Source: Zootoca vivipara (Eukaryota). Taken from it: a stretch of DNA of 64,000 bases. Positions 1-64,000 of this stretch are shown piece after piece. The position numbers and the translations under genes were made by a program. The notes beneath the pieces were generated by a model. It had not been told where the DNA came from. It did no database searches and worked only from the letters and a program-made list of their open reading frames with translations. The DNA lies in assembly GCF_963506605.1 (NCBI RefSeq), contig NC_083277.1, forward strand, positions 20,708,001-20,772,000, written 5' to 3'. The first letter of the stretch is position 1. Each line of letters starts with the position of its first letter.

Positions 1-313
1 TTCCGGAGATATGAGAATTTCGCTGGACTAGAACCGTTGTCTAAGCTTGCTACACGAAGTGCAGAACAAAGGTGTACATCACTAGGACTGGGGAACCTTT
101 GGCTCTCCAGAGGTTGCTGAACTACAATTCCCATTATCCCTGGCCATTAGCCATGCTTGCTGGCGGGTCAAAAGTTTCCCACCCCTAGTGGAGGTTGCAA
201 GGCAATGGATAGCATCCATTCTTTGCATCACTAAAACAGTAAGTGAGGAAGCAGCTAAGTTACCTATTTTATTGGCAGTTTGATGTCTCCAGTCTAATGT
301 GCATTTGTTCCAG

Positions 314-630
314 CTGTGAAAATAAGGATTTCCAGGAAGAACAAGACCTCCACCATTGCTGACTTTGACCTTGACGCCAGGCTGGAAGTTCTGAAGCATG
401 GCCCCCTTCTGAAGACTGAAACCCACTCCAAACTCCAGCAGTGGCTGAACTTAGATGCTACCTGTGTACACAACATTATGAGAGGGACAAACACAGGCGT
501 CTATCTGATCTGCGGTGAGGTGCAGAATGACAAAGTTGTGGTGGTGAACAAGGCCTATGCATGGCACAAGAGGAACCGAAATCTACAGGCTGCTGTGCGG
601 CGATGGAAACATTACAAGTGCCGGGTCTGA
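314..630 (+). CDS. szl: Terminal coding exon of an sFRP-family gene (NTR/netrin-like domain), most likely sizzled; upstream exons lie left of the window
   Basis: Acceptor tttgttccAG (AG 312-313), phase 1, then (A)VKIRISRK...LQQWLNLDATCVHNIMRGTNTGVYLICGEVQNDKVVVVNKAYAWHKRNRNLQAAVRRWKHYKCRV* (TGA 628-630). This matches the recalled Sizzled C-terminal pattern (LQQWL..N..C...VY.I.G....KV.VN....W.K....L..A.RRW.H.KC). Confidence 0.8.
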
Positions 631-2530
631 ACTGCTTATACGCTCTGGTATGAAATGATAGAAAGATGCTCTCTTGTTTGTAGCTGAAAGGTCTTCTTCA
701 GCATATCTGGAGCAGAGTTTAAAAAGTAATAGATACAGTCTATAGTAAAAACCATACACCACTGCACCAAGAAAGTAGTTTTCAAACTGCTCTGAGAAGC
801 CCTGGAGTTTCCTACAAGCCTAATTGGGGTTTCTCAACGAGAAAATCAGTAATGGTTCACCAGCTTCTTTGAAAGACAGTTTGTCCACCATTGTAGATAT
901 TCTGCAGTGCTGGACTCTTTATCTTACTGCATGGGAAGCACCAGGAGACAAACCACAAGTACTTATAGTAATAGGCTGATTGCTTGACTTCGTCTCCTGC
1001 AAACCTACTTTCCTGGCCACTTCTTTCACCCATACCATGCAGGAATGGCTCACCTGGTGGAACCGGAGCTTCAACAATAACCTTGAGGCAGCAGTGTTGC
1101 AATGGCTTCCTGGGAGAGCTGAAGTGGCAGCTAGGCTGGGGCTGAATGGGTAGCCTGTGGGTGCACGATTGGCTTTAGCAGTCTGCCTGCACAGCCCTGA
1201 CCTTGCTGCTGCCTCACCTCCTCCCACTACTGGTAAGTGGCAATGACTAGGCTGAGCTGCCACAGGCTCTGTCAAGCTGACCTGTCAAGCTGCTCCTGAT
1301 TCCCCTTCATCTTCTACCCATCAGGCTTTTTGCCATCACCCATCCTTCCCTCACTCCAGGACATTTTATTTTGCAGTTTTACACAAAATATGTAAAAAAA
1401 AACACAAAATCCACACACTGCCTGAGGGACACCCTTGTGATCTGCAAGCTATGAATACTATGTATTTAAAAACTAATGACAGCAGTGTGTGTTCCTTAAA
1501 AATGCTGGTTGCATTAAAAGGATTTAACAAGAAAGATGTTTAGTTTCTCATTAAGACTTTCCTTTGAAAAAACACAGTTAACAACATGGGAATCTTTTAT
1601 GCAGATTTTTTTATATAAAAAAACAAAACAAAACCTGTGGCATATAACTGTTCTTGCTAGAAGCTCCTGCTTCAAGTTAAATGTGTGTTTGTGGAGTGCC
1701 TGTCATATTGCTGCTGGTTGTTTCTGAACCTCAGGCAATGCTGAGGTTCAGAAACAACAAATTCCTCAGGCAATGCTGACAACAGCAGTGCTTCCAAGAG
1801 GAGGATGAAAAATGGGCATGTGTGTGTGTGTGTGTACGTACACACACACATGTATTTCTTGCTGGCTACAGAAATTATTGTTGCCTATCAAGCTCAATTG
1901 CAATTTGTAAACCCTCAATTAATACTATTCCCTGATGTAACCAGTTCAATCCAGTAAAGATTGATCTATAGCTGGTGGAAATGGATTAGTCAGGCACCAA
2001 TGTAAGAGGAGTTGAGCATGTGTCACATCACCATTTTCTATCATTGTACCTACCCCCATCCACCCACTTTCTCTTAAGGAGCAAAGAAGGGAGGGGCAAT
2101 GAGAACTGTGGAGTTTCTATGAAATTTCAGCTGTCAACACTTTGTGCATTCCTACATGAGAAAGAGGCAAAATCTGCTCTTCTAAACAGCGGTTAAAGGC
2201 AAAGGACTCTTGTCTTCTTTTGCACCTGGTTACTCTAGAGAGAGCAGGTGAAAGACCATAGAACATAGTAAAAAAAAAATCAAAATCAGTTGGGGTTAAG
2301 AAATGGATCCTGGGTCTGAAAAATTAACAGACTACTGCTGTAAAGGATGTTCACATGTGCTCGGGAGCCACAGTAATAATTACTGTCATGAATGGGACAG
2401 AGTTTCTGTGCCCAAAGGCAACAAAAGATGAGGCAATAAGAAGCCGCCAAACTTAGATATATGGTACATCTCATTCCCTCTTCTACCAATAGGTCATCTG
2501 GATATATCTCCAGTAGCCTCTTTTTCTTAC

Positions 2531-2612
2531 CAAAAAGGAGTGGTTTCAAGCTGAGAGTTTTCATGAGATGGATTTTGTTAGGAATCAGCTCCACCTTCTG
2601 TTTATGGCCCAC
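2531..2612 (-). CDS. P4HTM: P4HTM exon 2 (82 bp): VGHKQKVELIPNKIHLMKTLSLKPLLF
   Basis: Acceptor ttttcaAG|GTG, donor G|GTAAG; peptide recognisable as P4HTM. Confidence 0.92.
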
Positions 2613-3231
2613 CTTGAAAAGAAAGTAAAATAAATTAATTTTGACTGCTATACACCAAATATAGTTAGCTCCAGTATATGGTATTATTGGAGGCCTTTGG
2701 TCAATATCTTTACATACACAACGACCCTGCTAAATCATGACATGGCAAATTCTGAAATACAAAATATCACAAAGCTCATCTACATGGTTCAAAACTATAT
2801 GACATCAGCTGCTAGCAAATACAGGATATACTAGTTCTAGGCTCAGTGTGGAAGCAGCACTCACCACAGAAGGTTTAGGGTTCTTCTGCATTATCACTCC
2901 TCTGCACAATAAATGCACAGTTTACTCATCTGCCGTCACAGTGTGTGCACGAGTGTGTGCACGAGAGAATAACACATCTTGCTAGCATCTAACTGAAAAT
3001 TTCACAAGGTGCTACAAGAGAATGGTTACTACTGACTCACCTGGATAGTTTTGACTACCATTTTAAAAAGTATTCTTTTAACTTTAACTTTTTAAATTAC
3101 TGAAATTCTTTTGCTGTGCCAATTGAATATAGGAGCTTTATTTCTTTAAAGAGTGGATATTGGCAGCAAAATTAACCTCCATTGCAACAGCATAGGGAAT
3201 GTGTCCATCCATAATTATTGTGTTGATTCTA

Positions 3232-3263
<32 letters not shown>
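3232..3263. repeat. (GCT)~10 microsatellite in P4HTM intron 1
   Basis: Direct read. Confidence 0.95.
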
Positions 3264-4539
3264 AGCTTTTTGTTTTAAAAGGTAGGCAATCCCAATCTGG
3301 ACCAAGGAACAGACAAAGTTGCAGCCCAGTGAATTTACAATAAAGTCATATTGATGTTGCTCATATTAGATCCTACTGTATCACTCTAGAATTTAGTATA
3401 CTGCACTAAATCTATTACCGTAGGCCAGCCCAACATCGAAACAAACCACATCAATCAGGCCAGTCTATAGTACATCACATTATGCAAAGCATAAATCAAT
3501 CCTAGCCGTGACAAATAGACAAACTCAACCCACAGTTTAAGTACTTCTCCCAATAATGCATGACTGCTCAAATTATTTAAAGGCTTGAATTATTTAAAGG
3601 CAAAGGCAATAAAAAGTTTTTTAAAAAATAAAATAACTTCATTATAAAATAAAATACTTGGGGAGGCAGCTGCCCCCCCACTATGCCCATTATCCCTAAA
3701 TGACTTGTGTGATGATGTCCCTTGAGACTGGAGGGGTGTGTGACTGAGGACAGAGGAGAAAACTTTCTTTCCCCTGACGCAGTTTAACAGCTGCATAAAA
3801 ATCAGAAACTCAGCAAGTGCAAAAAACTTTTCATATCACTGCATCAGCGTGCTGGGGAAAGCATCACCTTGGAGGGGCTAGACGGCACTTAGCCCATTAT
3901 GCTTCTTTTAAAGATCCACGAGGGCTTGCCACTTATCAGAACTAGCAGCCGCCGAAGGAGGAGACGGCCCCTGTCGGGGCTGCAGCAGCAGTGGACAGGG
4001 ATATTATATAAAATAATGTATATTTCCAGACCCCCCCTCCCTTTGTAGGGTAACATTTTCTACAGGAACACGGTTGACTTGACACCCCTCGGCCGATTTC
4101 CTGACGAGGGGGGGGGGAAATCCCCCTGCAGCCCCATTACAAACAAACACAACGACGACAACAACAACCGGAATTCCCTAAGGGGCAACTCTAGAAAAAA
4201 AGCCAAGGAAGCAAAAATATTGTAATAATCACCATGAGACGAGGATGTTGCTGCATACCTCCAAATACGGATATACCGTATGGCAGCTGAAAGCTGGGAG
4301 GGCAAGAAATAATTTGGGGGTAAGCGCAGGAAGTCGTCCCCGCTGCCCCCGAAACTGCTGGGGGTTTTTTTGCACAGAAACCTTGGGAGGAGGGAGGTTT
4401 TTTTTTCTTTTCTTTTGGAAGGGTCGAGGAAAGGGAAAAACTCGCCCCTACCCTTGAAACTTTAAAAACAGCAGCAAAACGGAGACCTGCCCTCTTGAAT
4501 GACCCCAAGAGAACAGCAGTGCTTGTTTCCATCCTCGCG

Positions 4540-5110
4540 CAGAAGATGGTTTTGGGACGCTACTTGCCTTGATGCCCTCGAGGCGAGGCAGGCTGTGAGG
4601 GCGAGAGCCTCCCGGGGAGCGGGAGGAGAAGGGCGGCGCGGGCGGGTCCTGTGCGGGGTCCGGGGGTCTCTCCTTGCCCGGCTCCGTCTCCCCGTCGTCG
4701 GAGCTGATGTGCACGAAGAGCAGCAAGCCCAGCACGTTGAGCACGTAGAGGTGCGCGAACACCATCAGCACCACGAAGTAGGGTCGGGAGCACACGGCCC
4801 TCCGCCCAAAGGAAGGCCCCGGCAGCGGGCGGGGGTCTTCGTCCGGCGTCGCCGTCGCCGCCGCAGCCACAGCTGCCCCCGCCGCAGCAGCCATGGCTAG
4901 GCCCGGCCCGCTCCGGCCTTGGAGCTGGGCACCGTTACCACGGCAACCACCCCGCGAATAGCGGCGGCGGCCGGGCAGGGGCTTCTCCGAGAGGGCTCCC
5001 CTCACGTCATCACGCACGAAGGAAGAGCGCACGGCCGGGCCCGTTAGTTTGGCCGGGGGGGGGGGGAGGAGAGTGGAGGGAAGGCGACTGTACGGCGCTG
5101 GCCAGGACGA
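4540..5110 (-). promoter_or_regulatory. CpG island / P4HTM promoter with an X-box-like site (4934-4947) and a CRE-like TGACGTGA (~5002-5009)
   Basis: High GC and CpG density over exon 1; motifs read directly from the sequence. Confidence 0.75.
4568..4894 (-). CDS. P4HTM: P4HTM (transmembrane prolyl 4-hydroxylase) coding exon 1
   Basis: ATG at 4894 (GCCATGG); Ala-rich N-terminus; signal-anchor CSRPYFVVLMVFAHLYVLNVLGLLLFVHI; ends LPRLEGIK with donor AAG|GCAAGT. Confidence 0.92.
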
Positions 5111-6358
5111 AGTCCTAGAGGGTGCTGGCCTGTACTGTAGGGATTTTTTTAAAAAGTGTTTTGGCTCTGCCCACGGTAGAAGCCGGTCATTTTAGGTCCT
5201 GGCAACTTTGCCTCTCCTCCCCTAGCAGTGTGATGGGAAGCCATTTTGAGAAAGGGCATCGGCTCCCCCCCTTGCGGATGAATATGAAACTGCAGCCATT
5301 TTTGATAAGGGCAGAACGTCCACCGCTTTCCTGACGTACCGTAGTTGTTTTGTTGACAGAGCAGTAGCTGGTGTGAAGGCATATTTTAAGCGAAGTGAAT
5401 TAGCTAGTTCTACTAATACTTTTTTAAATTAAAAAAACACCTGACATAAAGCCCGAGTTTTTTTCTTTCTTTTTTTGGAACTCAAATGTTCCTAGACATG
5501 TACAGAGTGCCTTTTTCAGCGGCAACGTAATGAATCGTCCTCGTAGGTCAAGAACCATCTAGGTAAAAGCTCCTCCTGCCTTTCAATTATATGTATAAAA
5601 TAGAATATAGAACAGCTGCTCTCAATTTCAGTAATGAAAGCCAGTTGAACAGCATGTAAAGCCCATATTGAGTATGTAAAACCAACATTCGATATCCTCC
5701 TCACACCTTATGCAACCAGTGCCTGAGAGCTGCTGGTAGCTTTTGTATAATCCTCTACCTTTGAGATTTACTTCAGGATTATGAAGTAGATCCAAGAGCA
5801 CAAATTCGGGTTTTGTTTCAAAGAGGAAGGGCAACACCTTTGCCCATATTAATTCCTCAAAAACTTGTACATCTTGAAGGAGATACAACTTCACAGGCTT
5901 TTTTTTAAAAAAAAACAAATGAGAACATGACAGCTGGTAAAGAACTTCCCTCCCCATCCTCTTTTCCTTTTGTACCAGTGTCTTTTTTACATAGCACATT
6001 CCCTGCCTTCAGACTTGCTATTTTGACATGTAAGCCACTCTACAAACCTTTTTAAGTTAGCAAGCAGGCTATAAATGCTTTGCATAAATAAACGAGGAAG
6101 TTGAACACAAAGCAATGTTTTGGAGAGAACAAAAAACTGGATTGGGGGACTGACTTGTTTTGAGTCTGAAAGGCTGAACCTATTTTAATAGGTTGCTGGA
6201 AATCGGTGGTACTGTTCAAGCAGCTCCCAGTTTATATTAAAACTCTCAACATTCCGCTTCCTCATCCCCTTTCTCACTGTATAATGGGAAATGGTGTATC
6301 AGTAAGGGAGGGAGGAAAAAAAAAGACACTACGCACATTTAAAATTAGAAATTCACAA

Positions 6359-6364
6359 TTTATT
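6359..6364 (-). terminator. ARIH2: Probable distal ARIH2 polyadenylation signal
   Basis: AATAAA on the minus strand followed by a GT/T-rich tract (TGTGCGTAGTGTCTTTTTTTTT). Confidence 0.5.
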
Positions 6365-9300
6365 TCAAATAAACAATTTCAGGAAAGGGAAACTGCAAGG
6401 GCTCTTTCCTTTGCCCCTTCCCCTCCTAATGCCGGAAAAGTGTTGGCAGTTTCTTGAGATTGCTTCCCCCCCACCCATACCTCAGTGAGGGACAGAGCAA
6501 AGGCAGCCATGATAATGTAGCACTCTGCATAATAATAAAAAAGCTCCCATAGCAGAAGCTACTACCTGAAAACTTGGAACAGTCCAGACTTGAGTGAGCA
6601 CACATAAGAACTTTCCTAGAAAAAGCTATTGAGAAATCTGATTTTTTGAAACAAAAACAAGTTTTGAGTGAATTGAGACAGTGCAATAATAAGAGAACTC
6701 TCCAGTTCCTGAAGAAGTCACATGGCACACAGCTGACATAAAAATTTAGGTTGTCAACAGAAAACTGGTCGCTGCTGCAGAGGAAGGAGTGCTATAGAGA
6801 GAGCAAGTATAAAACTTGATTAGAGCAGGGATGGGGAACTTTTGGCCATCCAGAAGCTATTGGACTCCCAGCTCCCATCAGTCTCAGCCAATGGTCAGGG
6901 ATGGTGTGAGCAGCAACATCTGCAAGGCCAAAGGTTTTCCCCATCTCTGGATTAGAGGAACTCTCTCCTATTGAACAGCCTCTTTTGGTGTATATGTATG
7001 CAAGCTTTTGAGTTATAGAGACTTCTATTTGCCAGGAGATTTGGTGTAACTTGAGAGCTCGGTTTGTTCAGTATCAGAAGTTGTGCGAAGACAGTTTTGG
7101 ATCTCTTTCATATAGAAAACTGTGGCAGGTAATACTAAATGTAAGCGAAAAACCAAAACAAAGTCAGCATTGAAGGTGAATCAAGCCAAGTATTAAAAAG
7201 TAAGAGTGATAGGATGACAACAGGTGCCAGGCTGGCTGAGAGTCAAGCCTTACAGAAAGCGACAAAAAGCTCCCAGTTTAGGATGTTAGCCTGGTATGAG
7301 GAAAATGTCCTTACACTCTGAGCTCAGGTGCCACTAATTCTTAATTGCTGTCTTGCTATTCCTACCAGCTTGTTGCAGAATGGCAAGGATTTTCTGAGGC
7401 AACAAACTGTTTTGAGTTCTGCTTTAGAACCATTAGCTTCTTTTTCCAGAGTGAAGAGGATGCTTTCCTATAGCACAGCCTAATCTTATCAGTGGCAAAA
7501 CCTCTCTGGCAAAGTCTGAACATAATGGAATTCTAATACAGGGAGCCTGTATCGGGGAAGAATAAAAATGCTGATCTATCAACTGTCTGGGACTTAAAAG
7601 TGTTAGTTTATACATATATGAATGCTACCTGCTCTAAACTGGGAGGCAGCTATTAATACGCGATGCAATACTGGCTTAATATAGCACATCTAAAAGCACT
7701 GTAAGGGGTTGGTGCCAGCCATGTGGAGGCTACAAGTTTTGAAAACATGACTTTTTAACATTGAAAGTTGTCAATGTGCTACCATCAAGTTGACCAGCTA
7801 CAACTGGATGTCAGATGTAAGTGCAAAGCCACACATCACTCCCTTTTGCACTGGACAGTTCTGAGCTACAGAAAACATGTGTGACTTAACTTCTCTTATT
7901 CAATGAGACCCACCGCTCAGTCTGAATGCAAAGTTTAAAGATAAAAAGATCCTCATGTCCTTCAGAGGCTGAACACTGTGTTAAGCTAGCAGGAGATCAG
8001 GTCAGCATTTAACAGAAATAAGTCGTAAGCCATACCTTCCCACAGCTCTTCTGGTCACAAGGCTTATCTTTATCCAACTGCAGCTGGGTTAATGAAATAA
8101 TCCCATGCTAGCACTTTATGCACCACATCTCATCAAAACAATAACAAAATGAATGCTAACATACTGTGCAATTAAAATCACACACACGCTGAACTTCTTG
8201 CACTTTGCTAAAAGATTTTCGTCTGTTTCTATATATCAAGGCCCAGATTGGACTTCATGCAGAGAAATGGAAAACATCTACAGCCAAGAGAACACAATCA
8301 CATGATCTCCGCTTACAGCAGATAAGACATGGGTTAAAAGGAGCAAGCCTGATGAGGTCATCGTGCCGCATCAGCTACAAGAGACCTATAAAATGGCCAA
8401 TGGAAGAGAAAAGGTGAACAAAGCAGGAAATGGGGGGGGGGGCGGAGAGAGAAGAGTTTCTCTTCACGGTACTTTTTCTTAGCCTAGTACACACACCCCC
8501 TTTTCAAGGCCCTGCTTGCGTAATCTGTGGTTAACTGGCAATGGGGTAGGAAGAGAGTAATATTAAAAAAGGTACTAGGGTCATTTACTAAGGAAGCAAG
8601 CAGGTAGTTGGTATAATCATTTTCCTTGGAGTGCTTGAGGTAGTATTAGCAGCACGTGAAGGGCGAAAGGGTGGCATGGCAGATTGCTCCCACCCCCCAA
8701 GAGCTAGGACAGGTCAACATCCAGAAATGCTAATAAAATAGCTCCCGCTAAAAGGCCAGAAAGGTAGGTGCATAAAGCACAGAATAATGATCCTAGCTTG
8801 CCAGTCCTCCCTTGTCCAAACCAAAAAGATCATCAATCAATGTACAAACAAAAGTTCAGTGCAACATATTTTTTTTTTAAACAGGTAGCAAGATGTTATT
8901 TCAAATCGAATCAGAGTAACTTCAGGAGAGAGCCAGCTGTTCAGTCTTCTTTTCTAGGTGAATAATCAACTTAAGCAGGCATGTTGACCATGCACTATAC
9001 ATACCCTACACTGCACGGTTTTTTTACTGTTTCGAAACTGGCCTCCCACATGAATGCGAGGAAAATTTGACCTTTTACACATTCAAGTGTTCGGAGTCCC
9101 CTACTAATAATAAGCCACCCGTGAACATAGGTTTGTATCTGACCAAGTCCTACTGAAATTAATGGGACTAAGTCAGGCCCATAAATTTGAATGGTCTACT
9201 TCAAGCAGGACTAGTGGTGGAAAGAACTCCTTAATATTCATTCAGCTTCATTCTCGCCAATTTTGCTGGCTGTTTTTCAGCCAGCCATAGTTTTTAGGAC

Positions 9301-10030
9301 AGTGGTGTACGTTTACCATTGGCACATGTTTCTCAGGACTTGTCTTAGGCTGCCAAGATTTTTCTTTACCCTCTCTACCCCACCCCTTACCAAGCACCAT
9401 GTTAAGTGCAACAGCTTTCCCTCGATACACAGTGAGGAAGTCTGGTCTTGTCAGGGCAAGACAGGGCCAGGCTTGACGTATCACCTTACAGCCATGTCAA
9501 AAATCAGGTTGTGTATGACTGGACTGCACAGATACGCAAGGCATGGATGGAACGTGGCTTGTCCTTTTGCCTCCAAGCAAAGCCAGTGCCTGCTACAATG
9601 CTATCAAGAGGCAAGGTTGTGTGTTCCCATAACCCCTCAAATGATTTTAGTTTCGGCAGATGAGATCAGTCCAGAGAAACAAAGCAACAAATCCACGCAA
9701 GAGACAACCTAAAGCTGATGGGACATCAGGACCACGACTGTTTCCCATGCCGGCCTGAACTTTGCCCAACTGCCCCTGCATAGCCAGGGAAGAATAGGAG
9801 AGCTACTCGGCCGTACGCTGACCTCTGGCCGCAGCTGTTGTCTCCTAGGCTAGCACTGTTCACGTCATGTAGTCACAGGGCAAGCAGCAGAGCACACATA
9901 AGAGAGGTGCCAAACAGACAGCTGGACTACTTCATAGCCTTCAGCGCAAAAGAGGATTTGGAGGGGAAAGAAGAAAAGCAGCCATTTAGTTTACAAGCAG
10001 CTTATTAAAAAGGAAACACTCCAATTCCAA

Positions 10031-10036
10031 TTTATT
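10031..10036 (-). terminator. ARIH2: Possible proximal ARIH2 polyadenylation signal
   Basis: AATAAA on the minus strand ~470 nt after the stop, followed by GTGTTTCCTTTTT. Confidence 0.45.
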
Positions 10037-10501
10037 TTTAAAAAGGGTTGTGTGTTATTCTAGGGTTTGTTTTGTATAATTGTACAACCGTTTGAAAATT
10101 ACATATGTTTGTAATGATCTAACACTATTAACAGCCATTCGGGGGAGGAGGAAGAAGGAGGAGGAGGAGAAGAAGAAGAAGAAGAAAAATAAAATAAAAG
10201 AACTCCTTCCCAGAACAATCCAAGAGCCGGGGAGGAAAACGTCCCAGGAAAAAAAAAGGTGCCAATCTGAACTCCAGCCTCTAGCCTGGCAAAAACGAAA
10301 AGCAGAAAGAGAAGAGAAAACAGAAGACTAAGCTGTGGTACTAGCTCGTGTCTGGCTTGCAAGGGGAGGGTGCAGTTTTGTCCTCCGCCCTTCTCTGTGG
10401 TGGGGGCGGGGGCCAGCTTCTCGTGTTGCTTCTTCTTCTGCTGCTCTCACCGCCACCTCGCTCTTTGCGCTCACCCCTGCGCCCTGACATCTCCTGCTAC
10501 T

Positions 10502-10573
10502 TTATGTGTCATGGAAGTCTTTCAGCAGGGTCCTTCTCCTCTGCTCGGCTATGTGCATCTGATTTTCCAAGTC
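10502..10573 (-). CDS. ARIH2: ARIH2 last coding exon: [23 protein letters not shown]
   Basis: cccAG acceptor, TAA stop at 10502-10504; matches the ARIH2 C-terminus. Confidence 0.97.
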
Positions 10574-11452
10574 CTGGGTGGGCAGAGAAAGAGGGCGTAA
10601 AACCAGGTTAATTTCTAGTTTGTGGTGGCAGGGAAATGGATCCACAGACTTGAACGATAAGCAGAAAGGAGGGAAGGAACACCAGTCATCTCTCTTGGTA
10701 CCAGTCTCCTCACAGAAACAAGCCCTCTTCAGGTATTCAAGTCTAGATAAGGAATAGCGTGGTAGTTTGAGAAGCAAAAGTGTGTAGTCAGGAGTCAAGG
10801 GGGCATATCCAGGACGAACACCTGAATAGGGCTAAGGTTGTGAAAAAAGGATGTGTGGTTTAGAATAGGAACTCAAAACTTCCTGGTCCCAGTGCCTCGC
10901 TCTATTAATCACATCAAATAGTTAAGAAAATAACACCTAACTGGTGGTCCTTATAGAAGCCAAAAATTGATATCCATTAAAAAAATTCACACGCACCAGC
11001 TTGGATCTAGAATTCCAACAACTGGAACTCCACCAAGAAGATGCTCCTACAGAAGGAGTGTGCCTGCTGAAAAGCTGGACTAGATAGTTGGGGGATTCCT
11101 CCCCCCCAGTGCACTTGGGGAGGTTGTTGGGGGGGGGGGACTGGTGGAACCTGTCTCCCCTCTGGAAGATGCACTGGAAGTCAGTCTCAGAACAGAAAGT
11201 GGCCTCCCATTCATTGTGCCTATCGCAGTTGCCGAGATCAACCCAAAAATATGTGGGCATTTTCTCCTAACTGTACAGAACCTCCAGGTGGCAAGAAAAG
11301 GACACCAAGGGATCTGGAGTGCCATCTCCTCCAGCCCAATGCCAATTCCTCTGCTTCCTCATAGGATTTGCTTAAGCCCTTCTGTGCAGGTAATGAGCTC
11401 CTGGGATGAGAAGATGAGGTGGCAGGAGGTTGAACAACACTTGTTTACTCAC

Positions 11453-11536
11453 CCCTCTGTCATAACTATCTGCTCTCTCCACCTTCCATGAGAGGTTTTC
11501 TATTTCCGCTTCCAGCTGAGCCTGTTGGTATTCAAA
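11453..11536 (-). CDS. ARIH2: ARIH2 coding exon 13: [28 protein letters not shown]
   Basis: AG/GT boundaries, 84 bp. Confidence 0.97.
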
Positions 11537-11869
11537 CTGAAAACATGAAACAGATTGTTGAAGGAAAGAGATACAGGAACAGCAGCTTCTCATCATCCTC
11601 ATTCTACCCTACATCTGCTGTTACCATTCACGCCAGAAGGCTCTTCTGAAAAGAATGAAATACAACAAGCAAAAACCGAAGCACGTTCAATAGATGCAAA
11701 GTCATTTCGCCCGTTCTGATGTGCAACAGTACAAGAGCACCAGCAAGCTTATGGATTCAAAGCTGGGCAAGTTCCCAGTTCAGAGCTCCCTATGTTATAA
11801 TCTGAGGGATATTAATCAATGGTTACGTGGATGATGGAATCCAGGAATTTTTTTTATTCATTCATTCAT

Positions 11870-12295
11870 TCATACCACTCTGGCTGGGGAACATCAGTCA
11901 TTAAAAACTTCCCTAAACAAGGCTGTCTTCTAAACGTCAGATGTTTATTTCTTTGATATCTGATGGGAGGGCGTTCCACAGGGCGGGCCCCACTATCGAG
12001 AAGGGCCTCTGCCTTGTTCCCTGCAACCTCGTTTCTCGCAGAAGGCCCTCGGCGCTGGACCTCAGTGTCCGGGTTGAATGATGGGGGTGGAGACACTTCT
12101 TCAGGTATACTGGGGCCAAGGCCGTTTAGGGCTTTAAAGGTCAGCACCAACACTTTGAATTGTGCTCGGAAACGTACTGGAGCCAATGTGTTATGTGGTC
12201 TCGGAGGCCGCTCCCAGTCACCAGTCTAGCTGCTGCATTCTGGATTAGTTTTACTTTCTGGGTCACCTTCAAAGGTAGTCCCACGTAGAGCGTGT
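11870..12295 (-). mobile_element. L2-clade LINE 3' fragment
   Basis: PVRFRAQFKVLVLTFKALNGLGP...RPFSIVGPALWNALP; same family as 62241-62745. Confidence 0.8.
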
Positions 12296-12652
12296 AAGAC
12301 TTTCGTAAGATGTGCTAGTAATTTAAGGTTTCCTATAGGACTGTGGCAGCGGTGCTTGGATGGAAGCGTGGAGTGGCAGCTACTGGGGCTACCACTGCCA
12401 CCAACCTGGAGCTCCCCTGACCTTGCTGCCGCCTTTCCCCACCCCCATTCTGAAGTGCCACAGCATCTCCACCAGCACAGAAAGCCCTGCCCCCTTTATA
12501 AGTCTCTGTTGTTTTTACAAGTTGGTAAAATTGGGAAGATTAACAAACAAAGCTTAAATAGCACATTGACTCATCTTTTACTTGCCGAATGCAGTTTGTT
12601 TTGTATCCCCTTCCTTACGAAACAAAAGCAAAGCAGCAAACAGAAGCAGCTA

Positions 12653-14342
12653 CCGTGTTTCCCCTTTTTTAAGACGTAGTCATAAAGTAAGCCATGGCAG
12701 GATTTTTAAGCTTTTGCAAAATATAAGACATACCCCGAAAATAAGACATACACCCATGACATGTGGAGCGAGACCGCCGAGCGCCCCAGCCAGCCAGCGG
12801 GACCTAGCACGCCAGCTATGGCAGCAGCAGGAGGGGGAGGCCTGCATGCTGTCCCGCCGCCCGGAACTGGCTGCTGGAGCGGCAGCGCCCAGCAACTCAG
12901 AGCACCGGGCGGAGTGCCGGAGCCAGCGGCCTCACCTCCACCCGGCCAAGGAGGCCTGCCATCCCACGGCCCTGAACCGGCTGCTGGAGTGCACAGAGCA
13001 CCCAGCAGCTCGGAGGATCCAGCAGTGCCGAGCGGAGCGCCGGAGCCAGCGGACTCGCCTCCACCCGGCCGAGGAAGCCTGCCATCCCGCCACCCTGAAC
13101 CGGCTGCTGGAGCGCGTGGAGCGCCCAGCAGCTCGGAGAACCCAGCAGCGCCGGGCAGAGCGCCGGAGCCAACGGCCTCGCCTCCGCCCAGCCGAGGACG
13201 CCCGCCATCCCGCCGCCCTGAACCGGCTGCTGGAGCGCGCGGAGCGCTCAGCAGCTCGGAGAACCCAGCAGCGCCGGAGCCAACAGCCTCGCCTCCACCC
13301 AGCCGAGGACGCCCGCCATCTCGCCGCCCTGAACCGGCTGCTGGAGCGCGCGGAGCGCCCAGCAGCTCAGAGAACCCAGCAGCGCCGGGCGGAGCGCCGG
13401 AGCCAACGGCCTCGCCTCCGCCCAGCCGAGGACGCCTGCCATCCCGCCGCCCAGAGCAAAACAAGCGCATGCTTTCCCTTGGCTTGTAAGGCTCTTGCTG
13501 CAGACAAGTGTGCTTCACGGCACTCCATCCTCTGTTGTTTTCCCCAGCAGAAAGTGCCATGCGGGCACTCATCCATACCACAGCAGAGTGTGTCTGCTTC
13601 AAAGGATGAGTTTGCCCCTGACGAGAGCCAAGTGTGGCTTGCTAGCCCAGTATTTCTGTGGTCCCTGCTCAGGCATTCCTGTATTGAGATACCCAGTTCT
13701 GGTGACAACTGGGGTGTCTTTTAAAACCTCCAATTTACAGAGCTACCTGACCTTCTGGAGGCAGCTGCATTCTGATCTGGTAGATTCTAAACTTGCTCTT
13801 TTTCAGTCAGTGGGATACTTCCAGACTCTGCTTCTGCTCTATCTGCCCTGGCTCTGTCTTCCAGCCCTGTCTCGAGGGCTATTGTTTTTCAAAACAAAAG
13901 TCTGCAATCCCATACAGTATCCCCGTAAGTGAACATATCTAACAATTGCTCATAAAATTATGCTGATGCCCTTCTCCTTCCTCAGAACAGGTCTCAAGCC
14001 AAATCATTCTGAAGTTGAAATTTAAGACACAAGCTAGCCTAATGGCTGGATTTCCAAAAGATAAAAACACAATTCTGACAACCCTTTGAATAAGCAGCAT
14101 TGCCATTTGGGCCAGGGCATGGGAATCTGGTATCTGTGGACAATGGTGAGTGGAACTGGCGGCTGCTGCAGCGCCGAGCACTCAGAGAGCCCAGCAGTGC
14201 CCCGAGCCAGCGGCCCGGGCGAGGAGACCGTAAAGTAAAAACCATAATAAAAAAATAAGACATCCCACTGAAAATAAGCCACCCAGTGTTTTTTTGAGAG
14301 AAAAAAGTTATAAGACGGTGTCTTAAAAAAGGGGAAACATGG
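12653..14342. mobile_element. Non-autonomous Tc1/mariner (pogo/Tc2-like) DNA element
   Basis: 23-bp terminal inverted repeats (TIRs) CC(G/A)TGTTTCCCCTTTTTTAAGAC, TA on both flanks, subterminal AAAATAAGAC repeats, no transposase. Confidence 0.85.
12860..13452. repeat. GC-rich minisatellite with a 123-bp unit (~4.5 copies, one unit shortened to 111 bp)
   Basis: GCCATC anchor at 12958, 13081, 13204, 13315 and 13438. Confidence 0.9.
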
Positions 14343-14782
14343 TATGCAACTCTGAAGAAGAGGAGAATACAAAACTAGGAAGCTTAAACAGTTACTAGGA
14401 AGATTCTGAATTAGTGAGTCATCTCCCTGTAAATAAAAATAACCATGGAAAGTGGATTTGATCTATATAGTTTTAAAAATGCATATCCCACCACTGCTGT
14501 CAAGAGCATACGGTAGCTAACAACTAACTAATCAGCATACCGTACTTAATCTATTACATTCTCTACTGTTTTTCCTCTGCAGAACTCAACAGTGGTTCAC
14601 ATGTGGTACCCAGGTGGTTTTCCGTGCCAACCCTGCAGTTAGAACCTGCTTAGCTACTGCAGTTGCAATTCCCGTAACGTGACTCTGGACTGTTTCCAGC
14701 TATCGGCAAGAGGCCTGACATTTCCCAGCTCGGTTCTGTAAGAAATTTAGGTGACCATTAAACACGGAGCCACAATTCTTAC

Positions 14783-14851
14783 CAGTTTCTTTCTGGGGCC
14801 AGATTCCATGTAGTAGGCATATGGATATGTGTACTGCAGCGTGTAACGACA
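14783..14851 (-). CDS. ARIH2: ARIH2 coding exon 12: [23 protein letters not shown]
   Basis: AG/GT boundaries, 69 bp. Confidence 0.96.
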
Positions 14852-15399
14852 CTACAATGAAAAGAGAATGAAAGGAAGACAGCTGTTTTTTTAACGCCGT
14901 GTGCCTGCACAAAAGTTCTCTGTGGGTCTTCCAAATGTCGGGGACACCCGTTTGTCAGTTCTGTGAAGACTGTGCCCACCTTCAGCAGCTAAACCCGCCC
15001 AATGTGCTATATACAAGGCCATCATGCAACACAGCGAGCAGAGGCAGAAATAAAATACACTCTATACACCAAATGAATGGCATGCCAGAGTGGAGATTCC
15101 CAAGGGATGCAGTAGCCACAGAACTTCAGCAGGCTGCGTGGAAAAAGTGAAAGGTCCACAATACGCTCCCTCACCCTAACCTCCCCACCAAGCAGCTCCA
15201 AGTGGTGCTAAGCAGGTTAAAAACAACCCACCCCCTAATCTATAATCCTGCAAAGATCAACCCAGAGTGCTAAGGAAGACAATCTGGCACCTTCCTTGGC
15301 AATAGCTTGCAGTTGATGCCAGGCCCCTGATTACTATTTAAGCTCTCACAATCAACAAAGTTTAAGACCAGCATATACCATTGCCACTCCCACCCCAAA

Positions 15400-15520
15400 T
15401 TTGGAGGTCTTTAAGCAGAGGCTTGACAGGCATATGTCAAGAATGCTTTGATGGTGTTTCCTGCTTGGCAGGGGGTTGGACTGGATGGGCCTTGTGGTCT
15501 CTTCCAACTCTATGATTCTA
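15400..15520 (+). mobile_element. CR1 LINE extreme 3' end
   Basis: Nearly identical to 53262-53380; ends CCAACTCTATGATTCT. Confidence 0.85.
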
Positions 15521-15588
15521 AATATCACCCCATCCTCTTTCTGCACACAGTGGAAAGCATCTTACAATTAACAGCTAGGCACGCCCAC

Positions 15589-15732
15589 CTTAGCTAGCAG
15601 CTTTGCTGCATTCTGTAGATACTGCCAGTCTATCCACGTTCCCAAGTTGTTCATCACCCTTTCTTGTATCTTCTCTTGAATTCGCTGGTATGTCTGTGCC
15701 TCCAGCTGTAAGCTCTTGTTGTGGTTTTCCCA
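15589..15732 (-). CDS. ARIH2: ARIH2 coding exon 11 (Ariadne domain): [11 protein letters not shown]...AAKLLAK
   Basis: AG/GT boundaries, 144 bp. Confidence 0.97.
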
Positions 15733-16578
15733 CTGTGAAAATGGTGTAAGGTGTAAGACGACGATGAGGAATAAAGGGGAGGGAAAGACAGGCTGGGAAA
15801 CAGCAGGCCACAGCAACGCATTGGAAAAGACTGCACGGAAGCACCTTAGAATGCAAAGTCCCTCCTTTGGAAAAGGCAAGATGTACCAGAAAGCAAACAT
15901 ATCGTTGCTGCTTTCTAACAAAATATTACCACATTATCTTTCGGTAAGTGACTCCAGAAGAGCTAAGACAATTCCATTCACATTAGCATTCCCACTTCAA
16001 ATCTGCAGCGATATCAAACTGGAGCAAGGTTTTGCCACGTTTTAAATAGAAAAGCTTCCTGAAGCACTGTCTGAAGAAAGCAAAGCTTTTCATATATGCC
16101 CTTTTTAAATTTGTGATGTGGAACACACACACATATATGCAAACATCGTATTTCCATAATATATTTTGGAGGGGACAATCTAGGTGTTTACACAATGCAG
16201 ATACTTGATTAAATAGGGATTAAGAATGACAAGCCAAGAGGCAGCTTTAAGCAGTTTTGGTGCAGAGTTATGCAGATTTACAGAAGGCAAACTGTACACT
16301 TGTAGGAAGATTCCACTGCAGAGCACCAGAAAATTTTAAGCAACCTATTGCTCTTGGCTTCAAGGAAAGAGCACTATCATTACAGGACAGGCAGAGATTA
16401 TCACTGAAAAGGAGCTTGCTTCTGGAAGAATAACCTTGAGGAATGATCTGGATCTGTGGCTACAGAACGTTTTGTTCAATGAGCGCTTTCTCACAATCAT
16501 CATTAGCATTGCCCTTTGCATAAGGTGAGGTTCATGAAAAAGGCTACAGTTAGCTCCAGCCAAGGAGATGCCTCCTAC

Positions 16579-16730
16579 CCTTTCAAAATAGAACAGGTAC
16601 TTCTTAAGGGCCTCCCTGGCCTGTGCTTGCTGACTCTGGTTTACAATATCAGGATTCTCTTTGTACCGACTGCATTCGTAGTACTCGCTGCCATGAGTCT
16701 TCCAATCCCCTAGACACATCCAGCAGAAGT
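16579..16730 (-). CDS. ARIH2: ARIH2 coding exon 10: [14 protein letters not shown]...YLFYFER
   Basis: AG/GT boundaries, 152 bp. Confidence 0.97.
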
Positions 16731-16956
16731 CTGCAGAGGACAGGAGAGTATACGTTATTGCACAGGGCAATAAATAAAGCAATGCTTCTTTGAGGAACGA
16801 GATCAACACCTCTCCCTCTAAGTGGCAAAGATGCTACCATAGAGCTTGCACATTAACTAGAAGAGCTCTATGGGACCAGTGGGATAGTATCCAAATCAGA
16901 GGGATAAACATTTGCCCCAACTTTAACACACAAAAAACCTGGTGCTGTCTGCTTAC

Positions 16957-16978
16957 CATGTTTGCATTTGGAGCATTG
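16957..16978 (-). CDS. ARIH2: ARIH2 coding exon 9, 22-bp microexon: QCSKCKH
   Basis: ctccAG|CAATGC...CATG|GTAAGC; needed to complete RING2 and keep the frame. Confidence 0.93.
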
Positions 16979-17090
16979 CTGGAGGAGAGAGAGAGGTGGG
17001 GGAGAGAGAAGGCATTAATAAGAAGCAGGCAATGATTTCACCTAAAATTAAGCAGTATAGGATTTCTGATCTTGTCCACAATCTACTCAC

Positions 17091-17141
17091 CATGTGATTG
17101 CAGCCACCATTCTTTTCAATACAGATATTGCACTTGGGACA
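17091..17141 (-). CDS. ARIH2: ARIH2 coding exon 8 (RING2/Rcat with the catalytic Cys): [17 protein letters not shown]
   Basis: AG/GT boundaries, 51 bp. Confidence 0.96.
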
Positions 17142-17524
17142 CTGGAGGTAGAGGGGAAAAGAGAGGACACAGCTTAGATTGCCCCATGTGTTTCAACAAT
17201 CAGGAGTTTGGTCTTTGACAACTCTTCATACTCCTCCCTTGTGCAAGAATTATCAGGCCTGTCTATGTCGTCAATCCCTTTTCCCTCTCTTTGCTTGGAC
17301 ACAATTATATTTCAGTCTTGTTCTACTTGGGAACATAGGAAACTGCCTTACACCAAGATTTGCATGTAGGTATTAAGGTTTGAGCCTTGGAATCTCCAGT
17401 TAAAGAAGCCACAGATCCATGCTAGGGAAAACTTCCGCCTGAGACTTTGGAGACCCACTGACAGTTATGTTATATGCTACATGGCTAGATGGACCAATGG
17501 ATAGATTATAAAACATCTCTTTAC

Positions 17525-17614
17525 CATAGCTGCCAAGTTTTCCCTTTTCTCGCAAGGAAGCCTATTCAGCATAAGGGAAAATCCCTTAAAAAAAGGGATA
17601 ACTTGGCAGCTATG
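17525..17614. mobile_element. 90-bp hAT-type MITE
   Basis: TIR CATAGCTGCCAAGTT; 8-bp TSD CTCTTTAC; second copy at 48774-48863. Confidence 0.85.
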
Positions 17615-17772
17615 CTCTTTACTTCCCTTCAATGCTATCCCATGCTGCCCAATATTTCTTCATTAGTTTCTCCTTACATTCGATTTACTTTGCACATTCT
17701 TCACCAGTACTACAATTAAAATGCCTTCAGATTCCTTTTACCTTCTGCTCACACTTCCTTTCTTCTAGAGTT

Positions 17773-17908
17773 CAGGGTTTCTCAAACTTGGGTCTCCAGC
17801 TGTTGTTGGACTACAGCTCCCATCATCCCTAGCTAGCAGGACCAGTGGTCTGGGATGGTGGGAATTGTAATCCAAAAATAGGTGGCGACCCAAGTTTGGG
17901 AAACCCTG
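17773..17908. mobile_element. ~136-bp hAT-type MITE
   Basis: TIR CAGGGTTTC.CAAACTTGGGTC; internal GGACTACA.CTCCCATC palindrome. Confidence 0.75.
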
Positions 17909-18351
17909 TTCTAACTTGTCTAACTTCTCTCTAGTGTGATCTGAAAAACGTAAATAAGACCTGGTTCTCCGTTCTGGGAGATCCAAGTATCAGGTATGCA
18001 AACAGGAAGATTAGACCAATACTTTCCACCCACCCCTTTCACCTTCTTTCCATTTTGTGTAACTGTGCCTTTAGTCTGCTTGGTGGGCACTGGTGAGTCA
18101 TGTATTAGGAGGAGATGGAGATGAGAATGAAAGAAGGGATGGTACTAGGTAGGGGGCGAAATGTTCTATACTCAACATTCTCTATTTAGAATACAGCACA
18201 CATTAGCTATAGAAACGTTTGAAAATAGATTGAGAGAAAACCATAAACAAACATCTAGCATGTAAGAGCAGCTTGCTGCAACCCCCCACTGAAAAAAACT
18301 GAAAAGGAGCAAAGTTATAAATGGAAAGGTCACTCCCACACACACACTTAC

Positions 18352-18469
18352 ATCTTTAGTGTGAGCACTGATATAGTTGGCTGTTTCAGAGTCATCTGCA
18401 CACTTGGTGAGCCATTTTCGAATGGTGGCACAATCTGTGGGAGCATGGTACATCTGCCGACACTTGAAA
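18352..18469 (-). CDS. ARIH2: ARIH2 coding exon 7: [13 protein letters not shown]...SAHTKD
   Basis: AG/GT boundaries, 118 bp. Confidence 0.97.
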
Positions 18470-18623
18470 CTTAAAACAAAGAGAAAGGCATGTCCACTTT
18501 CCAGAAATCATATTGCATGCAACCAATGACTTTTAAAAAAAGGTAGCAGAAAAGGGACTCGTACACAGTGTTATGTTTTCTCTGTAATGCTGCACAAGCA
18601 CCGTTCAGACTCTTGGTAGGGTG

Positions 18624-18668
18624 CATGCAAGTGCACGTGCGCACGCACGCACGCATGCACGCACACAC

Positions 18669-18706
<38 letters not shown>
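18624..18706. repeat. (CACG)n/(CA)n alternating purine-pyrimidine tract
   Basis: Direct read. Confidence 0.9.
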
Positions 18707-19248
18707 CATGAAAGACCTGTATTTGGTACTGCAACAAAACTTAGTATCTTGCAAGTCTCAATTAAAAAAATGAAAGAAGCCAAACTCAAAAAACATTTCA
18801 GCTCTTGTTTATGCCAAGGTAAGCTCGGGACAGGTTATGTGGGCAGAGTATCATGTAAGCTCTGGGGAAGGGCTGAGTGAACTTTCCAGGAGCCAGACGA
18901 CTGGGCTACAATGACCCTCTTCACTCCATGCACACACTCCACCTTGACCAATTAGGGGAAAAAACAGTGGGAGGAATTCACTGCAGCGTTATGGCAATCA
19001 TATAGTCAGTGCAAGCATTTCAGCTTGCCAGATGGAACAATTCCACCTCGTTTCACTCTGTGCACTGTTCAAGAGGTTCACCTGCCGCCCCCATCAAGGA
19101 ATTTTTTTGGGGGGAGGAGGAAAGCCCTGTCACACTAGCAGAAGTCCTTTCACCCCTACTCCATCCTCTGATGGCAGAGTTCAGGTTTTTATTTTTTTTG
19201 GCAGTATATTCACAGCCTTACCCATTTGTCACTAATGTACAGTCATAC

Positions 19249-20560
19249 ACGTAGCCAAAGAATGCTCCAACTACTGCACAATTGCGCTCATTTTACACGC
19301 TAGCAAGGTTATGCTTAAAATTCTACAAGGCAGGCTTAAGCAGTATGTGGACCGAGAACTCCCAGAAGTGCAAGCTGGATTTCGAAGGGGCAGAGGAACC
19401 AGAGACCAAATAGCAAACATGCGCTGGATTATGGAGAAAGCTAGAGAGTTCCAGAAAAACATCTACTTCTGCTTCATTGACTACACAAAAGCATTTGACT
19501 GTGTTGACCACAGCAAATGATGGAAAGTTCTTAAAGAAATGGGAGTGCCTGATCATCTCATCTGTCTCCTGAGAAATCTCTATGTGGGACAAGAAGCTAC
19601 AGTTAGAACTGGATATGGAATAAATGATTAGTTCAAAATTGGGAAAGGAGTACAACAAGGCTGTATATTGTCTCCTTGCTTATTTAACTTATATGCAGAA
19701 TTCATCATTAGAAAGGCTGGACTGGATGAATCCCAAGCCGGAATGAAGATTGCCGGAAGAAATATCAACAACCTCAGATATGCAGATGATACAACCTTGA
19801 TGGCAGAAAGTGAGGAGGAATTAAAGAACCTTTTAATGAGGGTGAAAGAGGAGAGCGCAAAATATGGTCTGAAGCTCAACATAAAAAAAACTAAGATCAT
19901 GGCTACTGGTCCCATCACCTCCTGGCAAATAGAAGGGGAAGAAATGGAGGCAGTGAGAGATTTTACTTCCTTGGGTTCCATGATCACTGCAGATGGTGAC
20001 AGCAGTCACAAAATTAAAAGATGCCTGCTTCTTAGGAGAAAAGCAATGACAAACCTAGACAGCATCTTAAAAAGCAGAGACATCACCTTGCCAACAAAGG
20101 TCCGTATAGTTAAAGCTATGGTTTTCCCAGTAGTGATGTATGGAAGTGAGAGCCGGACCATAAAGAAGGCTTATCGCCGAAGAATTGATGCTTTTGAATT
20201 ATGGTGCTGGAGGAGACTCTTGAGAGTCCCATGGACTGCTAGAAGATCAAACCTATCCATCCTGAAGGAAATCAGCCCTGAGTGCTCACTGGAAGGACAG
20301 ATCCTGAAGCTGAGGCTCTAATACTTTGGCCACCTCATGAGAAGAGAAGACTCCCTGGAAAAGACCCTGATGTTGGGAAAGATGGAGGGCACAAGGAGAA
20401 GGGGACGACAGAGGACGAGATGGTTGGATAGTGTTCTCGAAGCCACCAACATGAGTCTGACCAAACTGCGGGAGGCAGTGCAAGACAGGAGTGCCTGGCG
20501 TGCTCTGGTCCATGTGGTCACGAAGAGTCAGACACGACTGAGCGACTAAACAACAACAAC
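19249..20560 (+). mobile_element. BovB (RTE clade) LINE, 5'-truncated, with a degenerate reverse transcriptase (RT)
   Basis: QAGFRRGRGTRDQI, FIDYTKAFDCVDH, NLRYADDTTL; in-frame stops; (CAA)n tail; TSD ACAGTC(A/G)TAC. Confidence 0.95.
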
Positions 20561-20561
20561 A

Positions 20562-20810
20562 CAGTCGTACCTTGGAAGTCAAACGGAATCCGTTCCAGAA
20601 GTCCGTTTGACTTCCAAAATGTTCGGAAACCAAAGCGCTGCTTCTGATTGGCTGCAGGAAGCTCCTGCAGCCAATCAGAAGCCACGGAAGCCCTGTCGGA
20701 CGTTCGGGTTTCAAAGAATGTTCGCAAACCAGAACACTCACTTCTGGGTTTGCGGTGCTTGGGAGCCAAAACATCAAAGTAACAAGGTGTTCGGGATCCA
20801 GGTACAACTG
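20562..20810. mobile_element. Tigger/mariner-like MITE
   Basis: Termini CAGTCGTACC...GGTACAACTG|TA; internal palindrome CTGATTGGCTGCAGGA...TCCTGCAGCCAATCAG. Confidence 0.7.
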
Positions 20811-21362
20811 TATTGTAGTAAAGTATTGCTGTCTTCTTCAAAGTCCTTATAAGCACTTCTTCTCCCTACGCTTATTCCATCCCTCAGGTGTCAGTTCACT
20901 CAGGACAGGTTATTTGAAGACTGTGCCATCCAAGACTGGCTTGATTGTGAATAGCCATCATGCACTCCTGGCAAATTATTTCTACTGTAGCAGAGGGATG
21001 GGGAACCTCAGACCCGGAAAACCAAACACCTGGTCCTTAAGACTCTCCCAGGTTACACCCCTCAGCAGCCCTGCTCCATGGCTTCTCTGAGGGCTTTTGC
21101 CTGCTTACAATGTACTATTAATCTGCAATAATTCCTCCTGCTTGTCTGGATGGAGGCTGACAAGATGTGTGGACTTTTGGGGGCTGGAATGTAGTTGAGG
21201 TGGTACAAAAGACAGGAGACACACTCATCGCTACATCCACTTTTGCTCCTGGCCCTGCCCAGGTGGTTTACCATGGGGGAATGTAACCCTCGAGCTGAGA
21301 AAAGGTCCATACCCCTGTTGTAGCATCTCCTTTAGGTGTTCATTCAACGCTCACAACTTTAA

Positions 21363-21545
21363 TGGGGATTGTCTGTAGCTCAGTGGCAGAGCACATACTT
21401 GGCATGAAAAAGGATCCAGGTTCGATCCGCGGCATCTCCAGGGAGGGCCGAGGAGGACTCCATTCTGGAGAGCCGCTGCGGCTCAGTGTCAACAATAACA
21501 GAGTTAGAAGCACCACTGGTCCAACTTGGTGTAAGGCAGTTTCCC
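21363..21545 (+). mobile_element. tRNA-derived SINE
   Basis: Pol III A box (TAGCTCAGTGG) and B box (GGTTCGATCC) followed by a non-tRNA body; older relative at ~44125-44420. Confidence 0.7.
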
Positions 21546-21854
21546 GTATCCCTAATACATCAATTTGGCCAGCCATTGACAATTCTGCCTTAGAGATAGC
21601 TGTGTATAGCTGTGTTTGCAAGCTTCTTCAGCCACGAGGGACACTTCCAAAGCTCGACTGGAGAAGCACCCTTGAGAGCTAATTTGGCATGGGCAATTTG
21701 ATCTCACCAAGTTTTATTTTCATATACTTTGCATAGGATGGCCTAAGCAGCTCTTGTCAAGTAGTCTCCCTCTCTGGACTATTCTGGTTACTTGGCTAAG
21801 GAAAACTCGTGCCTTGCTGTCCCTCTGCTCACAACTCAAGTTTAATTTTCTTAC

Positions 21855-21964
21855 CAGAAAACTTCATTGCATCGATTGCACTGCACTCTGCGAGCTTTGG
21901 GCTCCTGTACCTGTATGACCATAGGACAGTCTGCGCCGGGACAGAGCTGCAGCTGGAAATGGCT
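21855..21964 (-). CDS. ARIH2: ARIH2 coding exon 6 (IBR): [37 protein letters not shown]
   Basis: AG/GT boundaries, 110 bp. Confidence 0.96.
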
Positions 21965-22661
21965 CTGCAAAGAAACCCATCACAAGCCTCTGTTAGAAAT
22001 TGGCCCAGCTGAGTAGGAAGGAATCATTACTTCTGATCAATCAGGTGTAAAAAGGCCCATCATATCATATTGAAAATCTAACCTATGGGAGACCCAATGT
22101 AGGTCCTTGGTATCCTTGTGAAAAAAAAAAGGAGGGGAAATTCTCCTGCAGACTACCAAGAAAAATAAAAAGCTTTTTAATGTGCCCTGGCAGCCAGTCT
22201 GATCCATACATTATATTTACATTGTTTTCTTCTAACTGCTTTATGAAACCGATATTATGCCCTTACTTCTTGCTACAGTTGTTTATAAAGCATCCCTTCA
22301 GGTCAGTTGTAAATTCAATCAAGAAATTAAACTGATTTAAAGAACTGCAATTCTTCTCTTTATCAAGTGGAAGAAATAATCAAGAAATGGTATTTAAATC
22401 TCTTGTGGGGGTATAGATCCACTGCATTTCCTTTTTTCATGTACATCAGTGGTTTGGCTTTTTTTTTTTTAAAGAAAAACAAAGCCTGAACAAGGAATTT
22501 TTAAAAAAAGTATAAGGAAGCCTTGATAAAATAAAGAGACTGGGTAACTGTATATTTTATAGTGATCGAGTAAAACTGGAGCATTTGGCAGCTAAGTGAA
22601 TCTGTCAGGATAGAGGACTATGAGTTTTAATGAAATGATGCTAATTCACAGAAATGTATCA

Positions 22662-22943
22662 CAGTGGTGCCTCGCAAGACGAATTTAATTCATTCTGTGA
22701 GTCAATTCGTTTTGCGAAAAATTCGTCTTGCGAATTCCATAGGAATGCATTGAATTTTTGTTTTTGTTTTTTCCCATAGGAACGCATTAAATGAATTTCA
22801 ATGCATTCCTATGGGAAACCGCAATTCGCTAGACGAATTTTTCACAAAACGAATTCGTCTTGCGAGGCAACCTCCAATCGCAAAACCCATTTGTCTAGCA
22901 AAAAATTCGTCTAGCAGGGCATTCGTCTAGCGAGGTACCACTG
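22662..22943. mobile_element. Tigger-like MITE
   Basis: TIR CAGTGGT(G/A)CCTCGC; central TCC.ATAGGAATGCATTGAA palindrome. Confidence 0.85.
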
Positions 22944-23009
22944 TATGTGCATTTCCATTGGCATTGAAGAACACACAGAACACCCTGATGGCAAAACAGA
23001 AAACAATAC

Positions 23010-23131
23010 CTCAATGTAATCCCTGAAGAGGTAGCGTCTGTATTTGTCTTTCAGCTCCTCGCTAGGTAGCAATGGAAACACAAAATCTTCAGGAGTCCGG
23101 AGCAGGCAGTCCTGAGCCATGCAGGAGACAC
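23010..23131 (-). CDS. ARIH2: ARIH2 coding exon 5: [16 protein letters not shown]...RDYIE
   Basis: AG/GT boundaries, 122 bp. Confidence 0.97.
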
Positions 23132-23550
23132 CTGTTTAAAAAGCCAGAGGAGCTATTGCATGTGACGACCACATTACTGTGTCACCAGGGACAAAGCAGA
23201 GGTTTATGTTTATTCTCTCTCTCTCTCTATTGAACCAAGAGAACAGAGAAGACTGAGGCAGTTGACCGTATGACTGAATCTGTAGGTGGAGATCAGGAAG
23301 TTGCAGAAAAGGCTGCATGGGATTGACCGATGTCCCACAACAAGTTCTGTAACTGCTGGGGTGATAAACATAAATGCGACTTAAGGCGATTGCCTTGGAT
23401 CGGCCACGCTCCATGTATCGGGGGTTGGAGGGTCGCAGGCTCCCCACCTCTGCTCACATAAGATTATGAAAAGTTTTTAAAGTTGAAAGAAGACGGGAGG
23501 GAAAGAGGCATGTGATAGGGTACAGAAGGGGTACGTTGCTCTGAGCTCAC

Positions 23551-23698
23551 CAACTCCGACTCCATCCTTGACGAGAACTGTACAGTGCTGCTCCCAACAG
23601 CTGCGGCAGAACTGGTGCTGACAAGCCAGAGACAACAAGTTTTCCTTTCGGACAAACTGCATACACACCGCGCAGTGCTGGGAGGAATGTACCATGGC
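23551..23698 (-). CDS. ARIH2: ARIH2 coding exon 4 (RING1): [15 protein letters not shown]...KDGVGV
   Basis: AG/GT boundaries, 148 bp; RING Cys/His pattern. Confidence 0.96.
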
Positions 23699-24641
23699 CT
23701 GGAATTCGAAAAGGGGGGAAGGGAGGGAGAGAAAGCTAAAATTACTGACAAGAGCCCAAACTGCAGTTTGCAGCGAACGGTCTGCATGAGTTGCGGCGTC
23801 ACTTTCTCTCGTTTCATCCTATGTGGGAACAGTTAGCAAGAATGCAACGAAATGCAACACACTGTAGTTTCTCGGGATGCATTCACACTTCGCTGGCTCC
23901 TAGATTACTGCACCCATTTAATTTATGCTGGTTACATGTCACTTTGAGCTTCTGACAACTGCTTCTCACTGTTCTTTTCATAATCGATTTCATGGCTATC
24001 CCCCAAGGGCTTGGTCAAATGGGAGGATGAATTTAAAAAAGGGAGGAGGACAAACTAGGTTTCACTCTGCGGCCAGATCAAAGAGGGAGCCATTTATTTA
24101 TGTTGCTCATATTACAGAATGAAGCAGCAGCAAGAATGATTAGAAGGGGGTATTCCTTTATTAGCTAATCCTCAAACTCAGACTTGATCATCAAAGAGTG
24201 AATATTGCAGCAGTCATAACTGGATCAGATAAAAACAATGGAGAAACAGTTGTAAGCAAGCATATCAACAAAGCCACAACTCATTCATATGGGAACTCAT
24301 TCATTAAAGTTATGTGACCTACAGTATATTAAATGCATGTTTATTAGCCGCACATCTCCAGCTCCCGTTTGAGACACTTTGTGCCCAGTTATATCTTGTT
24401 GATCTACCAAACAATGTTAACAAGTCTCCAGCATTGGATAATATACATGGGCTTCTACATATCGATACACTTTTATTGACAGCAATGTATGTTGTATGTT
24501 AAGTGAGCTTAGGTACATGGAATCTAATTGTGATCCGTGGAGACACTTGTACAAGTTAGGCCCACTTATCTGCCAATGGCAAAAGAAGCTGTTCCCTCTC
24601 AGAGGTCTCTGGATTTGCAGTTTCCAGCAGTTACCTTAATT

Positions 24642-24777
24642 TAGGCATCCCCAAACTTTGGCCCTCCAGATGTTTTGGACTACAATTCCCATCTTCCCCG
24701 ACCACTGGTCCTGTTAGCTAGGGATCATGGGAGTTGTAGGCAAAAACATCTGGAGGGCTGCAGTTTGGGGATGCCTG
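24642..24777. mobile_element. hAT-type MITE
   Basis: TIR AGGCATCCCCAAACT; TSD CCTT(A/G)ATT. Confidence 0.8.
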
Positions 24778-25848
24778 CCTTGATTACATCAGCACTGCAG
24801 GATGGCAAGTGGACACTAGATCAGCTATTGCAGCAACTATATACCATCCTGTTCTACAAAAAAAAAAATTGCTCTACATCAGGGTTGGGGAACCTGTGAC
24901 CCTCCCTGATTTTGGACTCCAGCTCCCATTGACTCAAGCCAGCATAGACAATGTTCAGGGGTGATGGGAATTGTAGTCCAGCGACATATGCAGGGTCACA
25001 AGTTTCCCCATCTCTACAGGGTAAGACATGTTGAGAGCAACTAAATATATTTCAGGTAAAAGGGGAGAAGCACAAGGCCCGATCTTTTGGATAGTGAAGA
25101 GCTGAGCAAGCAGCTCAGCACAGTATTGGGTGCTTTCTGTGAGACAGTAGGGCAGCGAGGCTGGTTTTGATCTCAGGGCAATTACATACATTACCAACAA
25201 ACTCATTTATGGTTTGGAATATAGCTCAAAAGAACCCTCCAACTTGCACATCCTGTTTAGAGCCCAAGAGAGCTACCTTTCTGCTAACAGAATTCCCCAA
25301 GATGTGCAAATGTCCCAACCGCACTTGTAAAAAGGTTAAACTTATGAACCAGAAGCTTATCTAATTCATTTCCCAAGTCAACTAGGCTTGGAAATCACAG
25401 AGAGCTTTCTGGATACACAAGACCTTTCTGCTTGAAAGTAAAAAGGCAACCTCTTTCCAGAGCTGGTAGCTTGGTTAGCCATACTCTTAAAACAACACAG
25501 TTCAGGGTAACTTTCAAGAACTGACGATAATACCAGAGAACTAATCCTTTACTCTGCAGATTAAACCCTACAGATCCTGGCCACCACTGCTGTACAACTG
25601 GCAGCAGAAGTGCATTTCACTGCTTCCTGCGGCAAAATCTCAAAGATCCGACCAGATCCAAAGAAGTGTACGAGGTCAGGATCGTAGCTTTACGCCAGAA
25701 TTTTATTACTGAACCCACAAGAGCCACTTCTCTTGTGCAGCGGCACTACATGAACCAGCAGAGAGCAGGCAAGGAGGCAAGAACTAGTCTCTGGGGAACT
25801 ATACAAGGAGTTTTAGCATCAAGCATGCAGGAACAGTCCGTTACTCAC

Positions 25849-25912
25849 GTGTTTGGATGAGGCAGGCTGAACTTGTGCTTCCACTAGCAACTGGACAGAA
25901 TTGGAATTGTGC
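25849..25912 (-). CDS. ARIH2: ARIH2 coding exon 3: HNSNSVQLLVEAQVQPASSKH
   Basis: cttcAG and GTGAGT boundaries, 64 bp, frame-consistent. Confidence 0.93.
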
Positions 25913-26895
25913 CTGAAGGAAGAGTTAAAACTTCAAATCAGCACAGAACCATAGCTGCAGAGCTGATGAAACAAGAGCTACAGATTTCAGCGGGAAACGT
26001 CTACATTCATAATTTTATTCAGCATCACAGCCACCAAGGAAAGCAGGTCATTATGATAAACAAAGTATAAGGTTGGGGGGGGAATCCTGTCCCAAACCAA
26101 GGCCATGCACGAAAAGGCCGATTTGAAAATTTCAATTTACGTAAATAGTAGTGTCTTCAGCATCAAATGCTAATGAGCAAAAAAGAGTTGCAACCAATTA
26201 AATTTGTGTAGAAGTATAACTGAGATACAATAGGATTTGGCATTAAGATCAGGGCACCAGGGAAGTTTTTGTTTGTTTGTTTGTTTCAGTGAAGCTTGTA
26301 TGATCATAAGATTGGTAAGCAACAATTATGTAGTAACAATTTATTAGCCGAAGTGATTATATTATGGCTGTAGTAGCTTTTGGAGTATTTTTATATAACT
26401 TTTATTATATTAATGAAATTTATTATTTATATCAGCAGGGCCTTATTGTTTTAAAATGTTTATAGGCGGTATATTGAACAGATGTTAATTGTTTTGTGTG
26501 TTTGGCCTTAACAGCAAAATGTATGAAGGATGCATTTTGAAATGGGTGCTTTATGCTAACTACTACTATTCACATAAATTGAATTTCCAAATCAGCGTTT
26601 TTGTGCGCGTTTTTGATTTTTTTACTTTAGCCTACACGTGCACCCCTTGTTTTTTTCCAAACCAAGGCCGGCCAATGAACCATATTCTTCATCAGCCATG
26701 GATCATTATCCCTTTTTTCAATTTTCAAAGTAGCCAGCATCTGCTTACTTGAAAATTAAATCCCAGTGTGCAATACCAAGTGTTCATAGGATTGCAACTC
26801 TGGAAACGGCTCAAAGAAAAAGAAAATATGATACTCCAAGGGCAGTGAAAAGAAAACCACAGTAATAATGCTCCACAGCTTGAAGACGTGCTTAC

Positions 26896-26963
26896 CTTTC
26901 CAAAATTTCTGATATTTGCCAGTGGAAGCTAACTAATACAAGCTTAGCAACTGCATGAGATAC
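26896..26963 (-). CDS. ARIH2: ARIH2 coding exon 2: VSHAVAKLVLVSFHWQISEILER
   Basis: tttAG and GTAAGC boundaries, 68 bp. Confidence 0.95.
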
Positions 26964-27228
26964 CTAAAGAAGGAAAGGGGGAGGGAGAAAAACCAGATTA
27001 AATTAACGTGTCAAACATACCCGCTGCAAGGACATATCTACCTCCCATATCTACAAAACAAGGCCAATTTGTATTTTCGCAATGCTACCAACATTCCCAA
27101 GGAAAAGCAAAGATCTACCCCTCTCAAATGTTCTTCCCCTTAGCCACCATATTACTTAGTTTTCCACTTATGTCTCAAGACCAAGAACAAAAACATGGGC
27201 AGGATTCAACTAACGGGTCCCACTAGCG

Positions 27229-27364
27229 CAGGGTTTCCCAAACTTGGGTCTCCAGCTGATTGTGGACTACAATTCCCATCATCCCTGACAACTGATCCTG
27301 CTAGCTAGGGATGATGGGAGCTGTAGCCCAAAAACAGCTGGAAACCCAAGTTTGGGAAATCCCG
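27229..27364. mobile_element. hAT-type MITE
   Basis: TIRs plus a perfect 8-bp TSD CACTAGCG. Confidence 0.85.
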
Positions 27365-27884
27365 CACTAGCGAAAGCCCCTTACTCCAGATTTGATAACT
27401 GAAATATTGGAAGAATTATGCAAGCAGAAGAATGCATTTCATAAGGTTGACTGTGCCAAGCAAACTTAATAGCTCTGCCCAAGACTCCATTGATTCAAGT
27501 GACATTCAAGGGAGAATTAAGTTCTCTGCAATGAGTGGTTTAAACAGGCTTCATATTACAGTGTACTTGCAGGGTTATATCTGCACAGATTTGGGCACCA
27601 GTTCCTCTCATAGGAGGTAGGTGCCTGCAAAATTGATTTAGCAGGAATTAATAGGCAATGGAAGACGTTTTTGCTTCTCCAGGTTCTTCCTCATGCACTG
27701 AAACAGGAACAGGGCCCAGAGAAACATCACTGTGGTTTCTTTTAGTTCCTCAGTCTCCTTACAGAAAAGCACGCCACAACTTGCACCTCAATTTCACTCT
27801 CAAAACCATTCCTCCCTGTTTCTCCGGATGTTGCGACATTCAGAAGAATGAGTAAGTGAAAATTACTCTGTTTAATACAACCTA

Positions 27885-28220
27885 GGGGACCCAGGTGGCG
27901 CTGTGGGTTAAACCACAGCGTCTAGGGCTTGCTGATCAGAAGGTCGGCGGTTCGAATCCCTGCAAAGGGGTGAGCTCCTGTTGCTCGGTCCCAGCTCCTG
28001 CCCACCTAGCAGTTCGAAAGCACACCAAAGTGCAAGTAGATAAATAGGGAGCGCTCCGGCAGGAAGGTAAATGGAGTTTCCGTGCGCTGCTCTGGTTCGT
28101 CAGAAGCAGCTTTGTCATGCTGGTCACATGACCCGGAGGCCTATAGAGCGAGATGAGCGCCGCAACCCCAAAGTCGGACACGACTGGACCTGATGGTCAG
28201 AGGCCCCTTTACCCTTTACC
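27885..28220 (+). mobile_element. Sauria SINE
   Basis: GGTGGCGCTGTGGGTTAAACC...GGTTCGAATCC head, (ACCTTT)n-like tail, TSD TTAATACAACCTA. Confidence 0.92.
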
Positions 28221-28388
28221 TTAATACAACCTATCTGTAGGGAAAATATATTTTTTTTTATTGTAACCGTTATCAGCAGCAATTCACAATTCAAAACTAG
28301 AGATTAACTGGCAAATTGTTGACCATGTGGGGAAAGGGCAGCCATAAAGATGAGCAGCAACTGAGCGACTGGACGTGTGTTGGTTGTT

Positions 28389-28426
<38 letters not shown>
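28389..28426. repeat. (CTA)n microsatellite
   Basis: Direct read. Confidence 0.95.
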
Positions 28427-29220
28427 TCAGCATTTGTCAGTTGCTTTATACAAAATACAGTAAAGGCTCAAAGAAAATTAAGAGAAAATGCAAATAGATA
28501 AAATCAGTTAAAAGCTGGAAAATTTTTAAACACAATGTCCAATAACAAAACTCTTAAAATGCTCATGCAATAACACAATAAGCAGGACACGCTCTACCCC
28601 ACCCTAGAGGCTACCTTAACTACCAAAAGTCTGGGTAAATAGAAATGTCTTCGTCTGGTGGTTTGCGTGCTGTTATGCAGAGACAGGATCCATAGGGCAG
28701 GATTCAGCAGTTGCACTTTTTGCATGGCTTCCGTGACATTTGTGCATGACATTTTTTGCTGAGGTTGTCTTGGGTTTGTTGCACTCGATAGCAGGTGGCT
28801 TTGTTTTCTTGTTAGAGGATAAAACCAACAAAATATATGCAAATACTATTTATAAGTGAATGGCAAATTTTTGTTAGCTTGTTTTTAGATCCATTTTGAA
28901 TTGTTTAAAAAGATGGCAACATTTGTATTATGTATTTTATTATGCAGGGTTACTTATTTATCAGCTTTTAAATATTTATATTTCTTGCATGTTTTTAAGT
29001 TGTGCCTGGTTTTAAACTATGCTGTGAGCTGCCTTGCTTTTGAGTCCTGCCCTGGGAGAAAGGTGGGATATTAAATAAATAAATAAATAAAATGCAATTT
29101 TATAATTTTAACTTATGAAAGTATTTACGTCACCCTTTCACAAAACATCACAGTAGTATAAAAAAAACTTTAAAGGCAGTACAGCCTATTTCTATGGGTT
29201 GTAAACCATATTTGAGTATA

Positions 29221-29506
29221 CAGTGGTGCCTCGCTAGACGAATTTAATTCGTTCCATGGGTCTTTTCTTATAACGAAAAATTCGTCTAGCGAATCCCATA
29301 GGAATGCATTGAATTTTTTTGAATTTTTTTTTTGCCCATAGGAACGCATTAATTGAATTTCAATGTATTCCTATGGGAAACCGCGATTCGCTAGACGATT
29401 TTTTCGTAAAACGAATTCGTCTAGCGAGGCAACCTCCACTAGAAAAAAACCTTTCATTAAGCGGAAATTTCATTAAGCAGGGCATTCATTCAGCGAGGCA
29501 CCACTG
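29221..29506. mobile_element. Tigger-like MITE (same family as 22662-22943)
   Basis: TA|CAGTGGTGCCTCGCT ... AGCGAGGCACCACTG|TA. Confidence 0.88.
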
Positions 29507-32500
29507 TAGTACTAGAGTAAAAATGCAAAAAATGAAGTGACCATTTGTTCCTAACAAATAGGGATGAAGATGATTTTTCTCCAGCTGCTGCTTACACTCT
29601 TTCTGAGCCCAAGTGCTTACGTCATGGAACAAATTAAATGTCAGCATGACAACCATTTCTGCAGTTTGACCACTTGTGCACAAATGCTCATCAGCCTATT
29701 AATTCAGAGTAGAGATGGGTTCTCGTTTTAGTCTTGCCGGCATTCAATCATAGGTCCATTTTGTCCTGTTTTGCTTCATGCACAAAAGGTCTGCCTTTGA
29801 AGTGTATGCATTTAATGTAATTGTACACCCTAACTTGACACACAGCAGGAAAAAATATGTGTTTGTTTCAGGATGCTTTAGTTTTTAAATTGTGGGTCTA
29901 TTTACTGCCCTGGGCTTCTTCGGGAGGAAGGGCAGAATATAAATTTAATAAATAAAATAAAAATAACATGAAATATGTCAACTGCCAACAATGCCGCTCT
30001 GCATTCTATGTAAAAGCATGAATGGGCACAAATCTTTAAACAGAAATGGAATAAAAAAAAAAAACCAGCAGAAGAACATTTCAGCTTCCCTAGATGCTAT
30101 AATGTCACTAACTTTAAGGTGACCAGCCTTGAACAAAGGAACTTCAGAAGGGAACTGCAATGTGAAACTACTGAATTCAACACATCAAGAGGTTCAACCC
30201 TATTACTTATGGACTGAAACCACACTGCATGTGTTAATTGGCTTACCAATAACAAGATGCCTGTTGTTAAACACTGCTTTCTGTGAATGGCGGCTATTAA
30301 TAACATAATTAACACAGTCTGTCATTTTCTGCATTCCATTACAAAAAAACCCCAGCCATGTGTGTTTAAGAAAGCTTGTGCCATAACACAATACAATACA
30401 GGGCAATACAGTCTAAGACTGTGGCATTCTGCTTGTGCATAGAGGACGTCCCCTTCCTCTCCCTCCTGCAGCCCCGCAAACATGCTCTGTAGGGATGGAT
30501 GCTCAGAGCCAGTTGTGGAGGCTACAGGGGGAGGAGGAAGAACTTGCACCCACTGCCTTCTGATCTCACCCCTAGACTTTAAAGGTGCCATAAGACTGTT
30601 ATGGCAGTGCTGCAAAAGACAAAAATAGCTACTCCTCTGGAAAATGTGCTTCCCCTGGTCTCCACATGCTACAAAGATCCAACTGCTGTGAGACAAAAAC
30701 TTTACTTCTTGCAAATCCACAAGAGTGGTAGCCTTAGGGATCCATGAATCAAAAGAGAAGTAGGATGGATTTTGAACTGCCTCTGTACACTTGTCAAACA
30801 AGGAGGAAGTGAAAGGTATCAAAGTAGCTTTTGTGCAAATATAGCTACGCAAGATTGCCCGGTAAGTGGTTACCCCTGGGAAGAGGCTCAGGTCTTCCTG
30901 ATAGCACTATATTCAGGCTTGCCAAGGAAACACACCAGACATCCTGATACTTTGCCTTACGAGACATTAATTTTTTCTTTATGCAGTGTGACCACAGCAT
31001 ACCAAAACAAGGGCTAAGATAATGGAAAAAGGAAAGATCTCTTTTAAATGCTAGAACAAGAATAATTGTTGGCTACCACTATTGCAGTGACAAATCGCGT
31101 TGCTTTAAGTAAGAGGGGTGGGGCAAAAGGAATTGGGATGTGCGGTAGGGGGGGGGAATAATGAGCTGGCTCTGTTGCTGCAAAGAGAAAGATAGGGAGG
31201 GCATTGAGGAGCAGCGGCAAAGCATTGGTGGTAGCTGTTGACCAGACCTGCCAAGAGCCCCCACATGGCTGATGCAGACCCTGTTTCCAACGCGACAAAT
31301 AAAGCAGCCAACCAAGGCAGGTCTCTGAAGGACCAATTTGGCAGCACAACACACTAGAAGCAGTCACAAAAGGATTAGCTCAGGATTATCAAAACTGTTT
31401 AGGTGACCATAATCACAGTACGGTTTAAGCACTGCTAAGAATAATTGCTCAAGGTATCGAAGGTGACATGGCGCTAATTGCAAAGCGTGACACGTTTGTA
31501 ATTAGGAGGCTCCCTGGATTCAATGGAGGCTGCTCATATAATGATATCCAGAATACCATTTAACCAAATGGGAAGTGAGCCTGGCTAAAAAGCACCAACT
31601 CCAATTAATAGAGGACTCTTTTTTGCAGGCTGGAGAAAAGCAAGACAGCACACTAAAACCATTCCCAGAGTTTACAACTGCTTGATTTCTCCACCGTGAA
31701 TTGCCTCAAACTTGGCTTAGCCTAGAAATATATCCTCTTTCCTACTGAAGGGGATGCAGCGTGACAATGCGTTTGAAGAGCACAATGTCAATTAAGAATC
31801 CAGGTTATTTCTGCTGTCAAATCTAGACGGCAGTTCAAAAATTGAGGAAAACCAGCTTCTAAAGAGCAAATAAGATTCCACAATGAAACTATGAACTTTA
31901 ATAAGTGTGGAAGAGGGCCATGCATCCATTAGCACACCTTCAGAGAATTCAGAGCTGCACCGTCCTTTCCAGGAACTTGCAGGCACTTTATGTGCACATA
32001 CAGAACAAGACTGGCATTCTCAATTATGTCTTGATAAGCTTCACAGAATTTATTGTGTCCAGAGTTTCATTTGGTTCATTTAGCCTGGTGAATCTGAGGT
32101 TTCAAGTGCCCATAATGCTGTTAAAAGACAGAAACCTATTCCGTGCATTACTTTCTTGGTGATAAGTGTTGTTAGTGGCTTTAAGTTCACGGCAGTCCAC
32201 TACTATGTGTCACGATTATGCCAGTTGGCTTGCACCAAGTGTCAAATGCTGGCTTCTGCTCAGAAATTGAACTCAGCTCTGAGCATCTGCAAAAGGGCTT
32301 GAAAGCTTCTGGATTACGGCTACCGCCCAAGCATTATTAACCAAATACTTACAGAAGATTATTGTTCTCTTCCCTTCAGCACGTATAGAAATTGTCTCTC
32401 CCCCCCCCCCCCCGAGGAGCAATTAGTCACTGGTACAGCAGCAGGCAACAGCGCCCACCTCTAACAATCCATTTGTCATGGTAATTATAGGATTTCAGGA

Positions 32501-32921
32501 GACCCAGTCTGCTTCTCCTGAAGTCTATGATTATTTCTCCTTAAGATGCACAACACATTATCAAATTTCTGAACTGGAACTTTTAATGTGTCTTTTCTCC
32601 ATGTACTCACTTGGAATCTATTTTAGCTCCACAGTTATTTGCATATCATCTTGGGCTTCCTCTTTTGCAATAACTTCTGGGGCCAAATGTGCAATGCAGA
32701 AGTAAGACCCAATTATGATGCAACGAAGAACGACAAATAAAGTGCTTTCCAGTTGCACTGAGAACTTTTAAGCAACCCAATACGAAGCTCAGATCAAGAG
32801 CTACCATTTTGCTTAATGCAAGCTAGCACAGTATAACACTTTGCCTTATTTATTCTAGATTTTATCCCGGGGGAGCAGCATGGGCATCACTGCCTATATA
32901 AAACAGCCAGTAACTTCAGGC

Positions 32922-33045
32922 TCTCGAAGCTACGAACATGAGTTTGACCAAACTGCGGGAGGCAGTGCAAGACAGTAGTGCCTGGAGTGCTATGGTCCAT
33001 GGGGTCACGAAGAGTCGGACACGACTAAACGACTAAACAACAACA
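32922..33045 (+). mobile_element. BovB 3' end fragment
   Basis: Matches the 3' end of the 19249-20560 copy; (CAA)n tail; TSD AACTTCAGGCTC. Confidence 0.85.
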
Positions 33046-33535
33046 AACTTCAGGCTCACAACCTACACATCACCCTTCCATTTTCCTAATGCCCCTATAA
33101 ATGATTTCTCATTCTGGTTTGGCCCCAGCTTCTCCATGCAATATGGTGAATGTGGGAGCTTGGTTTGATAGATCTCTTAGCACAGGTGCAATTGACTTTT
33201 TTTCCTCCTTTGAGATGCTTTGCAAAAGAAAAGGGTCTTGCAGTTGACCGGAGTTTATACCAACTGCAATATTGCATTTTACAGCAGTCATTTTAGAAAG
33301 GGCTGAAATGGCAGTGGCAAGTGAAGAGGAGACGCATTTGCAAAGATGTTACTACAGATAAGGAGATTAGCACTGAAAGACCATGGGAAGAAATGAGAGC
33401 CATAGTATGAACAGTGACCAAAAGGGAGAGAACTCCTACCCCAAATCCCATTTGACCTTAAGCCTAGAACAGACACCACCACAAAAATATACAGCACTGA
33501 GCACTAGAAACTTTTTTAAACAAGAAGTGTTAAGT

Positions 33536-33670
33536 CAGGCATAGGCAAACTCGGCCCTCCAGATGTTTTGGGCCTACAACTCCCATGATCCCTAGCTAAC
33601 AGGACCGGTGGTCAGGGATGATGGGAATTGTAGTCCCAAACATCTATAGGGCAGAGTTTGCCTATGCCTG
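33536..33670. mobile_element. hAT-type MITE
   Basis: TIR CAGGCATAGGCAAACTC; TSD (T/C)GTTAAGT. Confidence 0.85.
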
Positions 33671-33907
33671 CGTTAAGTACTAGGAAGTCAGTAAAGGAGA
33701 GTGCCTATGGGTATTAAAGTACTTGTGCTCTGTGAAAGGGGGCACACACACAAAGTGAAACTGGAAACACAGCCACCCCAGATCCACAGCAGTTTTGGTC
33801 ATTTTTTCACTTACAGCTCTGATGGCAGACCAAGCGATTCAAGTTTTCCTTGTCCGTTTTGCAGCCCTTAAAGGTGCACCTTCATCGCATGCCACAGTGC
33901 TGCTCAC

Positions 33908-34156
33908 CTTTAATGCAGAGGCCAAGCTGACCATGTGCTCATTCAGGGTACTCTCCGATTCCTTGTAAGTCAGGCAGCTAAATTGATATTCCTCAGGGTC
34001 AAAGGCATCTGCTCCCTGTTGCTCCACGTCATTTGCCACCCCCACATAGTAATCCTCAATGTCCCCAGGCTCTTCGTCCTCTTCCTCCTCATCACAGTTT
34101 GGATCATAGTCCTCTTCATTGCTGTCAGAGCCCTGGCTGTTCATGTCCACAGACAT
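33908..34156 (-). CDS. ARIH2: ARIH2 (ariadne RBR E3 ubiquitin ligase 2) first coding exon; the exon including 5'UTR probably starts at 34253
   Basis: [21 protein letters not shown]...LASALK then GTGAGC. The 14 exons sum to 1473 nt = 490 aa + stop. Confidence 0.97.
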
Positions 34157-35207
34157 CTTAGTGCTCAGCCAAACTGCGGAGCAGGAGCGTAGAGTCCGTT
34201 TCTTTTTCAACAACTCTTATTGCTCTGTTGACTTCATTCGACTTCTCTGCCTCCTAAATTTGGGGCAGGGGCGGGGGGGGGGGAGAGGAAAATATATGAG
34301 TAAGTTTAATGCCTGCAAATAACCTGACAAGAACAACAGAATTCATATGGGGGGCAGGGCGGGAATTCAACAAAGTTAAAATAGTAAGTAGCGATGTTCA
34401 TACGCAATGAAGGCAGACCACTTTTTTTTGGTAAGACACCGAATGCTTATGCCCAGGTCGCTTCAGGAGTCATGTTCAGATTCCTGCTCCATGCCACACT
34501 CCCCCTATTCAGTCTACCTCACAGGGCTCCTCCAGCTGCTGAAAATCTGAGCAGGAAAAGAACTGCAACAGACTTGGTCCTCTGAAAAGTGCCACAGAAA
34601 TATATAAGGGGGCGCATGGTCTCCCAGTTCTCCATCTTCTGTCTTAATTGCACATGTTTGTATTTGTTTCAGTCTGTCCCTTGTTTTCTAACAGAGAGAA
34701 AGTCAGCTTGCAAAAATCAAAAACCGTACACTACACCATACAGATGCAAATAGCCCAATTTAAAATAATCAAAACATTTTTTAAAAAATCTTAACGGCAG
34801 ACATTCAAATTGCCCACCTAGAAGTGTTAAGGGTTTCCAACTCTCATGAAATTATTTCACAAAGGACAAAAAGTCCTTCTAAAGGTCTTCTAAACCTAAC
34901 TCCATTTCTGATCCTTCTAAAGGAGTGGAGTGGGCTGACCAGAGGCACAGTGGGGGCCATACATCTGATGGTAGCAGCACCCTCCGCTGTCTCTCATCGG
35001 ATGAGCTGCAAAAATGGGAAGAGAACACAACGGAGAAAGCATTCCTTCAGGCCATGTACGCATAACTTTATGGATCAAAGTTAACACTCTGAGTAGTGCT
35101 TCAAAAGTAAGTGGGGCAGCTCACGGACGATCAGTAAAATATGATCTAGCCACTGCATGCTGGAGTAGTCGAAGTTCCTCAACAGCCTTCAAAGACGGCC
35201 CTGTGTC

Positions 35208-36106
35208 TATAGATGGTATTTGACCCCGGTAAAGTTAGCTAAGATTTATCATAAACAAGATAATAAATGTTGGAAATGTAAAAATCAAGAAGGAACCTTC
35301 TTCCACATGTGGTGGACGTGCCCCCAAGTGAGAGACTTCTGGGAAAAGATTTATAATTAATTGAAAAAAGTGTTGAAAAACACCTTTGTTAAGAAACCAG
35401 AAGCCTTCTTACTCGGGATAATTGGAGATGAAATACCTAGGAAGGACGTTGCTTTTCTTCTGTATGCCACAACAGCTGCAATAATTTTAATTGCAAAGAA
35501 TTGGAAGAATGAAGAATTACCAACAGTGGATGAATGGCAGGCGAAGTTGATAGAATACATGGAACTGGCTGAGTTGACTGGGAGACTTCGGGATTGGAGT
35601 GAAGAAGCAGTGGAAGAAGATTGGAAGAAATTTAAAGTTTATTTAAAGAATAAGAGTATAATAGAATAGAATTAATGGAAGTGAGGGAGATATAAAGAGG
35701 TTGTAGATAATACAATGGTAAGAGATAAGTATTGTTAGAATTAGATATAATTGAGTAAAAAGAAAGGATATAGTTGGGAATGTACAATATTAAGAATTAA
35801 AAGGTATAGAAATAAGTTAGTATTAAGTAAAATTTAGAGATGTAAGATTTAGAAATTACTAAAGATGATTTATAATGGAACGCAGAAAGAGGAGGAATGA
35901 GGAAGTCAATAGATTAGAAATAAGGTTTAAAAGTGAGAGTTTTTGATTTTGCTTTTTAATTTTGTGTTTTTTTTGTATGTTTGTTGTTTTTTGTATTTTG
36001 TATTTTGGCAGTTTTATATATTGTGTAGAGTGTGTTTTGTAGTTGTATGTTGTTGTTGTTATAAAATCCTAATAAATATATTGTAAAAAAAACAATACAA
36101 AAAAAC
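35208..36106 (+). mobile_element. L1-clade LINE 3' fragment (ORF2 C-terminus, 3'UTR, A-rich tail)
   Basis: YRWYLTPVKLAKIY...CWKC...HMWWTC zinc knuckle with one in-frame stop; AATAAA then A tail; 17-bp TSD AAAGAC(G/A)GCCCT(G/A)TGTC at 35191 and 36107. Confidence 0.9.
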
Positions 36107-39086
36107 AAAGACAGCCCTATGTCAAGTGCATTACAGTGACCCAGGTTGGCTCTTCCTGGGGGGCAGAGCTGGTGCAGCTGAATAAGGAGCTCCTGACGAC
36201 AGCTGCCAAGTGTGCATCCAGTAGAAACGCAGGCTCCAGGAGCTCCTCCAAGCTGAAAACCTGTTGATGCCTACTGTGCTTATAGACTGGAGAGGAGATA
36301 AGGCAACCTGTTGAGATGGCTTGTGCTTTAGGAGGAAGGCAACTCTACCCAGGACAGGTTGTCTACATGCTTCCAAGTCTACTGGCTACACCCCTATCCC
36401 TATGGCCTGAACTTCAGTTTGATGCAGCACTGGAAAACTGAATCTGACCAGAGGGCTGGATCCAGGATTTATTTTTCATTTTTTAAATTTCACTTTTAAT
36501 TTGTATACCACCTTTCTATATTGCTATACATAAGGATTCCAATATCTCACAATTGTATTCATTTTACTTTCTTTGCATCTCCGCATGGTGTTCTGTACAC
36601 TTATGACTGTTCTCTACCTCCTGCTTCCAAAAGCCACTTTTCTGCAAAGTCATCTCTGAAGTACCACCCCTTTTCACACTGCCCGCTACCAGTTTACCCT
36701 CCCCAAACTTTCGCATCTGCCATTTACTTGCCTCATCTGGATGATAACCTTTCTTGGCAAAAAAAATGTACCTCTGTATAACTAATGGTACTAAATTCTA
36801 TGCAGAAGCAGTGACAGTGCATAACTCAGGTTCCCATGACCTTTTAAAGTGTCACCATCCCCTTGCTTCACAGCTGAAAAGCAAGCTGGTTGAATTAATA
36901 GCTGAATGGTGAAATGGAGAGATATGCCTGCCTATTGGCCAAGGTCTGAAAGATAAGCACACCAAAAGATATCACATTTTAACACATCAAATATTCCAAG
37001 CTCAGAAGGCAGGAAATTATTAACAAAGCAACTAATGCAGAGCCCAGCTTAGCCCCTAATATTATCTACAGTATTTAAAAGCACACTGGTCCTTAGGAGA
37101 TATTGGAATAGCTAAAGGCAGAATTCTATCTATACCGTTTTAAATTTGTTTGTTTGTTTGTTTGTCTCTTTACATTTGATTACTGCTAGCAACCATGACT
37201 AGAAGCATTCTCTAAAGAGCTCATCAGCAAAATGAGCAAATCACAGCTTTAGCAAGCTGCAACTTACATCTTCTGATCCTCACAATAAGTAAATCAGAAT
37301 TACTCATTAAGGTGCATAAAATAGGCCAGAATTAAATACTATACTTCTCTCAGACTGGTCTAGAGGAGTATACACTTAGATCCAGTCTCAGAGTTGGTTT
37401 ACATCCATTAAAAAAAATAACCCGTTTAGCTGCAGGAAAACACAGTCAAATATCAAACACAATCTGATTCTATGCATGTTTACTTGGAAATAAATATCAG
37501 CTATTTCAATTAGACTTACTCCCAGGGAAATGTCCTTATGATTGCTCCCAGAGACTCTCTAAACTCCATATTACTTCTTGGCTTCTGATCCCCAATAATC
37601 CTCTAGGCAACTTAACAAGTTCACAGGAGAACATAATGCACCCATCTGACTATAAAACCACAGCAGGGACTTTCCTATACAAGGCAGTAATATTCTATAT
37701 TTACCTAAATAAAAGCTAGTCCATCACACACACTTTAGAACCTGCACTTCTATTTTAATGATTCTTTTAAATTCACAGCTGTAAATTTGCCAGTAACTGT
37801 GAGAAATATAACTTTAAAATTCCAGAATGCAAAACATGGGGAGAAAAATCTCAGTTAACTCAAAACATTTCCCATCCCTTAATTTTATAGTATGTTAGGT
37901 AGGTATTGCAGTCACTCCAACACACATTTGATTTGCCCTGTCCTGAGCTCCGCCAGCATCCTTCAGCGCAAGAGAACGATGATCAAATGCTAAATGACCA
38001 CAAATTTGTTCAAGTGCCCCCAAAATGTGCCACAGCCAAATCCTTTATATCAGTCTTGCAAACAGTACTAAGGAAATAATCGATCCCCTTCCTCACTCCC
38101 ACTCATCCAAGTTCCTCCTCTTTTCCACCCCCATTATTACAACCACAATCAATCAATTCCCTACGGGGTTGTCATGGAGTACTTACCCAGTACTGTAAGT
38201 ACATGGAGTAATTACCCAGGTACTCCATGTGAGAAAGGTGGAGAGGGAAAAGTCCACACGCATACCCTATAATGACCTAAGAAAAGCCTTGGTGGATGAG
38301 GTCAAAAGGGTCATCTAGCCTAGCTTTGTTCTCCGCATGGCCAGCCAGGCATCTATGGGAAGCTCATAGGCAGCACAAAAGCACTCCACTGCCTGTGACC
38401 CCAGCAAATGGCATACTGCCTTCAATACGGGAGGCAGTGCACCACCATCATGCTTAGTAGCCACAAGTAGCCTCATCTTCCATAAATTTATCTAATCTCC
38501 CTTTAAAGCTTTCTAAGTTTCCATTTAGCTGGCGAGATTAATCTGGGGACTCTAGTATAATGAAAGAGGGGGAAAGACTACACATTGTGTCTGATTTGTA
38601 TACCTCTTTCCTAAAGCAGCCCCAAAGGTTGTATGTAACCTTTCATTATAGTAGAGTTGCTCCAGCCCCTTGATCTTGGTTGTCACCTTCTGAACTTTTC
38701 CCCAGCTCTACAATATTCTTTTTTAAAAGCACAGATCTGTTTCTCGCCTAGCCTTTGAGGAATGCTGTAACTCGTTCTGTTTAAAGGCAGACTCAGGGAA
38801 CAAATGCAGCCCTCCCCATCTGGTCCTCAAGACTCTCCCCAGGCAGAGGGAGAGCATGGCCTACTGTACAGACCTAACATTTACACTTGTTGTTCTGCCC
38901 ACTGCTAGTTCCCCACCCGTGGTTTAAGGCTAAAGAAATACACATAGGTAAGAACTACGCATAGGAGAACAGCATTACATCAAATGCATATGTTACTCTT
39001 TCTCTGTGGCAGTAGATATTTGTCAGAAAGCAGAAGAAAATGGATAATTTCTAGCTTTTAGTATCACTTGCAACCATTGGTTACGG

Positions 39087-39498
39087 CAGTGGTTTTCAAT
39101 CAGGGTGCTGTGGCACCCTGGGGTGCCTTGAATGATCGTCAGGGGTGCCGCAGGCAACACTGGCCTCCGTCCTTCTTTCCTTCCCTCCCTCCTCTGATAG
39201 CCTCTCGCATCTCTGCCTTTCAAAGGCTGGCGTGGCTGTTTTTTGCAGCAGCCTGGCTACACGGTCCCCAGACAAATGGTGCCTCTGGGGCTGGCCAAGG
39301 GTGAGGAGAGATGGGGAGGCTGAGGGAACACTCCACAAGGGGAATTGTTTGAAAATGGGTGAGGGGCTGCCAGCTCTAAGGGCAAGGGCTGATATAACTG
39401 GGCTTCTGAGGCTCAGAGCACATTTCCCCAGAGGGGAGCCACAGAAAGAATATAGGTGATCAAGGGAGCTGTGGAGTCTAAAAGGTTGAAAACCTCTG
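39087..39498. mobile_element. hAT-type non-autonomous element
   Basis: TIR CAG(T/A)GGTTTTCAA; TSD GGTTA(C/T)GG. Confidence 0.8.
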
Positions 39499-39513
39499 GG
39501 TTATGGTATAAAC

Positions 39514-39876
39514 CAGGGGTGTCCAACAGGTCAATCGCGATCAACTGGTAGATCCCCGGAAGGTTTTGGTCGATTGCGGTCGATCACTGGGTCACTTTCC
39601 TTATCGTTGGTAAAACAGAATCCTGCCCCGCCCCATTGCCCTGCATGATCTGCAGAACAGCAGACGGAGTATACTCCCTCAACAACTTCGCCCTGAACCC
39701 CCCCCCCAAAAAAAAGGCTGTCCTCCTCCCTTAAAAAAGCTCAACAAGTTTTTCCTGAACCCGTAAAAAATGGGGCTGTCCTCCTCCCTAAAAAAAGTTC
39801 AACAACTTTGACCTGAGCATTGCCAGTTTGTAATCCTGTGAGTAGATCGCAGTCTCTTGGAAGTTGGCCGCCCCTG
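39514..39876. mobile_element. hAT-type non-autonomous element
   Basis: TIR CAGGGG.G.CCAAC; perfect TSD GTATAAAC. Confidence 0.8.
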
Positions 39877-42800
39877 GTATAAACTAATGGAATATAAAGG
39901 GGAAACATGAGAGAAATTTCTATTCAGGCTTCATGCTGTCGTAGAATATTGATTTTCATTGTCAAGAGCATACAACAACTGCAATACTATACTGGAAATT
40001 TAATACACTACTAAAAAGGCCAACTTACACATGCTTTTCAGAGGCAGGCACTCTGAAAAGAATTAGAGCAATTGCCAGAGGAACTAGTCAACATGGAAAC
40101 ATTAAGTGGGAGGGTCAATAAGTATTTAACAATCCTCATTTGCTAGTAAAAAGAGTATTTGGATGCTTTCTCCCTTCAGAATCCAAGCCTCTTTCAGGCC
40201 TTTTGTTGGTGAATAAAATTCTGTTGTATAAAAAACTCATGCCACACTCTTTAGTTCATATAGTGCCCTGATCCTCGGAATGGTAAAACCCATACACAAC
40301 TACAGCAAACATATTGTCTTTGGGATGGTGTGGCAGGAACAGCCCCCATCCTCTTGGTCTGGACACTGTCACCTGCTGCTCTGCTTCCTAATCTGATCTG
40401 GGAGACAGGTACTGCCAAGGTGGGGTTGTTGTTTGTTGAGGCCAAGACAACCAGAACTGCCACTGCCTTTGGCAAGAGAGGATGGGGGCTCCATCAAGCC
40501 CTCCCATGTGAGGATTCCAGTGCCATTAAGTCAGCTGCTTGAGGAACCGTGTGCCATCCATATCTTTTGGCGTGGACACTGTCGCCTGCTCTGCTCCCAC
40601 ATCTGAGCTGGGTGGGGAAGAGTGCTTCCTGGGAAGGACTTCTCTTTATCAAGGGCAAGTCAGCTGGCATAGGCAAGAAGCTGCTGCTCTCCTGGACAAC
40701 CAGAATCTTCACAGACAGATCCATGTAAGTGCATTATAAGAACTTGTGCTTGAGTTTGCTTTCCCTTCTCTCTCCCATTCTTTTTTCCTCATATGCCATG
40801 TCTTTTTAGATTACAAGCCTTAGGGAAAGGATCATCTTATCATTGGTTAAGTCAGTTGCTCTAAGAACCTTTGTGGCTAAAGGGAAGTGAATAAATGTCT
40901 TAAATAAATAAAATAATTAATTGGTCAATTTCCAGGATTCTACAGATTTTGTAGATTCCACAGGATTCTACTAAAAATTACACCCAGTTTACTTTTGTTT
41001 TGGACCCAGAAGAGGGCAGAACAGGCTTATGTGCACTTCCCTGATGCACACAGGGGCCAGGAACACAACCCACACACAAATCAGGGGTTGCCTGTACCAG
41101 CATTCTCCAACCTGATGTAATACTAAACATCTGGAGGGCACCAGGTTAGAGAAGGATGCCCAATGCATTCACATCTGAATTCTGGGATCAGACACTCCCC
41201 CCTGCTCCAAATCAAGTCTCTTGTCCTGCAGCCTGTTTGTTTTCATTACTGTCAACAGTAGCCACTAGGAACTGATTAACTCTGTACTTGAGTCAGTTGT
41301 CTTAGGCAAACTGTAGTGTGACATGAATTGGACCAAGGAATTCTATTATCCACATGGGTAGCAGTAGTTTCATATCTGTTCCCAAACCTAAGTATGCCGG
41401 ATTAGGACATTAAGACTATTGCAATTATTTTGCTACAACAACTTGACTCGCATAGTGAAACAACTACAGAGAAACTTCATTTTTTGAAAGGTGACTGGTC
41501 CTTTGGATTTTTTGGCATAGCTCTGACATGCAAGATCAGCTCAATGTATCATGGAGAATGTATGAAATTTGTGTTGAGCACTTATCTACTACTGTATATG
41601 AAATGCCCAGTTTTAAAAGCAGATTATATAATGCCTTCAAGAGACAGAACTACCCATGAATGCTACAGATATCCAGAAATAATTTGCCACTATTACGAGC
41701 CTTAGCCCAAAACTACTTTAAGTAATATCCACACACAAGGGTAAATTTCAACCAGAAGCAAATAATTACATGACTCTTGAGCAGAAACAGCGAACCTGTG
41801 ACTCTCCAAATGTTGTTGGGACTTCAGCTCCCATCATTTCCAGCCAGCATAGCCAATGGCCAGGGATTATGGGAGTGGCAGACCAGTAACACCTGGAAAC
41901 CCACAGATTCTCTCCCCCCCCCACTGTAATATAACTCCTCAATAAATCAAGAGTATTCCTTTCAGAACAGGGACCACTTAACATAACAAAAGCAAAGCAG
42001 CCTGCTCAGTAGCAACCTATCCCTTAACCATCCAAGTCCCCAGCACATTTTGCAAATGTGGCTGGGACCACAGACTTAGTTGGTCTGTATGTCAGTTAAC
42101 TATGCTTTAGAAGCAAAGCTCACACATTTAAACCTGCCCAGGCAAAAGCTTCCAGTTAGAAGTGCCTTGTGTACTACATTGCAAATGCTACCTGTACATA
42201 CAAAATGTAAAAGTTTAATACATTTCCACACAGACCCCATCAACTCCTACTCTGTGGCGATACCCCTCCCCATCTTATGAACAGTTAAATGTAGACTGTA
42301 TGTCTTCTGCAATATACACATTTTGCTTCCTTCCAAGGGATATTATTTACAACCTGTACGCGGACTCACACACAGATGGCACTACTTAAACATCAGCCTA
42401 TCCCAGATGTTTTGGACACGCGTGGGTGACGGTAGGTTGAGGGAGGCCAACTTAAAGCGTTTAGCACCCACTTGCAGAAATACCTAACGCTAGAGCAGCC
42501 ACTCTGATGCGGAGGCAGGTACGGGGGGGGGCGGGTCATTTCGCATGCGAGTGGTGGTGCTGGGACAAAGAGGCAGCTCCGGCACCAATAACCTACAACG
42601 GACCTCTCCCACCACCACCCTCCCCGCCCGCCCCCGTTTCCCTTTCTTTAGGGAGGCTCAGGAAGTGCCCGAGCGCATAGCCTACATTCTTTGTATGAAG
42701 CTGGCAGGGCCAAGTGAGCTGGTCCCAAAGGCGGGGGTGGGAGAATGTTTCGCCCACATTTCCCCTCACCCACCCACTCTTCCCAATATTCCGCCTGTCT

Positions 42801-42899
42801 GTGGGAGTGGGGAGAGCGCCGGGACCCCCTCGCTGATTCCCGTGCACTCTGCACCCCTTGTGGGTCTAACGGGAAAGGACCCCCCCCCAAAACCCGCAC

Positions 42900-43500
42900 C
42901 CCTTGCGATCCAAGCTCTGAAACTCACCCTTAGCCCCCACCGCCCAAAGGAAGGCGGAACCTCTCCCCGCTCGCCCTCCCCTTCCATGTAAACAAGGCCC
43001 GGCTCATTTCCCCCCCCCCCGCTCCTCCTCCTCGGCTCTCACCCAGATTGCGTGTAGGGCGGCGTAGAGGCCGCGATTTCGGGGGAAGCAGCTCCCACAG
43101 CGGCAGCGAGCGAGGCGGGGGGACGCCGGAAGAGAGCCGGGAAGGGAGAGGGAAATGGGGAGGAGAAGCAAAAGAAAAAGAAGAAGGAAAATCACCTCCC
43201 CGCGGGCTCCTCCATTGGTAGCCGGGCCACTGTGGCCTGCGCACCGGAAGCCCCGGCCTCCGGCATGGCGTCACTTCCGCCGCCGGGAAAAGAAAGGGGG
43301 CGGGGAGGACGGCGCACTGGGGCGGAGCTGAGCGTCCGTGACGTAGGAGCGCCCTTCAGGGGATTTTAAAAAAACCTAAAGGCGGGAACGAGCCATTGTG
43401 CGTAGTCAGGAGGGGGGGTGTCCGTGGGCTGAACCATTAGCTTGGGTGGCTGAGGGGGAGGGCGCTTCCTTCACTCTCGCGCAATTTTTCCTCGTGATAA
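42900..43500 (-). promoter_or_regulatory. ARIH2: CpG island: ARIH2 promoter and probable non-coding exon 1 (candidate donor GG|GTGAGA, GT at 43042-43041)
   Basis: CpG-rich; ETS/CRE-like GCGGAAGTGACGC on the minus strand (~43268-43280); GC boxes at ~43297 and ~43319. Confidence 0.7.
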
Positions 43501-43603
43501 GTTGGTCTCATCCTCCACGAATTGCAAACATGGGAGAGCCACCGGTTCTGCAATTCCCACCGCTGCCACTTTCTCTTTTAGTGGATTTGTAAGCTGATTT
43601 GTA

Positions 43604-44027
43604 AGTGATGTATGGAAGTGAGAGCTGGACCATAAAGAAGGCTGATCGCCGAAGAATTGATGCTTTTGAATTATGATGCTAGAGGAGACTCTTGAGAGTC
43701 CCATGTACTGCAAGAAGATCAAACCTATCCATTCTGAAGGAAATCAGCCCTGAGTGCTCACTGGAAGGACAGATCCTGAAGCTGAGGCTCCAATACTTTG
43801 GCCACCTCATGAGAAGAGAAGAATCCTTGGAAAAGACCTTGATGTTGGGAAAGATGGAGGGCACTAGGAGAAGGGGACGACAGAGGACGAGACGGTTGGA
43901 CAGTGTTCTCGAAGCTACGAACATGAGTTTGACCAAACTGTGGGAGGCAGTGGGAGACAGGAGTGCCTGGCGTGCTATGGTCCATGGGGTCACGAAGAGT
44001 CAGACACGACTAGACTAAACAACAACA
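43604..44027 (+). mobile_element. BovB 3' fragment next to the ARIH2 CpG island
   Basis: RVPCTARRSNLSILKEISPECSLEGQILKLRLQYFGHLMRR; (CAA)n tail. Confidence 0.93.
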
Positions 44028-47000
44028 AGCTGCTCTGGGAGACTCTTGGCTGAAGAACAGGATTTTTAAATACATACATACCCTGAAATTTATGCATCTT
44101 TATTTGACTGGCATGGGAGGGGAATGGGTATGGCCAGCTCAATGGCTAAGGATCTGTTTCATGTGCAGAAGTTCCCAGGTAGGGCTAGAAGTACTACGTG
44201 TCTGAAATTCTGGAGAGCCACTGCCAGTCAGGGTAGACCACGGGCAGCCAACTTGGTGCCTTCCTCTCACTTGACTACAACACCCATTATCCCTGGCCAT
44301 TGGCTGGCTGGGATTTATGGGAGTTGTAGTCCAGCAACATCTGGAGCGCACACAACATTGGCTACCACTGGTTTATACGACGCTGAGCTAGATGGTCTGG
44401 CTTGGTATAAGGCGGCTTCCTATATTCTTAATGCCTGCAGATCAAGCTGCCTTTACTGGCACAAGAACAGGGGATGTTAGGGAAAGAAGTTGTCAACCCC
44501 TCTCCCAAGAATGTGGGCAAAGGACTATATCCTATGCCTGCCTCCCCCAGATCTCACCCTAGATACTTTCCCAGCAACCCAGAACATTATAGTACCCACA
44601 CTGTACTTCGAAAAGGTTTATAGTACCCACATTATAGTACCCACACTACATCGGAAAGGTTTTTTTTTTTTGATCCAGACTTGCTAACTGCCTTAAAGGC
44701 CCTTTGGGAATGTGCCCTGGGTGCAATAATAGGCAACATTCATTGGGAACAGAAGGCAGCCCTGTAACAGGGAGTTTTTAATGTTTGATGTTTTATTATT
44801 TTACCCAACAAACTATAGTTACACTTGTGTGCCTGCCTGGGCCTCCCTTCACTAATTAAGACAGTAGGATTTGCCCTGGAATCTTCTGCAGAAGATCCTC
44901 AGCTGACAAATCAATGAAAAGTTAGGAAGTTTGAAAGCTGCTATTTAAGACATCAGTTTGCATTAACCCTGAGCTGGTACAACAGCCTTGTTGCGGAGCT
45001 CTTGGCTACCTGAACTTTGCTTATCAAGCTTACTTTGAATTGTCACTCTTCTTCACATTTCATTGCCATTTGCACCCTTTCTTTTTCTCTCTCTACCATA
45101 GGTAGCAGGTGGCAGATCAGGATAAACTGGTAGCTCTCTGAGTGATTTGAAGTACTACCGGTATACATAAATGTAACCCCAGGCAGGTGACAGCAGAGAG
45201 GCTGCAGCGGCGACAGGGGTGCATTGCGAGAGCAAACTCCAGCAGGTGGCAGCAGAGAGGCTCCTGTGGCTCTGCAGTTCCAAGCCAAATGCGAATTGCT
45301 TGGAGCAAGTCTAAGGTGCTGTGGGTAGCCTGACACACCTCCCCTTCTAGATGTGATTTCAGCCACCGGTGATTTGGCCATTTGCCCTCTCAAGCATTCT
45401 GAAGAATATCTCAGCTCCTCAGTCTTCTCTCCTGTTTGCGAAGAGAATGGGAACCCTTCTCCCTGACTGCATCTGTCTCCTGAGGCCACTTGTGTTTGGG
45501 CAAAACCAGCATCTAGCCGTTACTGAGGGTGACTAGCTGGCAAGAAAGTACAGCCCAGGCAACCTTCTGTTCATCAACTTATTCCAACAGTTAGCCGTAA
45601 AACATAGGGTCAGATTCAACTAACTGGTTCCACTAGTGGAAGCCTGTGCAAGGACTTTTGCTAGGGCCGTGGGGCTTCTGCTCCCTCCTGATCTGCCCCA
45701 CAACCACCTCAGTGGCGGAGTCTGGAGACACCCCACCCCCAATCCTCCCAGAACAGCATGCGGGGGGGAAGGAGAGAGGCAGTCATTCCATCCATTAGCC
45801 AAGCAGCAATGCTCACACTGACCGAACAATCTCCATAGCGCTACATTAATTTTCTCCCCATAAAGCGTGATTCTATCCAACATGCAAATGCAGGCAGACC
45901 ACTGGGTTCGGATACCACGTTTCCTCTGCACTTCCTACTTCCGTCACTTGGGGGAGTGTATTATTATTTAATACAGTTTTAAATAAAAAGAGCCCCACTG
46001 GCTCGGGCTGGTACATGGGGTGGGAATTGGAAATTCCATGGGGGTCAATGTGGTAGAAATGGCAGGGGGTTGGCGAGCAGAGTGAGCAGGGACGCAGCCT
46101 GTCATTTTAATGTAAAGATAGAGGCAGTCATTTTTATCCTCCCCAAGAATGCATGTGAGCAGTGCTGTGTCGCTCTGTGCCAGGAATCTGGCTGGGCTTC
46201 TGAGAACAATGTGGGCATCAGGCGTAAATTTCTTTTTTTTCCCTTCTTCTTTCAGATCACTGATCCTTCTGGAGGATAAATTTTAGTTGCCGCCATCCCC
46301 AACTCCCAACTGCATATGCTGTAGAAATGTGGACACTTCATAATCATGGGACGGGCCCAGAAAATCCGCCAAGCTCCTTGTGGAATTCCACAGTTCAGTC
46401 TGTGGCAAGGCGGAGACTAAGAAGTCAATACTGTTAGGTTTTTCCTTTAAGACTGATGTGGTCAATGGTGCTACACAGAGATGTGTGTTTGTAGCCCTGA
46501 TCTGAATGATAGCACACCTGTGAGCTTTTGCTAATTTGAATAATTGAAGGTAGAGTTTGCTCACTGCAATGTGATTGGGTAATTGACTATTTTGAATTCT
46601 GTATTTAAGCTACCCAAATGGTTCATGGGTGTGGTGGTGATGGATTGTGAAATGAGAGGAATGGAGTGGAGGAGTGTGGTGTATATAATTGTAAATAAAA
46701 GCAAGCAAAGATACTGAAGACGACTTTGTTATTTCGTCGACCCTGCCGCTGTTGCCACTCGGTTGGTGCGTATTATTGCCCAACAAATACACCCCTCACT
46801 AAGGAATCAAGCAGATGGAGCATTCAAAGCCATTTTCTTACTCTTGAAAGAAAAGGGGCCTCAAATGGACACTGTGGGTGTCTGCCCCGGTTTCCTCCCA
46901 TTCGCTTATTTGCTTTGCCTTATAATATTTGGAAGCTGGGGCGATTGGCCTGGCCTCCCACAACTTCTGACAAAGCTTGGCATTTCTATGTTCAGAATGA

Positions 47001-47758
47001 TTTCTTCCTTTTTGCAATTGTAACCTGCAGTAAGGCCAGGAGTGAGAGGGGTCCTGGTGAATCAGATCAAAGACCCACCAAGGCTAACGAGACTCTTGCA
47101 CCTTTTAATGGGTGCAAGAAGAAGGAATCTCAGCAGAAGAACAAAAACAAACACAAACCCTTAACTATACAGTACCAAAAAAAAACCTGAAAGATATTTA
47201 TCTTTAAATAATAATAATAATAATAATAAGCTTTTAAGAAACAAACTATAAGACTCCAGAGTCTCTGTCCTCTTTTGCATCTAATCACTCTGTTCAAAGA
47301 GTGGTGTTTTGAAAATATTTCTTGGTTGCCTTTCAATTGCAGTAGTCTACTAAACAGGTAGAAAAAGCCACCATTAGTAAGAAGCTCAACTTGGTGCTTG
47401 GAAAGGGGCTGTTTCCCCCCGACTTGTAGGGACACCATTTTAGGCTGTGAGTTGCAACAGCATCAGCTGTTTGGAAGAGCATTTCCTGGAAATCCACCCA
47501 AAGTGGAGAACGCAGAAGGGGCCTTGCCCACCACACGTAGATTCCTCCTGCTGCTACCAGCTCCCAATGTGACTGGGACGAGATAAATTTTAGAACAGTT
47601 AGTGGCGAGCCCTACAGCTGCTCATCTTGTTTTTGGAAGCAAGGCTTAAAGAGTATTGTGTTTCTTCCTGCGTTTTTCAACGGGGCAGGGGGGATAAAAT
47701 AAATAATTTCTAAGAATGTACAAAGTGCTTTTCTCTGACTGTTGAACAACACATCTCT

Positions 47759-48230
47759 CTGAAGAAGTGTGCATGCACACGAAAGCTCATACCAATGACA
47801 AACTTAGTTGGTCTCTAAGGTGCTACTGTGGGGACGCGGGTGGCGCTGTGGGTTAAACCACAGAGCCTAGGGCTTGCCGATCAGAAGGTCGGCGGTTCGA
47901 ATCCCCGCGATGGGGTGAGCTCCTGTTGCTCAGTCCCAGCTCCTGCCACCGTAGCACTTCGAAAGCATGTCAAAGTACAAGTAGATAAATAGGTACCGCT
48001 CCAAGCGGGAAGGTAAACGGTGTTTCCGTGTGCTGCTCTGGTTCACCAGAAACAGCTTTGTCATGTTGGCCACATGACCTGGAAGCTGTACGCCAGCTCC
48101 CTCGGCCAGTAAAGCGAGATGAGCGCCGCAACCTAAGAGTCGTCTGCGACTGGACCTAATGGTCAGGGGTCCCTTTACCTTTTAAGGTGCTACTGGAAGA
48201 AAAAAATGTGGTTTTTTTAAAATTTGTTTT
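47759..48230 (+). mobile_element. Penelope-like element terminal fragment with a hammerhead-ribozyme core, interrupted by a Sauria SINE
   Basis: CTGAAGA-A-GTGTGCATGCACAC-GAAA-GC-TC; flanked by a 14-bp duplication AACACATCTCTCTG (47748 and 48231). Confidence 0.65.
47829..48182 (+). mobile_element. Sauria SINE
   Basis: Same family as 27885-28220; TSD TAAGGTGCTACTG. Confidence 0.92.
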
Positions 48231-48328
48231 AACACATCTCTCTGTGTGAGTTATTGAGGCACAGAACCTCCAGGTCTAAGTTTGTGGCTTTCAGCTTGAG
48301 GTCTGGCATTTCTCTTGTTATAAAGCGA

Positions 48329-49626
48329 CTAGCTGACCCGGCCACACATTGCTGTGGTTCTTTCCTGTGATCCCCCCCCCTGTCCCGATCCATGACGTAT
48401 CCTGCCCCTCCTCCCTCCACCCCGGCTCATCCCTGTGTTTCAGTAGGATACCCTTTCCTCTGTTGTCCCTGGGGAGTATTGGCCCCTCCCCCATGTATCT
48501 CCATACATTGGCCCCTGCGCACGCATCGCGAACATTTCTATATATTTAGATTAAGGATCGGGAGAGAAAGTGCATGGTTGGTTTTTTTTATAAAAAAAAA
48601 AGACGCAGAGGGTTGCATTCAGTCGTAGTATATGTGAAATGGAGCGTAATAGCCCCCCTTCAGATCCCCCTGAGCCTCAGAGTCCCTCTGAGTCGAGGCG
48701 AGATACTGCGGAGAGGGCAGGTTTCATCCCTGTGTCTCCCCCCACCCTGTTCTGACCCATTACGTATCCCTGCCATAGCTGCCAAGTTTTCCCTTTTCTC
48801 GCGAGGAAGCCTATTCAGCATAAGGGAATTTCCCTTAAAAAAAGGGAGAACTTGGCAGCTATGATCCCTGCTCCCTATTCGGCCCCCCATCCCCCCCCAG
48901 GCAGGCCCCTACCTCCACTTCGCAATGTTGGGCCTTGTTGCTGGAAAAGGCCTGTTTTCAGTTGAAACAAAATAAAAATATTCCTTCCAGCAGCACCTTA
49001 AAGACCAACTAAGGTGCTGCTGGAAGGAATTTTTTTATTTCAGACGTTGTGGCTAATCCCTGTGACTGCCCCCACGTGTCCCGATCCATGATCTATTCTG
49101 TTTGTTCCCCCCCCCTCCGTGACCGGCGTATCTCATGACGTTTTGAAGGATGGTATTTATTTTTGTCTTATGGTTATTTGGTGGGGGATTTTTTGGGGGG
49201 AGGATTAAGTGGTGCTAAATTGTAAAGTAAAAACCCCTTGCCGTGCCCCCAAGTGCGTTGCTGTGGCTTATCCCCTCCCCCAGGCCTAGTGGGCGCCTAG
49301 CAGCCTGACAGGAGCCTAGGGGTCTGATAATGGCCGCCTTGGCGGTTTCAGTTGCTTGGTTGATGATGTCATTTGGTTTGTGGGTGTGGCTTAGATTTCA
49401 CAGGAAGGGAGGGGGTGGAGGAGGGTATAACGCCACTTGAGGGCGCTGTTTGACTTGGTGGAAAACCAGGTTTCTACCTGCCCAGATGCGAAATTTGAGG
49501 GATTTTTGTCCCCAACAACGCTCGGGGAGTGATCTGGATCATTGTGTCAAAATTTCAGGACAATCGGTCAAGCGGTTACGGAGAAAAGTGAGACCGACAC
49601 GATTTTTACATTTTTATATATATAGA
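48329..49626 (-). mobile_element. Non-autonomous Helitron (composite)
   Basis: Minus strand reads A|TCTATATATATAAAA ... CCACAGCAATGTGTGG hairpin-CCGGGTCAG-CTAG|T, with no TSD. Confidence 0.75.
48774..48863. mobile_element. 90-bp hAT-type MITE inside the Helitron
   Basis: TIR CATAGCTGCCAAGTT; TSD ATCCCTGC. Confidence 0.85.
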
Positions 49627-50613
49627 TAAAAGTCAATGAGAGCGATCTTAGAAATTAAGTGTGTTTTTCTGGCGTTTTTCTGTGCAGTGCAATGTTAGGA
49701 CATGCTTTCCAACCATGATGCTGGTTTGCTCCAATGTTCAGATACTCAAGGTGTTTTATATCTTCCAAGGAGAGCAGACAGGCAGGGTCCAATTGCTGAC
49801 ACATGGTGTGAAACGGCTTCACTGCTATGACGCAACACAAACAGAAGGACTTGTTACAAGTTCAGACGTTCCACAGCCGAGCATGTTTTGTAAGTTCTGG
49901 AGCTGAGGCCATGCTTGAAACGAAGCACTAGCACCTTTGAAAAAGTTAGAATGGAGAGCATCGAGCGCTGCTTTCTGCCAACTAGGTCCCACTATCTGTC
50001 TGTCTAAGCCTCTAGATATTTCGGACTACAATGCTGGAGCTGCAGGGAACTGCCGTCCAAATCATCTGGGGGGTCCCAAGTTGGTTAAGGCTGATCTAGA
50101 CTGTCTGTCTGTCTGTTTATTATTATTTATATCCCACCCTTAATCTGAAGATCACAGACAAGGGAACAACAATGCCATTAAAATACGGTAGGGCAATAAA
50201 AATCACAATTAAAAAACATAAAACCTACAGCATATCATACATATCTCCACCGAACTCCAGCAACAGATTCAATATCCGTAAACCTGTGTAAAGAAAACAC
50301 ACACACCATGTTTTGGTCTGGCATTGAAATGACAACATTGCAGACTAGGGCAGGGAGTTCCAAAGCCAGGGGGCCACCACAGAAAAAGTCCTGTTCTATG
50401 CATATGATTCCTCATGGCGCAATGTAGAGAAAGGCCTCCCAGGGCTATACTCCCAGAGTAGCGGTGGTTCTCTAAGGACAGGGAAAACTCTCCTACCAAG
50501 CCTTTCCTGATCCTTTTAGCTGGAGATGCTAGGACATTGAACCAGGATATTTTGCTTGCTATGAATGTGCTCTTCCACCGGTCTATGGTCCCAAGGAGAG
50601 CCGCCCCTGCCAA

Positions 50614-50794
50614 CAGGGCCGTCTTAAGCATATCGGGTGCCCTGGCACCGTGGTGCGACAATCCCTCCAGCGCCCCCCCTGCCCCGTTCCCCAACGTGGC
50701 TGGCTGGCGGGCGTAGCGCGGCTTCTGCGGGTGCCGCAGTGTGGCACCCCCTGGCAGCCCCGCACCACCCAGCCTTGCCCTAGGGCCGGCCCTG
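50614..50794. mobile_element. GC-rich hAT-type MITE
   Basis: TIR CAGGGCCG; perfect TSD CCTGCCAA. Confidence 0.8.
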
Positions 50795-51976
50795 CCTGCC
50801 AATAAACAAAGCGAGGCAGTTTAATATGTTACTGCTGAACTCTTGCTGTTTAAGAGCTGGAAAGTGCTTGTAGGATTCTCATCCTCAGGAGTCAATATAA
50901 CTTGACAGTCTTGAGCATTATGCATCTTGGGGTGGGGGGTGGGGGTCACTCACTGCTCTGCTAACATCCAGCAAAACATTTTGGGCTGGCCTTGGTTCCT
51001 GCTCTATAATTTATTCTCCTACAGATGCCAACTGCAATGTTTCTTATCTACAAATAAGAGGCCCTTCAGCATAAGTACCCACATAAACATCTTTCCTATG
51101 TACGTCTTCTAGCCAAAAATACACAGTTCATAGACTTGCCACATCCTCCTAGCATGGCTCTAGCTATGATCCCAGAGGAAAAATAAATTTATTTTCATTC
51201 ATTCTACATAGCTACAACATTTATGTACTGCATTTCCGCTCAACTGGCAATTTACATCAGAAGTTAAAGCAGAGCATTGCCAGAACATAAAACTGAAATG
51301 AATATTAGATGCATGATAATCCAATAGAAATGGAGTCAGGGTCCTCTTATTTTGCATTTACACTGATCTAAATTAAAATTGCCTTTCAGCCATGAAGCTC
51401 AGCCTTCCACAGCATGGTGCTTTCCAGCTGTTGTTGGACTACAGCTCCCATCATCCCTGACTGCTAGCCATGTAGCAGGGGCTGATGGGAACTGGAGTCG
51501 AGAACATCTGGAGGGCACCTGGAGGAAATGCTAGCCTAGCTAGTATCTCTAATCTACCCCATTTTTGAAGGAACAGATTTTTTGTGGTCCTAGACTCCTT
51601 TGTGGAAGGGCAGATACCAACACAATAAATGCAACAGACAAATGATATGCATGTGTTTTGTTAAGCCGTGCAAATTAAAGTTGCATAAAATATTATAGGA
51701 ATATTTTGTGATGCAGGGACAGCTGGCACCCATGGAAATGAGAAAGGAAAAGACTCCCTGGAGGAGATAAAATATGCAGTCAGCTTTACAAACCAGTATC
51801 TTGGTGTACAGTGCCTGAAAAATTTCTGTTTTCTGCCAACTTTTAGTTTTCCATTCCAGCAAACATTTGCCTTGCAGAGCTTCATTTTTGGAGTCTTTTT
51901 ATGCGCTGAGCATTCCTCCAATTTTATGCTGCCTCGTTTATTTTATGGGATTGCTTTGTTTTTAGTTATTGTAAGC

Positions 51977-52112
51977 CAGGCATCCCCAAACTTCGGCCCT
52001 CCAGATGTTTTGGACTACAATTCCCATCTTCCCTGACCACTGGTCCTGCTAGCTAGAGATCATGGGAGTTGAAGGCCAAAACATCTGGAGGGCCGCAGTT
52101 GGGGGATGCCTG
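51977..52112. mobile_element. hAT-type MITE
   Basis: TIR CAGGCATCCCC.AACT; TSD TTGTAAGC. Confidence 0.85.
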
Positions 52113-52483
52113 TTGTAAGCTGTTCTGAGTAACTCATATGCCCTGGATGCTTTCTAAATAAAATAAAACAAATATTGGGAGTATAAGGAAAGCAGTTCCC
52201 AATTTTTCAGATAATACAAAGCATTGTTGGGCACTTGCCAAAGCCTCAAGGGCGACCTCTTGAGCCCCTTCAACTTGCTATGCCCACATGCCACTGCTGC
52301 CTGTTCCTTGTCCTGTCCAAGTGAACAAGCCATGGCAGGAGCAAAGAAGAGGAGCAGCCTCCTCTTTAATCAGACCTGGTACCTTCCTGCATGCAAAACG
52401 ATGTGCTCTGCAACTGAGGGCTTATCCACATTTACCTTTTGCCCCGCACTTTCCAGGAACCGATCTGCTCCATGTCTGAGTGC

Positions 52484-52559
52484 CTTCTTCTTCTTCTTCT
52501 TCTTCTTCTTCTTCTTCTTCTTCTTCTTCTTCTTCTTCTTCTTCTTCTTCTTCTTCTTC
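52484..52559. repeat. (CTT)~25 microsatellite
   Basis: Direct read. Confidence 0.97.
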
Positions 52560-52733
52560 CCCAGAGCTTTTTCTACAAACACCTGCTGTTTAAAGCTGAA
52601 GCACAACAAACGGCAATTCGGGATTTCTGTGGATTGTCATTTGCTCTGATTCAACAGCAAATAACGGGTTTGAAAAGCTCCAGAGCAAAAATGAAGAAGA
52701 AGAAGAAGAAGAAGAAGAAGAAGAAGAAGAAGA

Positions 52734-53380
52734 CCACAAACTTGACATGAGTCAGCAGTGTGATGGTGTGATGCAGCAGCTAAAAAAGCCAATGCAATTC
52801 TGGGCTGCATCAATAGGAGTATAGCATCTAGATCAAGGGAAGTAATAGTACCACTGTATTCTGCTCTGGTCAGACCTCACCTGGAGTACTGTGTCCAGTT
52901 CTGGGCACCACAGTTCAAGAAGGATACTGACAAGCTGGAACGTGTCCAGAAGAGGGCAACCAAAATGGTCAAAGGCCTGGAAACAATGCCTTATGAGGAA
53001 CGGCTTAGGGAGCTGGGTATGTTTAGCCTGGAGAAGAGAAGGTTAAGGGGTGATATGATAGCCATGTTCAAATATATAAAAGGATGTCATATAGAGGAGG
53101 GAGAAAGGTTGTTTTCTGCTGCTCCAGAGAAGCGGACACGGAGCAATGGATTCAAACTACAAGAAAGAAGATTCCACCTAAACATTAGGAAGAACTTCCT
53201 GACAGTAAGAGCTGTTCGGCAGTGGAATTTGCTACCAAGGAGTGTGGTGGAGTCTCCTCCTTTGGAGGTCTTTAAGCAGAGGCTTGACAGGCATATGTCA
53301 AGAATGCTTTGATGGTGTTTCCTGCTTGGCAGGGGGTTGGACTGGATGGCCCTTTTGGTCTCTTCCAACTCTATGATTCT
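52734..53380 (+). mobile_element. CR1 LINE 3' fragment
   Basis: [32 protein letters not shown]...[10 protein letters not shown]; 3' end CTATGATTCT; GAA repeats on both flanks. Confidence 0.95.
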
Positions 53381-54529
53381 AAGAAGAAGAAGAGCACTTG
53401 GATATGGAGTTTTGAAGCGTGGACTGTGCCAGGGAAAATGCGGAGGAAATTTAAGTGTGGATAAGTCCCGAACCACGACGGCTTTCCCCCCAAATTGGAG
53501 GAGTGACAAGACTGATACGTTTTATGACAACTCTGCAATGTTGTCAGGTGTTACTGTCTCCACATTTGGGACTGGAGCTGGGAGTGAATGGGTTATGTCA
53601 AGCCTCCTTGCAAAGTTGTCTGTTATTATTTTCATATTGTGGTGTGCGGTTATGCAGGGAGTGGGAGGAGAAAGCTTAGGACGGAGGCAGAGTGATTCGT
53701 GATAATTGTGCCCTAGCCACTTCTATACATGATACAGTTTGCATATTCTTACCAAGCAAAAGGTTGCGTACACATTGTGCCTTTAAAGTACATTTCTTTT
53801 CCTCAAAGAATTTTTGGCACTCTAGTTTACCCTTCACGACATTTACATTTCTCAGCAACCCTTAAGTCTTTGAGGGGGGTGGTGTGCGTTGTGCTGCATA
53901 AGTGTACATGGTTTTATCTCTTAGGCTCCTGCTACAAGGTTGCAGTCCTATGCATACATACAGAATACTGAGAGCCAATGTGGTGCAGTGGTTAAATTTT
54001 TGCACTAGGACTCAAGAGACGAGGGTTCGAATCCCAGCTTGCCCAAAAAACTTGCTGGATGCCTCGGGGACAGTCACTGTTTCTCAGCCTAAATCTACCT
54101 CACAGGGTTGTTGTGTGTTTGAAATAGGGATGAGGGGAACTATGCATGCCAGGTTGCTACGTTTATTCTGGCAAAATTACAGGCAGTGCAGTACGGTTGG
54201 GGGAGATCCACCCCCCCCATCTGGTGGACGTTACAATCTACTGCCGTCTAACTGCCCTCTGGAGTTTTGTCACACGCACACCCATACCCATGAATTTGTA
54301 AATCCACCTGTGCTTTGCTACTCAGAGCTTAAATGACCCCACCCCCTCGCCATTCCCCCTCTCCTCCCATCCTCCTCCTCCTTCCTAATTGTTTAAAGTC
54401 CAATTCATGAACCAAGAACTTATACATTGACCACTAATAATGAAACATATGTTGTAGATAATTTCCCACATTTATTATGCTACTTTTGTGATATACAAAA
54501 TGACATGAGAAAACTTGGTAGAAGAAGAA

Positions 54530-54772
54530 GAAGAGTTTGGATTTGATATCCCTCTTTATCACTACCCAAAGGAGTCTCAAAGCGACCAACAATCTCCTTT
54601 CCCTTCCTCCCCCACAACAAACACTCTGTGAGGTGGGTGGGGCTGAGAGACTTCAGAGAAGTGTGACTAGCCCAAGGTCACCCAGCAGCTGCATGTGGAG
54701 GAGCAGGGAACCGAACCCAGTCCACCAGATTACGAGTCCACCGCACTTAACCACTACACCACACTGGCTCTC
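54530..54772 (-). mobile_element. tRNA-derived SINE (different family, (TTC)n tail)
   Basis: Minus-strand head GAGAGCCAGTGTGGTGTAGTGGTTAAGTG...GGGTTCGGTTCCC. Confidence 0.7.
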
Positions 54773-54934
54773 TGATATACTTGTTTGTATAACATTATTC
54801 TTGTTTATAAAACCCAATAAAAATAAATACATGATCTTCTACACATCCTTTCAAACCCATGCATTTGGAGAGGACCCCTAACTTGGAGGGGGGGGAGAGA
54901 AGACCTGGAATACAGGACAAACTCTGTCAATACA

Positions 54935-54968
<34 letters not shown>

Positions 54969-55179
54969 TATTATTATTATTATTATAATGGATGTAGCAG
55001 TAATTTATTATTTGTACCCCGCCCATCAGGCTTGGTTTCCCCAGCCACTCTGGGCGACTTCCGACAAAAAATTAAAAATACGGGCTGTAGTAGTAGTAGT
55101 AGCAATCCTACTGAACTCAATGGCAATTCTACAAAATACAGGATCGGAACTGCCACAGGGATAAATGGGCGTTCAAAAC

Positions 55180-55650
55180 AACGCCAGTAAGTGGGGGGGG
55201 GGGAGTGCGCCTACTCTAGTTGTTATCTCTACGTTCGCTATCTCTACGTTCAACTGCTGCTGCTGCTGTTGACGACGGAAGCCGGAACAGTTGTGGCCTC
55301 TCTAGGCGGGCCGGAGGCTTCTCTCTGTGCTTCGAGTCCGGACTGGCTGCGGAGGGAAAAGGAGGGTAAAGGTCGCTCGGAGTAGTTAAGCAAGAGGCAG
55401 GGCAGGACGGGGCAGGACAGGCAACCTCGCCTCCGGAGCAGCCATGGCGGAGAAGAAAGGGCCCTCCCAGGAGGCCATCAGCCCCCTGAAGAACTTCTTC
55501 GCAGGCGGCTTCGGAGGCGTCTGCTTAGTCTTCGTGGGACACCCACTGGACACCATCAAGGTGAGGAGCAGGGCGAAGGAGAGAGACCTGGCGACTACAA
55601 GCCCCAGGGCGCACCGCGCGGGTTGAGGCTCGCGAGTGAGGGGAAATCAG
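55180..55650 (+). promoter_or_regulatory. SLC25A20: CpG island / SLC25A20 promoter
   Basis: CpG-rich; tandem ETS-like CGGAAGCCGGAA at ~55276; lies around the ATG. Confidence 0.65.
55444..55560 (+). CDS. SLC25A20: SLC25A20 (carnitine/acylcarnitine translocase) coding exon 1
   Basis: GCCATGG start; [28 protein letters not shown] with the mitochondrial-carrier PxDxxK motif; donor GTGAGG. Confidence 0.96.
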
Positions 55651-57096
55651 CTGTCCTTGAACTACAACTCCCATCATCCCTGGCCGCTGGCCGTCCTGCC
55701 TGGGAATGATGGGAGTTGTAGTCCATAAAGACAACATCTAGGGATGCAAGTTTGAGAAAGGCTCGGATAGACTGGTCCATGGACTACCGCCCCCGGTATT
55801 GCACCCCCATCCCAAGAATGAATGGCATTTCGAATGGCGCGGGCTCAAAAAACTACAGCCCCCGTCATGCATCGCGCGAAGCAGAATGGGAAAAGACTTG
55901 GCAGCAACTCCCCACATACAACCAGAGCGCCCTGCACTGATGCTACAGGGAGTTCTTAGGGGAATGTCGGAAGCTGCAATGTGGTGGCTTTCAGGCTCGC
56001 CTCCTCGCAATGCAAAATTAATTTTATTTTAAATGTATGACTACTTTTTATACCACCAATCAAGTCCTCTATGCGGTTTGCAAAACTCGTGCATTTAATA
56101 ACTAAAATACAAAAGTACCTAAAAAAAAGTTATGAAAGCAACATGGACAGCATGAGCTGCTGCTGCTGTTTCCTAAAGTTAATTAAATGTTAGAAGAGCA
56201 ATGGAGCATTGCTGGTGTTGGGAACTACACTGGAAATATTTGTGTTGCTGTCTCCTTTGCAAGGGGAAGGGAAGATGCGTCTAGGCCTCTGCTAGGAGTG
56301 CCAGCTTAATTGCACACAGGTAGAGCCTTGTCAACAGGCCAGTTGTGATTTTGCAAGCTGGTTATTTGTGATAGGGCTGATGGCAACGTTGTGAAAGCCT
56401 GAGTCATAAAAAGAGATAAAAATGGTAAAATACCAGTGGTAAGATCTCTGGTCCATATTCATTGTTAATTTTCTCCTCCCTCATTTAGGCTGCAGTTTTT
56501 TGCCCAATGACCTGGGAGTAAGTTCCAATGAATTAATGGACCCTTACTTCCCAGCAGATACGGCATGAATTTTTATTGTGCATTTTGTATTCTAATTTTG
56601 TATTTTTATGTGAACTGGCAACAGCAACACCAGAAGTTATGTGGTTGGGTTATACATACATATATACACACACATATAAATATATATACACACATGCACT
56701 GAATCTGCTTTGTGTGTGGTTCTTTTTGTTCACATGGTTATGTGTTAAGTTTGTACGGTACATGCCTTTACGGCAGATCAATAAAAATTAGTATGGCTCA
56801 ACATAGCATTGCACTAGAGGTCTCTTAACCATGTATCCTGGGTGCATGGGGCATATGGTGAAATTGCTTTGGGTCATGGAATCTTTCAGCTTGGTTCTCC
56901 TAGTTATTTTCCAAACCATGGAGGTAGAACAAGATATACCTGTTCTCTGAAATGTGGTCATAGGTTATACTGTGACGTGCCTTGGGAGGAGAAGCATTAG
57001 GGAGGCCAATCTTGATAAAATATATTTGTTCCCAGTCATTTTTCAAGCCCTTGGGATTTCTACACTAGAGGAGAATTTGGTACAGGGTACTGAATG

Positions 57097-57454
57097 GGTG
57101 ACACGGGTGGCGCTGTGGGTTAAACCACAGAGCCTAGAGCTTGCTGATCAGAAGGTCGGCGGTTTGAATCCCCATGACGGGGTGAGCTCCCGTTGCTTGG
57201 TCCCAGCTCCTGCCAACCTAGCAGTTCGAAAGCATGTCAGAGTGCAAGTAGATAAATAGGTACCGCTCCGGCAGGAAAGTAAATGGTGTTTCCGTGCGCT
57301 GCTCTGGTTCTCTAGAAGCGGCTTTGTCATGCTGGCCACATGACCTGGAAGCTGTACACCGGCTCCCTCGGCCAATAAAGCGAGATGAGCGCCGCAACCC
57401 CAGAGTCGTCCGTGACTGGACCTAATGGTCAGGGGTCCTTTTACCCTTTACCTT
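57097..57454 (+). mobile_element. Sauria SINE in SLC25A20 intron 1
   Basis: Family match; TSD TACTGAATG. Confidence 0.92.
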
Positions 57455-58815
57455 TACTGAATGCAGCATCTTCTAAGAATTTTAGTTCGCTTTTCTTTTC
57501 TTTTTTAAAGCAAAGTTCTAACCCTTACAGCTGTGAAAATAGGTTTTGAAAGTATATGGGTGAGATCACAGAACTGGGAGAGGGCAGCTGAAGAGTAATG
57601 TAATGGTTTGTGCAGGATTAAACCTAGAGTTCCCCAGGTTCAAATCCCCATTCAGCCGTACAACCTTGCCTAATTGTTGTGAAGATACAATGGATAGATC
57701 AGGGAAGAGCTGCACATACAGCCTTGAGGTCTCTAGAGGAGATAAATGTATGAGCGGTTAAGAAGTAGGATTTTCAGGCTGTGCTCTCCATCGCTTCCCA
57801 GCGTCCTTCCCCACGACCTGTTTGCACAAAGCAAATATGTGCAAATGGGCTTTTCCAGCTTTTTCTTAGTCCAGATTTCTGCCAACAGCAGAATGTTTCT
57901 GCTTGCAGTGTCACAGTGCCTTCTCATCTACCAGTTTATAATGTTCTGTCTCTCCTCCTTGCAGGTTTGCAACCTGGATGAAACCTCTTTAATCCTGTTT
58001 TTTATAGTCCCGTTTCCAGTGTATTTTTTGTCTTAATCGGATGAGTTGGAAGTTCTTGATCTTGTGAAACCAAGGACAATGGACTTTGCCTTTGTATGCT
58101 CCCTCCTGCTAATCATTAGATCAGGAGATTCTAGCATACTGTTTTAAACAGGGCAGATATCAAAAGGAGCGTGGAGGACTTGCCCTTTGTATGCTGGCTT
58201 GGTCACACACAGAATTGAGAAGAATGTGGTCAGTGGAGGAATTCTTGTACCCCAGAACTTCCCCAAACTGAACTGATACACTGCCCTAGCCCAGGCAAAA
58301 TCAATAGTTTTAATACAAAGGAAGCTTCATTATACTGAATCAGACCATTGGTAGCAGCTGTCCAGGGTTTCTGGCACAAGTCTTTCTCTTTTTTTCAAAA
58401 AATAAAATAAAAAATATTAAGTTTTTTAAAAGAAATTTTTGTACATATAAAACAATGATTTTTTTAAAAAAGTAATTTTTATTCATTTTCAAACAAACAA
58501 TACAAACATATAATCACACAAAAATACACAATACAAAAAGAAAAAAAGAACAAAAACATTAAAAGATTCTTTTTTCTTTTCTAACTTTAACAATATTAAA
58601 TGACTTCCCTTGATCTCTTCCTTCTGAGTTTCACTTTAAACCATCTTTAGCAGTTTAATTATTCACATTCCTTCCATAACGATTTTAAACATTAAAATAC
58701 CGAGTTCTTTCAAACCCTTCAACCACCTTCCCTCCCTCCATAGGTTCCTTCTTTAAGATTAAGTTTACTGCATCTTTTACCCTTATCTAGCTTATATAAC
58801 CATAATTATCATTAG

Positions 58816-58985
58816 ATCTGTCCTTCCAGTGAGCACTCAGGGCTGATTTCCTTCAGAATGGATAGGTTTGATCTTCTCGCAGTCCATGGGATTCTCAAGA
58901 GTCTTCTTCAGCACCATAATTCAAAAGCATCCATTCTTCGGCAATCAGCCTTCTTTATGGTCCAGCTCTCCCTTCCATACATCAC
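58816..58985 (-). mobile_element. BovB internal fragment
   Basis: Reverse complement matches GTGATGTATGGAAG...GGAAGGACAGATC of the other copies, with an internal deletion. Confidence 0.8.
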
Positions 58986-59829
58986 ATATTGAAATACTGC
59001 CCCTCAATGAGGCCAAACTTAGATTCACAAAATGTTTATGGGTATGCGTACCCCCAGAAAAAAAGCACTGATGATGATAGTGCTTAACCTTCCTAGGATC
59101 CTCAGCATTAACCTGCATCAGGTCAGGCTGGGAGACTCTGAACCAGCAGTGATTGTTGGTACATCAGTGGAAATCCTAATCTCCCCTGATTATCCAGCAT
59201 CAGGCATTCAAAGCTGGCGCTCATCTTGACAGGAAACTGAGTGAGACAGATGGTAGTCCTAGAGAGGACTAGGTTCTCACTGACCATTGAGCCTGTTTTG
59301 GTATTGAACTGACTGCCCAAGTGAGCACAGCTGAGAGAGATCATCTCCCAGCTCATCACCTTAGGTCTCAGTAATACAGAGCATGTTAGCCGCCTCATCC
59401 AGAAATCTACATGAATCCTTAATCTCCCAGGACTGAGTTTCAGGAGATCCTGCCCTTAGGCTCTGGCCCAACCTTGACAGAGGAAGGCTGTTTCTTTGGC
59501 TTATTTTGTATGTTATCTCTGCAGTTCTTATTCAGCCATATAATTAGCCGAAGGTCTGTCAGTCCCAATTTATTAGGCCACCAAACAAGCCAACTGCCAC
59601 CCCTCAATCCCATTACACAGCACTCTTATTTCATCAGGTAAGGGGTGGATTTGAAGACGGAAAACATGAGGGTCATGTGATGGGTTAGGAGTAAGGTGCC
59701 TGAGGGAATCAGAGCTATGGGTGGGTGGCTAGCTGTCTCTATTAGAAATTTCCTAATAAAAAGGGCCACATAATAAGAGAGAATGTTTGCATTCATTGCA
59801 TTCCCTCCCCGCTTCAATTTGTTTTGCAG

Positions 59830-59922
59830 GTCAGGCTACAGACTCAACCGAAACCTTTGCCTGGGAAGCCTGCACTCTACTCTGGGACCTTTGACTGCTT
59901 CAGAAAGACTCTCGTCGCTGAG
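59830..59922 (+). CDS. SLC25A20: SLC25A20 exon 2: [31 protein letters not shown]
   Basis: ttgcAG and GTATTG boundaries, 93 bp. Confidence 0.95.
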
Positions 59923-61167
59923 GTATTGTGTCAGTTCAATTGTGATGCCTGTCAGAAACATCACTTGCTTCTCCAAATCAAATTGTGTCAGAGTGATGTC
60001 TTGCTGAAGATGGAGAGCTGCTTGGGTTATCAGATCAAATGACTCATGCTCAAGTGACTCAATGGGAAATTTATTTTTTGACAGGAGAACTAGTTAGCTA
60101 TAAAGGTGAAAGGTAATTGTCCAACTCCTAAGCACATTTAATTGTGAAATTGTGACACCTGACATTTCGGGGCTGTTTGCACAGTGGCCTGGTTTGCACT
60201 TCATGATAAGGTTTATTGTGTTGTGCCCAACCCTTAGGCTCCTCCCTGCTCCCCTTGTCTTCTGTGATTGGAACAAGGACTGTAGATGCATTTTGCTTTT
60301 GGTAAAACACAACTTCCTATTTTTCCCAAACCGGGGGTCTTGAATTACGCTAACTCTGGTTTGATTAAACTAACCAGCTTCATAACCTATGGATTTGGCC
60401 TGTTTTGAAACAGTAGTGTCCATCTGCAATCCCAGGTTTGGCTGGAATGGGAAGTAATGGCTTACTAAAAGTGAAATTAAATGCTCCTGAATGCTTCTGT
60501 CCAGCAACACAGAAGGTGGAAGGAGAAGTGCAGAAATCTAAAGCTCACGGCAACTGGTGCACATCACGATAAACCATGGTTTATTTGATGTGTGACTATG
60601 GCTGCTACATTCAACACATGTACAATCTGTGTACACGTCATGGTTTTTCTGTAGCCATGCGTGGTTTTTTATGTGTAATTTATACAAGTGCTTTTAGGGG
60701 CTTTCTGGATGTTATCCCAGAATCCTTTTGCCATTCCTTTACCTTAAAGAAAGTAGGGAAGAATATTGTAACCCTTTCATTACTGCATTGTTATTAATTA
60801 TAGTTCCGAAATCTATAGCTCCATGCTCTACCTCCTCCTCTTCCAATTTCTACAGCAAATTTGCCCTTCTTTCCCACTGTCCTCTTTAACAGTGGTTGAA
60901 TGTTACATCTGCACCACCTCTAACCGTGGTTAATGCCAACTAGATTCCCTCTTAATCTGTTTCAAATCCTTGTTAAGATGGGAATGCCAAGTTCTGGTTA
61001 AGACCGGGAAAGGGAGTAGTTGTTTCTGCCAAACCTTGTTCTTAGGTCACCACTGTGATTTGTTTGAGTGAAAGGAACCACCACGCCGGATCAGATATAG
61101 TGCGGTTTGTACAGCCGAGCACAAAGCGGATGCAATTGGCTCATGCACGATAAACCATGGTTTATGT

Positions 61168-61303
61168 CAGGCATACCCAAACTGCGGCCCTCCAGATGTT
61201 TTGGTCTACAACTCCCATGATCCCTAGCTAACAGGACCAGTGGTCCGGGATGATAGGAATTGTAGTCTAAAACATCTGGAGGGCCAAAGTTTGGGGATGC
61301 CTG
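61168..61303. mobile_element. hAT-type MITE
   Basis: TIRs; TSD GTTTATGT. Confidence 0.85.
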
Positions 61304-61525
61304 GTTTATGTCTTACCATGATGTGTGAAGAGAGCCTCTTGACACGCTTCTTAAGAAAGTATGGCTGCAGATGAATTCGGCTTCCCTTCTTCCTCACAAT
61401 AACCCACCAGCTACTTGTGCTATCTTGAATAGGGTCTGCCTCTGATAATCCGATGGTGAAATAGCATCCCCTGTGAAGTGCTGCAGAAAAGCTAAAGTAA
61501 TCCACTGCCTTGCTGTGTCCTGCAG

Positions 61526-61653
61526 GGAGTCCGTGGTTTGTATAAAGGGATGGCGGCTCCGATTGTTGGTGTGACCCCCATGTTTGCTGTGTGTTTCTTT
61601 GGATTCGGCTTGGGGAAAAAACTCCAGCAGAGGACACCCAACGACGTTCTGAC
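61526..61653 (+). CDS. SLC25A20: SLC25A20 exon 3: [43 protein letters not shown]
   Basis: ctgcAG and GTGAGT boundaries, 128 bp. Confidence 0.95.
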
Positions 61654-62240
61654 GTGAGTGACTTCCGATAATCTAGCAACAGGCTGTCGAGGCATTCCAG
61701 GCTACTGTGACGTATAAAATTGCACATTCCGGCACTGCAGCCAAGAACTGTGTCATTTCCCCCCTCCCCGTTATAAATATACATAGGGGTGGTTTTTTTG
61801 CGAAATGAATAAATCTGGCAAGCTTTAAAGCTCCTGGAAGCGTGGGATTGATTGCACCGGCTGAAAACAGACACTGTGTGGGCTGCTGCAGCATAGTTTC
61901 CTTCCCAGGCAAAACTTGCATCTATTTAGGAAGGATTATATTTTAGATTAGTGTGGTGTGTGTTACATAATGGCAGGCTCGTAACACCTCCTCGTAATAG
62001 TGGGCCTGAACACATGAAATCCCATTTGTATGCCGAGACGACTGTTTCACTGAGCCTACACTTGGTGATGTACATAACCCGACCTTCCCACGATGTACAC
62101 ATCTTTCTGGTATGCCCTCAGTTCTCCAAATAGCTAAGTGCATCCGGATCCTGCTGGATTCCCAGAATTTGTCTCATACCTCAGCTCTTTGCAGACTTAC
62201 ATAAGAACAGCCCTGCTAAAGGCCAACCTGTTTCTAACCT

Positions 62241-62745
62241 GGATTAGTTACAACTAATCCGGAATGCGGCAGCTAGACTGGTGACTGGGAGCGGCCGCCA
62301 GAACCACATAACACCGGTCTTGAAAGATCTACATTGGCTCCCAGTAGGTTTCCGAGCACAATTCAAAGTGTTGGTGCTGACCTTTAAAGCCCTAAATGGC
62401 CTTGGTCCAGTATACCTGAAGGAGCATCTCCACCCCCATCGTTCAGCCCGGACACTAAGGTCCAGTGCCGAGAGCCTTCTGGCGGTTCCCTCGTTGCGAG
62501 AAGCCAAGTTGCAGGGAACCAGGCAGAGGGCCTTCTCGGTGGTGGCGCCTATCCTGTGGAACGTCCTCCCATCAGATGTCAAAGAGAAAAACAGCTACCA
62601 GATTTTTAGAAGACATCTGAAGGCAGCCCTATTTAGGGAGGCTTTTAATGTTTAATAGATTATTTTATGCCATTTTTCTGTTGTAAGCCGCCCAGAGTGG
62701 CTGGGGAAACCCAGCCAGATGGGCAGGGTATAAATAATAAATTAT
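62241..62745 (+). mobile_element. L2-clade LINE 3' fragment
   Basis: HITPVLKDLHWLPV...FKVLVLTFKALNGLGP...FRRHLKAALFREAF; AT-rich tail. Confidence 0.88.
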
Positions 62746-63169
62746 ATATATGTTTCCCACAGTGGTCTGTCACTTGACCATGGGAAACCCACAAGCAGGA
62801 TGTGAGGGCAGTTGCCCTCCTCTACAGTCGTTCCCCAATGACCGGTCTTCTGACACAGGATCCTTAGACCCTGGAGCTAATATCATGACTTGTAGCCATT
62901 GGTAAATTTTCTCCTCCATGAGTTTGTCCAATCCAGGGGTGGGGAACCTTTAGGGCCTGGTGGGCCAGATCTTTTATCTCCTCCTGCTTCTCATAGGCCA
63001 GTTTTGGCAGCTGGGTGCAGTTGCTCACCTACTAATCCTCTGGTGTCGTGATGATATCAGGTGATAGATAGGCAGGAGGTTCTAGCCTTCTGTCATAGTG
63101 GACTCAGAGGGCTGGGGAAAAGAGGTCTCCTTCGCCAGCACATTCCCTGTAGGACTGAACCCCACCCTA

Positions 63170-63171
<2 letters not shown>

Positions 63172-63228
<57 letters not shown>

Positions 63229-63373
63229 GTATTTATTTATGCCCTGCCCACCTGACTGAGTTTCCCCAGCCACTCTGGGCGGCTCCCAATCGAATATTAA
63301 AAACACAATGCAGCATCAAACATTAAAAACTTCCCTAAACAGGGCTGCCTTCAGATGTCTTCTAAAAGTAAGA
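63172..63373 (-). mobile_element. L2 3' end with a (TTA)n tail
   Basis: Reverse complement of the 62600-62745 terminus, followed by about 18 TAA units. Confidence 0.75.
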
Positions 63374-63375
63374 TG

Positions 63376-64000
63376 CCGTATTTTCCGCTCCATAGGGCGT
63401 AGCTGACCATAGGACGCACCTAGTTTTTAGAGGAGGAAAACAAGAATTTTTTTTTTTGCTTTCTTGAGTTGTCCTAGGCATAGCAGCCAACTCCTAGAGG
63501 CCTAGGTTCCTTTGCCCCCATTAAATATTTGAGGAAGCTTCTTTTTTTAGGATCAGCTCAAAGTTGTGCAGCTTTTTTTTTGCAAATGGGAAATGCCCCG
63601 TTTTTTTGGGGGGGGGGTCCAGCTCAGAGTTGTGCATCTTTTTTTGCAAAGGGGGAAAGCTCCATTTTTTAGGATCAGCTCAAAGTTGCTGAGTTTCCTT
63701 GCAAAGGGGAAAAAATCCTGTTTTTATGGGGTTCAACTCACAGTTCTGCAGCTTCTCTAGGAAAGGAAAGGGGCCCATTTCTACAGTTTCCAGACAGATA
63801 ATCTAATCAGCTGTCGCTGGGGAAACAAGCAGCCTCTCTCTGCAGACAACAATTGAGGCCTAGGCAAGGGGCCGGGAAGGGAGCTAGCTCTCTTATCTCC
63901 CTCCCTGATCTCTTGCAATCAGCTGCTGAGCGGGTTCCTTTCAATGGGCTCATTCCCTCTTGTTAGCTTTTAGCTCTTTCTTGAAAAAAAAAAGCTTGAT
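63376..64000. mobile_element. Left part of another pogo/Tc2-like non-autonomous element with ~60-bp internal repeats
   Basis: Terminus CCGTATTTTCCGCTCCATAGG; repeated GGATCAGCTCAAAGTTG; other end not visible. Confidence 0.55.

What the first reader, a model, noticed from the sequence alone, without database searches (positions are those of the whole stretch)
314..630. Sizzled-like sFRP gene nested antisense inside P4HTM intron 2
Seen: an intact exon with a proper acceptor and stop on the + strand, 1.9 kb beyond the P4HTM exon 2 donor. P4HTM has more exons that must lie left of the window, so this exon is inside P4HTM on the opposite strand. Known: the peptide fits the NTR domain of sFRPs, closest to Sizzled, the Tolloid/BMP1 inhibitor of the Chordin-BMP dorsoventral system in fish, frogs and birds that is reported lost in mammals. 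The phase-1 intron before 'AVKI' fits the sFRP last-exon boundary. Inference: this squamate keeps an intact szl hosted in P4HTM, and the mammalian P4HTM intron may be where it was lost. The arrangement could create transcriptional interference between an embryonic patterning gene and an oxygen-dependent hydroxylase.
Basis: partly seen in the sequence, partly recalled or inferred. Interest (0 to 1): 0.8.

Follow-up and report, generated by a model that had tools for sequence, protein, structure and literature searches.

The report
Lizard Crescent gene exon inside P4HTM
The exon is real and intact, but it is the last exon of the lizard's Crescent (Frzb2) gene, not Sizzled; this is a known, already annotated embryonic Wnt/Tolloid inhibitor gene that lies backwards inside an intron of P4HTM, as it also does in a fish.

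Summary
Window 314-630 (+) is an intact, phase-1 terminal coding exon with an AG acceptor at 312-313 and a TGA at 628-630. It lies 1.9 kb from the donor of P4HTM exon 2 (2612-2531, minus strand).

The naming is wrong. The 105-residue peptide is 99% identical to the RefSeq 'sFRP5-like' proteins of Lacerta agilis and Podarcis muralis. It is 68% identical to Xenopus tropicalis Frzb2, and only 28-37% identical to any Sizzled. That includes the lacertids' own Sizzled (30%), which lies on a different chromosome-sized record.

A maximum-likelihood tree splits a Crescent/Frzb2 clade from a Sizzled clade with 100/100 support. The exon sits among lacertid Crescent sequences. Database names in the same 90% clusters include 'crescent' (alligator, camel).

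The antisense position in P4HTM intron 2 is supported, but P4HTM exon 3 was not seen. A fish contig from a metagenome carries the four coding exons found of a Crescent-type gene, convergent with P4HTM exons 2 and 1 in the same order.

Loss of Crescent in mammals is patchy: marsupials, camelids and a mole keep intact copies.

No RNA evidence could be obtained. The conserved nesting is a small curiosity.

The parts
1..311 (+). 3' end of the last intron of the Crescent-type gene (also part of P4HTM intron 2); it holds a SINE-like repeat around 85-175
   Evidence: Sequence read. No conserved coding piece apart from the exon itself in the fish-lizard comparison.
312..313 (+). splice acceptor AG, preceded by a pyrimidine-rich tract
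   Evidence: The boundary coincides with the exon boundary implied by lacertid RefSeq proteins (...DF|AVKI...) and by the fish contig L001.
314..630 (+). terminal coding exon of Crescent (Frzb2; RefSeq name 'sFRP5-like'); phase 1, 104 full codons plus stop TGA at 628-630. It encodes the C-terminal two thirds of the NTR domain, including the equivalents of Sizzled Cys231 and Cys281.
631..1540 (+). putative 3' UTR, up to shortly after the first poly(A) signal ATTAAA at 1513 (inferred, no RNA evidence)
   Evidence: between the stop and P4HTM exon 2 the only poly(A) signal on the + strand is ATTAAA at 1513. The next one (AATAAA, 2629) lies beyond P4HTM exon 2.
2529..2530 (-). GT donor of P4HTM intron 2
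   Evidence: minus strand reads ...CTT TTT G|GTAAG. Phase 1, fitting Phe-Glu as in human P4HTM (alignment ends at Phe64).
2531..2612 (-). P4HTM exon 2 (82 nt), the same length as in the fish contig L001 (2100-2019)
   Evidence: 6TP5, E 1.2e-4, the only hit; fish exon, same hit; 65% identity between fish and lizard.
4568..4894 (-). P4HTM exon 1 coding part (ATG at 4894-4892, transmembrane segment, ends ...LEGIK), followed by a GC donor at 4567-4566
   Evidence: 44% identity over 86 residues to the equivalent ORF next to P4HTM exon 2 in L001 (E 8e-12).

Best explanation
Window 314-630 (+) is the last coding exon of the lacertid orthologue of Crescent (Frzb2). Crescent is a secreted Frizzled-related protein made of an N-terminal Frizzled-type cysteine-rich domain (CRD) and a C-terminal netrin-like (NTR) domain. 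The exon encodes the C-terminal part of the NTR domain, including two cysteines that close the two NTR disulphides. Their partners are encoded by upstream exons left of the window. By homology, the protein is secreted in the early embryo. Its CRD is expected to bind Wnt ligands and to act as a competitive inhibitor of Tolloid/BMP1 proteases, which protects Chordin. The strongly basic NTR tail (20 Lys+Arg in 105 residues) probably mediates matrix or heparan-sulphate binding. The gene lies on the strand opposite to P4HTM, with its 3' end pointing at P4HTM exon 2, inside P4HTM intron 2. This arrangement is shared with a teleost and is therefore old. Shown here: the exon, its orthology, and its position relative to P4HTM exons 1-2. 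Inferred: expression, biochemical activity, the 3' UTR end, and that P4HTM exon 3 lies beyond the gene's first exon in this genome.
For: Identity: 103/104 residues match Lacerta agilis XP_032997244.1 and Podarcis muralis XP_028575458.1; 68% to X. tropicalis Frzb2; 28-37% to Sizzled of frog, fish, birds and reptiles; 30% to P. muralis Sizzled. Tree: the Crescent and Sizzled clades are split at 100/100, each follows the species tree from sharks to amniotes, and the window exon sits inside the lacertids at 100/96. Names in the same 90% clusters include 'crescent' (Alligator mississippiensis), 'crescent precursor' (Camelus ferus) and 'frizzled related protein 2 precursor' (X. tropicalis). Structure-defining residues: all 16 structural cysteines of Sizzled (including the interdomain pair 115-156, which PMC9437010 says only Sizzled and Crescent share) and Asp92 are kept in the lacertid full-length proteins. 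The two that fall in this exon are present in the window. Position: P4HTM exon 2 and exon 1 are on the minus strand to the right, with ARIH2 further upstream on the same strand. The fish contig L001 has the four coding exons found of the Crescent-type gene (+), then P4HTM exon 2 and exon 1 (-), with no other conserved coding piece between. [quoted passage not shown]
Against: Pfam's NTR model does not hit the fragment, nor the full-length relatives; the NTR assignment rests on homology to the Sizzled crystal structure. True SFRP1/2/5 sequences were not in the tree, so it is unrooted.
Confidence: 0.92

Rival explanations
1. It is the last exon of Sizzled (szl).
For: The best, and only significant, solved-structure hit is Xenopus Sizzled. 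The same exon architecture and C-terminal ...W+H+KC motif are present.
Against: The PDB holds no Crescent, so that ranking is uninformative. Identity to any Sizzled is 28-37%, against 68% to Frzb2. The tree excludes it at 100/100. Lacertids have a distinct Sizzled on another chromosome-sized record, 30% identical to the peptide.
Confidence: 0.01
2. It is a lineage-specific SFRP5 (or SFRP1/2) paralogue, as the RefSeq names 'sFRP5-like' suggest.
For: RefSeq and UniRef names in the clade read sFRP5-like, sFRP5, sFRP2 or sFRP1.
Against: The clade runs from sharks to amniotes and includes X. tropicalis Frzb2 and proteins named crescent. The names are automatic and inconsistent within a single cluster. 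The exhaustive search with the exon gave only 29 representatives. Every one whose name or sequence was looked up (13 of the 29) is Crescent- or Sizzled-type, though some carry automatic sFRP5/sFRP2 names. The interdomain cysteine pair is reported only for Sizzled and Crescent (PMC9437010) and is present here.
Confidence: 0.03
3. It is a decaying or unexpressed relic exon (pseudogene) that happens to keep an open frame.
For: No expression data could be obtained. The upstream exons were not seen in this genome.
Against: The frame, acceptor and stop are intact. Only 1 residue in 104 differs from each of two other lacertid genera, and every invariant residue of the family is kept. Full-length intact models exist in sister species.
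Confidence: 0.04

Closest known systems
Crescent / Frzb2 (chick Crescent, Xenopus frzb2)
   Same: Orthologous clade (100/100). 68% identity to X. tropicalis Frzb2 over the exon. The same C-terminal exon boundary. The NTR cysteines are conserved, and in lacertid full-length proteins so are the CRD, the interdomain disulphide pair and the Asp equivalent to Sizzled Asp92.
   Different: Nothing of kind; it is the lizard orthologue. Lacertids have one extra residue (a run of four Val) and a non-conserved extra Cys (...YLICGEV...) in the exon. Expression and activity are untested in any squamate, as far as the paper searches showed.
Sizzled (Szl, Frzb3), crystal structures 5XGP and 7EL5
   Same: Same two-domain fold and disulphide pattern, same exon end at the C-terminal Cys; both are reported as Tolloid/BMP1 inhibitors.
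   Different: An ancient paralogue: 28-37% identity in this exon, and a separate clade present alongside Crescent from sharks to birds. Lacertids carry it on a different chromosome-sized record.
SFRP1/2/5 subgroup
   Same: CRD plus NTR architecture. The literature places Sizzled and Crescent closest to this subgroup (PMC9437010).
   Different: Among the 13 of the 29 hits to the exon whose name or sequence was looked up, all are Crescent- or Sizzled-type. SFRP1/2/5 lack the interdomain disulphide (PMC9437010). Not compared directly here.
Opposite-strand genes nested in introns of host genes
   Same: The exon, and in the fish contig all four coding exons found (from the start of the CRD), lie between host exons 2 and 3 on the opposite strand.
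   Different: The host's exon 3 was not observed on either contig, so the nesting is inferred from the fact that P4HTM must continue. No evidence of regulatory coupling.

Membership tests
Crescent / Frzb2 | Groups with named Crescent/Frzb2 proteins to the exclusion of Sizzled in a phylogeny | tested here: met
   100/100 split; the window exon sits inside the lacertid branch (100/96). The clade holds X. tropicalis Frzb2, and an Alligator sinensis protein whose 90% cluster includes 'crescent' of A. mississippiensis.
Crescent / Frzb2 | NTR-domain cysteines equivalent to Sizzled Cys231 and Cys281, encoded by the last exon | tested here: met
   Cys at peptide positions 51 and 103, invariant in the last-exon alignment and aligned to Sizzled C231/C281.
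Crescent / Frzb2 | Fz-type CRD with ten cysteines, the interdomain disulphide pair (Sizzled 115-156) and the Asp92 equivalent | not testable with these tools
   These exons lie left of the window. They are present and intact in the 99%-identical Lacerta and Podarcis proteins, but this genome's copy was not seen.
Crescent / Frzb2 | Early embryonic (anterior endoderm/organizer) expression; Wnt binding; Tolloid inhibition | not testable with these tools
Function is taken from the literature on Xenopus.
Sizzled | Groups with Xenopus/zebrafish Sizzled in a phylogeny; highest identity to Sizzled | tested here: not met
   28-37% identity, in the other clade. A separate lacertid Sizzled exists.
secreted Frizzled-related proteins (general) | C-terminal netrin-like (NTR) domain | tested here: met
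   End-to-end alignment to residues 160-259 of the Sizzled crystal chain 5XGP_A, which fall in the NTR domain as described for that structure. Pfam's NTR model gives no hit on the fragment or on full-length relatives, so this rests on homology to the structure rather than on Pfam.
SFRP5 (RefSeq name of the lacertid orthologues) | Orthology to mammalian SFRP5 | tested here: inconclusive
   No bona fide SFRP5 sequence was available for the tree. Indirect evidence argues against it: clade composition and names, the Sizzled/Crescent-specific disulphide, and no SFRP1/2/5-type protein among the 13 exon hits that were looked up.
Intronic nested gene (host P4HTM) | Host exons on both sides of the guest gene | tested here: inconclusive
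   Host exons 1-2 lie to the right. No P4HTM-like piece lies between 1 and 2530. Exon 3 must lie left of the window but was not seen. The same picture holds for the four coding exons found on fish contig L001.

The most novel reading that the evidence does not exclude
The placement of Crescent antisense within P4HTM intron 2 is ancestral to bony vertebrates: the same order and orientation occur in a teleost and a lizard. Crescent was not lost once at the base of mammals. It was lost repeatedly within eutherians, since marsupials, camelids and a mole keep copies with every structural residue intact. P4HTM intron 2 of species that lack the gene would then be the defined place to date each loss.
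Probability: 0.45. Interest if true: 0.35.

Novelty: already known. Interest (0 to 1): 0.18.

Why it matters
It mainly corrects a label. The lizard exon is Crescent, a gene known since 1997 and already modelled in RefSeq for sister species, under the misleading name 'sFRP5-like'. Two small points may be useful. First, automatic names in both the Crescent and Sizzled clades (sFRP5-like, sFRP2-like, sFRP1) hide the orthology and invite exactly this kind of confusion. Second, the Crescent-in-P4HTM arrangement is conserved between a fish and a lizard. Together with intact Crescent genes in marsupials and a few eutherians, this gives a fixed genomic address for studying how and when this embryonic patterning gene was lost in other mammals. 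No paper found in the held library's full text links Crescent or Sizzled to P4HTM: one search was empty, and the single paper holding both 'crescent' and 'P4HTM', a goat-breed genomics study, was not opened.

Tried and rejected
1. Pfam scan of the exon peptide found no NTR hit, only a sub-threshold OTU1_UBXL match at E 0.13. I treat that match as chance.

No letters of 3607-3642 were sent to any search tool afterwards. The local BLAST left them out. The local regex script read the whole window file but sent nothing out.

The genomic context of the lacertid, chicken, frog and camel genes could therefore not be fetched.

4. The search of earlier findings returned only this same finding.

5. Paper searches for sizzled+P4HTM, crescent+P4HTM and frzb2+crescent gave nothing relevant.

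6. A PDB search with P4HTM exon 1 gave only chance hits, because the crystallised construct lacks this part. Exon 1 was instead supported by comparison with the fish contig.

8. The Sizzled identity, the SFRP5 paralogue and the pseudogene readings were considered and rejected. See the rival explanations.

Full report
**Observation**

A pyrimidine-rich tract ends in an AG at 312-313. From 314 an open frame runs to a TGA at 628-630. Two bases complete an Ala codon begun in the previous exon, so the intron is phase 1. The 105-residue peptide (AVKIRISRKNK ... RRWKHYKCRV) is not a chance ORF. An exhaustive phmmer search of 1.84 billion representatives gave 29 hits. The best was E 1.6e-53, to a 148-residue squamate fragment. 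A series of E 1e-25 to 1e-17 hits went to secreted Frizzled-related proteins, each aligned up to its last residues. Against the PDB the only significant hits are the two Xenopus Sizzled structures (5XGP, 7EL5; E 4e-18), over their NTR domain to the C-terminus.

**Which sFRP it is**

The PDB hit misleads, because no Crescent structure exists. The representatives fall into two groups:

- Proteins about 50% identical to the peptide.
- Fish proteins named 'sizzled', at 34-36% identity.

A word-index search with a full-length member of the first group found a family spanning sharks, coelacanth, teleosts, frogs, turtles, crocodilians, birds, tuatara, squamates, marsupials and a few eutherians. It includes 'frizzled related protein 2' (Frzb2) of Xenopus tropicalis. 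The 90%-identity clusters of these proteins also carry the names 'crescent' (Alligator mississippiensis KYO25057.1) and 'crescent precursor' (Camelus ferus EQB77091.1). That Xenopus frzb2 is Crescent is my own knowledge; the cluster names support it independently.

Pairwise identities over the exon:

| Compared with | Identity |
|---|---|
| Lacerta agilis XP_032997244.1 and Podarcis muralis XP_028575458.1 | 103/104 |
| Other squamates | 81-87% |
| Turtle | 79% |
| X. tropicalis Frzb2 | 68% |
| Every Sizzled tested (frog, fish, coelacanth, tuatara, alligator, turtle, birds, gecko) | 28-37% |

A maximum-likelihood tree of 24 Crescent-type proteins, 19 Sizzled-type proteins and the window exon separates the two groups at 100/100 (LG+C20+F+G4, ultrafast bootstrap/SH-aLRT). 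Each group recapitulates the vertebrate species tree. The exon sits with Lacerta and Podarcis at 100/96. The tree has no SFRP1/2/5 outgroup and is unrooted.

Lacertids also have a true Sizzled. A search seeded with a gecko Sizzled found orthologues in Zootoca, Podarcis, Lacerta, Anolis, Pogona, Tiliqua, Elgaria and Rhineura. In P. muralis, P. raffonei and L. agilis this gene sits on records of 78.1, 79.3 and 70.7 Mb. The Crescent-type gene sits on records of 126.8, 127.3 and 120.8 Mb. The window peptide is 30% identical to P. muralis Sizzled.

**Integrity**

PMC9437010 lists the eight disulphides of Sizzled and says the interdomain bridge (115-156) is shared only with Crescent. In an alignment with Xenopus Sizzled, all 16 of these cysteines and Asp92 are conserved in the lacertid, Anolis, alligator, bird, marsupial, camelid and mole Crescent-type proteins (the N-terminally short Talpa model lacks the first of them). 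Asp92 is the residue reported as essential for BMP1 inhibition. The two cysteines that fall in the last exon (equivalents of C231 and C281) are present in the window at peptide positions 51 and 103. They are invariant in the last-exon alignment. The exon is strongly basic, with 20 Lys+Arg against 8 Asp+Glu. Pfam recognises the Fz domain of the lacertid protein (E 5e-27). It does not recognise an NTR domain in any of these proteins.

**Surroundings and nesting**

- **P4HTM exon 2** lies on the minus strand at 2612-2531 (82 nt). It has an AG acceptor and a G|GTAAG donor at 2530-2529. Its only PDB hit is human transmembrane prolyl 4-hydroxylase 6TP5, residues 38-64 (E 1.2e-4).
- **P4HTM exon 1** has its CDS at 4894-4568. 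It carries the start codon and the transmembrane segment and ends in LEGIK, followed by a GC donor.
- **ARIH2** lies further upstream on the same strand (E 3e-31 to ARIH2 structures). From my own knowledge, this is the order found at human 3p21.31.

No P4HTM-like piece lies between 1 and 2530 on the minus strand. The rest of P4HTM must therefore lie left of the window. That puts the Crescent exon inside P4HTM intron 2, on the opposite strand, 1,900 nt from the exon 2 donor.

A scan of metagenome contigs with a last-exon profile did find one vertebrate contig, L001 (MDSQ01002691.1, 7,340 nt). Its peptide is nearly identical to percomorph fish proteins. On L001:

- The four coding exons found of the Crescent-type gene lie on the + strand. 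Two are Fz-domain exons (Pfam E 2e-14 and 7e-10), followed by a linker exon and the last exon at 1291-1608.
- P4HTM exon 2 follows on the minus strand at 2100-2019. It is again 82 nt and hits 6TP5 at E 7e-5.
- The P4HTM exon 1 ORF follows at 2883-2407. It is 44% identical to the lizard exon 1.

A six-frame comparison of L001 with the window finds only these three conserved pieces (plus weak antisense or chance matches), in the same order and orientation. So the convergent arrangement is shared by a teleost and a lizard. In the fish, all four coding exons found (from the start of the CRD) lie downstream of P4HTM exon 2 with no P4HTM exon among them. P4HTM exon 3 was not observed on either contig. 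The nesting is well supported but not directly seen.

**How it most likely works**

This section is inference from the family. The gene should encode a secreted two-domain protein. [quoted passage not shown] 2011, cited in PMC8753366 and PMC9437010). sFRPs bind Wnts mainly through the CRD (PMC9437010). The only poly(A) signal between the stop and P4HTM exon 2 is ATTAAA at 1513. This suggests a 3' UTR of about 0.9 kb that stops about 1 kb short of P4HTM exon 2. Transcriptional interference with P4HTM is possible in principle for any convergent nested pair, but nothing here speaks for it.

**Mammals**

Kuraku and Kuratani (2011, PMC3296468) list both Sizzled and Crescent as lacking mammalian orthologues and as absent from the eutherian genomes then available. 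The current databases hold Crescent-clade proteins from marsupials (Monodelphis, Vombatus, Gracilinanus, Petaurus), camelids (Camelus, Vicugna) and a mole (Talpa), with all structural residues intact. There is also a degenerate-looking model from a cat. In the tree, camel and the marsupials form a mammalian branch (99/96), with a long camel branch. Loss in mammals is therefore patchy. I did not examine any human sequence.

**Limits**

- There is no RNA evidence.

**Verdict**

The exon is real, intact and strongly conserved. It is the terminal exon of the lizard Crescent (Frzb2) orthologue, already modelled in RefSeq for sister genera as 'sFRP5-like'. It is not Sizzled. It lies antisense in P4HTM intron 2, an arrangement shared with a fish. 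This is an ordinary gene correctly spotted but misnamed. The conserved nesting and the patchy mammalian retention are minor points worth a note.

Noticed in passing
proteins P0132, P0134, P0155, P0289, P0287, P0008 (not in the window): Crescent-clade genes with every structural cysteine and the Asp92 equivalent intact exist in marsupials, camelids and a mole. A cat model looks degenerate. The 2011 literature lists Crescent as lost in eutherians, so the loss is patchy.
   Followed up: partly
window 4566-4567 (minus strand): P4HTM intron 1 appears to use a GC donor (AAG|GCAAGT) after ...LEGIK. The fish contig has a normal GT at the equivalent place.
   Followed up: no
window 12894-13452: GC-rich tandem array with a 123-nt period, 4.7 copies, 85% matches, between P4HTM and ARIH2. 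It produces long spurious ORFs on both strands (12582-13724).
   Followed up: partly
window 16363-16809 (-) and 33839-34213 (-): ARIH2 exons. The first matches ARIH2 structures at E 3e-31; the second was judged ARIH2-like by eye only. ARIH2 lies upstream of P4HTM on the same strand.
   Followed up: partly
window 19668-20321 (+), 52965-53312 (+), 62281-62655 (+): ORFs that look like retrotransposon remnants (a reverse-transcriptase fragment with a YADD motif, and LINE 3'-end ORF tails). Judged by eye only.
   Followed up: no
window 85-175 and 3232-3262: A SINE-like repeat inside the Crescent intron, and a (CTG)n microsatellite in P4HTM intron 1.
   Followed up: no
L001 (MDSQ01002691.1) 1-7340: A record in the metagenome collection is vertebrate (percomorph-fish-like) DNA, probably host contamination. 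It carries the four coding exons found of a compact Crescent-type gene and the 5' end of P4HTM only 410 nt apart.
   Followed up: partly
database names: Automatic names hide orthology. Crescent orthologues are called sFRP5-like, sFRP5, sFRP2 or sFRP1. Tetrapod Sizzled orthologues are called sFRP2-like or sFRP5-like.
   Followed up: partly
Podarcis proteins P0281/P0151 and P0284/P0283: Lacertid Crescent has two annotated isoforms that differ by one residue (..RRTVPQ.. versus ..RRMPQ..). The site corresponds to an exon boundary in the fish gene, so they probably use alternative neighbouring splice sites. This does not involve the window's exon.
   Followed up: partly
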